64,000 bases of DNA from Takakia lepidozioides (taxonomy: Eukaryota; Plantae; Bryophyta), in assembly GCA_030704615.1 (NCBI GenBank), contig CM060733.1, positions 75,888,001-75,952,000 of the forward strand. Reading direction: 5' to 3'. Under the pieces are notes generated by a model that worked only from the letters and a program-made list of their open reading frames with translations, was not told the origin of the DNA and did no database searches. Below, piece after piece: positions 1 to 64,000 of the stretch; the first letter of the stretch is position 1, and each line of letters opens with the position of its first letter. Both the position numbers and the translations under genes were made by a program.

Positions 1-2415
1 AGCTCTGCTCTTCCCATCTCGCCTCTCTTTCCTGCGTCGCTTATCTTCATTTACCCACTCATCAGCTTCCTCATCAGCATCATATGTACACAGGCTCAAC
101 TCTGGAGGTTCAAGCCCACTCCGTCCCTCTATATTCTCACTCTCCTCTAAATGACCTTCTTCAAGATCCTTTCGCTTCCCTTTGATGTCAAGAACCCTCT
201 CACCAGCCTTTTCTGTCAATTGGTCCTCAGAAGACTTCTCTGATCCCCAAACTTCTTCAAGTCGAGAGGCTTCTAATGGTAGCCTCACACGTCCCCGAGC
301 TTCCTCCCTTCCCCTAGTACTGCTGGCTCCCATACTAGATCTATTTTCTCCATTTGCATCATAACCAACATCTCCAAGCACCCGGACTCGGAGGTAATGC
401 ATGAGCTGTGCCACCATTCCTGTTGTTAGCACATCCTCCACCACGTCACCACTGCAAAAAAAAACCAACACCAGCAATATAACCACCTTAGTACATCCAA
501 AGCTGGGCCAGGGTACTTTATCAGATAAATTGCAAAAGACTGCCACGTAAGTGACAGGTTGAGTAAGGTCTGTACCCTGCAAGAGCTACTGCCAGGAGTC
601 CAGTTGCATAGGTCCTTAACATTTCACGATCTATTGCATCGGACAACATGATCCTCTTGTGGCCAGAATTGCGCACTGCCTTGCCACTTGCTCCTTCGCT
701 ACCAGGTTTGGTCATATCCTCTATCACCCAACGTTTGATATTTGCTAAAACCTCATCCTCAAAAACATGTGGATACTGCAAACGCCACCATCAAAGTGAA
801 TAAACTTATTCTCTGTCAAGAAAACTCCCATGCGCAATATCGTTATTCAAACTACAGTGCCAACTTCCTCTGATGGTGTACACTACACCAAATTCTCTTT
901 CTGTTATCTCAATCCATTATGAGCTGCAAGCAGAGCAAGGCTTACCATCCAGCTGGAAACACATGCAAGGAGCAGTCTAGCTGCAGCCGCTCGAACATTT
1001 GTAGAATGTCCTGCTTCAACTAGTAACCTTGATGATAAAAGCTCAAAAAAATCATCATCCTCCTGCCACCCATCCATCCCCCCACATTAGTGCATGAACC
1101 CAGCAAGGTTGCCACTTGCCACCATCCACCAGTTGCTCTTGCTCCTGAATAATCCTACAAATATCCTCCAATAGGCATGCGGGGAGGTACTGGAGCGCTT
1201 TCAGAAAAAACGCCAGAGGAAACAGAACCAAAGGAAGAAGAAGCAGACATAGCAACCCAGTCTTAACATCACAGCAGTAGCTCTGGAAACAAAACATCCT
1301 AGCTACGAAATTGAAGTTTGTGACATCAACTCCCCAATCAACAACATAGGATTGCACAAGATGGGTGCACTCAGCTGTGGTGCTGTTACAGAGATAGACC
1401 AATGACGATATGGGCCAAACTTACCCTAATCAAATTCACAAGACGTCCAATAGTGTGGGAAGACCGGGAATTGTTGGTGTAATGATGCCCTGCTTGCTGC
1501 TCGTACCTGTTCCTCCATGAACAAAAATCTAAAACATAAATTACAAAATCAAACTGCATTACCTCCACCAGAAAACAATCCGCTATCCCCCAACCTGGAG
1601 GAAAACTGGAGTTCCACTTGATCTATGAGTATCTACAGCAGGATGGACCATTTTTCCACACAAGATCCAGGCCCTACCAATTCAAATGCAAATTGTGTCA
1701 GATTTCATTCCTCCACTATAACTCGCTTAGGCACAGGTTGTCCAAGGAAAGATTCATCGTCAACAAGTATTTCCCATATTACCATTTGCTAACACCAGAT
1801 CCAGAGCCAACCAATTCAATGCAATTTGACTCAACTTACACTTCACCCCTTATAATTAACATCCAGTAGCCAGTACAGTTACCTGCCAGTAGCCAATAAA
1901 GCTAAACCACTTATCTCCAAACCATTCAGATGACGCGTTCCGGGGGAAAACTCCTCAATCCCGTCAGTGAGATTCCTCAATTCTTAACTCCACCACCATT
2001 CCGTTGCACATGTCAAAGCTCTGATCTACCCACTTCTACAGGCATCAACATAGGGTTTGCCATTCTGTTTCTGGTTCTATATTCTGTTTTTAAGTAGGAA
2101 GCCAAGTAACGCCACCGTCCAAAGACACGACACAGACATGCACACAAAAACCAGCACACCCTACCTGGATTCCTCCTGCTCCAGAACGGCGGCCAGAGAG
2201 TGAAGAAGGCAAGGATTGGGAGAAGAGCGGCCCGCCACCATACGCCTCATCAGTCCACGCGCCTTGTGCACCACATCCTCCCCTCCTCCACCACTCCCTC
2301 CTCCTTCCCCTCGCACCCCGTCCATCCCCGCCTCCCCTGCTACTTCGGAAGCTGCCACAACTACAGCCAGCGGCCCCGGGTCCAACATGGGCGAGCTGCC
2401 CGGCTCCTCGGCCAT
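1..2415 (-). CDS. DCAF1: DDB1- and CUL4-associated factor 1 homolog, 5' part. Exons 2415-2165, 1506-1425, 1062-946, 775-576, 451-<1; continues beyond the window
   Basis: GT-AG spliced exons give ...PNPCLLHSLAAVLEQEESRYEQ...SHTIGRLVNLIREDDDFFELLSSRLL...AAARLLLACVSSWMYPHVFEDEVLANIKRWV...EMLRTYATGLLAVALAGGDVVEDVLTTGMVAQLMHYLRVRVL, collinear with the plant DCAF1 N-terminus as recalled. Confidence 0.93.
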
Positions 2416-3391
2416 GGCCTCCCCTCGATCGCCTCGACTCCCACAGCGACTCCACGGCCCTCTTCCCGGATCCAGACCAGGCCGATGCCTGCCTGCCTGC
2501 TTAGGTCACTGCTTGAATGTCGCGCTCCAGGCCCCCCCATCCTCATGCCTCCATCTCCGCATGCGGCTGCCATATTACCCTCCCAAAACAATGAGACGCT
2601 TAACAAAAGAAAGTGCAAACAAGTTTTATCGGTTCTAACCGTACGATGGAAACCCTTCATCACCCACCTCCGTTGATATTATGAGATGATGCAATCTGGA
2701 AAAGACGACACCGCCGAATTAACTCGTGTTAATTTTAAGCTGGACCGTAGGCCAGCGTAGACTGACACTTGTTCGGGCGTGCCTTCGAGTGTAGTTCCCG
2801 CCAAGCGCATACCATGCATGCATCCCATCTGATGGCATGATGGCCATACATGCCCCACATGGCGCATGTGTCTGCCCAGGTTATGGGTAACCCAAGGAAC
2901 TCCCAAAGTGTGCTTCTGTGATGTCCCACCCGCGGGCGCATCGTGCGCCACGTGGACACTTTTAACAGGCCGTAATGCATGCTGAATTCATAGCATGGCT
3001 GGTTGTGGATGAAACCTATTTGTCATTCATTCATGCATAGGTAGCAATGCCAAATTACAAATATGTTCTAGCCACCAACATATTATGGTTTCTAACCCTA
3101 ACCCTAATTGTAGTGATGGAACTTCCCTATTTTTCTGCTCTTCCTCATTTCTTATGTGTGGGTGCATACTTGTTTGTTTATAGATATTGCTTTAGTAGCA
3201 TAGTGGTCATCAACTCATATAAGTATTTGTTATACTTATGCAGTCTGTTGCAATTATGGGATAGAACTTTGGAAAGAAAGAGTATTGTAGTTATAGGCAA
3301 GAAGATGAACAACCTCTTCTTAAGTGAAGGAACACTTCTGCCTGCATAGACTTGCTCTCTCACAAGCTACATCTAACATTAGAAACAAATA

Positions 3392-4030
3392 GCCAATTCG
3401 GAGCTTCGGCTGCTCATCGGGGCATAACGGTCCCCCTCACACTCCCACTCGACCCTCGACCTGTCGGGCTCAGTGGAAATTCCCTTTGGTAGATGGCAGT
3501 CCGGAACAGCTCCCCACACCTTGGTCGCTTTCCGACTCGCACGCTTACTCACTAGTTTTTGGTCACCAACGGGCTTGCACCGTTCTCGGGGTTACTACTC
3601 CCTATATATACTTCTGTAGGTGTCCGCGGGAGTTCCACAAGTAGCCAAGTCCAAATCTGGTGCACCACCACTTAGATCCTCGATTGTCCCAATAATGAGC
3701 CGCGGTGAGTTTTGGCCCACCCACCACGGCCCCAATGGACCGTGGTGAGTCCCAAGACTCCCCACGACTCCCACCACAAGACCTCAGCCTCATGGTGAGT
3801 CTTATGCGACCCCCACTACGACTCCCTACGCTACCACCACCCCTCGTGGAGCCCCCACCGCCACCACCCGGTTTGCGGGGCTCCACCTAGTAAGCGCCAC
3901 CGCCTCCTTGAGTGCCTTTGGTACTCAAGGGTGCTTCAGCCCCCTTTCCTATTTGCTGCCACTGCCCCCACCACAGGGGCAGCCCCTCTTGTGTCCCGAT
4001 CCCTCGCCCTCAAGGCAAAGGGCCGCGACA
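3392..4030 (-). mobile_element. Solo LTR, 5' ~640 bp (inverted), same family as LTRs 17165-17896 and 19401-20134
   Basis: The reverse complement starts TGTCGCGGCCCTTTGCCTTGAGGG at 4030 and follows the 17165 LTR up to ...gcagccgaagctcc. Confidence 0.9.
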
Positions 4031-4216
4031 ACTGCCCCCTTTCGAGGGTGGGCCCTATACACCCTTTTTATATAGTGTGTGAAGGCGGTGGTGGAGCCTT
4101 CTAGAAGGGCCCCACCGCCTCAACCTCCTTGTAGAAAACTCTAGAACTAGAAGGAGGGCCACCTCCTACTTCTATGCTAGCTTCTACGTGGCCTCCATTA
4201 TTTCTTTTTCGCTTTA

Positions 4217-4298
4217 GGCCGGTTTGGGAGTTAGGCGCGCACATCAAAGCGAGTAACTATGACTTGAAGGGGAGTTTACCGAAGTGAGGTGCGTGACA
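4217..4298 (+). mobile_element. Solo LTR, 3' ~80 bp (forward orientation), the remainder of the 3392-4030 LTR
   Basis: Matches the LTR end ...ggcgcgcacatcaaagcgagtaactatgacttgaaggggagtttaccgaagtgaggtgcgTGACA. It is followed by GCAGT, the reverse complement of ACTGC at 4031-4035 (5-bp TSD). Confidence 0.9.
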
Positions 4299-4981
4299 GC
4301 AGTAACCGCAAGGCGAAATGGCTCTTAGTTACGCCGGCCTCGGCCGGAGTCCTCTCTCTCTAAAGAGGTGAGGGTTGTTTTTTACAGGTTTCTTCCGCCT
4401 TGCGTTATTTATAATCTAGGATTAGCCTCAAGTAGGCCTTGTCCCTACAAGGCAAGGCACATTAATGGGCTTCTGTCATTAATGCCAAGAGCCACGCCCA
4501 ACTCTCGGGTCCACCTATCATTTCCCTCGCCATGCCCCCTCCTAGTAGTTCGTCATACCCACTCCTCGTCATGCATGTATGCCCCACCATGCTCCATGCG
4601 CCCTTCCCCATGCTACATGTGAGGCCCCATGTTGCATGCTACATGGCCATGTTTGTTATCCATGCCACGAGCTTAGGGGGATGAGTTTAGGGCCTAGTTG
4701 CAAATTTGGACGTGACGTGGCGTTGACGCGTCAGCGTCACGTCCGACGCCAGGACGGACGTGCGTCACGTCACATCCTAAACCGACGTTATTGTACATAA
4801 ATATGTTTATTTTTTTACTTTACTATTGACTATTTACTATGAGAACCGACGTGGCAACCGATGTGGCCTCATTACGTGGACTTCATTAATTATCTGTAAA
4901 ATTCTTATATTATGATTTATATTGTCAATCATGCGAACGTCAGCAAAGGTTGGTCGGACAAATTTTTATTTTTTTTAAATA

Positions 4982-5465
4982 GGTGCGACCACCAGAAGGG
5001 GGTGGTCGCACATATTTTCTTATTTTTTAAATGGGTGCGACCACCAACAGGTGGTGGTCGCAGCATTTTCATTTTTTTTAATAGGTGCGACCACAAGCAG
5101 AGGGTGACTTTCGATCTTCGGTTTTTCTATCGGAGCCTTCGGAGAAAAAAAATAAAACTTTTTTTTTCTTTTCGTGCTCTTGTCGGATCTTCTATATCTC
5201 CTGATCGAGCTTGTGTAGATAGATGTTGCATAGTAGGGGTGATAGTAAACAGGTGCGACCACCAGCAGAGGATGGTCGCACATTTTTAATTATTTTTTAA
5301 ATAGGTGCGACCACCAACAGGGGATGGTCGCACATTTTTAATTATTTTTTAAATGGGTGCGACCACCAGCCGGTGGTGGTCGCAGACTTTTTCTTTATTG
5401 TTATTAGGTGCGACCGCTCCCTGGACACGTGGCGAGGCGTGAATGGGGAGCAAAGGCGGTCGCAC
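4982..5465. repeat. Palindrome array 1: ~7 copies of GGTGCGACCACC-agcagg-GGTGGTCGCA separated by A/T tracts, ~52-bp period
   Basis: Units near 4982, 5035, 5085, 5252, 5304, 5356, 5408. Confidence 0.92.
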
Positions 5466-5484
5466 GTCAGGCCTCTCCAGGCAG

Positions 5485-5493
5485 TATATAAGG
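5485..5493 (+). promoter_or_regulatory. Putative TATA box of the kinase-like gene
   Basis: TATATAAGG ~20 bp after the last palindrome, followed by a pyrimidine-rich stretch. Probable 5'UTR intron acceptor ttccgcag at 5761-5768 just before the ATG at 5781. Confidence 0.55.
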
Positions 5494-5780
5494 GCCTACC
5501 CCTCATTCTCAACCCACTTTTTTCCCTCTCTGTGAGTGCGGTTCTGAGGCTTCTTGGAGTTTGAACTTCGGTGGCCAGGACTGAGCGTGGGGGGGGGAGA
5601 AAGTGGATTTGTGTGGGGGAGGAATTTTTGCCTTTTTTTCCTGGGACTGCGGGAGAGTTTGCTTTGGGTACTATACCAATAGAGGGTGAGGAAATTGGTC
5701 TGCTAGTATATAAGGTTATCAATAGTTTGGGTTTAGTTTTCCGTTACGAAGCCGCCTCTATTCCGCAGAGTACTTTCATC

Positions 5781-7289
5781 ATGTCCGGAAACGTTGTTTC
5801 GAACGCAGTGTCAGGGGGTTCCTCGGGAAGTGGGCGTAAAGGTAGAAAGCGTAAACATGCACATGAACGGGATAGTCAGGTCAACAAAAAAGACTATCCA
5901 AGCGCAGAGGCCGCGAAGGTGGTGAAGCACGTAGTGCTGGATTATTTGAAGGACAATGACATAATGCGTTTGAATCTTTTGTATGTCCGACATGGGAATG
6001 ATGGGTTCCTTAGATTCCAGCACAATATGGAGATGAGAATGAGGGAGGCTTTGGCAAGGGATGAATGGGAGGAGGACAGGGCGAAGTTCCAGTTCACGAA
6101 ATGGATGGAGGACCGGACCCATGATGCCACATGGAATCTGAGGCAAACCATGGACAAGTTTGTTACGATAACACCTGTAGCTGAAGGTCGCATGCCAACT
6201 TCGGGAGATGAGTTGTTTGTGCTTGTGGATTGGTGGTCTGACATGGTAAAGGCCCACGCCAAACGACGTACAAAACCACTCCAATGGAAGGCAGGGTCCT
6301 CGTCCGCGGATGCGGCATTGAACGTGAGATACATATCCACAAACGCACAGGTACAACAACTCGACGCGCCCAAACAGGGAAGGTATGGTACAATTCGGAG
6401 GGTTAGAATTGTTGGGGATCAATTCATTCCTCCATCTTGGGAGCTAGTAGGGAAAACGCCCGGGGAAACAAATGCTGAGCTTGCCAAAGTCCAACATAAC
6501 AATGAGGCGTTGGCTGTGAAGTTCCATTATTTTGGCATCATAAAGTATTTTGCGTTGCATCCACGTCGAAATGAAGGTTACACACATTGGTGGAATGGGG
6601 GGACCATACGATCATGGTTGAGTATTGACAGGAAATGGGGGAATGATCGGGATAACAGGGAATTAATGGAACGACGGGGTACGAAGCAGGAAATGCAGGA
6701 GGTCAACCGACTGGTTCGATTCCGATAGAATCACACCCAATTGGCATGGGCGCCTTTGCATATCATGCTCAACGTCCATAATCACCACCTCTTGCACAAC
6801 GACATGTCCCCCGACAACATTTTGTTGCATTTTCCACAAGGGTCTGAAGATGTGTACATCGGGGTATGCAATTGGGGGATGGCCTCCACGATGGATGACC
6901 CAAAAACCACGTTGTACATTTTTGAGAGCAGAGACAAGATGATAAAGACTCTCGCACATAGATGGTGGATTGCACCTGAAATTGCAATTGTTGGTAATGT
7001 AGCCAACAACCAGTCAGATGGCACACCTCGTAGGCCCCCTCTAACCGTGCCATCAGAGACCTTTGCAATTGGGAAGATAGCCCAGGCAATAAATGGGGGT
7101 AACACGTTCGATGCAAGTCTATTCAACGATATTTCTACTAGAACTTGTTTTGCTTCCGCTCTGGAAAACTTGTGTATAGACACAGTAGAGTTGCGGTACA
7201 AACTAGAAAATGTTGTGAAGCGTTTCATGACGGGGCTATTCAATTGGCCTGAGCCCAAAAATTGCTGGAGGATGGATAAAAACTTGTAG
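5781..7289 (+). pseudogene. Transposon-borne protein-kinase-like ORF (~500 aa) with one in-frame TAG at 6726-6728
   Basis: ORFs 5571-6728 and 6741-7289 are in the same frame. Motifs in kinase order: GRYGTIRRV (Gly loop), ELVGK (beta3 Lys), HNDMSPDNILL (catalytic loop), GVCNWGMA (DFG position), WIAPE. N-terminal basic NLS-like GRKGRKRKH. Confidence 0.8.
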
Positions 7290-7454
7290 ACCTCTGACTG
7301 TACATCATGTTTGAATAAATGTTGTTTTCAATTGTGTTTGTCTCGTACCATAATGTTTTAATGGTTTGTTACTTGGCCATGGCACCTGGGTCCATCATAT
7401 GGGATAATCAAGCACCACACCCACGAATCTTTGAAGAGTGACAGTGTACATCGG

Positions 7455-10400
7455 GTCAATGGGTGAACCAATCGTTCCCCTGCCAAATGATTTTAGATTG
7501 ATTTGAAACTTTGGGAGTGTGTTGTATATGCCCTCTTTAAGTTACCGAACAAGTATAAGGTCAATCTAAAATGGTTCTAAGGGTGAACCAATAGTTCCCC
7601 TATTAAATGATTCATGATTGAAAATTGGTTGAAAGTTTAACGAGTCGTTCAGGGGGCAAATGATTATTTCTTCGCTTGCAACTTTGTGTACGTGATTTGT
7701 ACGTACTTAAGCACATATGGACCAAAGTTGAACTTCAACAAAGTTGTTTGAATTGGTTATTCAAATTCATAAGGAAAAACTATCTTTCGCCTGCACATGA
7801 ATTGCTTTTAATTCCATTCTGAAGCCATATGCTTGATAACAACATGAAGAGTTGCATGCAAAATATCATCATGAACAGACATCGTCTGCATCCAAAACAC
7901 ATTTTATTCCCTCATTTGCACTCCAAGGTGAAGTTATCTTCAACTTCATGCACTCTTCGTAGAGAGTTCTGCTATAGTGAGCATAGAGCAAAGGATGAAC
8001 GTTTTTTTCCAAACATTTTTCTTTGGTACCATTTTTGGTAAGGATGTGGTGGTGTGAGGGTTCAACTCACAGAACAAAATCAAGCCAAAAACAAAATCAT
8101 TGCGCCCCACACTCATTGCGCCCCACAATCCTATGCCCTCTAAATCATTTTATTTAGTAAAAATCCAGTTCAATTCAAAATTGGATGAAAGGGTGAACGG
8201 AAACTTCCCCGATGAAATGATATTTTATTGCTCCGAAACTTTGCAAGTGTCTTCTACATGCCCTCTTACACGTCTTTGAGAAGTATGACATCAATCTAAA
8301 ATGGTTTAAAGGGTGAATCAATCGTCCCCCTACCAAATGATTTTAAATTGATTTGAAACTTTGCAAGTGTCTTGTACATGCCCTCTTACAGGTCTTTCAC
8401 AAGTTTCAAATCAATCTAAAATGGTTAAAAGGGTGAATCAATCATGAACATATCAAATGATTTTGGAGTGCTTTAAAGCTTTGCAAGTGTCTTTCACATG
8501 CCATTTTAAAGGTACCGGACAAGTACGAGGTTAGTAAAATATGGTTGAAAGGGTGAACCAATTGTTCCCCTATCAAATGATTTTACATTGTTTTGAAGCT
8601 TTGCAAGTGTCAGCCACATGCCCTCCTACAAGTACCAGACAAGTATGACGTGAATAAAAAATGGTTGAAAGGGTGAACCAATCATTCCGCTATCAAATGA
8701 TTTTATATTGCTTTGGATGTCATTGCTTTGGTAATTCTAGCCCCCCAATGGCCCATTGTAACCCTTGAATTACAATTCAAAATGCAATTCAAGCCCTTAA
8801 AATTGATAATGTCAGTCCCTAAATGACCAACCCCGGCCGCCCCTCAAATTGTAATTTGAGCCCTTGAAATTGTCAATTCCAACCCCTCAAATTGCAATTG
8901 AAGCCCCTGAAACTTAATTCCAACCCCTCAAATTGCACTTCTAGCCCCTGAAATGACAATTCCCGCCCCTCAAATTGCAACTGCAGCCTGTGAAATGGCA
9001 ATTGCTAATGCAGCCCTTGAAATAGGCAATTGAAGCCCTTGGAATGGCAGTTTCAGCCCCTCAAATTGCAAGTCCAACCCCTGAAATTGGCAATTCAAGC
9101 CCCATAAATGGCAATTTCAGCCCTTGAAATTGGCTATGGGTGAATCAATCATTCCTCGGCCAAATGATTTTGGCATTTAAAACTTTGCGAGTGTCTTGTA
9201 CATGCCCTCTTAAAGTTACTGGACAAGTATGATGTCAATGTTAAATGGTTCAAAGGGTGAACCAACAGTTCCCCTGTTGGATGATTCATGATTAATCGTT
9301 AACGATTGATCTCATATTACACTAGGACCTATCAGAGGGTACATTGAACACACTGGCCAAGTCTCAAAACGAACGAAAATCATTTGGATGGGCAACCATC
9401 CGTCGGCCCATTGAACGAATTTCGGTTGATCTCATATTACTCTGGGGCCTCTTCCATGGCACATTGAACATACTGGCCAAGTCTCAAAGCGAACCAAAAT
9501 CATCTCGATGGCCAACCATCCGTTGAGCCATCGAATGAATTTCGATTGATCTGATATTAGTCCGGGACCTGTGAGAGGGTGTTTCAAACGTACTGGCAAA
9601 GTTTGGAAGCAAACAAAAATGATTTGGATGGGCAACCATCCGTTCACCCGTTGAATATATTCCGCTGGATCTTCTATTGCTTTGGGACCTGTTGGACTGT
9701 GTTTCGCGTGCTCGATTCGGTTTTGAATGGGGCGTGTAATGTAGCCATATGCAACGTGCGTGCCAAATTTGGGAACAAATATAATGCATTTGGACCCAAA
9801 ACCACAAACATGTGATTCTTAAATGTAATGATCAATTTCTTCCCTGTTTTGCACTCCAAACTTGATTTGTGTTCAATTTCATGCATTCTTCATAGAGAGT
9901 TCTGCAATAGTAAGCGAAGAGAACACTTTTTTTTTGGGCATTTTTTATTGGTCCAAATTTTGGCGGGGGAGTAGTGGTGGGATGCTGGAAGCCGCAGAAC
10001 AAAACTGAGCCAAAAACAAAATCGATATGTGCCAGAAACCCCCAATGAAAGGCAGTGCAAACCTATTTATTGGCTTAAAATTAATTTAAATTCAATTACA
10101 TTATGGAATGGCTTGGTGTCGATGGGGAGGCAAATGATTTATTCGTCTATTGTGTCTCCGCACATGTGTCGCACACATGTTCAAGCACATGCGGGAAAAA
10201 GAGGGGCTTCAACCACATCCGTTCAATGGGTGCAATAGCCGTGCACGCATTGCAGGATTTCTTTTTCGCAATGAACAAAAACCAGATGACAACTGAACGC
10301 CTGATTGGCCCATCAAACGAATTTCGATTGATCTCATATTACACTGGAACCTATCAGAGGGTATATTGAACACACTAGTCAAGTCTCAAAACGAACGAAA

Positions 10401-10955
10401 ATCATTTGGATGGGCAACCATCCGTCGGCCCATTTAACAAATTTCGATTGATCTCATATTACTGTGGGGCCTCTTCCATGGTACATTGAAGATACTGGCC
10501 AAGTCTCAAAGCGAACCAAAATCATTTGGAGGCAAATGATTCATGCGTCTGTTCATTTATTTGTGATTAATCGTTAATGGTGAAAAGGATAAACCAAAGG
10601 TTCCTTGATCAAAAAAAATTTGAATGATTTGAAATTTTGCCAATATGTTCTACATGCCTCTTACATGGACCGGACAAGTATGAGATCAATAAAAAATGGT
10701 TCACAGGAGGAACCAATGGTTACTTGATGTGCCGATTTCTGAATGCTTTCAAACTTTGTCATTGCATTGTACATGCCCTCTTAAAGGTACCGGACAAGTA
10801 TGAGTTCGATTTAAAATATTGCAATGGGTGAACCAATGATATCTTCAATCAACAATTTTTTATTGTTTTGAAACTTTGCCAGTATATTATATATGCCGAC
10901 AAACAGGTACCGGACAAGTATGAGATCATTCAAAAATGGTTCAAAGGATGAACCT
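7455..10955. repeat. ~120-bp satellite-like tandem repeat in both orientations, interleaved with duplicated unique blocks
   Basis: GGGTGAAccaatcgttcccc...aaatgatt recurs at 7461, 7581, 8191, 8311, 8431, 8551, 8671 (120-bp steps), 9138 and 9256. Reverse-type units (aaatcatttggatgggcaaccatcc) at 9300-9660 and 10300-10530. Forward units again at 10580-10955. Confidence 0.88.
8755..9135. repeat. ~21-bp degenerate minisatellite (CCCCTCAAATTGCAATTCAA-like)
   Basis: Many successive ccct(c/t/g)aaattg(c/t)aat units. Confidence 0.8.
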
Positions 10956-11051
10956 CGTATCTCCAAAAATTACGTAGACTATACAGTGGGTTGCACATTT
11001 AAGTTTTTGCAACCTGAGACCTTTGGCCTACTCCTTACGTTTCTAGCCTTT

Positions 11052-13619
11052 TTAGTCATCTTCATCTAGATTTATTACTTCGTTGTCGTCATCTCTAGAT
11101 GTTGATGAAGATGCTCCGGGTGTAGAGGACGTGCCTCCACCAGTACGGAGAGCTCGAGCCTGGGCTCGAGTGGTCAAAGAGGGACCCAATGTTGTGTGGT
11201 CCACCCTTGCCATCATGCGTAGCGTTCTAAGCGAGTGCTGACTCTCTTCCACATTTGCCAGAGCCGGGTGTGTCGCTCTTGCTACGGCGGCATGCAATTT
11301 TTCAATTAAATCCGATATGTTTGGAAGTGGCAAGAACACCCCTGGAATAGGGGCAACTTGGTCACGTCATGTGTTCTGTCAATACTTTAGAACATTCATG
11401 ATGGCAGCCTTGAAATTGTCCAACACCTCCTGCTGCTGGGGGTCTCTGCGCAACTCTGGAAGAAATGGCTCATCATCCCGACGAGGCACCCAGTACGTCT
11501 CATTCATATCCTCCCAGCGGATGCTAGCGGCCTCCAACTCCCTTAGAAATAGGTCTCTCCCAATCGGTTCGCGATTGTATGGGTCGTTTTCCGCTGGCAC
11601 CCACGGATCCTCAAACAGTCAGAAGAATCTTTGTCTGGTACAGCTCCAATGCCCTCCCAAGTTCCGGCAAAAAAGCTCCATTTGGACTGGGTCCCGTATG
11701 CCTCTAGCACGCACGGTTATTTCCTAGTTGGATGTCACCCAAAAGGTCACCGGATCTTTAACCCTAGTTAACGTCTTCGCATCCAAGGCGTGCATCTCTC
11801 TTGGAGCATCCCATGTCATTGTCTCCCCCCAGTGCTGCCAATTTAAAAAATCGTACGGCGATACATCCAATGGCATGTTGTACCGGTTGTACTCGTATCC
11901 CGTGGGCATATTGTCTTGCAACCCAAACAACTCGTAGAAACGTCGATGGATTGGTCCACGACAGTGAGGGCATTGGCTGGCTCGCATGGCTGCCAATATG
12001 AGACATGTGGGATGGAACAAATGGCCACATGAACCAAGCATATAGCCTCCCTCCGGTCCATAAGGGTTTAGGCACATTGTGCACACCGTACCATCTGTTA
12101 CCCATGTCGCTGGATTGCTCAGTGGTATCAGCGTCCATTTATCCTCATTAATGTAGGATGACATCCTCGGCCTGGTGTCCCACTCCTCCTCTACTTCCAA
12201 ATCCCAGTTTATACTGTTATTGGTATCGGAAATTGTATGCACACAGTGCTCAAACATGGCATGCACATCACCCCATGTGGTGAATCCAGTGTACTTCGAC
12301 GTGAATACATCACGTACAGTGTCGTGCCTTTGCAAATTAGCATAGATGCTATCTATGCTTCGATTCGACAAACCTGCTGCACGTTGGAGGGAGGACAACG
12401 CTTCTTCTATCCGTGTTTCCCGTGATGCTAGATGGCCCGCCCATGTCACCCAATTCCGCCAATTCCCCTTCAACCATGGCCACGATCGGATTTGCATGGC
12501 ACTTGAGTACCGATATGCAATAGCCCTAGCTTGCTCGCGTTCCCCCACAAGCTGCTCTAATTTCTATTCTTGGGCCGATATAATTTGCACGGCTGAACAT
12601 TCCTCAGTTTCCACTATGGGGTCCTTCCCTTTTCTTGCCCTCTCCGCCGCAAATCTTTCTTCCTCAACCCTCGCCGGCTCCAGTTCAGACGTTTGCACTT
12701 CATTCCCATGCCCGATTGAGTCAACCCCGTCGATGACGCGGTCAATGTCCATTGGTGGCATATTCAAACGCGCCAATATGTCTTGCTCGTTGGTGATTGG
12801 CCTCGAGTCCTGAAGTACACCACGTACGCTGTCGAGAGTCCCCAACCCCATTCTTTCCAGCAAATTTGCTAGTTGCCACCGTTGCAAATGAACAATGTCC
12901 TACAGGTCTTTGATGTGTTGTTCATGTGCGACCAACTGTTCCTCCAACGGAGAGCGTACCTCGCCCCCCTCCACCTCAGACGTTGAAAGCCCGGCTGCGG
13001 AGACCTGTTGCGGCGTATAATCTGGAGGTTGGTTTGCATTTCCTCCTTCTTCCACATCGTCGTTTCCATCCGCCTTTCCTCCTTCTTCCACCTCGTCGTT
13101 TCCATCAAACCGTATGATGTCCTGCCCCTGACGTATATACAAGTCTGGGATATCAGAGAACATGTATAGTCTAGTACGCTGTCTCGCAGTGGCAGTTTGT
13201 CAATCCACCGGTCGCAATAAAATCAACTCTGTGTACAACTTGGCCGCAAATAAATACAGGACCTTGTTGTTGACGAGCGGTTGACCCCACAATGTTGTAT
13301 GTACCTCCTCTGCCCTGTGGCGGAAATGCGGGTTGGCGCACGAATGCAAGCTAGCTTGATTTTGTTTGGTTTGTGGATCATGCTTATCTCTGGGCCACAA
13401 ACGATTTATGTGACACCAGTCCACAAATTTCCTGCAGTCACCAAGCGATCACCGCTGCCCCAACTTCCAAACTTCCCAACCTGGTTCCGCAAGAATGTTT
13501 TGGTCATTGTATATGTCCCAACGAAGTTCGCGCCTGGCCCCTTTTGGTTTTTTTTTGGGAGGTCCAGGTTCATTATCGTCATCCCTGGGATGACCTCCTC
13601 TGTCTTCCTCCTCCGCCAT
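11052..13619 (-). pseudogene. Transposon-borne 855-codon ORF: NLS, unknown N-terminal domain, acidic linker, predicted coiled coil, RING-H2 finger; 8 nonsense codons, no frameshift
   Basis: ORF-track pieces 13200-13424, 12900-13163, 12564-12887, 11724-12548, 11379-11600 and 11052-11339 all share one frame with the ATG at 13619 (MAEEEDRGG...PPKKKPKGARR). RING-H2: CTMC-x14-CGHLFHPTC-x10-CPHC. Confidence 0.82.
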
Positions 13620-13968
13620 TTATGGCTTTGGCTTACCCCTACTCGACAGGTGTTTGCTAAGAAAAATGCTCTCCCAACCCTCCTAAATCGTACCTAATCC
13701 TACTCCCTAATGAATCTTCCCCAAGTACTAGAGGCACTCCCTCGACAGTTCTAAGTGATATGACGCAATATGAAAAAAACGTGGGTGCTAGAGGAGGGCT
13801 TCCCGGGAGGTACTCAGCATCGATTTCGTAGAATCCAACGGCCCAAAATACCCCCCACCCAACCAATAGCACCCCTCTCCACTTGGACTCAATGACAAGG
13901 AATGCAACATCCCATCGCCCACCAAGTCCTGGTGTGGAGAAAAGTGAGGGAGAGAATGGCCTCCAAGG

Positions 13969-13976
13969 CCTTATAA
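13969..13976 (-). promoter_or_regulatory. Putative TATA box of the RING ORF
   Basis: Minus-strand TTATAAGG ~60 bp from the edge of palindrome array 2, followed by pyrimidine-rich sequence. Confidence 0.5.
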
Positions 13977-14034
13977 GCCCCCCCTCCACACTCGGGGCGC
14001 GCGCTGTCATCATGACTGCGCACGCTAGTGATAG

Positions 14035-14830
14035 CTGCGACCGCCAGCAGGGGTGGTCGCATATTTTTTTCTTTTCTTTATTATGTGCAACCACCAACAG
14101 GGGGGTGGTCGCAGTTTTGTTTATGTTTTTTAATGGGTGCGACCACCAGCAGGGGGGTGGTCGCAGATTTTTTAATTTTTTTTAATGGGTACGACCACCA
14201 GCAGGGGGGTGGTCGCAGATGTTTTTTTTTAAATCAGCAGGGAGGTGGTCGCATAATGTTTTTTTTAAATAGGCGCGACCACCAGCAGAGGGGTGGTCGC
14301 AGAGATTTTGTTTAAAACAAATAGGTGCGACCACCACCTGCTGGTGGTCGCACTATTTTCCTTTTCTTTAATAGATGCGACCACCAGCAGGGGGGTGGTT
14401 GTAGGGGGGTGGTTGCATAATTTTCCGATTTTTTAATATCTACCAACAGTCAGTAGCTCAGTTGGTTAAGTGCACTGAGTGCGACCCGGACGATTCTGGG
14501 GTCAAATCTTGCTACTTGATGGGTGTGGTATGGATCGTGTGTGGTGCCCCATTCCTACGCCTCTTGGCGCATAAATGAAAGAGGTTATTTTCTCCTCTCA
14601 CTACTAAGGGGCCTGATTTGTGAGCTGTCGCTCCCAGGTGTTTCCCAAAATAAAATAAAATAAAATCTGCGACCACCAGCAGGAGTAATCAGTAAATCAG
14701 TAAATAGGTGCGACTACCAGCAGGGGGGTGGTCGCAACATTTTTATTTTATTTTAACAGTTGCGACGACCGCTACTGGTGGTCACCCAATTTTTAAAAAA
14801 AAAATAGGTGCGACCACCAGGAGGTTGGTC
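14035..14830. repeat. Palindrome array 2 (~13 units of TGCGACCACC-N-GGTGGTCGCA), internal to the hAT element and interrupted by a SINE
   Basis: Units near 14036, 14086, 14138, 14190, 14273, 14326, 14376, 14668, 14709, 14761, 14809. Confidence 0.92.
14442..14666 (+). mobile_element. tRNA-derived SINE-like insertion
   Basis: Pol III box A TAGCTCAGTTGG (14454-14465), degenerate box B GGGGTCAAATC (14498-14508), unrelated body, 3' (AAAAT)n tail 14647-14666. It interrupts the palindrome array. Confidence 0.65.
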
Positions 14831-15210
14831 CCCTTGCACCTGTATGTATGTTTGGAGAGGTGGATGAAAAGCACATGTATGGACTCTCCATGGATTTGTG
14901 AAGAGGAAGATGAATGTTGGGAGCTGCACCTGGCTTTTGTGGCTTTCGAAACCATAATATGAAATCAACAATGTAAAGGTAATGACGAAACACAAACACA
15001 CGCACAACCACCAAACCCTTTCTTGGGTACACATATTCCACCATTTTTATTTCCGTACACGTATGCATGTACCCAAACTGAAACATGGATATCTATGGAA
15101 ACATACTACACATCATGTGACAGGTCATAGAAGTTGTAGCTGTACCTAATTCCGTCTGCCACGACGACGATGGTATGATCTCACGTCTAGTACAAAATCT
15201 TTGTCCCCAC

Positions 15211-18200
15211 TCACTTCACATGATCAGTGCTAGAATCATGATCTCCATCTGTTCTTTCATTTCCAGAGGCAACTGGCCGTTGGACCTGTAGTCGTCCTCG
15301 AAGTACATTCAGTTGTCTCTCTGGTCGATTTCCACTCCTATCATAAATACCATCTAGGGTATCAGGCCTGTTTACAGGTCGGTCACCAACAAAAGGTTGC
15401 ACAATTCTCTGCCGTTTCTGGGCTTGTCCCGGATTTCGTGGTGGCCTTAGAGCAGGTCTCGTATGAGGAAGGCTACTCGCACGTACATCAGAGGGGCCGA
15501 CATGAGAGGAAAAGGCATGAGATGGACCAGCGAGGGTCGAGGGAGCACGGTTCACATGCGGACGTCCTCGGGCCAGATGAAATAACAATTGGCGGTCGTC
15601 GTCATCTGATGGTTCGACTTGCAGAAGTCTCGTAGCAGAAGAACCATCTCTCAGGATCGGAGTAGCGATGGAAGGAATTACATGAGGGGGAGAGAGACTA
15701 GATGGACTAGCATGGGATGGACCGGCTTGAGAAAGAGAAACATGAGATGGAGCGGGGTGAGATGAAGCACGGTTCACAGGGGCATGATGTCAGTGAATGA
15801 ATGACAACGGCCGGTTGTCATCATCCGACGATTCGACCTGCACATCTCCCGCAGTCCGTGGAGCTCGTGGTGGGGGAGAGTTGACCTCAACTTCATTGTT
15901 GAGAGTGTGCTCCACTGGGGGAAGGGGGTCCGCAATTGGGATGACACCATGTCGCAGTTCATCAACAACAAGGTCATCGAAGGATGGATGCATTGCAGCA
16001 TCATCGTCATTAAATTCATATGGGTCATGTGGAGGATTGCCCACATCATCGGACCTATCCCAACCATCGGAGTCGGAGTCCCTCGCGACGTCAGTGTCAT
16101 CATTGCTGCTAGATTGGACCTCTGAGACAGATTCTTCAGACAACAGATTCTTCTCGTACCATGTAGATGCGTCACTTGCTCTCCTCTCTCGCAGTAGCCT
16201 ACAATTCGTGTAGACATAAACCAATTTGTCAGCCCTAACATTATTCAACTTGTTGCGAATCTTGTTGTGAACAAACGAGTAATTGCTCCAGTTCCGCTCA
16301 CAGGACGAGACAGAGCACACTTGAGCAAGAATACGTTTTGCAATGGGAGCTAACGTTCTTGCTCCAGCTCCAATCAGATCCCACCATTATGTGGCAACAT
16401 GTTCATTGTTTTTGGATCCGGCATGTCATGGAAAGGATTCTGCCGATCCAAGAAGCACTGGTACTCGGACAACGCTCGCTCTGCCATATTCAAGGGCACA
16501 AGTTGCATGATGACCCGTACAAGCCCGGCTTTGGCATCCACATCGTCTCTCAAATCCGTATTGTCCAGCAAGAATGGATTCAACAAGGCCCCCGCATAAT
16601 GCAAGTCCGTGCGAACCATCCGTTTGCGGTCGTAAAATGCATCCTCGGTCCTTGCCGCCAAATCATCGTCCATAGAAAATGGAGGACGCCTCAAGAATTG
16701 CACGTGCTTCTCAAGGTTTTCCAATATCAACCATGCTTTATCCATTATTGGTTGTTTTCCATCAAACTCCCGCAAAGCAATCAACACCGGCTCCACCATG
16801 TTCACAAAATTTGCACATTTCGCCTAGAAATCGTCGGAGCGAATGATTGCGCGGACCCTCCGACTTTTGCTCAAAGACTTGGACTTACGAGAGTCGCGTA
16901 AGGTGCCCACATACGCATCCCATTGAGGGTCAATGATCACCTGTTCCAGACCCACCCTCAAAGTCACCAGTCGATCCACCATAAATTTTTTTGTGGCAAA
17001 GCGGGTTTCACCCGGGTTCCTAAGGCTGTATTTGGGTTCATGTTTTCTAAACAATGCCAAAGGGATGTGATGTGTACAAATGAACATCACAACCGACTTT
17101 GCCTTTTTTACTAGTTGTTTCATCCATGATTCTTTTCCCCAATCCTCCAAAAGGAGATCAAAGATGTCGCGGCCCTTTGCCTTGAGGGTAAGGGGGTCGG
17201 GACACATGAGGGGCTGCCCCTGTGGTGGGGGCAGCGGCAGCGATAGGTATGGGGAGCTGAAGCACCCTTGAGTGCCCAAGGCACTCAAGGAAGCGGAGGC
17301 GCTCACTAGGTGGAGCCCCACACACCGGGTTGCGGTGGGAGTGGGGGTGGCTCCACAAGGGGTGGTGGTAGCGTAGCGGGACTTAGTGGGGGTGGCATAG
17401 GACTCACCATGAGGTGGAGACCTCGAGGTGGGAGTCGTGGGGAGTCTTGGGACTCATCACGGTCCAATAGGGCCGCGGTGAGCGGGCCAAGACTCACCGC
17501 GACTCACCGCCGGGAGTCGAGGGTTCTCGTGGTGGTTCGCCATAAAATGGCATGGCTGGTTGTGAAACCCCCGCGGACAGCTACAGAAGTATATATAGGG
17601 AGTAGTAACCCCGAGAACGGTGCAAGCCCGTTGGTGACCAAAAACTAGTGAGTAAGCGAGCGAGCCGGAAAGCGACCAAAGAGTGGGGAGCTGTTCCGGA
17701 CTGCCATCTACCAAAGGGAATTCTCCTAGTCCCAATTAGGTGGAGGGTTTTAGAGGGAAGCGAAAGGGGACCGTTATGTCCCGGTGAGCAGCCGAAGCTC
17801 CAAGTTGGCCCGGCGGCCAGGTTGGGAGTCAGGCGCGCGCATCAAAGCGAGTAACTATGACTTGAAGGGGAGTTTACCGAAGTGAGGTGCGTGACATTTG
17901 GTATCAGAGCTTAGAGTTCAGTACGCGATCGTCCTTGGGATTGGCCTCATCATGGGGTCGGGCAAGCCAAAGCGAAAGCGGAACGGCCCAAAAGATGATG
18001 ATCCCGGTGAGCCCGATGGGGGCGGCGTGTCACCGAGGCGGCCGTTTGAGGAAGCGATGCATGTTTCCGAAAACGAGGCCGCCCAAGAGTGGGAGGAATC
18101 CGAGGAGTCGGAGCCCGAGGAATCCTTGAGAGCTCCGACAAACCGAGAGATGTCTCCCATGCCGGCAGCCTTTTGGGAAGGGTTGTTGGCGCAGTTTGGC

Positions 18201-21078
18201 GGGACGTTGAAAGACGTGTTGAAGGCGGCTAATGCCACTTCCACTAAGGCAAAGTTTAAGGTGAAGCCTAAGGAACCCGGCACCTTCGAGGAGATTATGA
18301 AAATGAACCTAAGTACGAGGTGGAGGCAATACTTAAGTCGAGGAGGTTCAGGAACCGAGAAACGGAGTATCTCGTCAAATGGAAGGGCTATCATCATGTG
18401 GAGGCATCTTGGGTGCGTGCCTCAGAAATGGGAAACGCATCCGAGGCGGTTGCAGCTTTTGAAGGGCGACCTCAAAAGCGGAAGAAGCGTTGATGGGGAC
18501 ATCAACCTTGGAGCGTGGGGGAGGAAATGCATGCTTAGCCCGGTTTAGCTAGCTCAGGAATCCGATTGCAAAAACTTGTATTGTACAAAAATTTGTTATA
18601 AAGGAAATGGGTTCCAAATATTGTGCGTCCTATTGTGTTTGGAATGGTGATGCATGGTGTGGTTGGCTAGTGTGTAGAATGCATGCTAGCTTACAAAAAG
18701 TGGGAGAGGTAAATTGGGTTAATCGTGTGTTTGCGCAGAGCCGAAATCAGGTGACTCCCATCCAAGGGGCAAGGAAACTTGCGCCTTCTTTGGGAGTTCA
18801 CGTGCTAGTGCGCACCTGGCGCGTGCGCGTACTATAACTGCGCTACCGCGGGGGTTGCCTTGTAGTGCGGGCTAACGCGGAAGCTACGTGCTTCCGTTCA
18901 CGTACTATAATCGTGTAACCTCGGGACGAAGTCGTAGTGCGGCTTCGACGTGTTCCCGTACCTCAGGCCAGCATTCCAAGGCGGACCCAATTGTAGTGAT
19001 TGGGGCGCACGGTTGGTTCAAGGTTATCTTCCTAGTCAAAGAGGGTTCCAGGTGAACCCTTGCTCAAGGTGATGCCAAAAGCGGCATCATGAGCGATCGC
19101 AAGCAATGTTGTTGCAGTAAGGCGATTCGATCCTCGGGGAGAATCGTTCCTTGGCCTTGAAGTAGGCCAAGAAGAGTGCACTGGGAGGAGCTGGAGAGGC
19201 TCCACCCTTGGCCGGGACTTGGAGGAAGTCGGCCGAACTAGCTAGTGGAGAGTAGAGTCAAGTGTGGGGTTTGGTTCTTTGCCATAGGACGCCATGGTGC
19301 GGAAACAAACTCCTTGATGTGGGACGCCACAACTTGGATGTTCGTTTCTACAAAATGAACAAGTCGATGAGGACATCGACTCTCGGTTGGTAGGGGTGTG
19401 TGTCGCGGCCCTTTGCCTTGAGGGTAAGGGGGTCGGGACACATGAGGGGCTGCCCCTGTGGTGGGGGCAGCGGCAGCAATAGGTATGGGGAGCTGAAGCA
19501 CCCTTGAGTGCCCAAGGCACTCAAGGAAGCGGAGGCGCTCACTAGGTGGAGCCCCGCACACCGGGTTGCGGTGGGAGTGGGGGTGGCTCCACAAGGGGTG
19601 GTGGTAGCGTAGCGGGACTTAGTGGGGGTGGCATAGGACTCACCATGAGGTGGAGACCTCAAGGTGGGAGTCGTGGGGAGTCTTGGGACTCATCACGGTC
19701 CAATAGGGCCGCGGTGAGCGGGCCAAGACTCACCGCGACTCACCGCCGGGAGTCGAGGGTGTTCTCGTGGTGGTTCGCCATAAAATGGCATGGCTGGTTG
19801 TGAAACCCCCGCGGACAGCTACAGAAGTATATATAGGGAGTAGTAACCCCGAGAACGGTGCAAGCCCGTTGGTGACCAAAAACTAGTGAGTAAGCGAGCG
19901 AGCCGGAAAGCGACCAAAGAGTGGGGAGCTGTTCCGGACTGCCATCTACCAAAGGGAATTCTCCTAGTCCCAATTAGGTGGAGGGTTTTAGAGGGAAGCG
20001 AAAGGGGACCGTTATGTCCCGGTGAGCAGCCGAAGCTCCAAGTTGGCCCGGCGGCCAAGTTGGGAGTCAGGCGCGCGCATCAAAGCGAGTAACTACGACT
20101 TGAAGGGGAGTTTACCGAAGTGAGGTGCGTGACAAAAGATATGAGCAACACACCCTTGGTAATATAGATGAGGATATCGTACCATCAAAATATCGGCCAT
20201 ATTAATCATGTTAGATGCATTGTCCGTGCACACTTGGACAATTTTATCAGCTCCAATTTTATCGATGTAACTCGTCAACAACCCTGCTTGATAACGCGCA
20301 TCTTTTCTCTCCCCGCTTGTATCAACGGATCCCAAAAATTGTTCCCCCGCATGACAGACTAGCATGACATTGAACAGTGGTCGATTAGTAACAGAACTCC
20401 AACCGTCCGCATATATAGTGCTTCCATATTTCCGGAGAAAATCACCTCTCTTTTCATTCACCTTTTGGGTGAGGTCAGATATAGCCTCTTCTAGCAATCA
20501 TGTGCGGAGATCGCGATAACTCGGAGGTGTATATGTGGACTTGGAATCAGACGTGGCTTTGACAGCAGCCACAAACGCAGGAAGCCTCGAGACATTGAAC
20601 GGAATATTGGCCTCGTAGAAAAATTGGGCCCACTTCTTATCCAGAGTCATCCTGTGCGACAAATTTAAGCCTTCTTGCATTGATTATTGCCTCAAGGTCT
20701 GGTCCGTACAAGTGTTGGCGTACAATCGGGTGTTGCTCCTGACCCACCGGCTTCTCCATGAACAGTAGACGCCTCGCAAGAATCCCCCTGGGTACAACTC
20801 TGAGGGACAGTTTGATTCGAACCTGGAGTGTTTGGCTCAGACGCCGCGGCCACATCAAGAGAAGGTGGGATATTGCCTCCACATTGGGCAAAGTGGGCTT
20901 TCACTCACATGGAGGCTTTTGGGCACAAACAAACTCCTGCATTTTTCCCATCTCTGTAGCCGAGGTGATATAACATGCGATCTTTGCGACTCGTCAGCTT
21001 CAATGCACAAAGATTGCATTGAACACTGTCCTTTTTGTGTGGGTCTATGGTGAACCAAGGGATCCACTCCTCCCTCAT
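15211..21078 (-). pseudogene. hAT transposase (BED zinc finger + DUF659 + hAT dimerisation domain + Ser/Pro-rich tail), disrupted by an LTR insertion, stops and frameshifts
   Basis: BED-like W..F...VQCNLC...RMLYHL...C; KWAQFFYEANIPFN; TIYADGWS; VQVCTDNASN; CVAHIF|DLLLED split by the LTR element; PGETRFAT; LHYAGALLNP; CSVSSCERNWSNYSFVHNKIRNKL...ADKLVYVYTN. Confidence 0.93.
17165..20134 (+). mobile_element. Non-autonomous Ty3/gypsy chromovirus deletion derivative. LTRs 17165-17896 and 19401-20134, TSD AAAGA
   Basis: TG...CA LTRs, ~99% identical (five transitions and one 2-bp indel seen). PBS TGGTATCAGAGC (tRNA-iMet) at 17899-17910. Gag N-terminal remnant from 17952. Chromodomain YEVEAILKSRR...EYLVKWKGY...ASW at 18293-18493 in another frame. 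AAAGA at 17160-17164 and 20135-20139. Confidence 0.95.
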
Positions 21079-21388
21079 CCTCACACCCAAAACCCTAACC
21101 ACAGACTTAAGGTTGAACAAAGAACACTAGTGTACTTGGTAGATTTGTCAAGAGCAATAGAAGTTAGAACAGAATGCGATGGCCCAACACTACGACATCA
21201 ATCCAAGTGGATCAATGCACCATGTAGTATTGTGCTTTTTGACAATTTACTGCAGTGGCTCTGGTGGAAGCCACAACAGCAAATGGTCCGCACCCTCCTC
21301 TTGGGCTTACACTCTTGCTCAAGGAATAAAGAACATTCACTCGTCACAAAAGTGTTTGCCACAAAAGAAGTGAGGGGCATTGTGACCA

Positions 21389-21397
21389 CCTTATATA
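21389..21397 (-). promoter_or_regulatory. Putative TATA box of the hAT transposase
   Basis: Minus-strand TATATAAGG ~50 bp from the edge of palindrome array 3. Confidence 0.55.
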
Positions 21398-21443
21398 CCC
21401 TCCAGCCTCCAAGCCTCACACGCTTGACGAATCAGATCCAATG

Positions 21444-22105
21444 CTGCGACCGCTCCAGGTCGCACAAGGAAGTCGCATGTTTTTCTTAAAAAAAAAACTA
21501 CTGCGACCACCCTCATGCTGGTGGTCGCACCTATTTTTTTTTTTAAAAATCTGCGACCACCCCATGCTCGTGGTCACAGAGATTATTTAAAAATAAAATA
21601 AAATTGCTGCGACCACCCCCTGCTGGTGGTCGCACCTATTAAAAAAACAGAAAATTTCTGCGACCACCCCCCTGCTGGTGGTCGCACATATTAAACAAAT
21701 ACAAAATTTCTGCGACCACCCCCATGCTGGTGGTCGCACCTATTAAAAAAACGAAAAATGCTGCGACCACCCCCATGCTCGTGGACACAGAGAATTTGTT
21801 TTTTTTTAATAATTAAAATTCTGCGACCACTCCCCTGCTGGTGGTCGCACTTATTAAAAAAACAGAAAAATGCTGTGACCACCCCCATGCTGGTGGTCGC
21901 ACCTATTACAAATAAAATAAAAATTGTGCGACCACCAGTAGCAGTGGTCGCAACTGTTTAAGAAAAGAAAAAAATGCGACCACCCCTGCTGGTGGTCGCA
22001 TCTATTTTTAAAAAACAAAAAATGCTGCGACAACCCCTCTGCTAATGGTCGCAACTATTAAAAAATAAGATAAATTCTGCCACCACCACCATTTGGAGGT
22101 CGCAC
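21444..22105. repeat. Palindrome array 3 (~13 units, central spacer mostly in opposite orientation to arrays 1 and 2), right subterminal region of the hAT
   Basis: TGCGACCACC-cctgct-GGTGGTCGCA near 21502, 21552, 21608, 21659, 21711, 21762, 21822, 21875, 21927, 21975, 22026, 22078. Confidence 0.92.
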
Positions 22106-22604
22106 CAATTTAAGAATAATGATTTAAAAATGACCTCAACTATTGGCGGATGAAGTAATTTATAAAACAATTTATCCACTTGCCAAGGTGTCGCTTGGAA
22201 TACAACGTGTCCACCTACGTAGCATATTTTTCACCTAACTCATGTTTTACTGATTTTTCGGCAAAACTGACGCGACGTTGGTCGCGTCAGCGTCAGGTCC
22301 GACGTGACGTGCAACCCTGGTTTAGGGATGAGTTTAGAGTCCATGTTTTAGGATTTAGCTTTTAGGGCGGCGGCTGGGTTAGTGTGTGATGTTTGTTTAA
22401 TTGGAATTTGCAAACTATGTGAGTTCTTTGGATTATGTTTATATTGTAAATGGATTATGTGTGACTATGAATGGATTATTGAGCATGAATGGTGGGTGCA
22501 GATCCCAGGCATTCAAATATTCAAACATTCAAACAATCAAGCAAGTAAGAGCTCATTCTTTGAAACATTTGCATGTTTATGTTTTCTCCTCTTTCACACA
22601 ATGG

Positions 22605-22832
22605 AGATAGGGAAAGCACACTTATGCTTTCTACCATGGCTTGGAAAGTGAACATAGAAATCAAATGGGAAAGCACACTTGTGTTTTCTGCCATGGCTTG
22701 GGAAGTGCACATGGCCGCTTGCTCAATCAACAGGGAAGGCACACTAGTGTTTTCTGCCATGGCTTGAAAAGTGAATATGGAAACTTACTCAATCAACAGG
22801 AAAAGCACACTTGTGCTTTCTACCATGGCTTA
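22605..22832. repeat. ~60-bp tandem repeat, 4 copies
   Basis: GGGAAAGCACACTTgTGcTTTCTaCCATGGCTT repeated. Confidence 0.8.
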
Positions 22833-22974
22833 TAAACATTATCTGCACTTGTAAAGAGAACCCATAATCATTGTTTTGATTTTAAAATCAGGTAGCATCA
22901 CTTTACTTGTGTCAATGTGTCAATGGCGGCATATTGATGGAAACCGCAACGGTAATTATACAATTTAAGTGGTG

Positions 22975-23810
22975 TGCGCAGGGAATCCTAGTGCACACTT
23001 TTTTCGAAACATATTAAGGTATATCATTTAAGTGGTATGTCAGGGAAACCTCGACCGCTGTTTCCTCCAAACATATTAAAGTATATCATTTAAGTGGTAT
23101 GTAAGGGAAACCTCGACCATGGTTTCCATTTATTATGGAATTGATGCATCTCAGGAAAACCTCGATCGTGATTTCCACTAGATGTTACAAGTAATTGAAG
23201 TGGTGGAACTCTAGGAAAACGTCGACCATGGTTTTTACTATGTGTTCTTATAAATAATTGAAACAATCATGCATTTCACGGAAATGTTGATCACAATTTC
23301 CACTAGCCTATTTAAATTGTGCATGATCATGATATGCATAGTTCATGCTTAAGGGAAACCTCGACTGTGCTTTCCACCAACAATTGTATGCTCCATGGAA
23401 ACCTCGACCACGGTTTTCACTAGATGATATTGATATGTGGATACATAGTACATGGTCCATGCCCAAGGGAAACCTCAACCGCGGTCTCCATTACATGAAA
23501 AATTAAGTGGTGAATGAATCATCATGATATATGTCATTGATGCCTAAAAGAAACCTTGACCGCAGTTTCCACTAACATTGGTATCAGGGAAACCTCGACC
23601 GTGGTTTTCACTAGTAATTGGTATCAGAGAAACCTCGATCGCGGTTTCAATGATTCAAAACATAAGTGATGAATGATCATGATGTGCATACAAATATATG
23701 TTTATGCGCAAGAGAAACCTCGACTTCGATCTCCATCAATAATTGAGGTCAGGGAAACCTCGACCGCGGTTTCACCCAGCAATTGACATCAGGGAAACCT
23801 CAACCTTGGT
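22975..23810. repeat. Array of GGAAACCtcgaccgcGGTTTCC palindromes (~15 degenerate copies) upstream of a MULE-like transposase remnant
   Basis: agggaaacctcgaccg(c/t)ggtttc recurs from 23041 to 23800 with irregular AT-rich spacers. Confidence 0.85.
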
Positions 23811-24690
23811 TTGGACACCCCATCATTCCATTAGGGAAATCTTCATTGCGTTTTCTACCACACCATATTCTGCAAGCAATCTTAATTACTGCATGCTTAG
23901 GGAAACTTTTATTGCAATTTCCTCTAGCCATTACAAGTACTTTCCTTGCCATGAAGTTTAAATGAATATCCTCAATATGGACTTTTGAACTCTTGCCCAA
24001 GGAATCCATGTCACTTCACATATGCATTCTGATCCTCTTACTTTTATGATGTGTGGCAGCCATACAAAACCATTGGCATCAAATGGACTTTTGATAGGGT
24101 TTTGAATCTCCAGTTCCTTTATCATTGATGTTCATCACATTTTACACATATCATGCATCTCCACATTTCTGTATAATAAAATGAAATTCAAATAATACAG
24201 TTGAAAAGTTCTATTATCTTTATTCAAACCCTAATATGCATGCATGAATTTTTTGTAATTACTCTGAACCTCTACTATATGGCCAACTATATAAACCGTT
24301 CTTGAAAACTTCAACAAAAACAAAAACATTCTCCAATGCGTATGGAAACCGCATTGTTGGTTTTCATATTCTAAGAAATTGTGTTTTAGAGCACCCAAGA
24401 ATTCACATCAAGTGTTTAGTGATCCACAAGCTCACCTCACTAATCTACTCATAATCGCGTCCACTAATCCATAGAAAATGTTGTCGATTGTGTCCTGGGT
24501 ACTGCGGCGCGTTTCTTGTAGGTTCTGAAGCATGTCATCTATACTGTCCAGGGCATGGACGTGGAAGCAGAAGGTGATAATATATTGAAAACAGAAAGCC
24601 CGCTTATACGGCCTCTTTGACAATGTTTGCAAACACCAAAACCAGGACCCTTCAACACACAGGACCTCCATTGGAAGAGTGAGACGCAAA

Positions 24691-25890
24691 GAGGGATGCC
24701 TCCGCGTGAGCGTGTGAGCACGTGAGCGCAGTTAGGCTCATGCCACTTCAGCAGTTGTCGCCACGTTGGTTCACGGGTGTTACGACACGTCAACAGTCCT
24801 CGCCAGCGTGGTTGACGCCACGTCACGTCATGCCACGTCATTTCCATAGGCACGGACCTATAACCGCGGACAGAGCAGGCGGAAGGGGGGAATGCGTGAG
24901 CCCAGAGGCGTGAGGTAGGTGCCTATTTCCGCGGAATGATTTACCTTTTCTAGTCATTGTAGACTACATCTTTAACATCCATCCCACCGCCGTCCCTCGT
25001 GTCATAAACTGCGATTTGATAAGTGTGCGATTGCCGAAGTGAGACCTTTATCCCTCCCATGAAAGGGAGAATGAGCGTGCTAGTTTCAACAAGCTTTTGT
25101 ATCAGTCGATAACAAGGTGTAGTAGCAGTTCCCAGTGTAGATCCCCAACCATCAAAAGTTAGCCGGAGTGGAATTGAGGCTTTCTTACGTAAAAATCGCC
25201 CAGATGGAATAGACTGATTTAGATATGGTCTACATACTAAGAAATCAAGTATCAAGTATCAAACAGAAGTGATGATCGTCGACGATCATCACCTCTACCC
25301 AAATGTCAAAACAGATCAGAAGTGATGATCGGCATCGATCATCACTTTTGTTTTTTTTTTAAATTTTAACAATACACAACAAAAAAATAAAAAAACAAAA
25401 AAAAACAAAAACAGAGTAGATGTGTTTGCATCAGTGTAGCAATGCAGTACGGCTGTCCAGAGCGGAGCTGCGGCACAAGGAAGCGTGTCTCAACTTATTA
25501 GAGCAGAGCAGAAGTGATTGTCAGCACCGATCATCACTTCTGTTTTGTTTTGTTTTTTTTTTCCCGGTGCCGACATTCACTTCTGCTCTGTTTTTTTTTT
25601 TTTAAATATTTTTTCCTAAAAAAAAAAAAAAAAAAAAAAAACAGAGCAGAAGTGATTGTTGGTGCCGATCATCATAAGTGATTGTGGGTGCCGACAATCA
25701 CTTCTGCTCTTTTTTTTTCTCTGGAATAATACGGAGGGATAAAAAAATAAAATAAAAACAAAAAAAAAACAGAGCAGAACAGAAGTGATTGGCGGCACTG
25801 ATCATCATAGAAGTGATTGTCGGCACCGATCATCATAAAAAAAAAAAAAAAACAGAGCAGAAGTGATGATCGGTGCTGACAATCACTTCT

Positions 25891-25933
<43 letters not shown>

Positions 25934-26420
25934 CCCGTATTGTTCCCAAAAAAATTATTGTTCTGGTCTCTTATGTGTCGTTATGTACTGCATGTTTTTT
26001 ATTTATACCGTGATCCTTCTTCTCTTCGTTATTTTAGGAGGAAGCAGGGTCTTCCTAGGGTAGCCTCAATGGAGCCTTATGAGGTTATTTTGTCCTCATT
26101 GTAATTGTTATCGTAAAACTTACAATTGTAATTGCATAATGTTGTGGTATGGATGCCACAGTTTTAGGCGATTTCCCATTTTGGGTATTTTGATGGTATT
26201 CTTGATGGTATTTTGGTTTCATATTCCCTAAGTTCATCCCACGGTCATAGGACCCTCAGGCATAGGCGCCGTATGTTTCGGTTGACGTGGCGGATGCTGA
26301 CATGGCGCCACGTCAACATTCGACACCATGACAACCTGCTGGCATCACGCTCACACCACGTCACCTGGCGTGAGCGTACGTTCATACGCTCATGCGTGAG
26401 GCTCACGCGGTTGCGTCGTT
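24691..26420. mobile_element. Non-autonomous MULE-like element with imperfect TIRs and a ~10-bp TSD
   Basis: GAGACGCAAA (24681-24690) and GAGATGCAAA (26421-26430). Ends GAGGGATGCCTCCGCGTGAGC / GCTCACGCGGTTGCGTCGTT. Removing it rejoins the host coding sequence. Confidence 0.72.
25263..25892. repeat. Array of AGAAGTGAT(g/t)...gtcggcaccga...ATCACTTCT palindromes separated by long A/T homopolymer tracts
   Basis: Units near 25265, 25318, 25509, 25647, 25676, 25781, 25809, 25858. Confidence 0.85.
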
Positions 26421-27039
26421 GAGATGCAAAATGGGTTTATGGATGTGCGAGTGAATGTTCAAAGGCCTGCATACCTTGGGATAGAGTTGTTGACTTTGTA
26501 CTTGGAGAGGAGAGTTTAGAGGACTACCCCACTCAGTTTTGGGTGAATGTCCATTCTAAAGTGGAACCCGATATGCGAAAAGCGCCCAGAGCCAACACAT
26601 TTCTGACCAGTATCATGTGTGCACCATCCTCACAGTCCTTTTGTGGTCTCATTGCATGTCTGTTGTCATTTTCGTTTCCCACCTACTATGATTTCATGCT
26701 TCCACAAGTCGATGGATATCGATTTTGAATTTTATGTCCATGTACCAATGCTGCTACGGTCCTGATGACAAGCGCACCAACAATGCAATAGTGGAGGATC
26801 CAAAACTGAAGCGTGGAGGACCTCTTGTGGGTGCTGAAACATCTCACCCTCATAAAGGCCCAAGGAGAAAGAAGTCGGAGTATGGAGAGTCTTACAAGCA
26901 TGGTTGCCAATGTTGTTTCAAGGTCCAGCAATGTTATCTCGCCCTTGACATTCGCGTCCTCACGTACTACAACAACATACATGGAGCATATAGACGCGCA
27001 AGGGAAAGCCTCATATGGGAAATTGGCTGAGTTCAGGAA

Positions 27040-28161
27040 CAATTGGCATACAAACTCAGTAGCAACGAATGGTGGAATTAGGACATGCCCGTATCGTTGC
27101 ATGCGATGCAACCGTTTCATTTCTTTTTAATGTATGGTGAACACCCAAATGTGCCAACAACTCTTACAAAGTTCAAGTTACCAAATGAGGAGTTATCCAA
27201 GGCAACCGCGACTAACGCATTTGTGCAACAAATTCGGCGGGGAGTACGTCAAGCTAAAGAGAAACTGATGGTTGCCCAAAATCGCCAAAAGCAGTATGCA
27301 AATGCACGTCAACGGGATGAGGAGTTTGCAGTTGGGGATGAAGTGTGGTTGTCTACAACCAATTTACACATCATTGGATCGCGAAAACTAGGGGCACGGT
27401 TCATTGGTCCATTTTTGATCATTAAACGTATTGGAGCAGTAGCATACAAGCTGGAGTTACCACCACATTTGAAGATCCACCCGGTGTTTCACGTTTCTCT
27501 ACTACGCCGTTATGAACCTCGACCATCAATATTAAAAGATAATCAAGAACCACAACTTTTACCAAAGTTGATAGACGGAAATGAAGAGTGGGATGTTGAC
27601 CTTGTTTTGAAAAAATGCACATACAAACGAGGGCGACATGAGGTGTTGGAGTATTTGGTTTTATGGAAAGGATTTCCATTACATGAAGCTACCTGGGAAC
27701 CGGTGCAAAATCTCGTAAATGCTCAATTGACAATTCAAGCTTTTGAAAATTCGAACAACGAGGACATTGCTTCTTGAAAGAGGGGAGGATTGTAACAAGG
27801 TAGAATCTAGAAGGTTCTAGATGGAGAAGGAAAGTTCCCTAGAAGTTTTCAGAATAATTAGGAAGGTTCCTAAGAAGTTTGATTTAAGGAAGTTTGACTT
27901 GAGGCCCTCAAGTCAAACCTCCAAAATTCATATTATGGAGAGTAGGTCAAATATTTGATAAAGTCATTGTGGAGAATATGTCAAACCTAAGAAGGTTGAC
28001 TTTAGGAAGTTTTGACTTGAGGCTTTCAAGTCAAACCTTTAAAATAATCATATTGTGAAGGGTATATAAACCTGCAATGAAAGCCTAGAAGGCATCGAGT
28101 TGTTTTGGGAAAAAGTTGAGAAGTACTTCTATGCTAGTTTGTGTAGATCCTGGGTGTTATA
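27040..28161 (+). mobile_element. 3' fragment of a chromovirus (integrase C-terminus + chromodomain, PPT, 3' LTR 27791-28161)
   Basis: ORF 27085-27777 with RKLGARFIGPF, IHPVFHVSLL and chromodomain WDVDLVL...EYLVLWKGFPLHEATWEP. PPT GAGGGGAGGAT, then TGTAACA...TGTTATA. Confidence 0.88.
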
Positions 28162-31100
28162 GGTTCTCATGACTGCCATTTGTGCGCGGTCATGGCAGAT
28201 CTGTCTACAAAATGTCATATGCAGACGCGAAGGACATTGCAGTTGACACGTAGATGCGGGTAAGTCGTTATGCGACTGTATGACTCCGCACTTTGCTCAT
28301 ATGAGGTCAAACATGTTTGATCACAAATAGTAACATGCGGATATGACTAGTAGTCACAGACACCACTATACTAGAATGACGTGTGCATATGAATAGACGT
28401 ACATATGACTTCATGACTGTGATTGTTATGCATGCTGCTCGATCAAGACATGGATGAATGACTACATGACTGCATGACTGCACGTGTCGGTACATGCTTT
28501 TCTGGTGATATATATAATAAGTGTTCATATTAGAGTTTTGCAAACCAGCTGCAGTGAAGGAAGTAAGTCGGGACGGCTGTGCGCTTGGGCATGGTGGAGA
28601 ACAATCACAAGTGGCATGACAGAGACCGCATCCACATGAATCCAAAACAGTATATGATGAGGGAACTGCATACATGTTGACAGCTACAAAACAGAGAGTC
28701 ATGAGAGGCTAGTATGTATAAAAGTGATGCATTCAGTGAATTTGCACATTGATCCGGATGAGGGTACGTTAAACATTTATGTGGAGTTCAAAGCACCCAG
28801 TGTCAAAAGGGAGTAAACACGTAAACACCAAAATACAAACTACGAGGGCCACCTAGTCCCAACTTCGGTCACTTTGTTCGCATCCTACAAAGGACGACCC
28901 GCAACTTATCGTGCACACAAAATGGAAACATCGACAGATGCACGATGCATCTACAGGTCGAAACCAATTGGACATGGCAGCTTAAGGATATGGTACCACG
29001 TAGCATAGTCATATAGATGGGGATACTTCTGCCCACAACATTGAGCATCTTGCTACAAGAGGACAAACAAAAAAACTGAGGGACGGGCTCTCTCCTGTGA
29101 ATGCCGCTCTCTCCCAGCCACCGAAGCACAAGTTCACAGGCGTCCTCCGCATGCTGGCTGATTGGCATTGCTTCAACCTTTTCTACGGCATACCTCACTT
29201 CGTGCTCTCTCTGAAGCCGCTCCATCCTGCGATGTCATGAAGCACGGTGAGCGGTCATCCGTCGCTGGCGCATGACGACTTGGAAGTGAATGCAGGTGCC
29301 ACCAAACAAGAACACCATAAGCCGAATAGCACAAGAGAGAGCAAGAGAGCGACTTTTTGAGAATGAGGAGTGGAGGGAATGCAAAGATATACAATGCTCT
29401 CCCGCCATCTTCCACACCCTGCAACGAAACGGGACGACGTCGCGAGGCTCTGGATGGGATCACAAATCACGCACCGATCTGCGTCCACATAAGTGAGAAT
29501 AGTTGGAAAATTGAGAAAGGAAATTAGGACGCTTTTCTGGCTTGTGCAAAAGCCATTTGTTGGATTTCGAGGAGATGTCGTGTCATGTGCAAGGAGGCCT
29601 GACAGTGCATCCTGTGCACTGTCCAGAATATGAGACATGCATTACATTGTGAATTATTTTCATTTTCAACTCTGAGATTCGAGGAGCCATTATGCCCATT
29701 TACTATAGCATGTAACACTGCTGATTTCAATTGTGTCCATGTAGGCAGTGGAATCCAAGTCTGGAGTCTGAAGTCTGTCATGCAAGAATGCCCACATATG
29801 AATCAAAGTCCATTACTAGTGGCTACAGTGCATCCCCCTGAGATTAACAGGTGCTTCTAGAACGCAGGTAGAATAGAACTGACAACATCAATTAACTGAA
29901 CTCATGTGTACTCACTCACCCACCCGCCTTGAGTTGTCCCACTCCCACATGGCATCACCCCCATCCATGAGGGCGATACCAAGAGCTGGCAATTCAGCTC
30001 TTATCTGGTCAGAGTGGGCATAGTCTAGACATACTCTGGCAGCTGCTCTCTCTTGCATTGGTGCATGAACAAAATCATGCAGTTCGCAAGGCAGATTTGA
30101 GCACCCAGGTGCTGGAAACGGTGTATCCTGTAACAAAAATCCAAGAAAGGGCAAGCATCTTTCAGAGATTGCTACGCTGGTTGGGGTTTCAGAAGGCTGA
30201 ATCTGATAAATTATTGACAGGCGGAAAGGAAGAGGTCCTAAACCTCTACCCAGTGGTTTCCTTCAACTGCTCACAACTCCAAGCATATCACTGTAGTGTG
30301 GCACATTGCTGCTTTATCACCTAGAAATTATAGCAGGCTCAAATGCCATGTTGGGAATGGGTACTCATGTGGGTAACATACCATGAATGAGGGTCTCAGC
30401 CATGGCCAGGACGTACATGAAAGTCTAACTTCTGAACCCAATAAGAGGGGATCCTAGAAATCACGAGGGCACAATGTGGAACACCATGGGACAGCCAATT
30501 TATAATGTGATCAGGAGAAGCATCCATTTGGAGTTGCAATCTGTCCATATGAAGGACACATGCCATGTGGTGTGCTGAAGCTTTACATGGGGGCTACCCA
30601 TGAAATGGTAGGCACATTTCATACGACAGTTAAGAGAACACTTGTGTAACCGTGACAATAGCGTCCACCTACTATTCAGGCCTTAATACTCATTGACCGC
30701 ACCCAAGGGGAGAACATCATGTGTCCCACCCGAGGAGAGAACCTCAGCCAAGATGGATTAACCATGGCCTATAAAACACTTTAAAGACATGCAATAGATG
30801 AACAGTCCATGCACCAAGCACATAACTGCACTTCACTTACATTGAAAAAATATATACAGCAGATATACTCAGCAAGGGTGGTTTCTTCAGCCAGTAGTCT
30901 TTGCTCCAGCCCACCACTACATGGTATCTTCTCCTTCTGCTGCCTCACAACACATTCTGCAAGCAGCAAATAGACTAGCCAAATGTGAGTGAGTCTCCGA
31001 GCTGGTAGAAATAAGACCTACATGCCATAGAGTTCAAACAAGTCCCAAGGCACCTACCAAAAGTCATGAGAAAAATGGCCCAACAATGTGGGTGGACATT

Positions 31101-31631
31101 AAGTGCACAAACCGGCAGCCTGCTGTTATGCTGTCCACATGACGAGGTCTGGCACTCCATTCCACCAACAACTTCATCCCAGTAGCTAAAACCAGCAATA
31201 TCCCCTTCTGAAAATGTGCCACCAACATGTATGGCTTCTCCATTTTGGGCCCTTCTCACTCCCCCCTGCAGTCTCCCATCCATGCAGGGGGGCGGACATG
31301 AAGCTCAACCTCCCAGAAAATACGAGAATTGCACAAGAATACAATTGCTGAGCCCACAGATGACACGCCATCACAATTGGAGACCTCCAATGTCACCTGC
31401 TTAAATCCACCACCCCCCCCCCCCCCCCACCCCCACCCCCACCCTTCCTTTGTGTCAGCCTCACAAAGCCCTTAATAAAATTCAAGGAACCAAAGAGACA
31501 TCTAGTATGTGAAAACATAGCCCTTTATATACTTCTGAGGCTGAACAAAGCATTCCTCGCGTGAACAAAGCCCTAATATACTTCAGATTGTAATAGGCAG
31601 TTCTGGGGAATGTGATACCTCAATCCTGGAA

Positions 31632-31990
31632 CTACACGTCCTCATCATCACTTGATTCTGTATCTTCACCGAAACTGTTCTCCGTGGGACATGGATGACC
31701 TTCCTCAAATCCCATGTCTCTGTATAGTGAAGCAACATCTTTAGGTGTCACTTGGATGGTCCGCCCCAAACTGTTTCCAGCAACATTGGTCTCTTCAATT
31801 TGATCAGGGGCTAAGAGGCCTGACACACTCGCAATATCATCGTTGCAAATGCTGACATCGCTGACCACCCTGCGCGACCGGGGGTTTTTTTCCAGCACCA
31901 CATTCCACCTCGGTTCATTGAAACATTCAGAGAAAAAAACTTGATCGACCTGTGATGGCAGCACAAAAGGCTGTTCACGCGGAGGCAACA
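31632..31990 (-). pseudogene. CACTA/EnSpm transposase C-terminal (DUF4216-like) fragment
   Basis: EQPFVLPSQVDQVFF...PRWNVVLEKNPRSRR followed by an acidic tail. Confidence 0.65.
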
Positions 31991-32329
31991 GGTGGGATTC
32001 AACCGATAATTTTGTCCAAAAGAAACTTCACTCGTGAAATCCTTTCTATTCCCTTGCACGAAGAGCCTATGAAAAATTTCCAAGCGCTTTGGCCTAATTT
32101 GCAATCATAAAGAGCAAACACGAGCAAGAAATATTTTCTCTCCGTTTGAAATCGCATGACATTGTAGCATGGCTTGTACGCAGTTCTTGATAGTCTGGGC
32201 CCTCACATCCGTAATGTCAAACTGCAGTCCATCCATCCCGCGCACCGCCAATATTAGTGTAGTGGCAACACCTCCTTCGTGGATGAACCGGCAGGAACCG
32301 AAGAAGCATCTACCATAACATACAAACAA

Positions 32330-32745
32330 TTAGAGAGCCCGCACATCTTCAAAGCCAACGCCGAGTAGTGAATGTCAGATCTCCATCGTAATGCTTGAAT
32401 GTTGGTGCCAATTTCTCCTCTTGATAGAAGAAGATCGACGCCGGATTCTGGTCTTTCGCGCACACTCTCCGCATCATCGGCGTGCATTTTGAAGGTTTGT
32501 CACGCATGTTTCTTGGCAAGGTTGCGGACATCTTGCTCCAACAAGAAATCATTACATGTTCATGCATCTCCCAACCCGGTGTTGTTCATCACGTACTCTT
32601 TATGTTCCATCATGATTTGAGCGATAGACAGGCCTCGGCACAAACACTCTGCAACCCAGGCTTTCAATTCCTCGCTAATGTGTGGTGCATAGGCATGGCG
32701 GGCCGCTTGTCTAACAATTTGCCTCTCATCGAAATCGACCATGGA
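32330..32745 (-). pseudogene. Second At4g13970-like MULE transposase fragment
   Basis: HAYAPHISEELKAWVAECLCRGLSIAQIMMEH...DFLLEQDVRNL...FKMHADDAESVR resembles the recalled FAPYISEDLR...GVSVETIMQRH...DDLLT...YELD.DD.VSI. Confidence 0.65.
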
Positions 32746-33598
32746 TTGACTACGAGGATAGTGTCAAGATTGCCGTTACGGTCCCACAACAAGGCAACAA
32801 CAATGCGAAAGCTCGTGGATACAATAATGGGTGTGTGTGCTTCCATGCTTTGCACACAATGTACTTTCCTGTGCGTTGTCCAAAACGAACTGTATTGGGA
32901 TTTGTTTCAAACTGTTTCTGGGGAATCGCAGACTAGTGGAGAACGATTGACAAGGCCAGCTCGATGTGGAGAGCAACAAGTGGCCGCGTCGGCCCAAGGC
33001 AATTGCCAACACTGTTCTTGGAACACGTATTCCGAGCAGGTGAGCGCTTTCTGTCATACCAAGAGGTATTATGGCACAAGAAATCTTGCCTTCATAGTCA
33101 AGATTGTCAATGGTAGAGCTTGACGAGGTGTAGTCATTTCAGGTAGTCATAGGGGTGTGTTTGGGAATGTATGGGCGAGGTTGGTGACGGTGTGCGCGTG
33201 GTGAGAAATGAAATGAAATGGTGCTTTATAACGTCCGCGGAAAGCTCATAGAGCTTATGGGACAAAATGGAAAGAAATACATGAGAGAAAACAGGAAACC
33301 AGAGTCAGAGATAATAACTATTATTGTTCGAGTGATTGTCTAAGGGTGAATGCCTCGTGCAGGTAGGCTGCCAAGCATCTCTGATCTTCATAGTGAAAGA
33401 CCTCTCTATGGGTGATACTGGCAGAGATGGAACAAACTGCCATTAGGTTTTATGTTATTCCAATTTCCTTGTTTTCAAGGTACACAGACAATTGAGGTCA
33501 GTTGAGGTTGGTATGGCAGGTGGAAGTTGGAGATTTGGGATCAAGTTGGCAGAGCAGAAAGGGGAAGGGATTCATGGTACTGGGCCTCTGGTTGTTAA

Positions 33599-34635
33599 CC
33601 CCTAAAGGACGAGAGGTGTTTTTGGGTTTTTGGACAATCCCGGACCCACCCTCACACGTCAGCGGATACCTGCCCACCAACGTTCATCCACTTGGATGAA
33701 CCGTACAAACTGCTTCCTACCTACCAGATGCATAAGCCCCCCAAATTTGGGGAGATTCCACCGTGTAATTTGGGAGATTATAACATTTGAAGACGGTGCA
33801 TGTTTTTGAAAATAGAAAAAACAAAGCAAAAGTTCATGTTTGACCAAGCAAATTATCCATGATCCCAAATTTTCCTGGGAGAAAAAGTGCTATATTCCTG
33901 TGAAGTGCACAATCCCAAACCCTCACACCAAATTTCACCCCAATCTGCCAAAATGAAAGGGGGGGGGGGGTGCTTTGTATGTTACTGGAATGGGGGTCCA
34001 AAAAGAGAATTTGCAAAGGAAATGGTATAGGCCCCATTGGGACCCCAAATTCTCCTTCATTTGGGAATTCCAACGGTCAGTCCCTCATAGGTCAAGAACT
34101 ACACAAGCCTGCCCAAGAATTTCCCAAAAATTGCCTAAATTGAATTTGGGATGCGGGATTTTGTGAAATTTCCGGCCTCCTCCAGGTCAGGCAATCGGTG
34201 GCCGGAATTTCGCCTGAATCCGGTGACGTTTTCCGGGCCACGTCGAGGTTTCCCATTATTTGCCAGGGCCAGCTCATTCGAGCCGTCCCCGTATTCGTCG
34301 GCGTTTTGGGGAGGGCCTCACAAGCCCCCGACTCCAACCCCCGCATGCCCCCCGCCGCAAAATCCCACCCACGTGGCCGCTGCCACCTGCCACATCGACG
34401 GTCAACTGCCGTGCCCCCCCCCCCCTCCACCCAAAATCCTGCAATTTCCAAACTTCAAAAAATTCCTGACGGCGGAGTTTTTCTCTGTTGGGGGCGCCAT
34501 AAAGACCTGCGTGTGCAGCTTGTTCCGCGCTACATTTTTCGTTCAAGCCGCTCATTCATCGGACTTCATCCGTGCATGCTACGGATGGATGAAAAATCGG
34601 GCCGACCCGATTCAGGTCGGCTCGTCGTTTAGGGG
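33599..34635. mobile_element. piggyBac-like non-autonomous element (1037 bp)
   Basis: TTAA (33595-33598) + CCCCTAAAGGACGAG ... CTCGTCGTTTAGGGG + TTAA (34636-34639). 15-bp TIR with 14/15 match, CCC/GGG ends, TTAA TSD. Confidence 0.82.
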
Positions 34636-34921
34636 TTAATGATCATGTCCACAAGGCCTATATTCCAAAAAAGCGCCAAGGTCAGTGATACTTTCACACT
34701 TGATCACATTATATGCCAAGTTGTGTTGGTGTGGGCATCATGTGTTGAGGGTGTAGATTTTTCAGAGTCTCTCTCTCACATACTCGGAACCTTTTGCCAC
34801 TTCCTTTCTGTGGCTCACTCTGCTACATGCTCTTTTACTTTGGGTTGTCATTTAGAAGTGATTGGATCTTTTCTACATGCAGCAGAAGAAACTCACTATT
34901 AAGATCTGTACAATGAGTCCT

Positions 34922-35325
34922 AAGCATGCAAACAGGGCGCTTTGAATTCAGGGCTGGTCGAACCCTTTTTGGGTAAAAACAGTGCTAGCTGCCATGATGC
35001 AAGTTCAAGGGCAAGCTAGTGACGGAGTCCACCTGAACTCTTCTGGATTTTGCGGGGATGTGAGGAGTCTATATCATGCAGGACAACTGAAAGAGGCACT
35101 GCACATGGTAAACGAACACGGGATTCCAGCAGATACCAATACTTATGTCTCTCTCTCATGCGGGAGTGCATTAAAATTGACGACCGTGACATGGGAAAAC
35201 AGGTGCACACCCATGTTATCCAGAGAAGATACAAGCCAAATATCTTACTACTCAACACCCTTGTCAATAAGTATGCCAAGTGTGGAAGTGTGGCGGAGGC
35301 ACGCCTAGCGTTTGACCAAATGATG
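34922..35325 (+). pseudogene. PPR (PLS-type) gene fragment preceded in frame by the tail of an OSB-type PDF motif
   Basis: KHANRAL*IQGWSNPFWV...GDVRSLYHAGQLKEAL...GIPADTNTYVSL, then a frameshift to MRECIK...GKQVHTHVIQ...PNILLLNTLVNKYAKCGSVAEARLAFDQM. Confidence 0.75.
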
Positions 35326-35687
35326 TGCAGTTCACATGGCAGGACCAGGAGGCATTGCCACAACCTCCCCTACCTTTAAGTCGCCTCCTGTTCCTTGCAA
35401 TCTGTCACCAAGTCCTCTACACTAAGGTTCCCATTGATTTGACTGTTGCTCTTCAATGCTTTTAGTTTGACTGCTGATCATCACCTGGGCAGCACTTCCA
35501 TTAGAATTTGTCACCAACTCCTCCCCAATAAGGTTTTTCCATGACTTGCTGGTGCTCTTTGATGATCACACTTCAAACTGCAGTATTCACTGTTGCATTC
35601 AATGACAAGATCATTTCTTTCAAATTATTCTCTGCTTACAATATATGACCCTGTCTGACGCAATATCTCTCATGCATGTTGCTTGCT

Positions 35688-37875
35688 TCACCAGTAATCC
35701 CCACAAGAACAAACCCTGTCTTGGAAGTGGTGAAAGCGATTTGTACTGCTCGCCCAACTATCTTTGAGATGAACTTGGTGGCAGTGTGGCAGTCACCACA
35801 CATCCGAAGGTTTATGATGACCCAGGGGGAGTGTGTTTATGAGCCAAAAACCAATGGCCAACTTCTCTCTATGGTAGTAAAGAGAAATTTCCTTTTGCTC
35901 CTCCTTCACATCATGCAACACACACGTGTGTCGGGCACATAGCCGGCCTCTTCCAACTGCTGTGACAAACTCTTCAGCTTAGCTTGAATTTCTCCAATTT
36001 GTGGATGCAATTTGTCTTCAACAAAGAATGTATGCACCTCATTGTTTACCTCAATGCAACTGCGGCCTGGCTTCTTTCTAAAACCTCTGTTCTTCATCAC
36101 GCTTCTCACCTTTGCTTGATCATCCCACCGTGCAGCTGCAGCATAGATGTTTGATAGCTGGACATAAGCTCCATCATGCTGTGGATCACACTTGAGGAGG
36201 CATTTTGCGGCATATTCTGCTAGCTCCACATGGCCATGAATTCTGCAGGCACCCAGCAAAGCACCCCACACTGAAGCGTCTGGTTTGATTGGTATTTTAC
36301 TAATGAAGTGCTCTGCCTCATCCAGTCGCCCTTCACGACCAAGAAGATCCACCATACAGCCAAAATGCTCCAGCGTAGGAGTAAGCCCATGCTCTGGACT
36401 CATTGAATCAAAGTAGAGCCAACCTTCATCCACTAAGCCCGCATGGCTACATGCAGAAAGAAGACATACAAAGGTGATACAGTCCGGCTTTAAGCGCTGT
36501 TGCATTTACTCAAATAGTTGGAGGGCCTCCCTACCACACCCATGCTGAGCATATCCTGCTATCATTGCATTCCAAGAGACCACATTTCATTGAGCCATAT
36601 TGTCAAACACTTGACGTGCATCCTTTATGCTTCCACATTTGGCATACATGTCAGTAAGGGCAGTCTCCAGAATAATATCAGGTGCAATTCCAGATTTCAT
36701 GATGTCAACATGAACGTCTGTACCCTTTTCCAGGGCTCCTAGGCTGGCACATCCATTGAGAATACAAAAGAACGTCCTTGTTGGGTGTCACCCCTTCCCG
36801 TTTCATTTGCTCGTAGATATGGAAAGCCTCCATACCACACCCATGGTGGGCATATCCTGAGATCATGGCATTCCATGAGGCAACATTTCTTATAATACTG
36901 TCAAACACATGCCGTGCATCCTCCACCCTCCCATATTTTGTATACATGGCAGCAAGGGCAGTCTCTATAATGATATCTGGCCCAATACCAGCTTTTATGA
37001 TATTAGCATGGACCTCTTCACCCTTTTCCAGGGCTCCTACAGTGGCACATGCATAAAGAACAAAAATGAAAGTTATGTTGTTGGGCGTTACCCCTGCCTG
37101 TTGCATTTGCTCATAGATCTCCAAAGCCTCCCTACCACACCCATTCTGTGCATATCCTGTGATCATCGTGGTCCATGAGATCACATTTTGTTCAGCCATA
37201 TTCTCAAACATAGGCGTGCATCCTGTACACTCCTGCATTTTGCATACATGTCAGTGAGGGCAGTCTCCAAAATGATATCTGGCACAATCCCTGCTTTTAT
37301 GATGTCAGCATGAACCTCCTGGCCCTTTTCCAGGGCTCCTAGACTGGCACAAGCATTAAGCACACAAATGAACGTGACCTTGTTGGGTGTCAACCCTTCT
37401 CGATCCATTTGCCCATAGATCTCCAAAGCTTCCCTACCACACCCATGTTTGGCATATCCTGATATCATTTTAGTCCATGTAAACAAAGTTCGGTCAGACA
37501 TTCTGTCAAACACTTGCCGGGCATCCCACACGCTTCCACACTTGGCATACATATTCACAAGGGTGTTGAGTAGAACGATGTTTGGCTGAACCCACTTTGG
37601 ATAATATGGGCATGAACATGCTTTCCCTCTGCTAGGTCTTTCATGTGGATGCACTCCTGCAAGACACCAACATATGCATTGGAGTCTGGCGGAATGCCTC
37701 GTTGTTTCAAAATAAGCAGCACCTCTTTCAATCGTCCTACCTTAAGTACTCTACCCACATCCCCATTCGTGTGGGAAAAGTTCTTGTTAACTCCCTTTTT
37801 CGGTATAGTGACAATGGTGGGGGTGCCACCCTTTCCACCAGGCTGATATCCAACAAACCATTCCGCTCCATGCAA
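35688..37875 (-). pseudogene. PLS-E-DYW pentatricopeptide repeat (organellar C-to-U editing factor type) gene with several frameshifts
   Basis: P/L/S triplets (WTKMISGYAKHGCGREAL, TFICVLNACASLGALEKG, TALTDMYAKC). E domain WGALLGACRIHG...YVQLSNIYAAA. PG box KPGRSCIEV. HRE in place of HSE, CGDC, terminal FHHFQDRVCSCGDYW* at 35688. Confidence 0.92.
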
Positions 37876-38874
37876 TCCTGCTATCCTGCATGACTCAAAC
37901 GCCTAGTTAGAAAACTTTTCACTCACCTTCGCTCATATATCTGAAAGCTCCTACATGCTAAAAAGAAATATCTCTCTATGAAAACAGGAATCCTGCTAAT
38001 GTAAACAGTGTTACAGTACTACAGTCATATACTTTCGGAAAACTGTACCACTTGTAGTTCTTTGAGGTCGACCCTTGAATCATCACCGAAACAATACCGA
38101 TTGTTTTCTCTGGACGAAGCTGCATAGTGTACGTCGACATCATACACATCACCAGATTGTGCTCGACCTTCTGCCATGGCAAATGACGCTGCTTTCACCG
38201 AAGGAGAGTTTGAGCAACCCTGCATCCAAAGGACCTCCTTGGTGCGGCTTGTGTCATAAGTCCGGTGATCTTGGGCTTTTCTGCACCCCATCTACGACTA
38301 CCAAAGTTCCATAAGTCTTTCAAAACACACGGAATAAAAACCAACTGATACTGAAGAGCTTTCTGGTGCTTTTGCACAGTGATTGAGAGCAACAAGACAT
38401 ACAATCCGCTCCACAGTCACAGGTCACAAACCTGCCTAGACATAATCTTTCACGTCCTCAATGAAGGGTCAGAGAATAACTGCTGCCATAGCCGCTCATT
38501 GTTCATTGCTTTAGTCTTAACTCTTAACCCGCAGACCAAAATCTGCGAGATCAGATTCCCTGAGTTTGAATACCTATCGTGTGAGAGAAACAAATCCCGG
38601 GTTGTGCCAGTGGAAGGGCACATCCCGGTTGTGCAGGAGCGCGTTCCCAACGGTGCATGCGCGCCTCCCTTGGGCTTGAGTGCTGTTTGACGTGTCAGAA
38701 GCATCTCCGCCGTCTTCTTGCATGGTTGCCCGTCTGGTCAAGGTCGCAAGTTTTGTGGGGGCCTGGGAAAATTTTGAAAGAGTTTATGTGGGCAGGCAGC
38801 AAGAGCGGTGTTGTCTGCAAGTGCAGATTTGAAGCTGGCAGAAGCACTCTGTTAGAAATTTGGAGAGGGGAGGG

Positions 38875-40704
38875 ATGAGGAATGATGTGGCACTGTCCTT
38901 TGATGGTACAGATTGGTATAGAGGGGGGACACATCAAATGCTTGTGAGTCATGTGCAGCCTCAAAGCCGATCGGCTGCAGTCTCGGTGGGGAGTGGACCC
39001 GTTGGAGGGACTGGGCTTCCGTTCATGTCCTTTGATCTGAGTTCTGGTTCTACGTTACCACCGCCGAGAGTGGGTGCATATGGAGGTAATGGTGGATTTG
39101 GTGCGTTTGAAGATGAAGCCCCTCTTCTCGAAGGTGGGTGATTTCAGGTCCTTCATTCATTCCTCTTTCTTCCTTCCTCCAGCTTTGTGGTAGCGCAGAA
39201 GCTGTAATAAGCAGGGCATTTTTTAAGGTCATTCACTAGCCATAGTATAGCTAAATCCAGGGCAGTAGTCACTAATTATGTTGAAATCACACGGACGATG
39301 TGAACTACATGGAGCCTATCATCCCCCAGCAATCCGTACAGAGAAGCCCTGCATGAAACAATTATGTGGATCATGGATATACGCTTGCCACAATCTAGTT
39401 CTACGAAGTAAGATGTCGCAAGGCTGTGGTACTTCGTTTTTTAAAGTTAAGATTATCAGCCAACTTGGCATCTGGTTTATTGCCTAAGACCGGTGGTACT
39501 CTGGCATCGTTGGGTGCTTGTATTCTCTGTACCTCAAAGTGACCTGCCACAGTTGGTAGTGAGTAGCTCCTTACTGATAAGTCCATCAACGATCTGTTGT
39601 CAGCTCTCCTCAGGTGCTTAGGGCCAGCACAGTGACGCCATCCGGTTTATACATACTGCTTTGTACTGCTCCGATTGCAGAGACAAAGAAGCATGACACC
39701 CAGTATCTTTCTGACCCATTAGGGCGCTATTGCCTGTTTAGGGATCAGCACTTTTAGTGGTCGCGTAAATTCAGTTGGGACTTTTTTGGTTCCTCAGTTC
39801 AGAACCTCCCCTCTCTGTCTGTACATGAGGCATTGTGGTCTATCTTCCAATTTGTTTCAGACTACATGAATAAACCTGTTGTGAGACAAGAAGCTGATAT
39901 TGACAGATTGGGGTGTTGTTTGGCAGAACTTGGGATCAACATCCCACAAATTGCACGGAAGATGCTCAGTGTCCTTAATATATTTCGAATGAATCCCGAT
40001 TTGCATGAAGATGCTGATCTTTCAGGGCCCTTCATATTCTGCGTGTTGTTTGGAGTATGCCAGCTTCTGGTGGGGAAATTGCATTTTGGAGTCATCCTAG
40101 GATGGACGACACTGGCATCATTGTTTTTATACATGGTGTTCAACCTGTTGGCTGGCAGCAATGGTAGCCTAGAGTTGTATCGCTGCGTCAGCTTAGTTGG
40201 ATACTGTTTAATACCGATGGTGCTCTATTCAGCGTTATCGATATTTGTTCCCAGCAGGTAAGCGTCATCTCGGTCTGAGTTGCTATGGTGAAGCTGTGCT
40301 GGACAGGCAGGTAGATCGGAGGTTTCCTTTGTTGGTCTCTCCTGTGTGTAGTTCTTACACATAGAGCTATGAACCCCCTGTGTGGCAACTAATCAAGCCA
40401 TGTCTGCTGTGACACTGCCAGGGAGGGTTTATAGAAGCACTGCCATGTGCTATGAACAGGAAGGATGTTGTGCTTATTTTGTATATGGGAAATGCATCGT
40501 GTGGCCATGTGGTTATTTGTGTATTCATGGTTTTGCAGGGGAGCTGTAAAGTGTATACTGGCAGCCTTGACTGTGCTGTGGTGCACGAGATCCTGCACGC
40601 GCTTGATCACTGTTCTGGTACCCCATGCCGATGAGCACAGGTCATTGGTGGCCTATCCATGTGGTTTAATCTATACTGCCTTCTCTCTTTTGGTGCTGTT
40701 CTAA
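38875..40704 (+). CDS. Yip1-domain membrane protein (YIPF5/YIP1-like). Exons 38875-39133, 39927-40257, 40539-40704; 251 aa
   Basis: FEDEAPLLEELGIN...LHEDADLSGPF...LVGKLHFGVILG...CVSLVGYCLIP...WCTRSC...LVAYPCGLIYTAFSLLVLF. GT-AG introns give an intact 756-nt frame. Confidence 0.92.
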
Positions 40705-41439
40705 ATCTGTTATTGCAGAAATCCTGCAGTAAATCACACAGTACTCATTTGGAGCAGTTCCACAGTGCAACTCATCATTGCATGCGTGGGTCTTCCGTAA
40801 ATCATTCTCCACATAGTGGCCCACACAACACAGTGACTGCACAACTGGCCATCATCTGGCCACTTTCCGGTGAGCTTGCCCCTGCCAAATTGTGGAGGCG
40901 GTTCTTCTTTGCCATTAGATTGTCAAGCTGATGATAGTTGTGGTGTTTTCATGGCCTCTTCTTGTTCATGACAGTGGGGTCAGAAAGGGAGTTCGCTTAC
41001 GGTTCGATAGAATGGATGTCTGGTAGGATCCCCTTGTACAAAGCTTCCACTAGCGTGGACTGTAACAAAGCACACTTGTACACAAAATAGCTGCAACCAC
41101 AGACTTCAAGGTAACATAGCAGCTGGGTTCGATGGGTGTCATTGGAACTCCCAAAAAGCCAAGGCTTGTGTCAACTGTTGTATCAATTGAAGTGTATACT
41201 TGATTATGATTTACCCTATCCAAACTTCATATTGTTATCATGATATTTGTGGAAGAGTACATTCCAAGTGGTTTGTGATGAAGGAATTTTTAATTGGGGA
41301 GGAGAGAAGGACATTATATTTCCATGCATGTTTCTTTCAGTTGTCATGAGCAAGGAACAAAGAGGGTAATGCAGAGTTAGAGGTCTGGCAAGGGAAACCC
41401 ACATTTGAGGGGTTTTTTAGCAATGGATTCAATCAGAAT

Positions 41440-41994
41440 TCATGAGGACCTTCCCACCTCGCACCGTTCAGTTTTGCTCTATCGGCGCAACCCTAAAATA
41501 GAATACATCGAGTCACGGCGCATGAATCCTTCACCGCTCCCCAGCGATCTAACCTCCAGCGAGCCAGGTTTCCAAGGATCATCAACACCATGATGACATT
41601 GCATTCCTACTGGCAGCAACACAGATTACAAAGCTTTCAATCCTTTAACTCCCCCCCTTATCCATTACATTACCACCACTAAATCGAGCCTAAGCCAAGA
41701 TTAAGAGTCAGCATAACAGATCTCACATGACTCAGGTCTCCATATCTTGCATAGATCTTTCTTACTGCTCTTTCACCTTGCCCTAGCAAAGCATGTTATC
41801 TCGCTCGCAACCTCTGCTTTACCACTATTCACTCCCTCCCTATCTACTGTTAGCAAGTTCGCTACGGCCACGGGGATGTTCCCCCTTAGTAAGCCTTCAC
41901 GGCCTTTTGGGTGGTTATTTTTTCCACTAATGTGACATCTTCTTTTTAATTAATTTGACTAAAAGGGCCTCTGTCCCTTTCCAGAAAAAAAAAA
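41440..41994 (+). mobile_element. Possible 5'-truncated LINE 3' end with poly(A)
   Basis: C-rich degenerate sequence ending in an A10 tract; no recognisable RT motif. Confidence 0.3.
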
Positions 41995-42491
41995 TGGAGG
42001 CATTGCAACACCATGTGAAACAAACTCATTCAAATGAAGTGTACTGTCAATTCTCATCAGATGGAAAATGAGGGTCCACTGCTACTGGTATCGCGATCTG
42101 ATTCTGAGGCACTACTATCTATGAACACCCTAGCATTGTGGTGGGAACGAACAGTTCTGTCGTGGATGACCAGTGGGAGTGGCGAAGCAAGGAGACTAAA
42201 CTGCCGGGGCTGCAGCCTCCGCGTAATCCGGCAAACGGAATGCTTCTGGAGGACTTGGGAAAAGTATAGGTTTGCAAAAAAAAGTAGTATCCGCGTAGAT
42301 GGAAAATGGCTCCTGCAATACACCCAAAACGGTGAAATGTTAGAAGTGATGGGTGATTCAAGCAAGCTACGGTGGCTCAGAAAAGTTCACTCTGTGGCCT
42401 ACACAAAAAGTCCCAAGGTTTTGTACAATTTTGATTTATTGATTATGGTCGCTAGATTCATCCATGGTGAAAGATATAAACCATCTAAAGT

Positions 42492-44862
42492 TGACACTAA
42501 TAGACACTATGGCAATATTTTCACTTTTCTTAGTAAAAGATATTATTCTTATTTTCCTATTTTATTTTCTATATTTTATAGTTTCGTTATATCGCATAGT
42601 GGGACTCACGCTACTCTTCATCTGGGGTGCACTTGGCTTGACTTAATATATGAGTGATGTTTTCATGTGCAAGTATGTGAATTTGAGAGAGCTTGTATGC
42701 TTGTATCCTTCTTCCTTTATCACTCGAGAAAGATGAGCTCGAGTCTGTGAGTGCCAGGTTCGAGTTGTTTTGTAGCACTTGTGTTTTCAAACCATGAAAA
42801 GCGGTTTAGCCTAGAGTGCAGGACCCGTGCATGAGCCTATCCAAAGTGGATAGAGGGCAAAGGCGAACAGGTTGCAGGTTTGCAATGGATAGAGAGGCGG
42901 GCAGCCTATGTTGAAGAGCGGCGTTGCATAGCTCAGCGCTATGACAACCAAGTTTGGGCTTCTAGTGTGAAGCGGAGGAGATGCTGGCCACGAGTGGGCG
43001 AACTGGTGGTCGTCTTCTTCAGTTGCAGGCCGAGTTAATGAGCTGCAGAAATATGGGTTGCGCATGGAAAGCTAGCATGTTGCAAGTTAGAGATGATATG
43101 ATCAGCTTCAGGTATTTCTGCCCGAAACTAGTTGTTGCGGGTAGATGAAGAGCAGCCAAATGGTGGAGCTGCAAGGGGATGCATCACAGCCCGTTGGGAG
43201 CTTCAGCTCCAAGCTCATGAAGAGGTATGAGTGAAGAGAGGGGGCTGGTCCCTCTTGTGTGCAAATCAGTGCACTTGTGAAGCATGTGCTGAGTTGGAGT
43301 TTCAATCTGAAACTCAGCAGTGTAAGGGGCTCTTAGAGTGGCAACAGCGGGGCTGGAAGGGCAGCAACGAGGCGCCCTAGAGCCAGGGGATATGCATGAG
43401 AAGTGCAGGTGCACCAAGTTTGTAAAGGTGTGTATTATTCAGATTCGTTTTTGTGAGCTTCATGAAGAAAGGGAGCTTGTTGGGCAGCATATTGCTTGCT
43501 TGTTGAGTTTAGGGCACTTCTAGTGGGCCGTGAGAGCTCAGGAGTGTAGGGCAACGGGGCTGATGGCTCCGCAGAAGCCATAGCTCAGCGGCAGCAGGTG
43601 TAGGAGCAAACCCCAGCTCGGGGAGAGCTCAGGAACGCGTGGGAACGCCTCGGGAACGCCTCGGGAACTCGTTGGGAGTTCCAGGGCACGCAGGGAATAG
43701 TGGCCGTGATGGGCCGTGGGGGTGGTATCACGAGATACCACGAGCCCAGGCCATGACCGTTGACCGTGACCGTTGACCGTGACCGTTGGAAGCCGTTGTG
43801 TGGACACAACAGGTTGGCACGGTGACCAGATCATGGGGATGGCGGGCCGTGAAGGCTCGTGGGCATGGTACCACGGGGTATCATGGGGCAGCCCGTGGCC
43901 AACGAGCGCCTAGGGCAGGCCGTGAGGAGTCGTGGCGGTTGGAGCCACGGAAGGCCGCGAACAAGCAAATTGAAAAAAAAAAAAAAAAAAAAAACTTTTT
44001 TCATTCGTTTCGTGGGACCTTGATGGGGAGGCTGGGCTGTGTAGAACAACGGTTTTGAGCTAGCTGATCCGGCAGAAAAGTCGGAATTGCCTCCCTGTTG
44101 TGTTTTAACAAAGGGGATTACTTCCCTGCAGGTAATCTTTTCGGGTTTTCAGCCCAATTCTTCACTATGGGGGAGACCAGCCTGCAGGTAATTCCTTTGG
44201 ACAGAATGTTGTTGGGGCCTATATGTACCTCTATTTGCTCCATTTTGAACCTTCAGTGAACAGCGTGGTTTCCTGAGGTGGTTCCATTCTGAGGAATGGT
44301 TGGTGGACGTAAGGATGCACTGGCGGACCCTATGGAGGCTTGTATGGGGCCTTGGAGGCCAAGTTTCATGAGCTCGTGGAGGGCAGTTTGAGGAGTGTCT
44401 ACAGGATGCTCTCATGGGCATGCAAGTGAGAGAAGAGAGGAAAAAAGAGGGTGTTGGGATGAGAGCGTGCTGGGGATAGGCATTGCTTTAGTTTCCCTTC
44501 CTCGTAGCTTTCCACCTTCCCTGTAGGTCGAGACCTTTCTGTAGGTAGAGGCAAGAGTCAGTCCGAGTTTGGGCTGGGTTGCAGGAGCGACACTGTGGAG
44601 TATTTTTGGTGTAGGGGAGTTGTTGTTTTCATTCTTGTGTTTGGATCCCCTCCACACCTACATGCTTGATTGTGCGTCATGCTAGTTTTGTGTGGGCGCT
44701 TGATTTTATAGGTGGTTGACTTGGGCTTGATCGCCGATCCAACCCTAGAGCATGCTGTCGATGGTGAGGTTGGGTTGATGACCAGTCAGACCATCTTTGT
44801 TTCTCCTGTGGTGAGGTTGGAGGTAATGACCAACCAACCATGGGAGTGCCTGCGGTAGGACA
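42492..44862 (-). mobile_element. Putative long LTR (solo or truncated) abutting the gag of the downstream gypsy
   Basis: The reverse complement begins TGTCCTACCGCAGG (44862) and could end ...GTGTCA (42492). Non-coding, with short GC-rich repeats (gaccgttgaccgt, gggaacgcctc). Flanks do not form a TSD. Confidence 0.45.
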
Positions 44863-44880
44863 AGTAAAACTGAGGATGAA

Positions 44881-47800
44881 GTGTATGGAAGTTTACAACA
44901 GTTAAAGCAAAAGAAGCATGAAACTGTTGAGGAGTATATGGAAAAGATGGAATTGATGATGAAAAAGCTGGCTGCTATACCAGCACCAGGTTTACATAAG
45001 ACTTGGTTTGTGAGTGGACTAAGACCAGAGTTGCAAAAGAAAGTGGATATGTTACCCCATAATACAGTGGAGGAGGCATTTGAAACTGCAAATAGAATTG
45101 AGCAATTGGGAATGCTCAGGAGAGAGAAAAGGGATGATGAGGACTCTGAGGATGAGTCAGATGAAGAAGAAGAGCAAGAACTAAAAAGGAAGAGTAAGAG
45201 AAAGGAGAAGTTGAAGAGGGATAACTATGAGAAAAGATTAAAAGAAATCTTGAAGAAGTATGCCACAGAGGCTGCAACACATTGGAGGAAGGGTGTTTGG
45301 TGTGCAAAGTGCCAGAATGAAGGCCATACCACCACTGAATGTCACATGAAGGAGAAACACTGTACTATCTGTAAAATGGATAACCATTCTACTGAGAATT
45401 GTTACTACAACAGAAAGACAGCTGCAAGAGAACCTAGGCAAGTAAGGGTGCATCAAGTGCAGCCCCAGCCAAGAAGAAACAATGATCAGGACCACTATGG
45501 TAGGCCTGGTGGTTATAACAATGGCATGGAAGGGAGAGGTAACTCAAGAGGGAATTACCAAAGAAATTCCAGAGGTAACTATCAGGGTAATCCAAGGGGG
45601 GATTACCAGCCAGGGAATCAGGATTACAGAAATAATCCAAGAGCAGACCAAGGGCGAGGACCCAATGGTGAAGAACTGTGTTACTATTGTAATCAGCCAG
45701 GACATCGCAAGGCAGCCTGTTCATTCTGGATTAGACACCAGAATGAGATGAAAGCTCCTGTGAATGAGGGCCCAGTGGTGGCAGCTCACATAGTTAGGCC
45801 ATGTGTTGTACTAGAAGTAAGTACAATGATAGTAACAAGAAGCAAAGCCAAACTAATATCTCCAGTAGTTGAGGAAGATGATGATAATGAAGGTGGCAGT
45901 GATATGCCTGAAGATGATGAGGCTTGGACAGATGAGAAGGAACTGCACAAGGAAGTGGCAGATACCATAAGGGAAATGCAGAAGAGTACTGATATTCCTG
46001 TGGCAGATTCCTCTGATTCGGATGGAGAAGAAGAAGTGAGTGAGGATGAAAGGAAGAAAGAAGCTGCAGACATGCAAAGTAATGAAGGGACTTTGGCTGA
46101 AGTAATATGCCAGACCAAAGCAGAGATTACCATTGGATAGCTATTGGCTGTGACACCTTATTGAAGACACAGGCTGTATCAAGCAATCAATCGAATTGCC
46201 CAGGAGACAGGAAACACAGACCTGAACAGCAAGGTGACCAGTTATAATGTGAAGCCGGAAGGGCGAGAAACAGTCATGGACTTTGATGATTCTATGCCAG
46301 TAAGCCAATTGAGAATTGGAAGCACAGAACTAACTGATGTACTGATAGATGGAGGCTCTGGAGTAAATATCATGACAGACTAATTAAGAAAGAAGCTTGG
46401 TCTAAGTAACATGAAACCAGCCCCATTTACAGTAACAATGGCAGATCAAAGGAGTGTACAGACATTGGGATTGATAAGAGGAGTTAAGATACAGATACAG
46501 AAGATGATCTTTATGATCACAGTAACTGTGTTGAAGATAGATGAAGTCGTGGAGGCTTACTCCTTATTATTGGGACGTCCGTGGCTGAAACAGGCCAGGG
46601 TATTCCATGACTGGAATTCTCAGTTACTAACCGTGCATAATGGGATGCACGAGATACAAATTACCACAAGGAAATCTAGTAGATTACCTGCTACGAGAAG
46701 ACCTCGAGGGGTCAGAGAGTATGACTGGAGAGGAGGACTGGATGAGGAGCAGGAAGCTACCCTGTTTGCTGCACACCCAGAGTGGGAGCAGGTTGCAGAG
46801 ATGCGGCTGGAAGGCCTAAGTTGTTTAAGAGGTATCTGCTGTGGTGTAGTGTCAGCAACACCAATTGAAGAGGAAACCAGCAGTTACCCATCATATTTCT
46901 ATGAAGAAAAAGAAGAAGAAGTGGAAATCCTAGAGGAACCAGCCACTGTGAGTTTACAGGATGAAGTGGTGACTGGTTGGACAATCACAGCTGATGAGCA
47001 GGTGAGGGAAGTGAATGTGGGAACTAAAGAGGAACCAAGGATGGTGAAGGTAGGAGCTGATTTGGAGCCAGAATTCTTTGAAGAAGCTAAGAGTTTGTTC
47101 ATCAAATACAGAGATGTATTTGCTTGGAGCTACGAGGATCTAAAAGGGATACCACCTGAGATCTGTCAGCATAAGATTGAACTGGAACCAGGATCAGTAC
47201 CAATCAAGCAGGCAAGGTACAGAATGAATCCCAACTATGCACAGAAGGTTGGAGAAGAGATCAAGAAGTTGGCTGAGGCTAAGTTTATATACCCAATAGA
47301 GTATACAACTTGGTTGTCACCCATTGTGATAGTTCCCAAGAAGAATGATAAACTAAGAGTTTGTGTGAACTACAAGAAGCTGAATGCTTGTACGAAGAAA
47401 GATCCTTTCCCTTTGCCATTCACAGAAGCAGTATTGGACACTGTGGCAGGCCATGAGATGTACTCATTCATGGATGGCTTCAGTGGTTATAATGAAGTGC
47501 AAGTGGCAGAAGAAGACCAAGGAAAGACAGTTTTCATCACAGACTGGGGTGCTTATGCATACAAAGTCATGCCCTTTGGACTTTGTAATGCACCAGCAAC
47601 CTTTCATAAAGTGATAAGTGAATCTTTTCATGAGTATCTGGATGATTTCATGCAGGTGTTCTTGGATGATTTCAGTGTGTACAGCTCTAAAAATGAGCAC
47701 TTGCATAAATTGGAGTTATGTCTGGCCAGATGCAGGATGAGAGGTCTGGGCCTGAATCCAGAGAAGTGTACTTTCTGTGTGAACTCAGGGGTGCTTCTGG

Positions 47801-50208
47801 GACACATTGTGTGTAAGAGGGGACTTCTTGTGGATCCCAGGAAAACAGAGGCCATTAAAGCCTCTCCACCACCAGTGAATGTTAAGAGTCTAAGGAGATT
47901 CCTTGGGCAAACCAGTTATTACAGAAGATTTGTCAGACGGTATGCACAGATAGCAGCACCATTGAGCAAACTTCTGAAGAAAGATGCAGTGTTTACATGG
48001 ACACCTGAATATCAACAGGCTTTTGAGGAACTTACATTGTCAGTAACAACTACACCTGTGCTGATTAATCCTCACTGGCAGAAAATATTTCATGTTCACT
48101 GTGATGCTTCTGGAGAAGCACTAGGAGCAGTGTTAGCCCAAAATGTTACAGGAAGGATAGATTCACCTGTGTACTATGCTAGCCGATTGATGAACAATGC
48201 CGAAAGAAATTATAGCACAACGGAAAGAGAAGCATTGGCAATGATCTATGCAGTGAAGAAATTCAGGCATTACCTGTTGGGCAAGAAGTTTATGTTCTAT
48301 GTGGATCACCAGGCTCTGATATACCTAGTAAACAAACCTCTGATAAGCGGAAGAATAGCAAGATGGTTGATAATCTTGCACGAGTTTGAGTTCGAGGTTG
48401 TTTACAAGCCTGGGAGGCTGCATCTTGTGGCGGATCACTTGTCACGGTTATCAACAGGAGAACCAGCCACGGGAGTAGATGATCAATTACCAGATGCGAG
48501 TCTATTTGCAGTGGAGGTGCAGGGAAGTGCAGATGACTGGTTAGATTGGCAATGGCCAATCAGATACTACCTTGCTCATGGTCAGTGCCCACCAAGTTAT
48601 GGAAAGGAGCAGAGAAAGAGAATTGCTATCAAGGCTCTACCTTACACTATGGTAGGGAGCAGAATGTATAAGCTAGGACCAGATGGAGTGCTGAAGCGAT
48701 GCTTATACCACCATGAAGTTAATAAAGTTTTGGAGGAAGTTCATAAAGGAGTGGCAGGAGGTCATTTTGGAGAAGAGACTACCAGTAGGAAGATACTACA
48801 TGCAGGTTACTGGTGGCCTACTTTGTTCAAAGATGTACACAAGTATTGTCAGAGTTGTGATGAATGTCAGAGGCTAGGACCTTTGCAGAGATCTGGGAAG
48901 ATGGCTTTGCATCCTACCATGCCTACGGAACCATTTCAGAAATGGGGACTAGACTTTGTTGGACCAATTAACCCACCAGCCAAGAATACACAGAACAGGT
49001 ACATAATTACAGCCACTGATTATACTACGAAGTGGGTGGAAGCTAAAGCTTTGAGGGACAACACAGCCAAGTCCACAACAAGGTTCCTGTATGAGAACAT
49101 ACTTACACGATTTGGCTGTCCCTTGGAATTTATCAGTGATCAGGGAAGTCACTTCATTAATGAGACCATTGAATCATTGACTAAAGAGTTCATGATTGTG
49201 CATAGGAAGAGTACAACATATTACCCACAGGGTAATGGGCAGGCAGAGGCTACCAACAAAATACTATGTACTATCTTGGCTAAGATAGTCAATGCAAACA
49301 GAACGGATTGTAATACAAAGCTGCTGACAGCTTTGTGGTCATACAGGACTTCATATAAAGTCACCACTAAGTATACACCATTCCAATTAGTTTATGGTAT
49401 GGAAGCTTTACTTCCAGTGGAATTCCTGTTACCTACCATGAGAACGGAATGGGGAAAGAGAATGGAATTGCAAGATTCAATTAAGGTCAGGAAACATGAA
49501 TTATACCATGTGAAAGAAGTACGTGCTGATGCAGCTGATAACATGACCAGAATTCAGATGAAGAGAAAGGAACAGTTTGATGAAGGCAAGATAAAGACTT
49601 TTAAGACGGGAGATTTGGTTCTCTGGTTGCAGAAGAAGGGAAAGATTAAAGCTTCTAAGCTTAAATCACCATAGAAAGGACCTTATGTCATACAGAAGAT
49701 GTATGATAACAACACCGCCATGTTACAAACCATTAACAAAGAGATACTGGGAAGAGTCAATGCCAATAAGTTGAAGGGATACAGTGGTATCCATGACAAA
49801 CCATTGCAGTATGATTTGCATGTTGAAACGCAAAAGCAGTCACGGGCTGCGCCAGTGATACCAACAGAGTATGGAGCACTTGTTGCTAGGCCGAGCATAT
49901 ATGACCAGGGTGGGCAGTACAGGCGCGACACAGCCTATCACAGCCCAGCACGGCGCGACACAACATATCACAACCCAGCACGGCGCAACACAGCCTATCA
50001 CAGCCCAGCACGGCGCAACACAGCCTATCACAGCCCAGCACGGCGCGACACAGCCTATCACAGCCCAGCACGGCGCAACACAGCCTATCACAGCCCAGCA
50101 CGGCGCGACACAGCATATCACAGCCCAGCACGGCGCAACACAGCCTATCACAGCCCATCACAGCTTACCACAATGCCACACAGCCTATCACAGCGTACCA
50201 CAGTATGA
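44881..50208 (+). pseudogene. gag-pol polyprotein in a single frame with a few nonsense codons
   Basis: Three CX2CX4HX4C knuckles; LIDGGSGVN protease; RT YSFMDGFSGYN, MPFGLCNAPATF, FLDDF; RNase H CDASGEALG...YSTTERE; integrase H-H-C-C and WGLDFVGP...SDQGSHF...GNGQAE; GPY motif. ORFs 44881, 46411 and 49699 are in the same frame. Confidence 0.93.
49920..50165 (+). repeat. 30-bp tandem repeat x8 (cacagcctatcacagcccagcacggcgc[g/a]a)
   Basis: Direct inspection; reads (RR[D/N]TAYHSPA)n in the pol frame. Confidence 0.95.
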
Positions 50209-50941
50209 CACAGCCTGTCACAGCACAACACAGCCTACTAGGGTTACACAATCCATAGGATCAGTGACAGATGGACGTGGGTTAACATCCGGAGAGTGGC
50301 CAGCGGAAAAGTGGACGAAGGCACGTGTAGAAATGGACACGTGGACGCCAGGGCGAGACACACAGCCGGACATGGATTGCAAGAACGACTGTCATCAAGG
50401 AAAAAGACAAAATTGGCCGTCAAAGTACCTACCCGGCACATTAACTTATTATGGGCCCATTAATGCATACGGGGAAAGGGTAACGGAACCCTTAAAAAGT
50501 ACCGAAAAGTGAAATCCATGTCACATGTGCTATCCTAGTGGACAGTCCAGAGTGGAAAATCCATGGAAGAAAATGAAATCTAAAATCCAGTCACAGCAGT
50601 TACAGCATATCAAAAGCCAGAAGCAGAATCAAGAAAATGGAGGAATTTTAAGCGCAAGAGTCGGCGTCGTTCCAAGTAACGGGCGTCACGACGGGACAGA
50701 CCATCAATGCTATAGCTTTGAAGCTATGGAGGAACTAACAGACTATACGCTCGCGATACTACTTACGCAGTGGCACGGGGATAGAAGAACAGAGAGTATC
50801 TTTTCTCTTAATCGATGCTTGCAAGCCCTGTAGGCTTACAAGAAATTACCCATAGCATTTTGTGGCAACCATACGTTTATGTTTTGTGCCCTGCAGGCAT
50901 TTCTTCAATTGTTACAGCCAAAACCTTTCTGTGGGTCTAGA

Positions 50942-53900
50942 ATGAAGAGAGTGAGAGGAATGGAAGAAATCAGGGTGAAGAGCACCACAATCCTGCAGAA
51001 ACAAACGATTGCTACTCCACAGGCGGTACAGTTACTGAAGGAACTGCGATTAGAAGGATTGCAAAGCAAAGATTGGACATTGCACCATAGGCAGTACATG
51101 TTACAATTCTTACAGAACTTTGAGCCGAGGACAGGAGCAACAACGGTGAAGGGAGTTGAATTAGAAATCACTCCCCTATACCTACAGCAATTGTTTGAAT
51201 TGCCATCAGGTCAGGTGCATGTGGAGGAGCACAGGGCAAGACTGCAAATAGGGGACTTATTCCAAGAAGGGAGTTTCTTTAAAACTCAGGGTTATGCTTG
51301 TACCAAGGCCGTCAACCCAGGGCTAAGGGAGGTAGGCCAGGTATTGAACGTTCTGTTTGCCATGAAAGAGAACCAACAGTATTTGATCAGATCCTTCACA
51401 GAGGAAATACTCAAAGCCTTGAGAGGAGAAGAGGTAGCATGGGCGGACATAATGTACAACGCACTGGCACTGTCGTAAAGTCTCCTATCATAGTGTCTGG
51501 CCCAATCATTGCTCAAATAATTCTTGATTCTTGCATACTTGATGCTCGGGAAAGAAAGGAGATGGGAGTGTTTGAGACCGAAACCACTGCAATGGAAGAG
51601 CAAGGCTCTTCACACAGTGAGGGTGGACTGGCAAGGCAACCCCAGTCTAAGAGACAGAGGCGGGGAAAGACTGTAGTGGCGGATCCACTGGCTTCACGGA
51701 AACCGCATGATAATGTTTCCCAAGCTCTTGTGCAGGAAGGGGCACAGCAGCACAGAGAGCTGCTACTATTGGAAGCAGGGCCTTCAGAGAGGGAAGAGGA
51801 AGTTACTTCAGTATCACAGCCATCACAGCCATCACAACCAGATGATCGGCTTGTCACAGAGTTACCACAAGTTGTCCATGCAGTTCCACCACAAATAATT
51901 GATTTGGAGAAAGAAGGGTTAGATATCCCCACTACAGAACAGGTGGTGGCAGAAATTGAGAAGGAGAACCTTCTCTATGAAAATTCTGGTTTGGTCAGGG
52001 AAACAATGATTGCAGAGGTGCAACGGTTGTCCAGGGGAAACCCTGCTGTGCATATAATACACACACCTGTGACGGAGGTACCACAGGTAGAATGTCAAGA
52101 CACTGCAGCACCTGGGACAGATGAAGTGGTTCAGGAAGAAAATCTGGTGGGGCAATGGCCTGAATGGTTCGTGAGGCATCACACTGTTGAGGATCAGGGA
52201 GAACAGCAGCAAGCTCACCATGATGACCCTCAACAGGCCATGCTTATGAGTTCCATAAGCAGGACACTTAATTTGTTGGGCACTTATTTCAAATCCCATG
52301 TTCCAACTACCCAATTGGCAGCTTTGAGGGAGGAACTCAGGAAGGAGTTTGAGGCTCGACTTGCCACTGAGTGTGCAAACAAGGTCGATGAGGAGGTCAC
52401 TCTCAAGATACAGCAAGACTTAGAGAGTACAAAAGTTGTTTTGCAATTGGCCAAGGAACAATTGATTGAGGTAGGCCTCGCGCAAGACCAGTTGCACGAA
52501 GCACATAAGCAACAGCTATACCAAATGCAGGTGAAGCATGAAAGCAAGTTGCAAGAAGTGAATGCACTACATACAGAGTTGCAGACAGTGCATGACAGGA
52601 TGGCCATACAATGTGCTACACTCACAACTACGCTTGAGCACACTACATTAAAAGTTAACAGTCAAGCGGAAAGATGTACGAAGGCAGAGGCAGAGAATGT
52701 CGAGCAAGCGAAACTCATTGTCGATATGAAGAATACAATCTGTCGCAATGAGAATACCTTCAAGCAATACAGGCAGGTTGAAGCTGACTAAGAGAGTTAC
52801 ATCCTGGAATTGCAACAAACGCTCATGTCCAATAGAAATGAACTCTCTGTGGCTAACAAGGCTTGGAAGGAAGCCAATAATCTGGCTGCTGCATATGCGA
52901 ATTTGGTTGAACCTCATGCGAAGCGCATGGAGGCTTTACAGCAGCAGATAGATGTGTACAGGCTCACAGAGGAGCAGACTCTCAGGGGTGCCACAAGCAA
53001 CTTGGTGGATAACCACCTTATGAAGGTCTGGTTAGCACAAGGGCCGGTGGAGGGCAAAGCACCACGAAAGCTCACCCAAAGCGAGATGAATGAGCTCAGA
53101 CTGCAAGTGCAGAACATTGCCACAACTACTATAGACAATGTCTATAGTAGGATAGCGGAGCTACAAGAGGATGTAGACGGCCTGCAGACTCAGGTGGAGG
53201 ACCTGACATCAAATATTGACAAGAGAGTCTTTGTACCTGAGGAGCAACCGATGGCTTCTTATTTACAAGCCAGAACTTTGGCTTTTCAGTCTTCTTCGCA
53301 GGGGGTGCAGGAGCCAGTACCACCAACACCACAACAAGTCACTGTGTCAGTAGCTGACCTTGTTGTTACTACAGCCACACCACAGTCACCACAACCTGAG
53401 GTATGGGGGAATGCTGCTTTTAACCCACCTAAAACTTCTGCTGCACGGGAGTACAGTCGGGCTATGATTATGCCCTTCAGCCAAATTCCCATTGTGTTGG
53501 ATTTGGCTTGGAAGGAATTTAGTCCTCCGCAGTCGTTGGCACATTACTATCAAATCATGCGCATTTGGCTGCCAGTGGCAACTAGGACTAAAGTTCTTCC
53601 GAACAATCGACCAATTGAGGATCATCACTTTGCGCAGTACTGGCATGAGGCAAGTACCATGTTGAAGGAATTAATTGTCTTCCAAGTTGTACATGGATTC
53701 ATTTATACCAAGATCAAAGAGGTAGCAAGTATTGTCATGGGCTGCGGGTTATACTACGCTGCTTGTTTTCTGGTACGTTATCACAGTGAGCAGCAGAAGA
53801 TGCAAACGCGCTTTCTGAGTTATTCCAGTGGGGATCATTGGGTCTTACCTTCAGTGCCACCTCATATGTATCTATATGAGGCAAAAGTTATGATGCAAAA

Positions 53901-54465
53901 GGATTCTCAGATTCGTTCATGGTTTCATGCGGCCTGGAACAATTTGTCAACACAGAAATTCGGCCCTGACGATATTTTCTTTAAGGGACATGAGGCATGG
54001 AAATACTTGCACAATTCACAAGTCATTGGTACCCCACTCACTTGGACAGACAATGAGCTTGGGGTCTTCACCAATTTTGCAATTCAGCGCTTACAACAAG
54101 TTTTACAGTTTAAACTTCCAGACATGCTGGGACAACATTGTATGCCCCAGAGAATTCCAGTTAGAGTTCGACCGTTAAAACACCTCAGGGGGGACGAGGA
54201 TTCTGATACTACTGTTTCTTCAGCGGACTCTTTTGACATGGCAGAGGACTATGCAATTCAGATGGCAGAGAAGAAGCGACGGGGGTCTCCTATGCCTGAA
54301 AGATTACCTCGATATCGGCCTCCAGAGGGACTGACATATCCAGGTAGTGTTCAATCATCTCCGTCAACCAGTGACAGACCTCGGGCTCGCACACAGAGTC
54401 CTTCACGAGACTCTCAACGTCAGAAGGGTGCTCGCTCACAAAGGTTTGCTAATCCCAAACAGTAA
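50942..54465 (+). pseudogene. Extra (sense) ORF of the gypsy element, ~1170 codons, one frameshift (~51470) and one stop (52789-52791)
   Basis: N-terminus VKGVELEITP...LFELPSG...EEVAWADIMY resembles the 'putative plant transposon protein' domain of retrotransposon extra ORFs. Acidic linker, long heptad-rich region, aromatic-rich C-terminal domain. ORFs 51298 and 52810 are in the same frame. Confidence 0.7.
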
Positions 54466-54503
54466 ACCGTGAGGACACGGTTTTTTGAGAGGGGAAGGGG
54501 TAA

Positions 54504-55332
54504 TGTTAGAGGACTGCCAGGGACTTAGGCACTTTTATGAGTTCTGTGGGGTCTGGGACTTAGACATTTTTATGGGTTCCAAAAGGTACTCTTATTTTTT
54601 ACATAGACCAGTCACAGCCCATCACAGTCACACAGCCAGTCACAGCTTAACACAGCCGACAGAGCCCGACACAGTCGCACAGCCAGTCACAGCTCGACAG
54701 AGCCCGACAGAGCCCGACACAGTCCAACACAGCCCGTCACAGCCGCCACAGCTTCGCACAGCCCTACACAGCCCGACACAGCCAGTCACAACCCGCCACA
54801 GCGTGATACAGCCAGTCACAACTCGGCACAACTGGGGAACAGTTACCATTGGCAGGGAACGACTGTGGGGAACGACATCTGAAAAAAGGAACGTGTACTA
54901 CAGAGATAACGGTTAGTTAGGAAAGCGGTTAGAACGGCTAGTAAAGAGATAAAGCGGGAAGCGGGGACATCGGAGGGGATCACTTCTGGGGGAAGAGGAT
55001 CACTTCTGGAAGGACTTCGGGGGGGGGGGGGGGGATCACAACTTGGAAAGGAAGCGGAGAGCGCATCTCTGAGCAGAAAGAGGGAGAGCACGGAGTAGGA
55101 GGAGAACGATCTGTTGATACTTGCTGAATGCAAGAAGTAGAGTTGTAATGTAGAGCAGAATAGAGACACCATGGCTTCAGCCTGATACTTGATAGATATT
55201 AATCTGATACATACTTCATACTCACACTGTGTAGAGAGACCTGAGTGAAGCTGTGGAATGAATGGATGGAACTTGATAGATTTCTGAAGCAAACTGATAC
55301 TTAATTACAGATAGTAAGGTAACTCGCTAACA
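54504..55332 (+). mobile_element. 3' LTR (829 bp) with CACAGCC-type decamer repeats
   Basis: TGTTAG...CTAACA inverted ends directly after the PPT; repeats at 54605-54835. Confidence 0.85.
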
Positions 55333-55399
55333 TGAATGCGGGAAGGAGTACAAATAGGAAACACCCCCCCATGATACACTAGCTGTAGGTCATGACTGA

Positions 55400-56230
55400 T
55401 TGTTCTGAGCGGGCTGAGTGCTTAGAGATTTCCAACTCTTCTATCTTGGAGTTCCCACCTCGGATAGCGAAGGGATGGGTGAGTAAAAGCCGCGCGACAA
55501 TATTGTCTTCAGGTTGCCCACACAACAGGCATTTGCAATCCCCTTCCTCTCTGCATATGTTTGCTGTTCAAGGTAGGCTTCCCGCCCAAAGTTTAAATTT
55601 CAGTCTAATGCCCAAAGTGGGTAGACCCTTGAGGTCATCCATGATGGCCTCACTCATGTCACCGACTGGAAATAAGTTTTTCAGGGAAGTTTTCTGCCTA
55701 ATTTCATTTTTGTCAGACAATTTCCTGGCAACAGACATGGCTTTGGACCCCATAGCCTCTAGGTCAGAATTATCCAGCAGGGTCAAAACTTGCGGACTCA
55801 GAATCAGATCCTTGAAAACCGCTTCGGACTTAACCTGTTTGATAGGGCAATCCTGCTTCCAAGATAGAGTTGATTAACTTAGGGTATGTGTTCTTAGTCC
55901 TACATTGCAGCTGACCTGCATACGAGACCTATCACTGCATCTATACCCACCCTATCTCTCCAACTTCATTCGATTTGCATTTGCTGACATTGTGATCATG
56001 CTTGCTGTAAGGTCTGATATTGCTAGGGAGGAAGCCATGTTGCTGCAAGAGAAATTCCCTCGCAGAAGTGCGGAAGCCCCAAGTTGTGGAAGCCACAACT
56101 TCTGTGCGGATTCTTGTTACAAACGATAGTGGGGATTGCATTTCTCATGCTTTGCATTTCAGACCGAAACCTAGAAGTCCATCACCTTTACTAACGAGGT
56201 CGGAAAATGACAACACGTCACGTATGTCCT
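55400..56230 (-). mobile_element. Possible degenerate LINE ORF2 C-terminal fragment
   Basis: LKFKLWAGSLP...CKCLLCGQPED resembles a zf-RVT region; heavily degenerate. Confidence 0.35.
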
Positions 56231-56814
56231 AAACCGTTGTGGAAGGGTCAGCAAAAACCTATTTTAAAAGCTGACATACCGTTAAAGAGCCTTTCAGAAA
56301 TAGTTGTCAAAACAGTTCATAAAACAGTTGGTAAGCAGTTATGTGCCTTTACCGACCCATGTGAAATGACGGCAGAGACCGACATCCCATGCCATCCCAA
56401 TGTGTTCAGCCACGTGGAAGCCGACAATGCATTCATTGAAGGGTTTAAGAGAAATTGGCGGCGAACGAATAAAAGATGTTGAATCGGGAGAATCCAAAAA
56501 ATCTAGTGAAATAAGTCATCCATCCGTATCAAATCTATGTGATGGCCATACCTCCATAATGAAAGACGGCGGCCATTGCAGAATGGATGAGTGTGTCGTT
56601 AGGAGGGGGACACGTATGCAGTAAATACATGCATAACCGCCAAGAGCGATGCCCCGGCTGCTATTCATCGCACAACGTCTCTCATCCCAGTAGATCGTAG
56701 TTTTTCAAGTTGGAGAGTAGCAGGAGACAGAGTTCCGCGCAAAAGAGTGGAAGGCGTAGAAGACAGTCATTCTTTTTTACTTCAGCGCGAGAGAGGAAGA
56801 AGGCAAGAGAGAGA

Positions 56815-59800
56815 ATGAAAGGTCGCAAGCTGAACATGACACTGAAGGAGATCGCAGAGGAGAGCGCGGCCCTGGAAACCAAACACATGGTGGGGGAGGA
56901 CCAACTGCCAGCTCCTGATGAACTTGGGGACGAAACTGCGTCAGAGGACGACACAGACGCTATGGACACAGACAAGCCAGACGTTGTTGCGAAGGAATCC
57001 ACGCCGAAGGGGAAGAATGTCGTGGAGGAGGAGGTGACGCCGAAGGGTAAGAAGGCTGCCCAAACTGGGAGGACGGCCGCCATTGTTGCTACATCGAAGG
57101 CATCTGGGAGTTCTTCAGCCAAAGGACCTAAGGTGATTCTCTTATTTGCTATCTTCAGTCAAGTTTCCAGGGCATGAAAATTACGTGCGGTGGCGCACGC
57201 AATTTTCTTGCCCTCTTTTCTGCTATTTTCTGCTTGATCATTCAGAGTAAGACCACAGGAATGCAGGCAATGCACAACACCCAAACCCGGGGGCGACCCA
57301 CTACTCACTTTTCATCTACTGCATAGGAGGAGGGACTTTCACATTTCATAATGGTTGTACCATCCCAGTTACTGAGATTATAGTTCCAGAAATGAGAGAA
57401 GGCCATAGAGAGAACCTCCAGAAATTGCGTGCATCGACGCACGCAATTTCTGAGTGTTCTCTCTATGACCTTCTCTCATTTCTCGAACAATCATTACCCT
57501 ATTCTCCGAAGTTACAGCTGTGATGTGTTAGCAACGACAGAAGCCCTGGAAACTCCGCAAAGTAAGTGTGAGAGAACCCCCAGAAATTGCGTGAGTCAAC
57601 ACACGCTGATTCTGGAGGTTCTCTCACACTCACTTTTCTGCCTGCAGCGAAATTTGATTGACTGTCTGCAGCATACTTTTATGGAAGAGAGTAGATTGAT
57701 ATTGGGTATGAAATAGGCAAGGAAATGAGTACTTTTCAGAGGGTAGAAAATTGCGTGCATTGAAGCACGCAATTTTTGGCAAGTCTTTTACATGCAAAAT
57801 ATATCACTTTGAGTGCAGACGAAGAAAAAGAAAGGTGTTGCTCAGGTAGAGGACAAAGTGATTGAGCAGGAACTGGTGGTTGTTGAGGAGGAGGACGATG
57901 GCAGGCCATACGAAGACAGAGCAAAAGATCTGCTTTCCTTCTCTAAAGTGAATTCGACACAAGTCATCAAGGCCATGGGCGTCCCTGGGGGAAAAATAAT
58001 GATACCCCTATGCCGTTTGATCTCCATGCCCTTTGTTCGACCAGCTCTCACGAATGACATTCAAAAGTTGGAACAGGATTTTTGCCATGGGTACATAGAG
58101 GGTCAATCTGTTTTTTACGTCTCCTTGGCGGACTCCGCTGGTAGAGAGGTGTTGGTCAACGAGTCCATTGTTGGAGGCTGGGATCCTATCTGGCGACAGA
58201 TAAACGAGGAGTTCGAATCTATCATTTGCAAGAGGCTCGTCACCCAGCCTTTCTCAGGCAAGATGTTTCATGTTTGGGATGGCAACCACCGATTGCTTGC
58301 CTGGAGGAACATGATCGAGAGATATCATAGCACCGAGGCGGAGTGGCACTACTCTGTGGCCTCAATGGTGCTGGATCCCAAGGGAAACATCACTGCACTG
58401 TTGACGGCAATGCATGACGTTAACAAGTAAGTGTCTTCTTCACCTTTTTTTGTCCGCCTTTTTCCCATGACTGTCTGTTCGCTTTTAGCACTCACTGACG
58501 ACATACCATTGTATGTGACAGGGGAACTGAAACCGCCCATGTGACAACGAACCTTCTTCACACACTATTCAGGATCCAGAATATCGGCCAGATGCCCCTC
58601 AATTCAAGAGCATCCTGAGTGCGGAGTCATTCAAGAAATGCTTGACATTGAAAACGTCAGATACCTGGTACAAGCTGACGAGGGAAGCATTCATGGAGTA
58701 CATGTACACGGTAAGTATTCCATAGCTCTGGCCTTCCATTGTCTGTTGTGATTGTCAGTAATAACTGATCTAATTCCGGATTACGTTTTGTAGCAAGAAA
58801 TAGCTGAAGCTGGAGAGAGAGGAAAAGCAGAGTACTATTTGAAAAACCCGGAGGGTATGAGAACGTCCAAGGGAGTGGCGGAAGCCATGAAGTTTACGAT
58901 GAATGAGATACGGAAGAAGCTCATGAGCGCTTTCGTGAAGCAGCTGAGAATAACTGACCCTGATTTTGGTCCCGAGTTCCTTAACCAGGTGAGGATCCAC
59001 CAAACCGGAGATGACACAAGAAAAGCTTCACCAGTTGTCAACTGCAGCGGAAGAAGCAGACCAGAAAGTGAAATGGTTGGAGATTTGGAATTCCGACCCA
59101 ACTGTCAAGGATACATACTGCTTCTCTAGGGGTAAAAGAGATGAGGACACTGGGCACATCGAACCCTTCAACGACCAAGTTCTCGATACATGGTTGCACA
59201 ATGCCACCTACTGGAGCCAGGTAGTTTTTAGGACTTTCTTTGCTTGAAATTTTGAGAATATCTTCCCACGCATGGACTCTAACCCATGCTTATGTATCCC
59301 TGCAGATTGAAGCTCGTGCAAACAAGGTGCTGGAGAAACAACTTCATGATTACAAAATTACCATGACCATGCCCGAGGACACTCTGGAGGATTACTTGAG
59401 GCAGTGGAAGGCCACTGCTTGGAGCAAGTGCTTCTTCAGAGAGTTTTCCCGAGATGGAGGCATCTCCCGCACAAATGACTTTGACCAGCAGTACGGAGCG
59501 GAGGGAGCCATGAAGAGGGTCCTATACAGGTTCGTTAATTTTGTTTTGTGTTTGAGAGCTATCTTTGGCAATCAGTAGACAGGCAGTTTGTGGCCATGCA
59601 AAACTGTGTGCGCCAACGCATGCAATTTTGGAGGGCCACAAACTCAGGTATGTTTTCCCCTCCATCATGGATTTCATTGTTTCGTTGGCAATTCTGAATG
59701 GAATATCTTTCTGCCGAGAATGGGATATCTTTCTGCATATGGAACCCTTTGTTTTGTCTTGTTTTTACATATGTTACTTGTGAGTGGATTTCGGTTGCCT

Positions 59801-60730
59801 CATGCTCAAGTATGTGTGCACCCCAAAATTGTGTGCGTCGACGCACGCATTTTGGGAGGGCCGCACTACATGTTTTTTTGCCTTCAATGTCTAAAAGTGT
59901 ACCTCTTTTGTTTTGTAGGTGTATCAAGAACGTGCTCATTCCGGGGAAAAACCTCAGTAAGTACCCTGCCTTCATCGATTTGTGGTCTGACCCCTCTAAC
60001 AATCAGACCATGTACACGGCAGCCATCCTCAGGGACTACGGGAGATATCACCTGAAAGACTGCTGCTGGTATCTTGACATTCCCAAATCAGATTGCCCCT
60101 GGTATGAGTTGCAAACACGGAACCAGAACGACAATGCGGAGTCGTTGGCCCCCTCTAACTGACAAGGAATTGCATGAGAGGAATCTGCGGAACCTCGTTG
60201 AGAAGAAACCCGCAGCCAACAAAACTCCTGCAAGAGGGAAGGGAAAGGGAAAGGGTACAAAGGACAAAGGGAAGGAGAAGGCCACCCAAGGGGAGGCTGC
60301 GGGGGGTGAGGTAGCGCAGACCCCAATTGCAAACAAGGAACAAAAACGTAAGGGGAAGTTTGAGCCATACGACGCAGTGGAGCACCCATCCAGAATCCAG
60401 CGAGAATGTAAATGAGAGCTTGTCAATGATTCATTCCTTGCCATGATGGAGTGCAAAAAATCTGGTTACACTGGAGAACCCTCTCGGACTTGGGGCAAGC
60501 TGTGTGCATTCCTTGAGTCGGTAAGCCAATTCCCACTATTTGTTGACGTTAATGTTTTCCATTTTGGATAGTGATTTAATTTTTGCCTTCTATCTGTTTT
60601 CAGGTTTCGAAGGGGCAGTGTTAGGTCAATGGTGCTCAAAAATTGTGTGGTGCCGACATGGTGATTGTGGACATTCCGGATGATGTCGATGATACTGCAC
60701 AAGTTTCAGGGGATAGTTCTAGTGACTGAA
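56815..60730 (+). pseudogene. Multi-exon gene with a ParB/Sulfiredoxin-like domain, probably TE-borne (exons 56815-57132, 57819-58426, 58522-58710, further exons to ~60730)
   Basis: IPLCRLISMPFVRPAL..DIQKLEQDF.HGY.EG..VFYVS...MFHVWDGNHRLLAW (GxxR-type motif). GT-AG junctions; frameshift in exon 3. Confidence 0.65.
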
Positions 60731-61039
60731 ATGCCAATTTCATCATTTTTGGGGGTCTCATGATGTTCTGAGTTTCAGACATTTTGTGTCCCTCCAAAAT
60801 TTTGTAATAAAATTTGTGCATGTTCGTTGTAATGTCGTTAAAAGATGGTTTCTCATTTTCATGGCGTGTATGCATTTACAATAGTGGCTTCTATGCACTT
60901 CATACAATGAACAGTTATATCTTGGCTTGTAGGCTTTGATTGTAATGTACAGCAAATAGCTTTTTTTTTGAGTTTGAGTTTGAGTTTCTCATTCGCATCA
61001 TTTTGGCAATGTGCATTTCAAAGGGTTTAAGGTGCAAGC

Positions 61040-61330
61040 CTAGGGGATGATGTATGTATTGACTCTCGGGTCCAACGCAAGTTCAAAGGCAGCCTCCTGA
61101 TGCCTAACATTGGTTATGGGTCAGTCAAGAAGACAAGGCACCTAGGGGATGATTTGTGGACTCTCGGGTTCAACGCAAGTTCAAGGGCAGCATCCTGATG
61201 CCTAACATTGGTTATGGTTCAAACAAGAAGACAGTGCACCTAGTGGATGATGTATGGACTCTCGGTTTCAGCGCAAGTTCAAGGGCAGCATCCTCATGTG
61301 GTTGTGGGTCAAACAAGAAGACAATGCAGG
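61040..61330. repeat. ~100-bp tandem repeat x3
   Basis: ctag(g/t)ggatgat...gactctcggg...caacgcaagttcaa(a/g)ggcagc...aagaagaca near 61040, 61142, 61240. Confidence 0.88.
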
Positions 61331-62219
61331 CGTTTCATCAATTTCTGTTACACAATGTTGAAAGACCCGGAATTCCTCCTCATGCACAAATGAGAGCCAA
61401 ATTGATTTTGTATGTTGTTGTGTAATGGTCCTGATGAAAAACCATGAAAGTTGTAGTGCTCTCGTAAGACACATGAGCACATTTCAACCTCACTGGCAGG
61501 GGCAGCAAGACGCATTGGAGTCCAAACCATGTTTAGCATGGTCAGGTGGTGCGTTGCAGGAAGTATAGTGCTGAAATGGCTCACAATGTGTCGACACTGA
61601 AGAGGACAGCTAAAGAGGATCGTGCTGCACACCAGAATGATGCAGTAAGCACTCGGACAAAGTCGCGGAATGAAAGATCACTCTCACATCTGTTGTGTTG
61701 TCTTTTTCTACGTTGCTGTCATCTGTCTACCTTTCCCCAAATGCCATACATTCATTAAATCTTATCATGTGCTTCATGAGGGATTTTAGGCACAATTTCT
61801 AATGTTTGTGCGAACGACATTGATCGTTGTGCTTGGTTTTCATAAATGTTAGAATGACATCCTCGCTCAACATTCATCCACTCTATCATCCATTCACAAT
61901 ATTTCATCCATATTTGTCCACAACTATTCATCCCCATTCATCCATACTCGCAGTGTCCCATCTACATTGGCTCTGCTTCATCCTCATTAATTCATCCACA
62001 ACCATTCTAGACTGATGACAACAATGTAAAATACCACATTAGCATGACATTAAATCATCTGATGACCATTGTAGACTGATGACCTGGACATTAATACATC
62101 CACAACCATTTCAGTCTCTACAAACACTATCATTCAGCAACATTCAGCAACATTCAGCAACATTCAACTCTATTCTGCACCATCGCCCACACATGGTTCC
62201 CTGTCTGCCGAATGCGCAT

Positions 62220-62434
62220 TCCGCGGCTATAGGCCCCCATTTGCCTGTTCGGACCGTGGTTATAGGGCCATGCCTATGAAAATGATGTGGCATGATGTGA
62301 CGTGGCGTCGGGCATGCTGGCGAGGTCGGCTGACGTGGCGTTAGACCCGTCAGCCAACGTGGCAAGAACTGCTGACGTGGAGCCCGCATATGCTCACGCG
62401 CTCTCACGCTCACGCTCACGCGGAAGCATCCCCC
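62220..62434 (-). mobile_element. Terminal sequence of the same MULE-like family as the 24691 end; truncates the PPR gene
   Basis: Its reverse complement aligns with 24691-24870 (GGGATGC.TCCGCGTGAGCG...GCCACGTCACgTCATGCCAC.TCATTT.CATAGGCA.GG.CCTATAACC). Confidence 0.75.
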
Positions 62435-63960
62435 CGACACCACATCACGTTCAGCCATATAGTCGAACACTCCCTTCATACATGTCCACAAGGGTATTGT
62501 TCAGAATGACATTTGGTAGAATTGCAGCTCTGACAATGTCACCATGGACCTCTTTGCCCTTTTCCAGAGCTGCCTTGCACACGCATTGCAAATGCACACA
62601 AATGTGATGTGGTTGGGCTTCACCCCTTCCCCCATCATTTTGATCATATAGGTCTCCAAAGCCTCATTCGCATCCTTAATGCACCCACATTTGGCATACA
62701 TGTCCACCAGGGCAGTGTTCAGAATGACATCTGGTACAATTCCAGCTTTGACGATGTCACCATGGACCTCTTCCCCCTTTTCCAGAGCTCCCAGGCTTGC
62801 ACATGCATTGCATACACAAACAAATGTGATGTGGTTGGGCTTCACCCCTTCGCGCAACATTTGCTCATAGGTCTCCAAAGCATTCCTACCAACATTATAT
62901 TCCACGTGATCAGCGATTGTTGAGGTATTCTGTTGAACACTTGGTGAGCATCCATGATGCTCCCACGCTTAACATACATGTTGACAAGGGTGTTGAGTAG
63001 AAAAACATTTGGCGTGAATCCACTTTGGATAATGTGAGTGTGCACCTGCTTTCCGCTTCCAGACCTTCCATCTTGATGCACTTAAGCAAGACACAGACAT
63101 ACACATCTGAATCTGTTGAAATGCCTCCTTGGTTTAAAGTCTGTAGAGCCTCTGTCAGTCAGTCTGCCGCACAAAGCATCTTCACATGCCCAGAAGTGCC
63201 AGAAGAGGCATTGTGGACTCCCTATTGTGATCTTCTTTCGGAAGCTGTGGTCATGATTGAGGTGCCTGATTTTATCAATTGTGCCACTGCAGCTGTTGCC
63301 TTTAGTTGACCATCTACTCATGCAGGTTTCTTGGAGCTATTGATCCATAGGGAATTATAGGTAATCTGGAGCTTGAAATCCGGCCCTCTTGGATGAATCT
63401 AGACCTATATCCATGGTCCTTCAGCTATCCCTGCCTGTGGACAAATCATGAATACATCCTCAGCCTTGCCGCTAGCAGCTGACACCGACGACAACGTGAA
63501 GTTCTTCCAGCAAACACCCCAACCCTACTAATTACAGTAGTTCCAATTCTGAATTGCATCTCCTTCTCTCTGTAGTCCAAAAGGCATTCACCTTTTTGTC
63601 TCCAATGTCCCACCATTGACTGGGGTCAGAAAGTGTTCATTCCAAAGCTTCTCCTCATCTCTGTTATCTGTTTTTGGATACGTTCCTGCTGCCACATCGG
63701 CAGTAACTTGTCAAAGTCACTCCAAACCACAACAGATCCACCCAAAAAGCTAACTCACAGAATTCAATATGCATCTCAGGGCCGAGTCTGATGAGAGGAC
63801 AAAACAGGCTGAAATAGGTCGAAGAAGGAGGTGCCCTCACCACATTGTCCTTGACCTTGTGTCATGACCCATGGAGAATTTGACCGACCATCAACCCAAA
63901 AGGACCTCTTGAATGTGATGCTTGTGTCGATAGTCAGGTAATGTCGGATTGGTCTGTGAG
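62435..63960 (-). pseudogene. OSB-type PDF-motif / PLS-PPR fusion pseudogene
   Basis: NPTLPDYRHK.../WVDGRSNSPWV, then EEKLWNEHF/SDPSQWWDIGDKK, intron 63591-63399, then IHPRGPDFKLQITYNSLWINSSKKPA*V. This continues in frame into GHVKMLC...LTEAL...GISTDSDVYVCVLLKC and PPR motifs (TFVCVCNACASLGALEKG, TALVDMYAKCG). Confidence 0.75.
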
Positions 63961-64000
63961 AACCACCACGGTGTAGCTGAGCAGGCAGAGATTGAAACAC

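What the first reader, a model, noticed from the sequence alone, without database searches (positions are those of the whole stretch)
4693..22319. Giant three-gene hAT transposon carrying a protein kinase and a RING-H2 protein
Seen: an 8-bp TSD (GTTTAGGG), short imperfect TIRs and shared subterminal TGACG blocks bound 17.6 kb (~14.6 kb without the nested LTR element). Inside are an hAT transposase and two long intronless ORFs, a kinase-like one (+) and an NLS/coiled-coil/RING-H2 one (-), which converge on a satellite spacer. Known: classical hATs (Ac, Tam3, hobo) make 8-bp TSDs, are a few kb long and encode only a transposase. Inference: the cargo ORFs are full-length, frameshift-free and share the transposase's promoter architecture. 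They look like resident genes of a multi-gene hAT family rather than Pack-type captured fragments. A kinase plus a putative E3 ligase could form a TE-encoded phosphorylation/ubiquitination module that regulates transposition or counters silencing, analogous to VANC in VANDAL MULEs. I know of no description of this architecture.
Basis: partly seen in the sequence, partly recalled or inferred. Interest (0 to 1): 0.92.

Follow-up and report, generated by a model that had tools for sequence, protein, structure and literature searches.

The report
Dead three-gene hAT transposon copy
This is a mutated, immobile copy of a large cut-and-paste transposon whose lineage carries, beside its transposase, its own protein-kinase gene and a ubiquitin-ligase-like gene; this is unusual for the hAT class and the job of the extra genes is untested.

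Summary
Window 4693-22319 is one hAT element of 17,627 bp. It has an 8-bp duplication (GTTTAGGG), a good right terminus (...GCAACCCTG), a mutated left terminus, GACG-rich subterminal blocks, a nested LTR element and three genes. Each gene sits behind a 52-bp palindrome array and a TATAAGG box.

The claim that the ORFs are full-length is overstated: this copy is dead.
- The kinase has one stop and a D-to-N change in its DWG motif.
- The RING gene has eight internal stops.
- The transposase has stops, at least one frameshift and the LTR insertion.

The main inference, resident accessory genes rather than captured fragments, is supported by loci I fetched myself.
- A 15.8-kb metagenome copy (L013) has intact ORFs for kinase, RING protein and DUF659 transposase between CAGGGTT/AACCCTG termini.
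- Ceratodon purpureus has 95-98% identical multi-copy elements with RING, kinase and transposase. One is a deletion derivative with good 9-bp TIRs and an exact 8-bp duplication.
- All kinase catalytic residues are invariant across 32 family members.

Function of the kinase and RING proteins is untested. I found no published description. The scan has reported this same family many times on other DNA of this genome, so this is another copy, not a first sighting.

The parts
4685..4692 (.). left target-site duplication GTTTAGGG
   Evidence: sits in a degenerate telomere-like repeat
4693..4790 (+). left terminus: imperfect TIR CCTAGTTGCA plus subterminal GACG/CGTC block
   Evidence: 7 of 10 match to the reverse complement of the right TIR; relatives start CAGGGTT
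4931..5415 (+). 52-bp palindrome array 1, upstream of the kinase gene; TATAAGG at 5487-5493
5781..7289 (+). intronless atypical protein-kinase gene (HND...N, DWG family); in-frame stop at 6726-6728, D-to-N in DWG
7450..10960 (.). satellite spacer: 120-bp units in both orientations and 21-bp units
11052..13619 (-). RING-H2 protein gene, 855 codons, 8 internal stops and no frameshift; TATAAGG at 13969-13975 (minus strand)
14028..14830 (.). 52-bp palindrome array 2, upstream of the RING gene, interrupted by a SINE-like insert at about 14441-14650
15211..17164 (-). transposase, C-terminal two thirds (includes the hAT dimerisation region); stops and a frameshift at 16389/16386
17165..20134 (+). nested non-autonomous LTR retroelement (TG...CA LTRs of 734 bp, 99% identical, duplication AAAGA, tRNA-Met-like primer site)
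20135..21069 (-). transposase, N-terminal third (zinc-finger-like region and DUF659); stops and a frame change
21472..22132 (.). 52-bp palindrome array 3, upstream of the transposase; TATAAGG at 21389-21395 (minus strand)
22265..22319 (+). right subterminal GACG block and TIR ...TGCAACCCTG
   Evidence: same AACCCTG end as Ceratodon, L013, L006 and L011 elements
22320..22327 (.). right target-site duplication GTTTAGGG

Best explanation
Window 4693-22319 is a single, decayed copy of an autonomous-type hAT (Ac-like, DUF659) DNA transposon.

Its lineage carries two conserved accessory genes inside the terminal repeats:
- an atypical protein kinase whose catalytic residues are all conserved in the family;
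- a large coiled-coil RING-H2 protein with a family-specific N-terminal domain.

Shown:
- one pair of hAT-type termini with an 8-bp duplication;
- three intronless genes, each behind the same palindrome array plus TATA box;
- the same gene trio within homologous termini in other genomes, including intact and multi-copy elements.

This copy is immobile. An LTR retroelement splits the transposase, and all three genes carry stops. Those that could be typed, against a sister copy or at conserved W, R or Q positions, are C-to-T or G-to-A changes. The left terminal repeat is also mutated.

Inferred:
- The transposase binds the subterminal GACG repeats and moves the whole unit by cut and paste.
- The per-gene arrays co-regulate the three genes. 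An element-encoded DNA-binding protein may be involved, because the motif differs between lineages while the array positions are kept.
- The kinase and RING proteins modify host or element proteins to favour transposition, for instance by countering silencing or controlling transposase activity.
For: Ends and unity:
- The duplication and termini are as described.
- The terminal motif block occurs only at the ends and there is no internal terminus.
- The right end ...AACCCTG matches the ends of Ceratodon copies L003, L004 and L005.
- L004 is bounded by CAGGGTTGT...ACAACCCTG with an exact duplication AGTTGAAG.
- L013, L008 and L009 share one left end with three different flanks.

Linkage:
- L013 holds kinase (494 aa), RING protein (1039 aa) and DUF659+Dimer_Tnp_hAT transposase (966 aa), all open, between termini 445 and 16201.
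- Ceratodon L001, L003, L004 and L005 are 95-98% identical copies with RING(-), kinase(+) and transposase(+).
- L014 has TIR, kinase(+), X(-) and RING(+).
- The window proteins are 34% (kinase), 36-38% (RING) and 30-47% (transposase) identical to those of L013, and colinear with them.

Constraint:
- The kinase alignment of 32 sequences keeps G187, K212, E231, N328-D329, N334 and D352-W353 invariant.
- The RING alignment of 24 sequences keeps the zinc ligands and several Trp invariant.

Per-gene arrays also occur in Ceratodon, L006 and L013, with different motifs.

Decay:
- Breaks in all three genes.
- Stops fall at conserved W, R or Q positions.
- 21 of 37 differences from the sister copy L002 are G-to-A or C-to-T in the window copy, including the kinase stop.
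Against: - The left TIR differs at 3 of its first 7 bases from the CAGGGTT seen in relatives.
- The duplication lies in a degenerate repeat, so the left boundary rests on weaker evidence than the right.
- L013's two flanks do not form a duplication (AATAAAAG against CTTCATAC). This may be a chimeric metagenome assembly, but it is unexplained.
- Gene order and orientation differ between lineages.
- One Ceratodon kinase gene (P0002) lies just outside the element next to it. L010 and L012 show a kinase without RING or transposase in the sequence available.
- dN/dS between this copy and L002 is 0.51 on only 23 changes, which is not decisive.
- No expression, activity or transposition data.
Confidence: 0.85

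Rival explanations
1. Two independent elements lie side by side: a non-autonomous kinase+RING element (4693 to about 14400) and a hAT transposase element (about 14000 to 22319). The middle palindrome array would then be two abutting subterminal regions.
For: A third array of the same 52-bp repeat lies at 14028-14830. It pairs as an inverted repeat with the right-hand array (I1-I7).
Against: - There is no TIR-like or GACG-rich terminal block anywhere near 14000-15000.
- The array is followed by a TATAAGG box and the RING gene, exactly as at the other two genes.
- Relatives have internal per-gene arrays inside a single pair of termini.
- The trio is enclosed by one TIR pair in L013 and in Ceratodon.
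Confidence: 0.04
2. This is Pack-type or transduplicated cargo: host kinase and RING gene fragments captured recently by a hAT, with no function for the element.
For: DNA transposons in plants often capture host fragments. Here the cargo ORFs are broken.
Against: - Relatives carry full-length intronless ORFs with their own promoters.
- Linkage is kept at 30-47% protein identity.
- Catalytic and zinc-binding residues are invariant.
- No close cellular relative was found. The best solved-structure hit for the kinase is BUB1 at E 0.009, and the RING protein matches others only in its RING domain.
Confidence: 0.05
3. The kinase-RING pair is a mobile or selfish module of its own that associates with different carriers. 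hAT would be only one of them, so 'hAT accessory genes' is too narrow.
For: - L010 and L012 show kinase genes without RING or transposase within the fetched sequence.
- P0002 lies outside the adjacent hAT in L001.
- An unchecked scan note (s1-454421) reports the module with or without a hAT transposase.
Against: - Wherever both ends could be read (L004, L013, the window), the genes lie inside hAT termini.
- L010, L011 and L006 also show CAGGGTT or AACCCTG ends near the genes.
- Copies without a transposase are expected as deletion derivatives, as L004 shows.
Confidence: 0.06

Closest known systems
Classical plant hAT elements (Ac/Ds, Tam3, Tag1)
   Same: Short TIRs beginning CAGGG, 8-bp target duplication, subterminal short repeats, and a transposase with DUF659 and a hAT C-terminal dimerisation region.
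   Different: - 15-17 kb rather than a few kb.
- Two or three additional conserved genes (kinase, RING-H2 protein, in some lineages a RING-N-domain paralog).
- Each gene has its own repeat-array promoter.
- The genes are intronless.
VANDAL21/Hiun MULEs with VANA, VANB and VANC (own knowledge)
   Same: A cut-and-paste DNA transposon that encodes accessory proteins beside the transposase. VANC acts against host silencing, which is the kind of role proposed here.
   Different: Different superfamily and unrelated proteins. No anti-silencing activity has been shown for the kinase or the RING protein.
CACTA/En-Spm (TnpA+TnpD) and PIF/Harbinger (ORF1+transposase) (own knowledge)
   Same: Multi-ORF DNA transposons in which the second protein is needed for transposition.
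   Different: Their second proteins are DNA-binding cofactors, not enzymes of protein modification. Their gene architecture also differs.
Pack-MULE / Pack-type transduplicating elements (own knowledge)
   Same: Non-transposase coding sequence lies between TIRs.
   Different: Those carry recently captured host gene fragments, usually without a transposase. Here the genes are full-length in relatives, ancient and conserved with the transposase.

Membership tests
hAT superfamily transposon | 8-bp target-site duplication | tested here: met
   GTTTAGGG on both sides, though inside a degenerate repeat. The relative L004 has an exact AGTTGAAG.
hAT superfamily transposon | short terminal inverted repeats of the CAGGG... 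type | tested here: inconclusive
   The right end TGCAACCCTG is as in relatives. The left end CCTAGTTGCA matches only 7 of 10 positions, so it is mutated or natively imperfect.
hAT superfamily transposon | transposase with DUF659 / RNase-H-like core and hAT C-terminal dimerisation domain | tested here: met
   DUF659 at E 4e-27. Pfam did not call Dimer_Tnp_hAT on the window piece. That piece is colinear and 30-58% identical with the L013 and L005 transposases, and L013 carries PF05699.
Autonomous (active) element | open transposase frame and intact ends | tested here: not met
   LTR insertion, stops, a frameshift and a mutated left TIR.
Eukaryotic protein kinase superfamily | Gly-rich loop, VAIK Lys, helix-C Glu, HxD...N catalytic loop, DxG | tested here: met
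   All are invariant across 32 family members. Pkinase is matched below the Pfam cut-off. In the window copy DWG reads NWG and a stop splits the domain, so this copy is not functional.
RING-H2 E3 ubiquitin ligases | C3H2C3 zinc-ligand pattern and RING fold | tested here: met
   zf-RING_2 at 31.4 bits, above the cut-off. The ligands are invariant. The modelled RING of the Ceratodon homolog matches RNF12, HRD1, EL5 and others at Z 5.7-6.5.
RING-H2 E3 ubiquitin ligases | E2 binding and ligase activity | not testable with these tools
   Needs a biochemical assay.
Pack-type captured cargo | fragments of host genes, recent, without conserved linkage to the transposase | tested here: not met
   Full-length ORFs with their own promoters, linked to the transposase across lineages 30-47% identical.

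The most novel reading that the evidence does not exclude
The family is a self-regulating three-gene mobile system.
- An element-encoded DNA-binding protein would recognise the lineage-specific palindrome arrays and switch on all genes together.
- The kinase and the RING-H2 ligase would act on host silencing or DNA-repair proteins, or on the transposase itself, to permit transposition.

This would be a protein-modification counter-defence carried by a plant DNA transposon. The RING protein's N-terminal domain has a confident model (pLDDT 94) and no similar solved structure, so it could be a new fold that targets the ligase.
Probability: 0.25. Interest if true: 0.8.

Novelty: new variant of a known kind. 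Interest (0 to 1): 0.55.

Why it matters
hAT elements are textbook single-gene transposons. A lineage that has kept a catalytically complete kinase and a RING-H2 protein inside its termini, each with its own promoter, suggests these transposons manipulate protein phosphorylation and ubiquitination in the host. The lineage spans a moss, an unidentified metagenome organism and this land plant.

Intact copies (L013, and the open kinase and RING ORFs in Ceratodon) make the question testable in a transformable moss system. This window's copy is a dead relic. It mainly adds one more dated, bounded insertion to a family the scan has already met many times in this genome.

Tried and rejected
- **RING N-terminal domain:** I looked for a known fold. 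Foldseek against PDB gave nothing. VIA wide gave a best Z of 2.9. The Atlas gave only TM 0.47 to a 'putative plant transposon protein' cluster (PF20167). Pfam on 24 members gave nothing consistent. The PF20167 match is a lead, not a finding.
- **RING C-terminal domain:** the Atlas feature search gave no usable hit.
- **Whole RING model:** it matched only RING domains and coiled coils.
- **Literature:** five full-text searches found no description of a hAT with kinase or RING genes. Carey et al. 2021 (PMC8245031) report only that hATs are abundant in Ceratodon.
- **Other copies in the window:** none of the coding parts recurs in this window.
- **Rfam and tRNA scans:** Rfam found nothing across the element. 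The tRNA scan of 14300-14800, around the SINE-like insert, found nothing.
- **Selection test:** dN/dS against the sister copy L002 has too few changes to decide.
- **Rejected readings:** two abutting elements, Pack-type capture, and a chance duplication as the sole basis for the ends.
Full report
**Anatomy**

The stretch 4693-22319 (17,627 bp) is flanked on both sides by GTTTAGGG. The right end reads ...GACGTGACGTGCAACCCTG. The left end reads CCTAGTTGCAAATTTGGACGTGACGTG, a 7 of 10 match to the reverse complement of the right end. GACG/CGTC motifs are concentrated at the termini: 12 in 4700-4799 against a window mean of 0.38 per 100 bp. No other 100-bp bin between 4000 and 23000 reaches 5, and no second TIR-like site exists inside.

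Both flanks are a short degenerate telomere-like repeat (ATGAGTTTAGRG). The duplication is what a hAT insertion would leave, but it is not strong evidence by itself. TTTAGGG is not enriched in the window as a whole.

**Genes**

- **Kinase, plus strand.** An intronless kinase-like ORF runs from the ATG at 5781 to 7289. It matches Pkinase weakly and has one in-frame stop at 6726-6728.
- **RING-H2 protein, minus strand.** An 855-codon frame runs from 13619 to 11052, with 8 internal stops and no frameshift.
- **Transposase, minus strand.** A DUF659 hAT transposase (E 4e-27) runs from about 21069 to 15211. It has several stops and a frameshift at 16389/16386.
- **Nested LTR element.** The transposase is split at 20135/17164 by a 2,970-bp LTR element. 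This has 734-bp TG...CA LTRs 99% identical, a duplication AAAGA and a tRNA-Met-like primer site.
- **Spacer.** The kinase and RING genes converge on 3.5 kb of 120-bp and 21-bp satellites, some in inverted orientation.

**Shared promoter architecture**

Arrays of a 52-bp unit built round the palindrome TGCGACCACC...GGTGGTCGCA lie at 4931-5415, 14028-14830 and 21472-22132. Each array is followed 55-90 bp downstream, on the gene's strand, by TATAAGG, at 5487, 13975 and 21395. My first suspicion was that the middle array marked the junction of two elements. That did not survive: there is no terminal block there, and the array behaves as the RING gene's promoter.

**Relatives fetched here**

*Kinase and Ceratodon copies.* The kinase piece found a 96% identical Logan contig (L002) and a Ceratodon purpureus protein. 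Four Ceratodon loci (L001, L003, L004, L005) are 95-98% identical copies of one element. Its layout is TIR, RING(-), 210-bp satellite, kinase(+), hAT transposase(+), TIR.
- Three of them share the right end ...ACAACCCTG.
- L004 is a deletion derivative bounded by CAGGGTTGT...ACAACCCTG with an exact 8-bp duplication AGTTGAAG. It still holds an open 792-codon RING ORF 99.7% identical to that of L001.

*L013.* A 17,136-bp metagenome contig holds a complete element between CAGGGTTACC (445) and GACAACCCTG (16201), with every ORF open:
- kinase, 494 aa;
- a 343-aa paralog of the RING protein's N-terminal domain;
- RING-H2 protein, 1039 aa;
- DUF659+Dimer_Tnp_hAT transposase, 966 aa.

L008 and L009, from other samples, share the same left end with different flanks.

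*Other loci.* Ceratodon L014 repeats the L013 order from the left TIR. In all these lineages a lineage-specific motif array precedes each gene. The window's three proteins are colinear with those of L013 at 34% (kinase), 36-38% (RING) and 30-47% (transposase) identity.

**Constraint**

In 32 kinase relatives the Gly-loop G, the AAK lysine, the helix-C Glu, HND, the catalytic-loop Asn and DWG are all invariant. The family is therefore predicted to be active. It has no close solved relative; the best hit is BUB1 at E 0.009.

In 24 RING relatives the C3H2C3 ligands and several Trp residues are invariant. An AlphaFold model of the Ceratodon RING protein gave:
- a confident N-terminal domain;
- two long coiled coils;
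- a RING that matches RING-H2 ligases at Z 5.7-6.5;
- a confident C-terminal domain.

Folded alone, the N-domain reached pLDDT 94 and matched no solved structure above Z 2.9.

**Decay of this copy**

- Six of the eight RING stops align with W, R or Q in one or more relatives; three of them are at W positions conserved in nearly all (TGG to TGA/TAG, CGA to TGA, CAG to TAG).
- The kinase stop is CAA in L002 and TAA here. The DWG Asp is Asn here.
- Of 37 differences from L002, 21 are G-to-A or C-to-T in the window copy. This pattern fits deamination of methylated cytosines in a silenced element, which is an inference.
- dN/dS against L002 is 0.51 on 23 changes, which is not informative.

**Limits**

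- No reads or expression data could be obtained.
- The left TIR is poor.
- L013's flanks do not form a duplication.
- Gene order differs among lineages. Some kinase genes were seen without partners in the limited flanks available.

**Prior knowledge**

Five literature searches found no description of such hATs. Within this scan the family has been noted at least 21 times in this genome. Several follow-ups reached the same reading. I treated those notes as leads and re-derived the evidence independently.

Noticed in passing
window 14441-14650: A roughly 210-bp insert inside the middle palindrome array has a tRNA-like head (TAGCTCAGTTGG ... GGGTCAAATCT) and a (TAAAA)n tail, so it is probably a tRNA-derived SINE. 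It is single copy in the window. ARAGORN and Rfam do not call it.
   Followed up: partly
window 3392-4298: Sequence related to the nested element's LTR lies about 400 bp left of the hAT. It is 84% identical (inverted) over 3392-4033 and 95% identical (direct) over 4217-4298, which suggests a rearranged solo LTR or fragment of the same retroelement family.
   Followed up: no
window 7450-10960: The 120-bp satellite between the convergent kinase and RING genes occurs in both orientations (for example arms 9522-9620 and 10855-10953). Read-through transcripts could therefore fold into hairpins. Whether this feeds small-RNA silencing is unknown.
   Followed up: no
L001 5384-7345 (Ceratodon purpureus CM026436.1): An open 653-aa ORF with DUF7869 (E 1e-42) is flanked by GTCGGCGGGCAGCCGAC palindromes. 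It looks like a different DNA transposon inserted next to the kinase gene P0002. A possible link to the 'Lanisha' elements named in PMC8245031 was not checked.
   Followed up: no
L013 4701-5732 and L014 13424-13921: Some lineages carry a fourth gene. It encodes a paralog of the RING protein's N-terminal domain without the RING. The window element has no such gene.
   Followed up: partly
L001 10001-11491: The annotated Ceratodon kinase gene M758_3G001500 (P0002) lies 750 bp outside the left TIR of the adjacent RING-kinase-transposase element. It probably belongs to a second, interrupted element of the other subfamily.
   Followed up: partly
window 4951-5415, 14036-14399, 21488-22110: On the strand of the downstream gene, most 52-bp units of the kinase and RING arrays (one was read in the transposase array) hold a T-rich tract ending in AG directly followed by GTGCGA, which resembles adjacent 3' and 5' splice sites. 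An unchecked scan note (s1-473471) claims such arrays are spliced in another copy. Here the arrays lie upstream of the TATA boxes.
   Followed up: no
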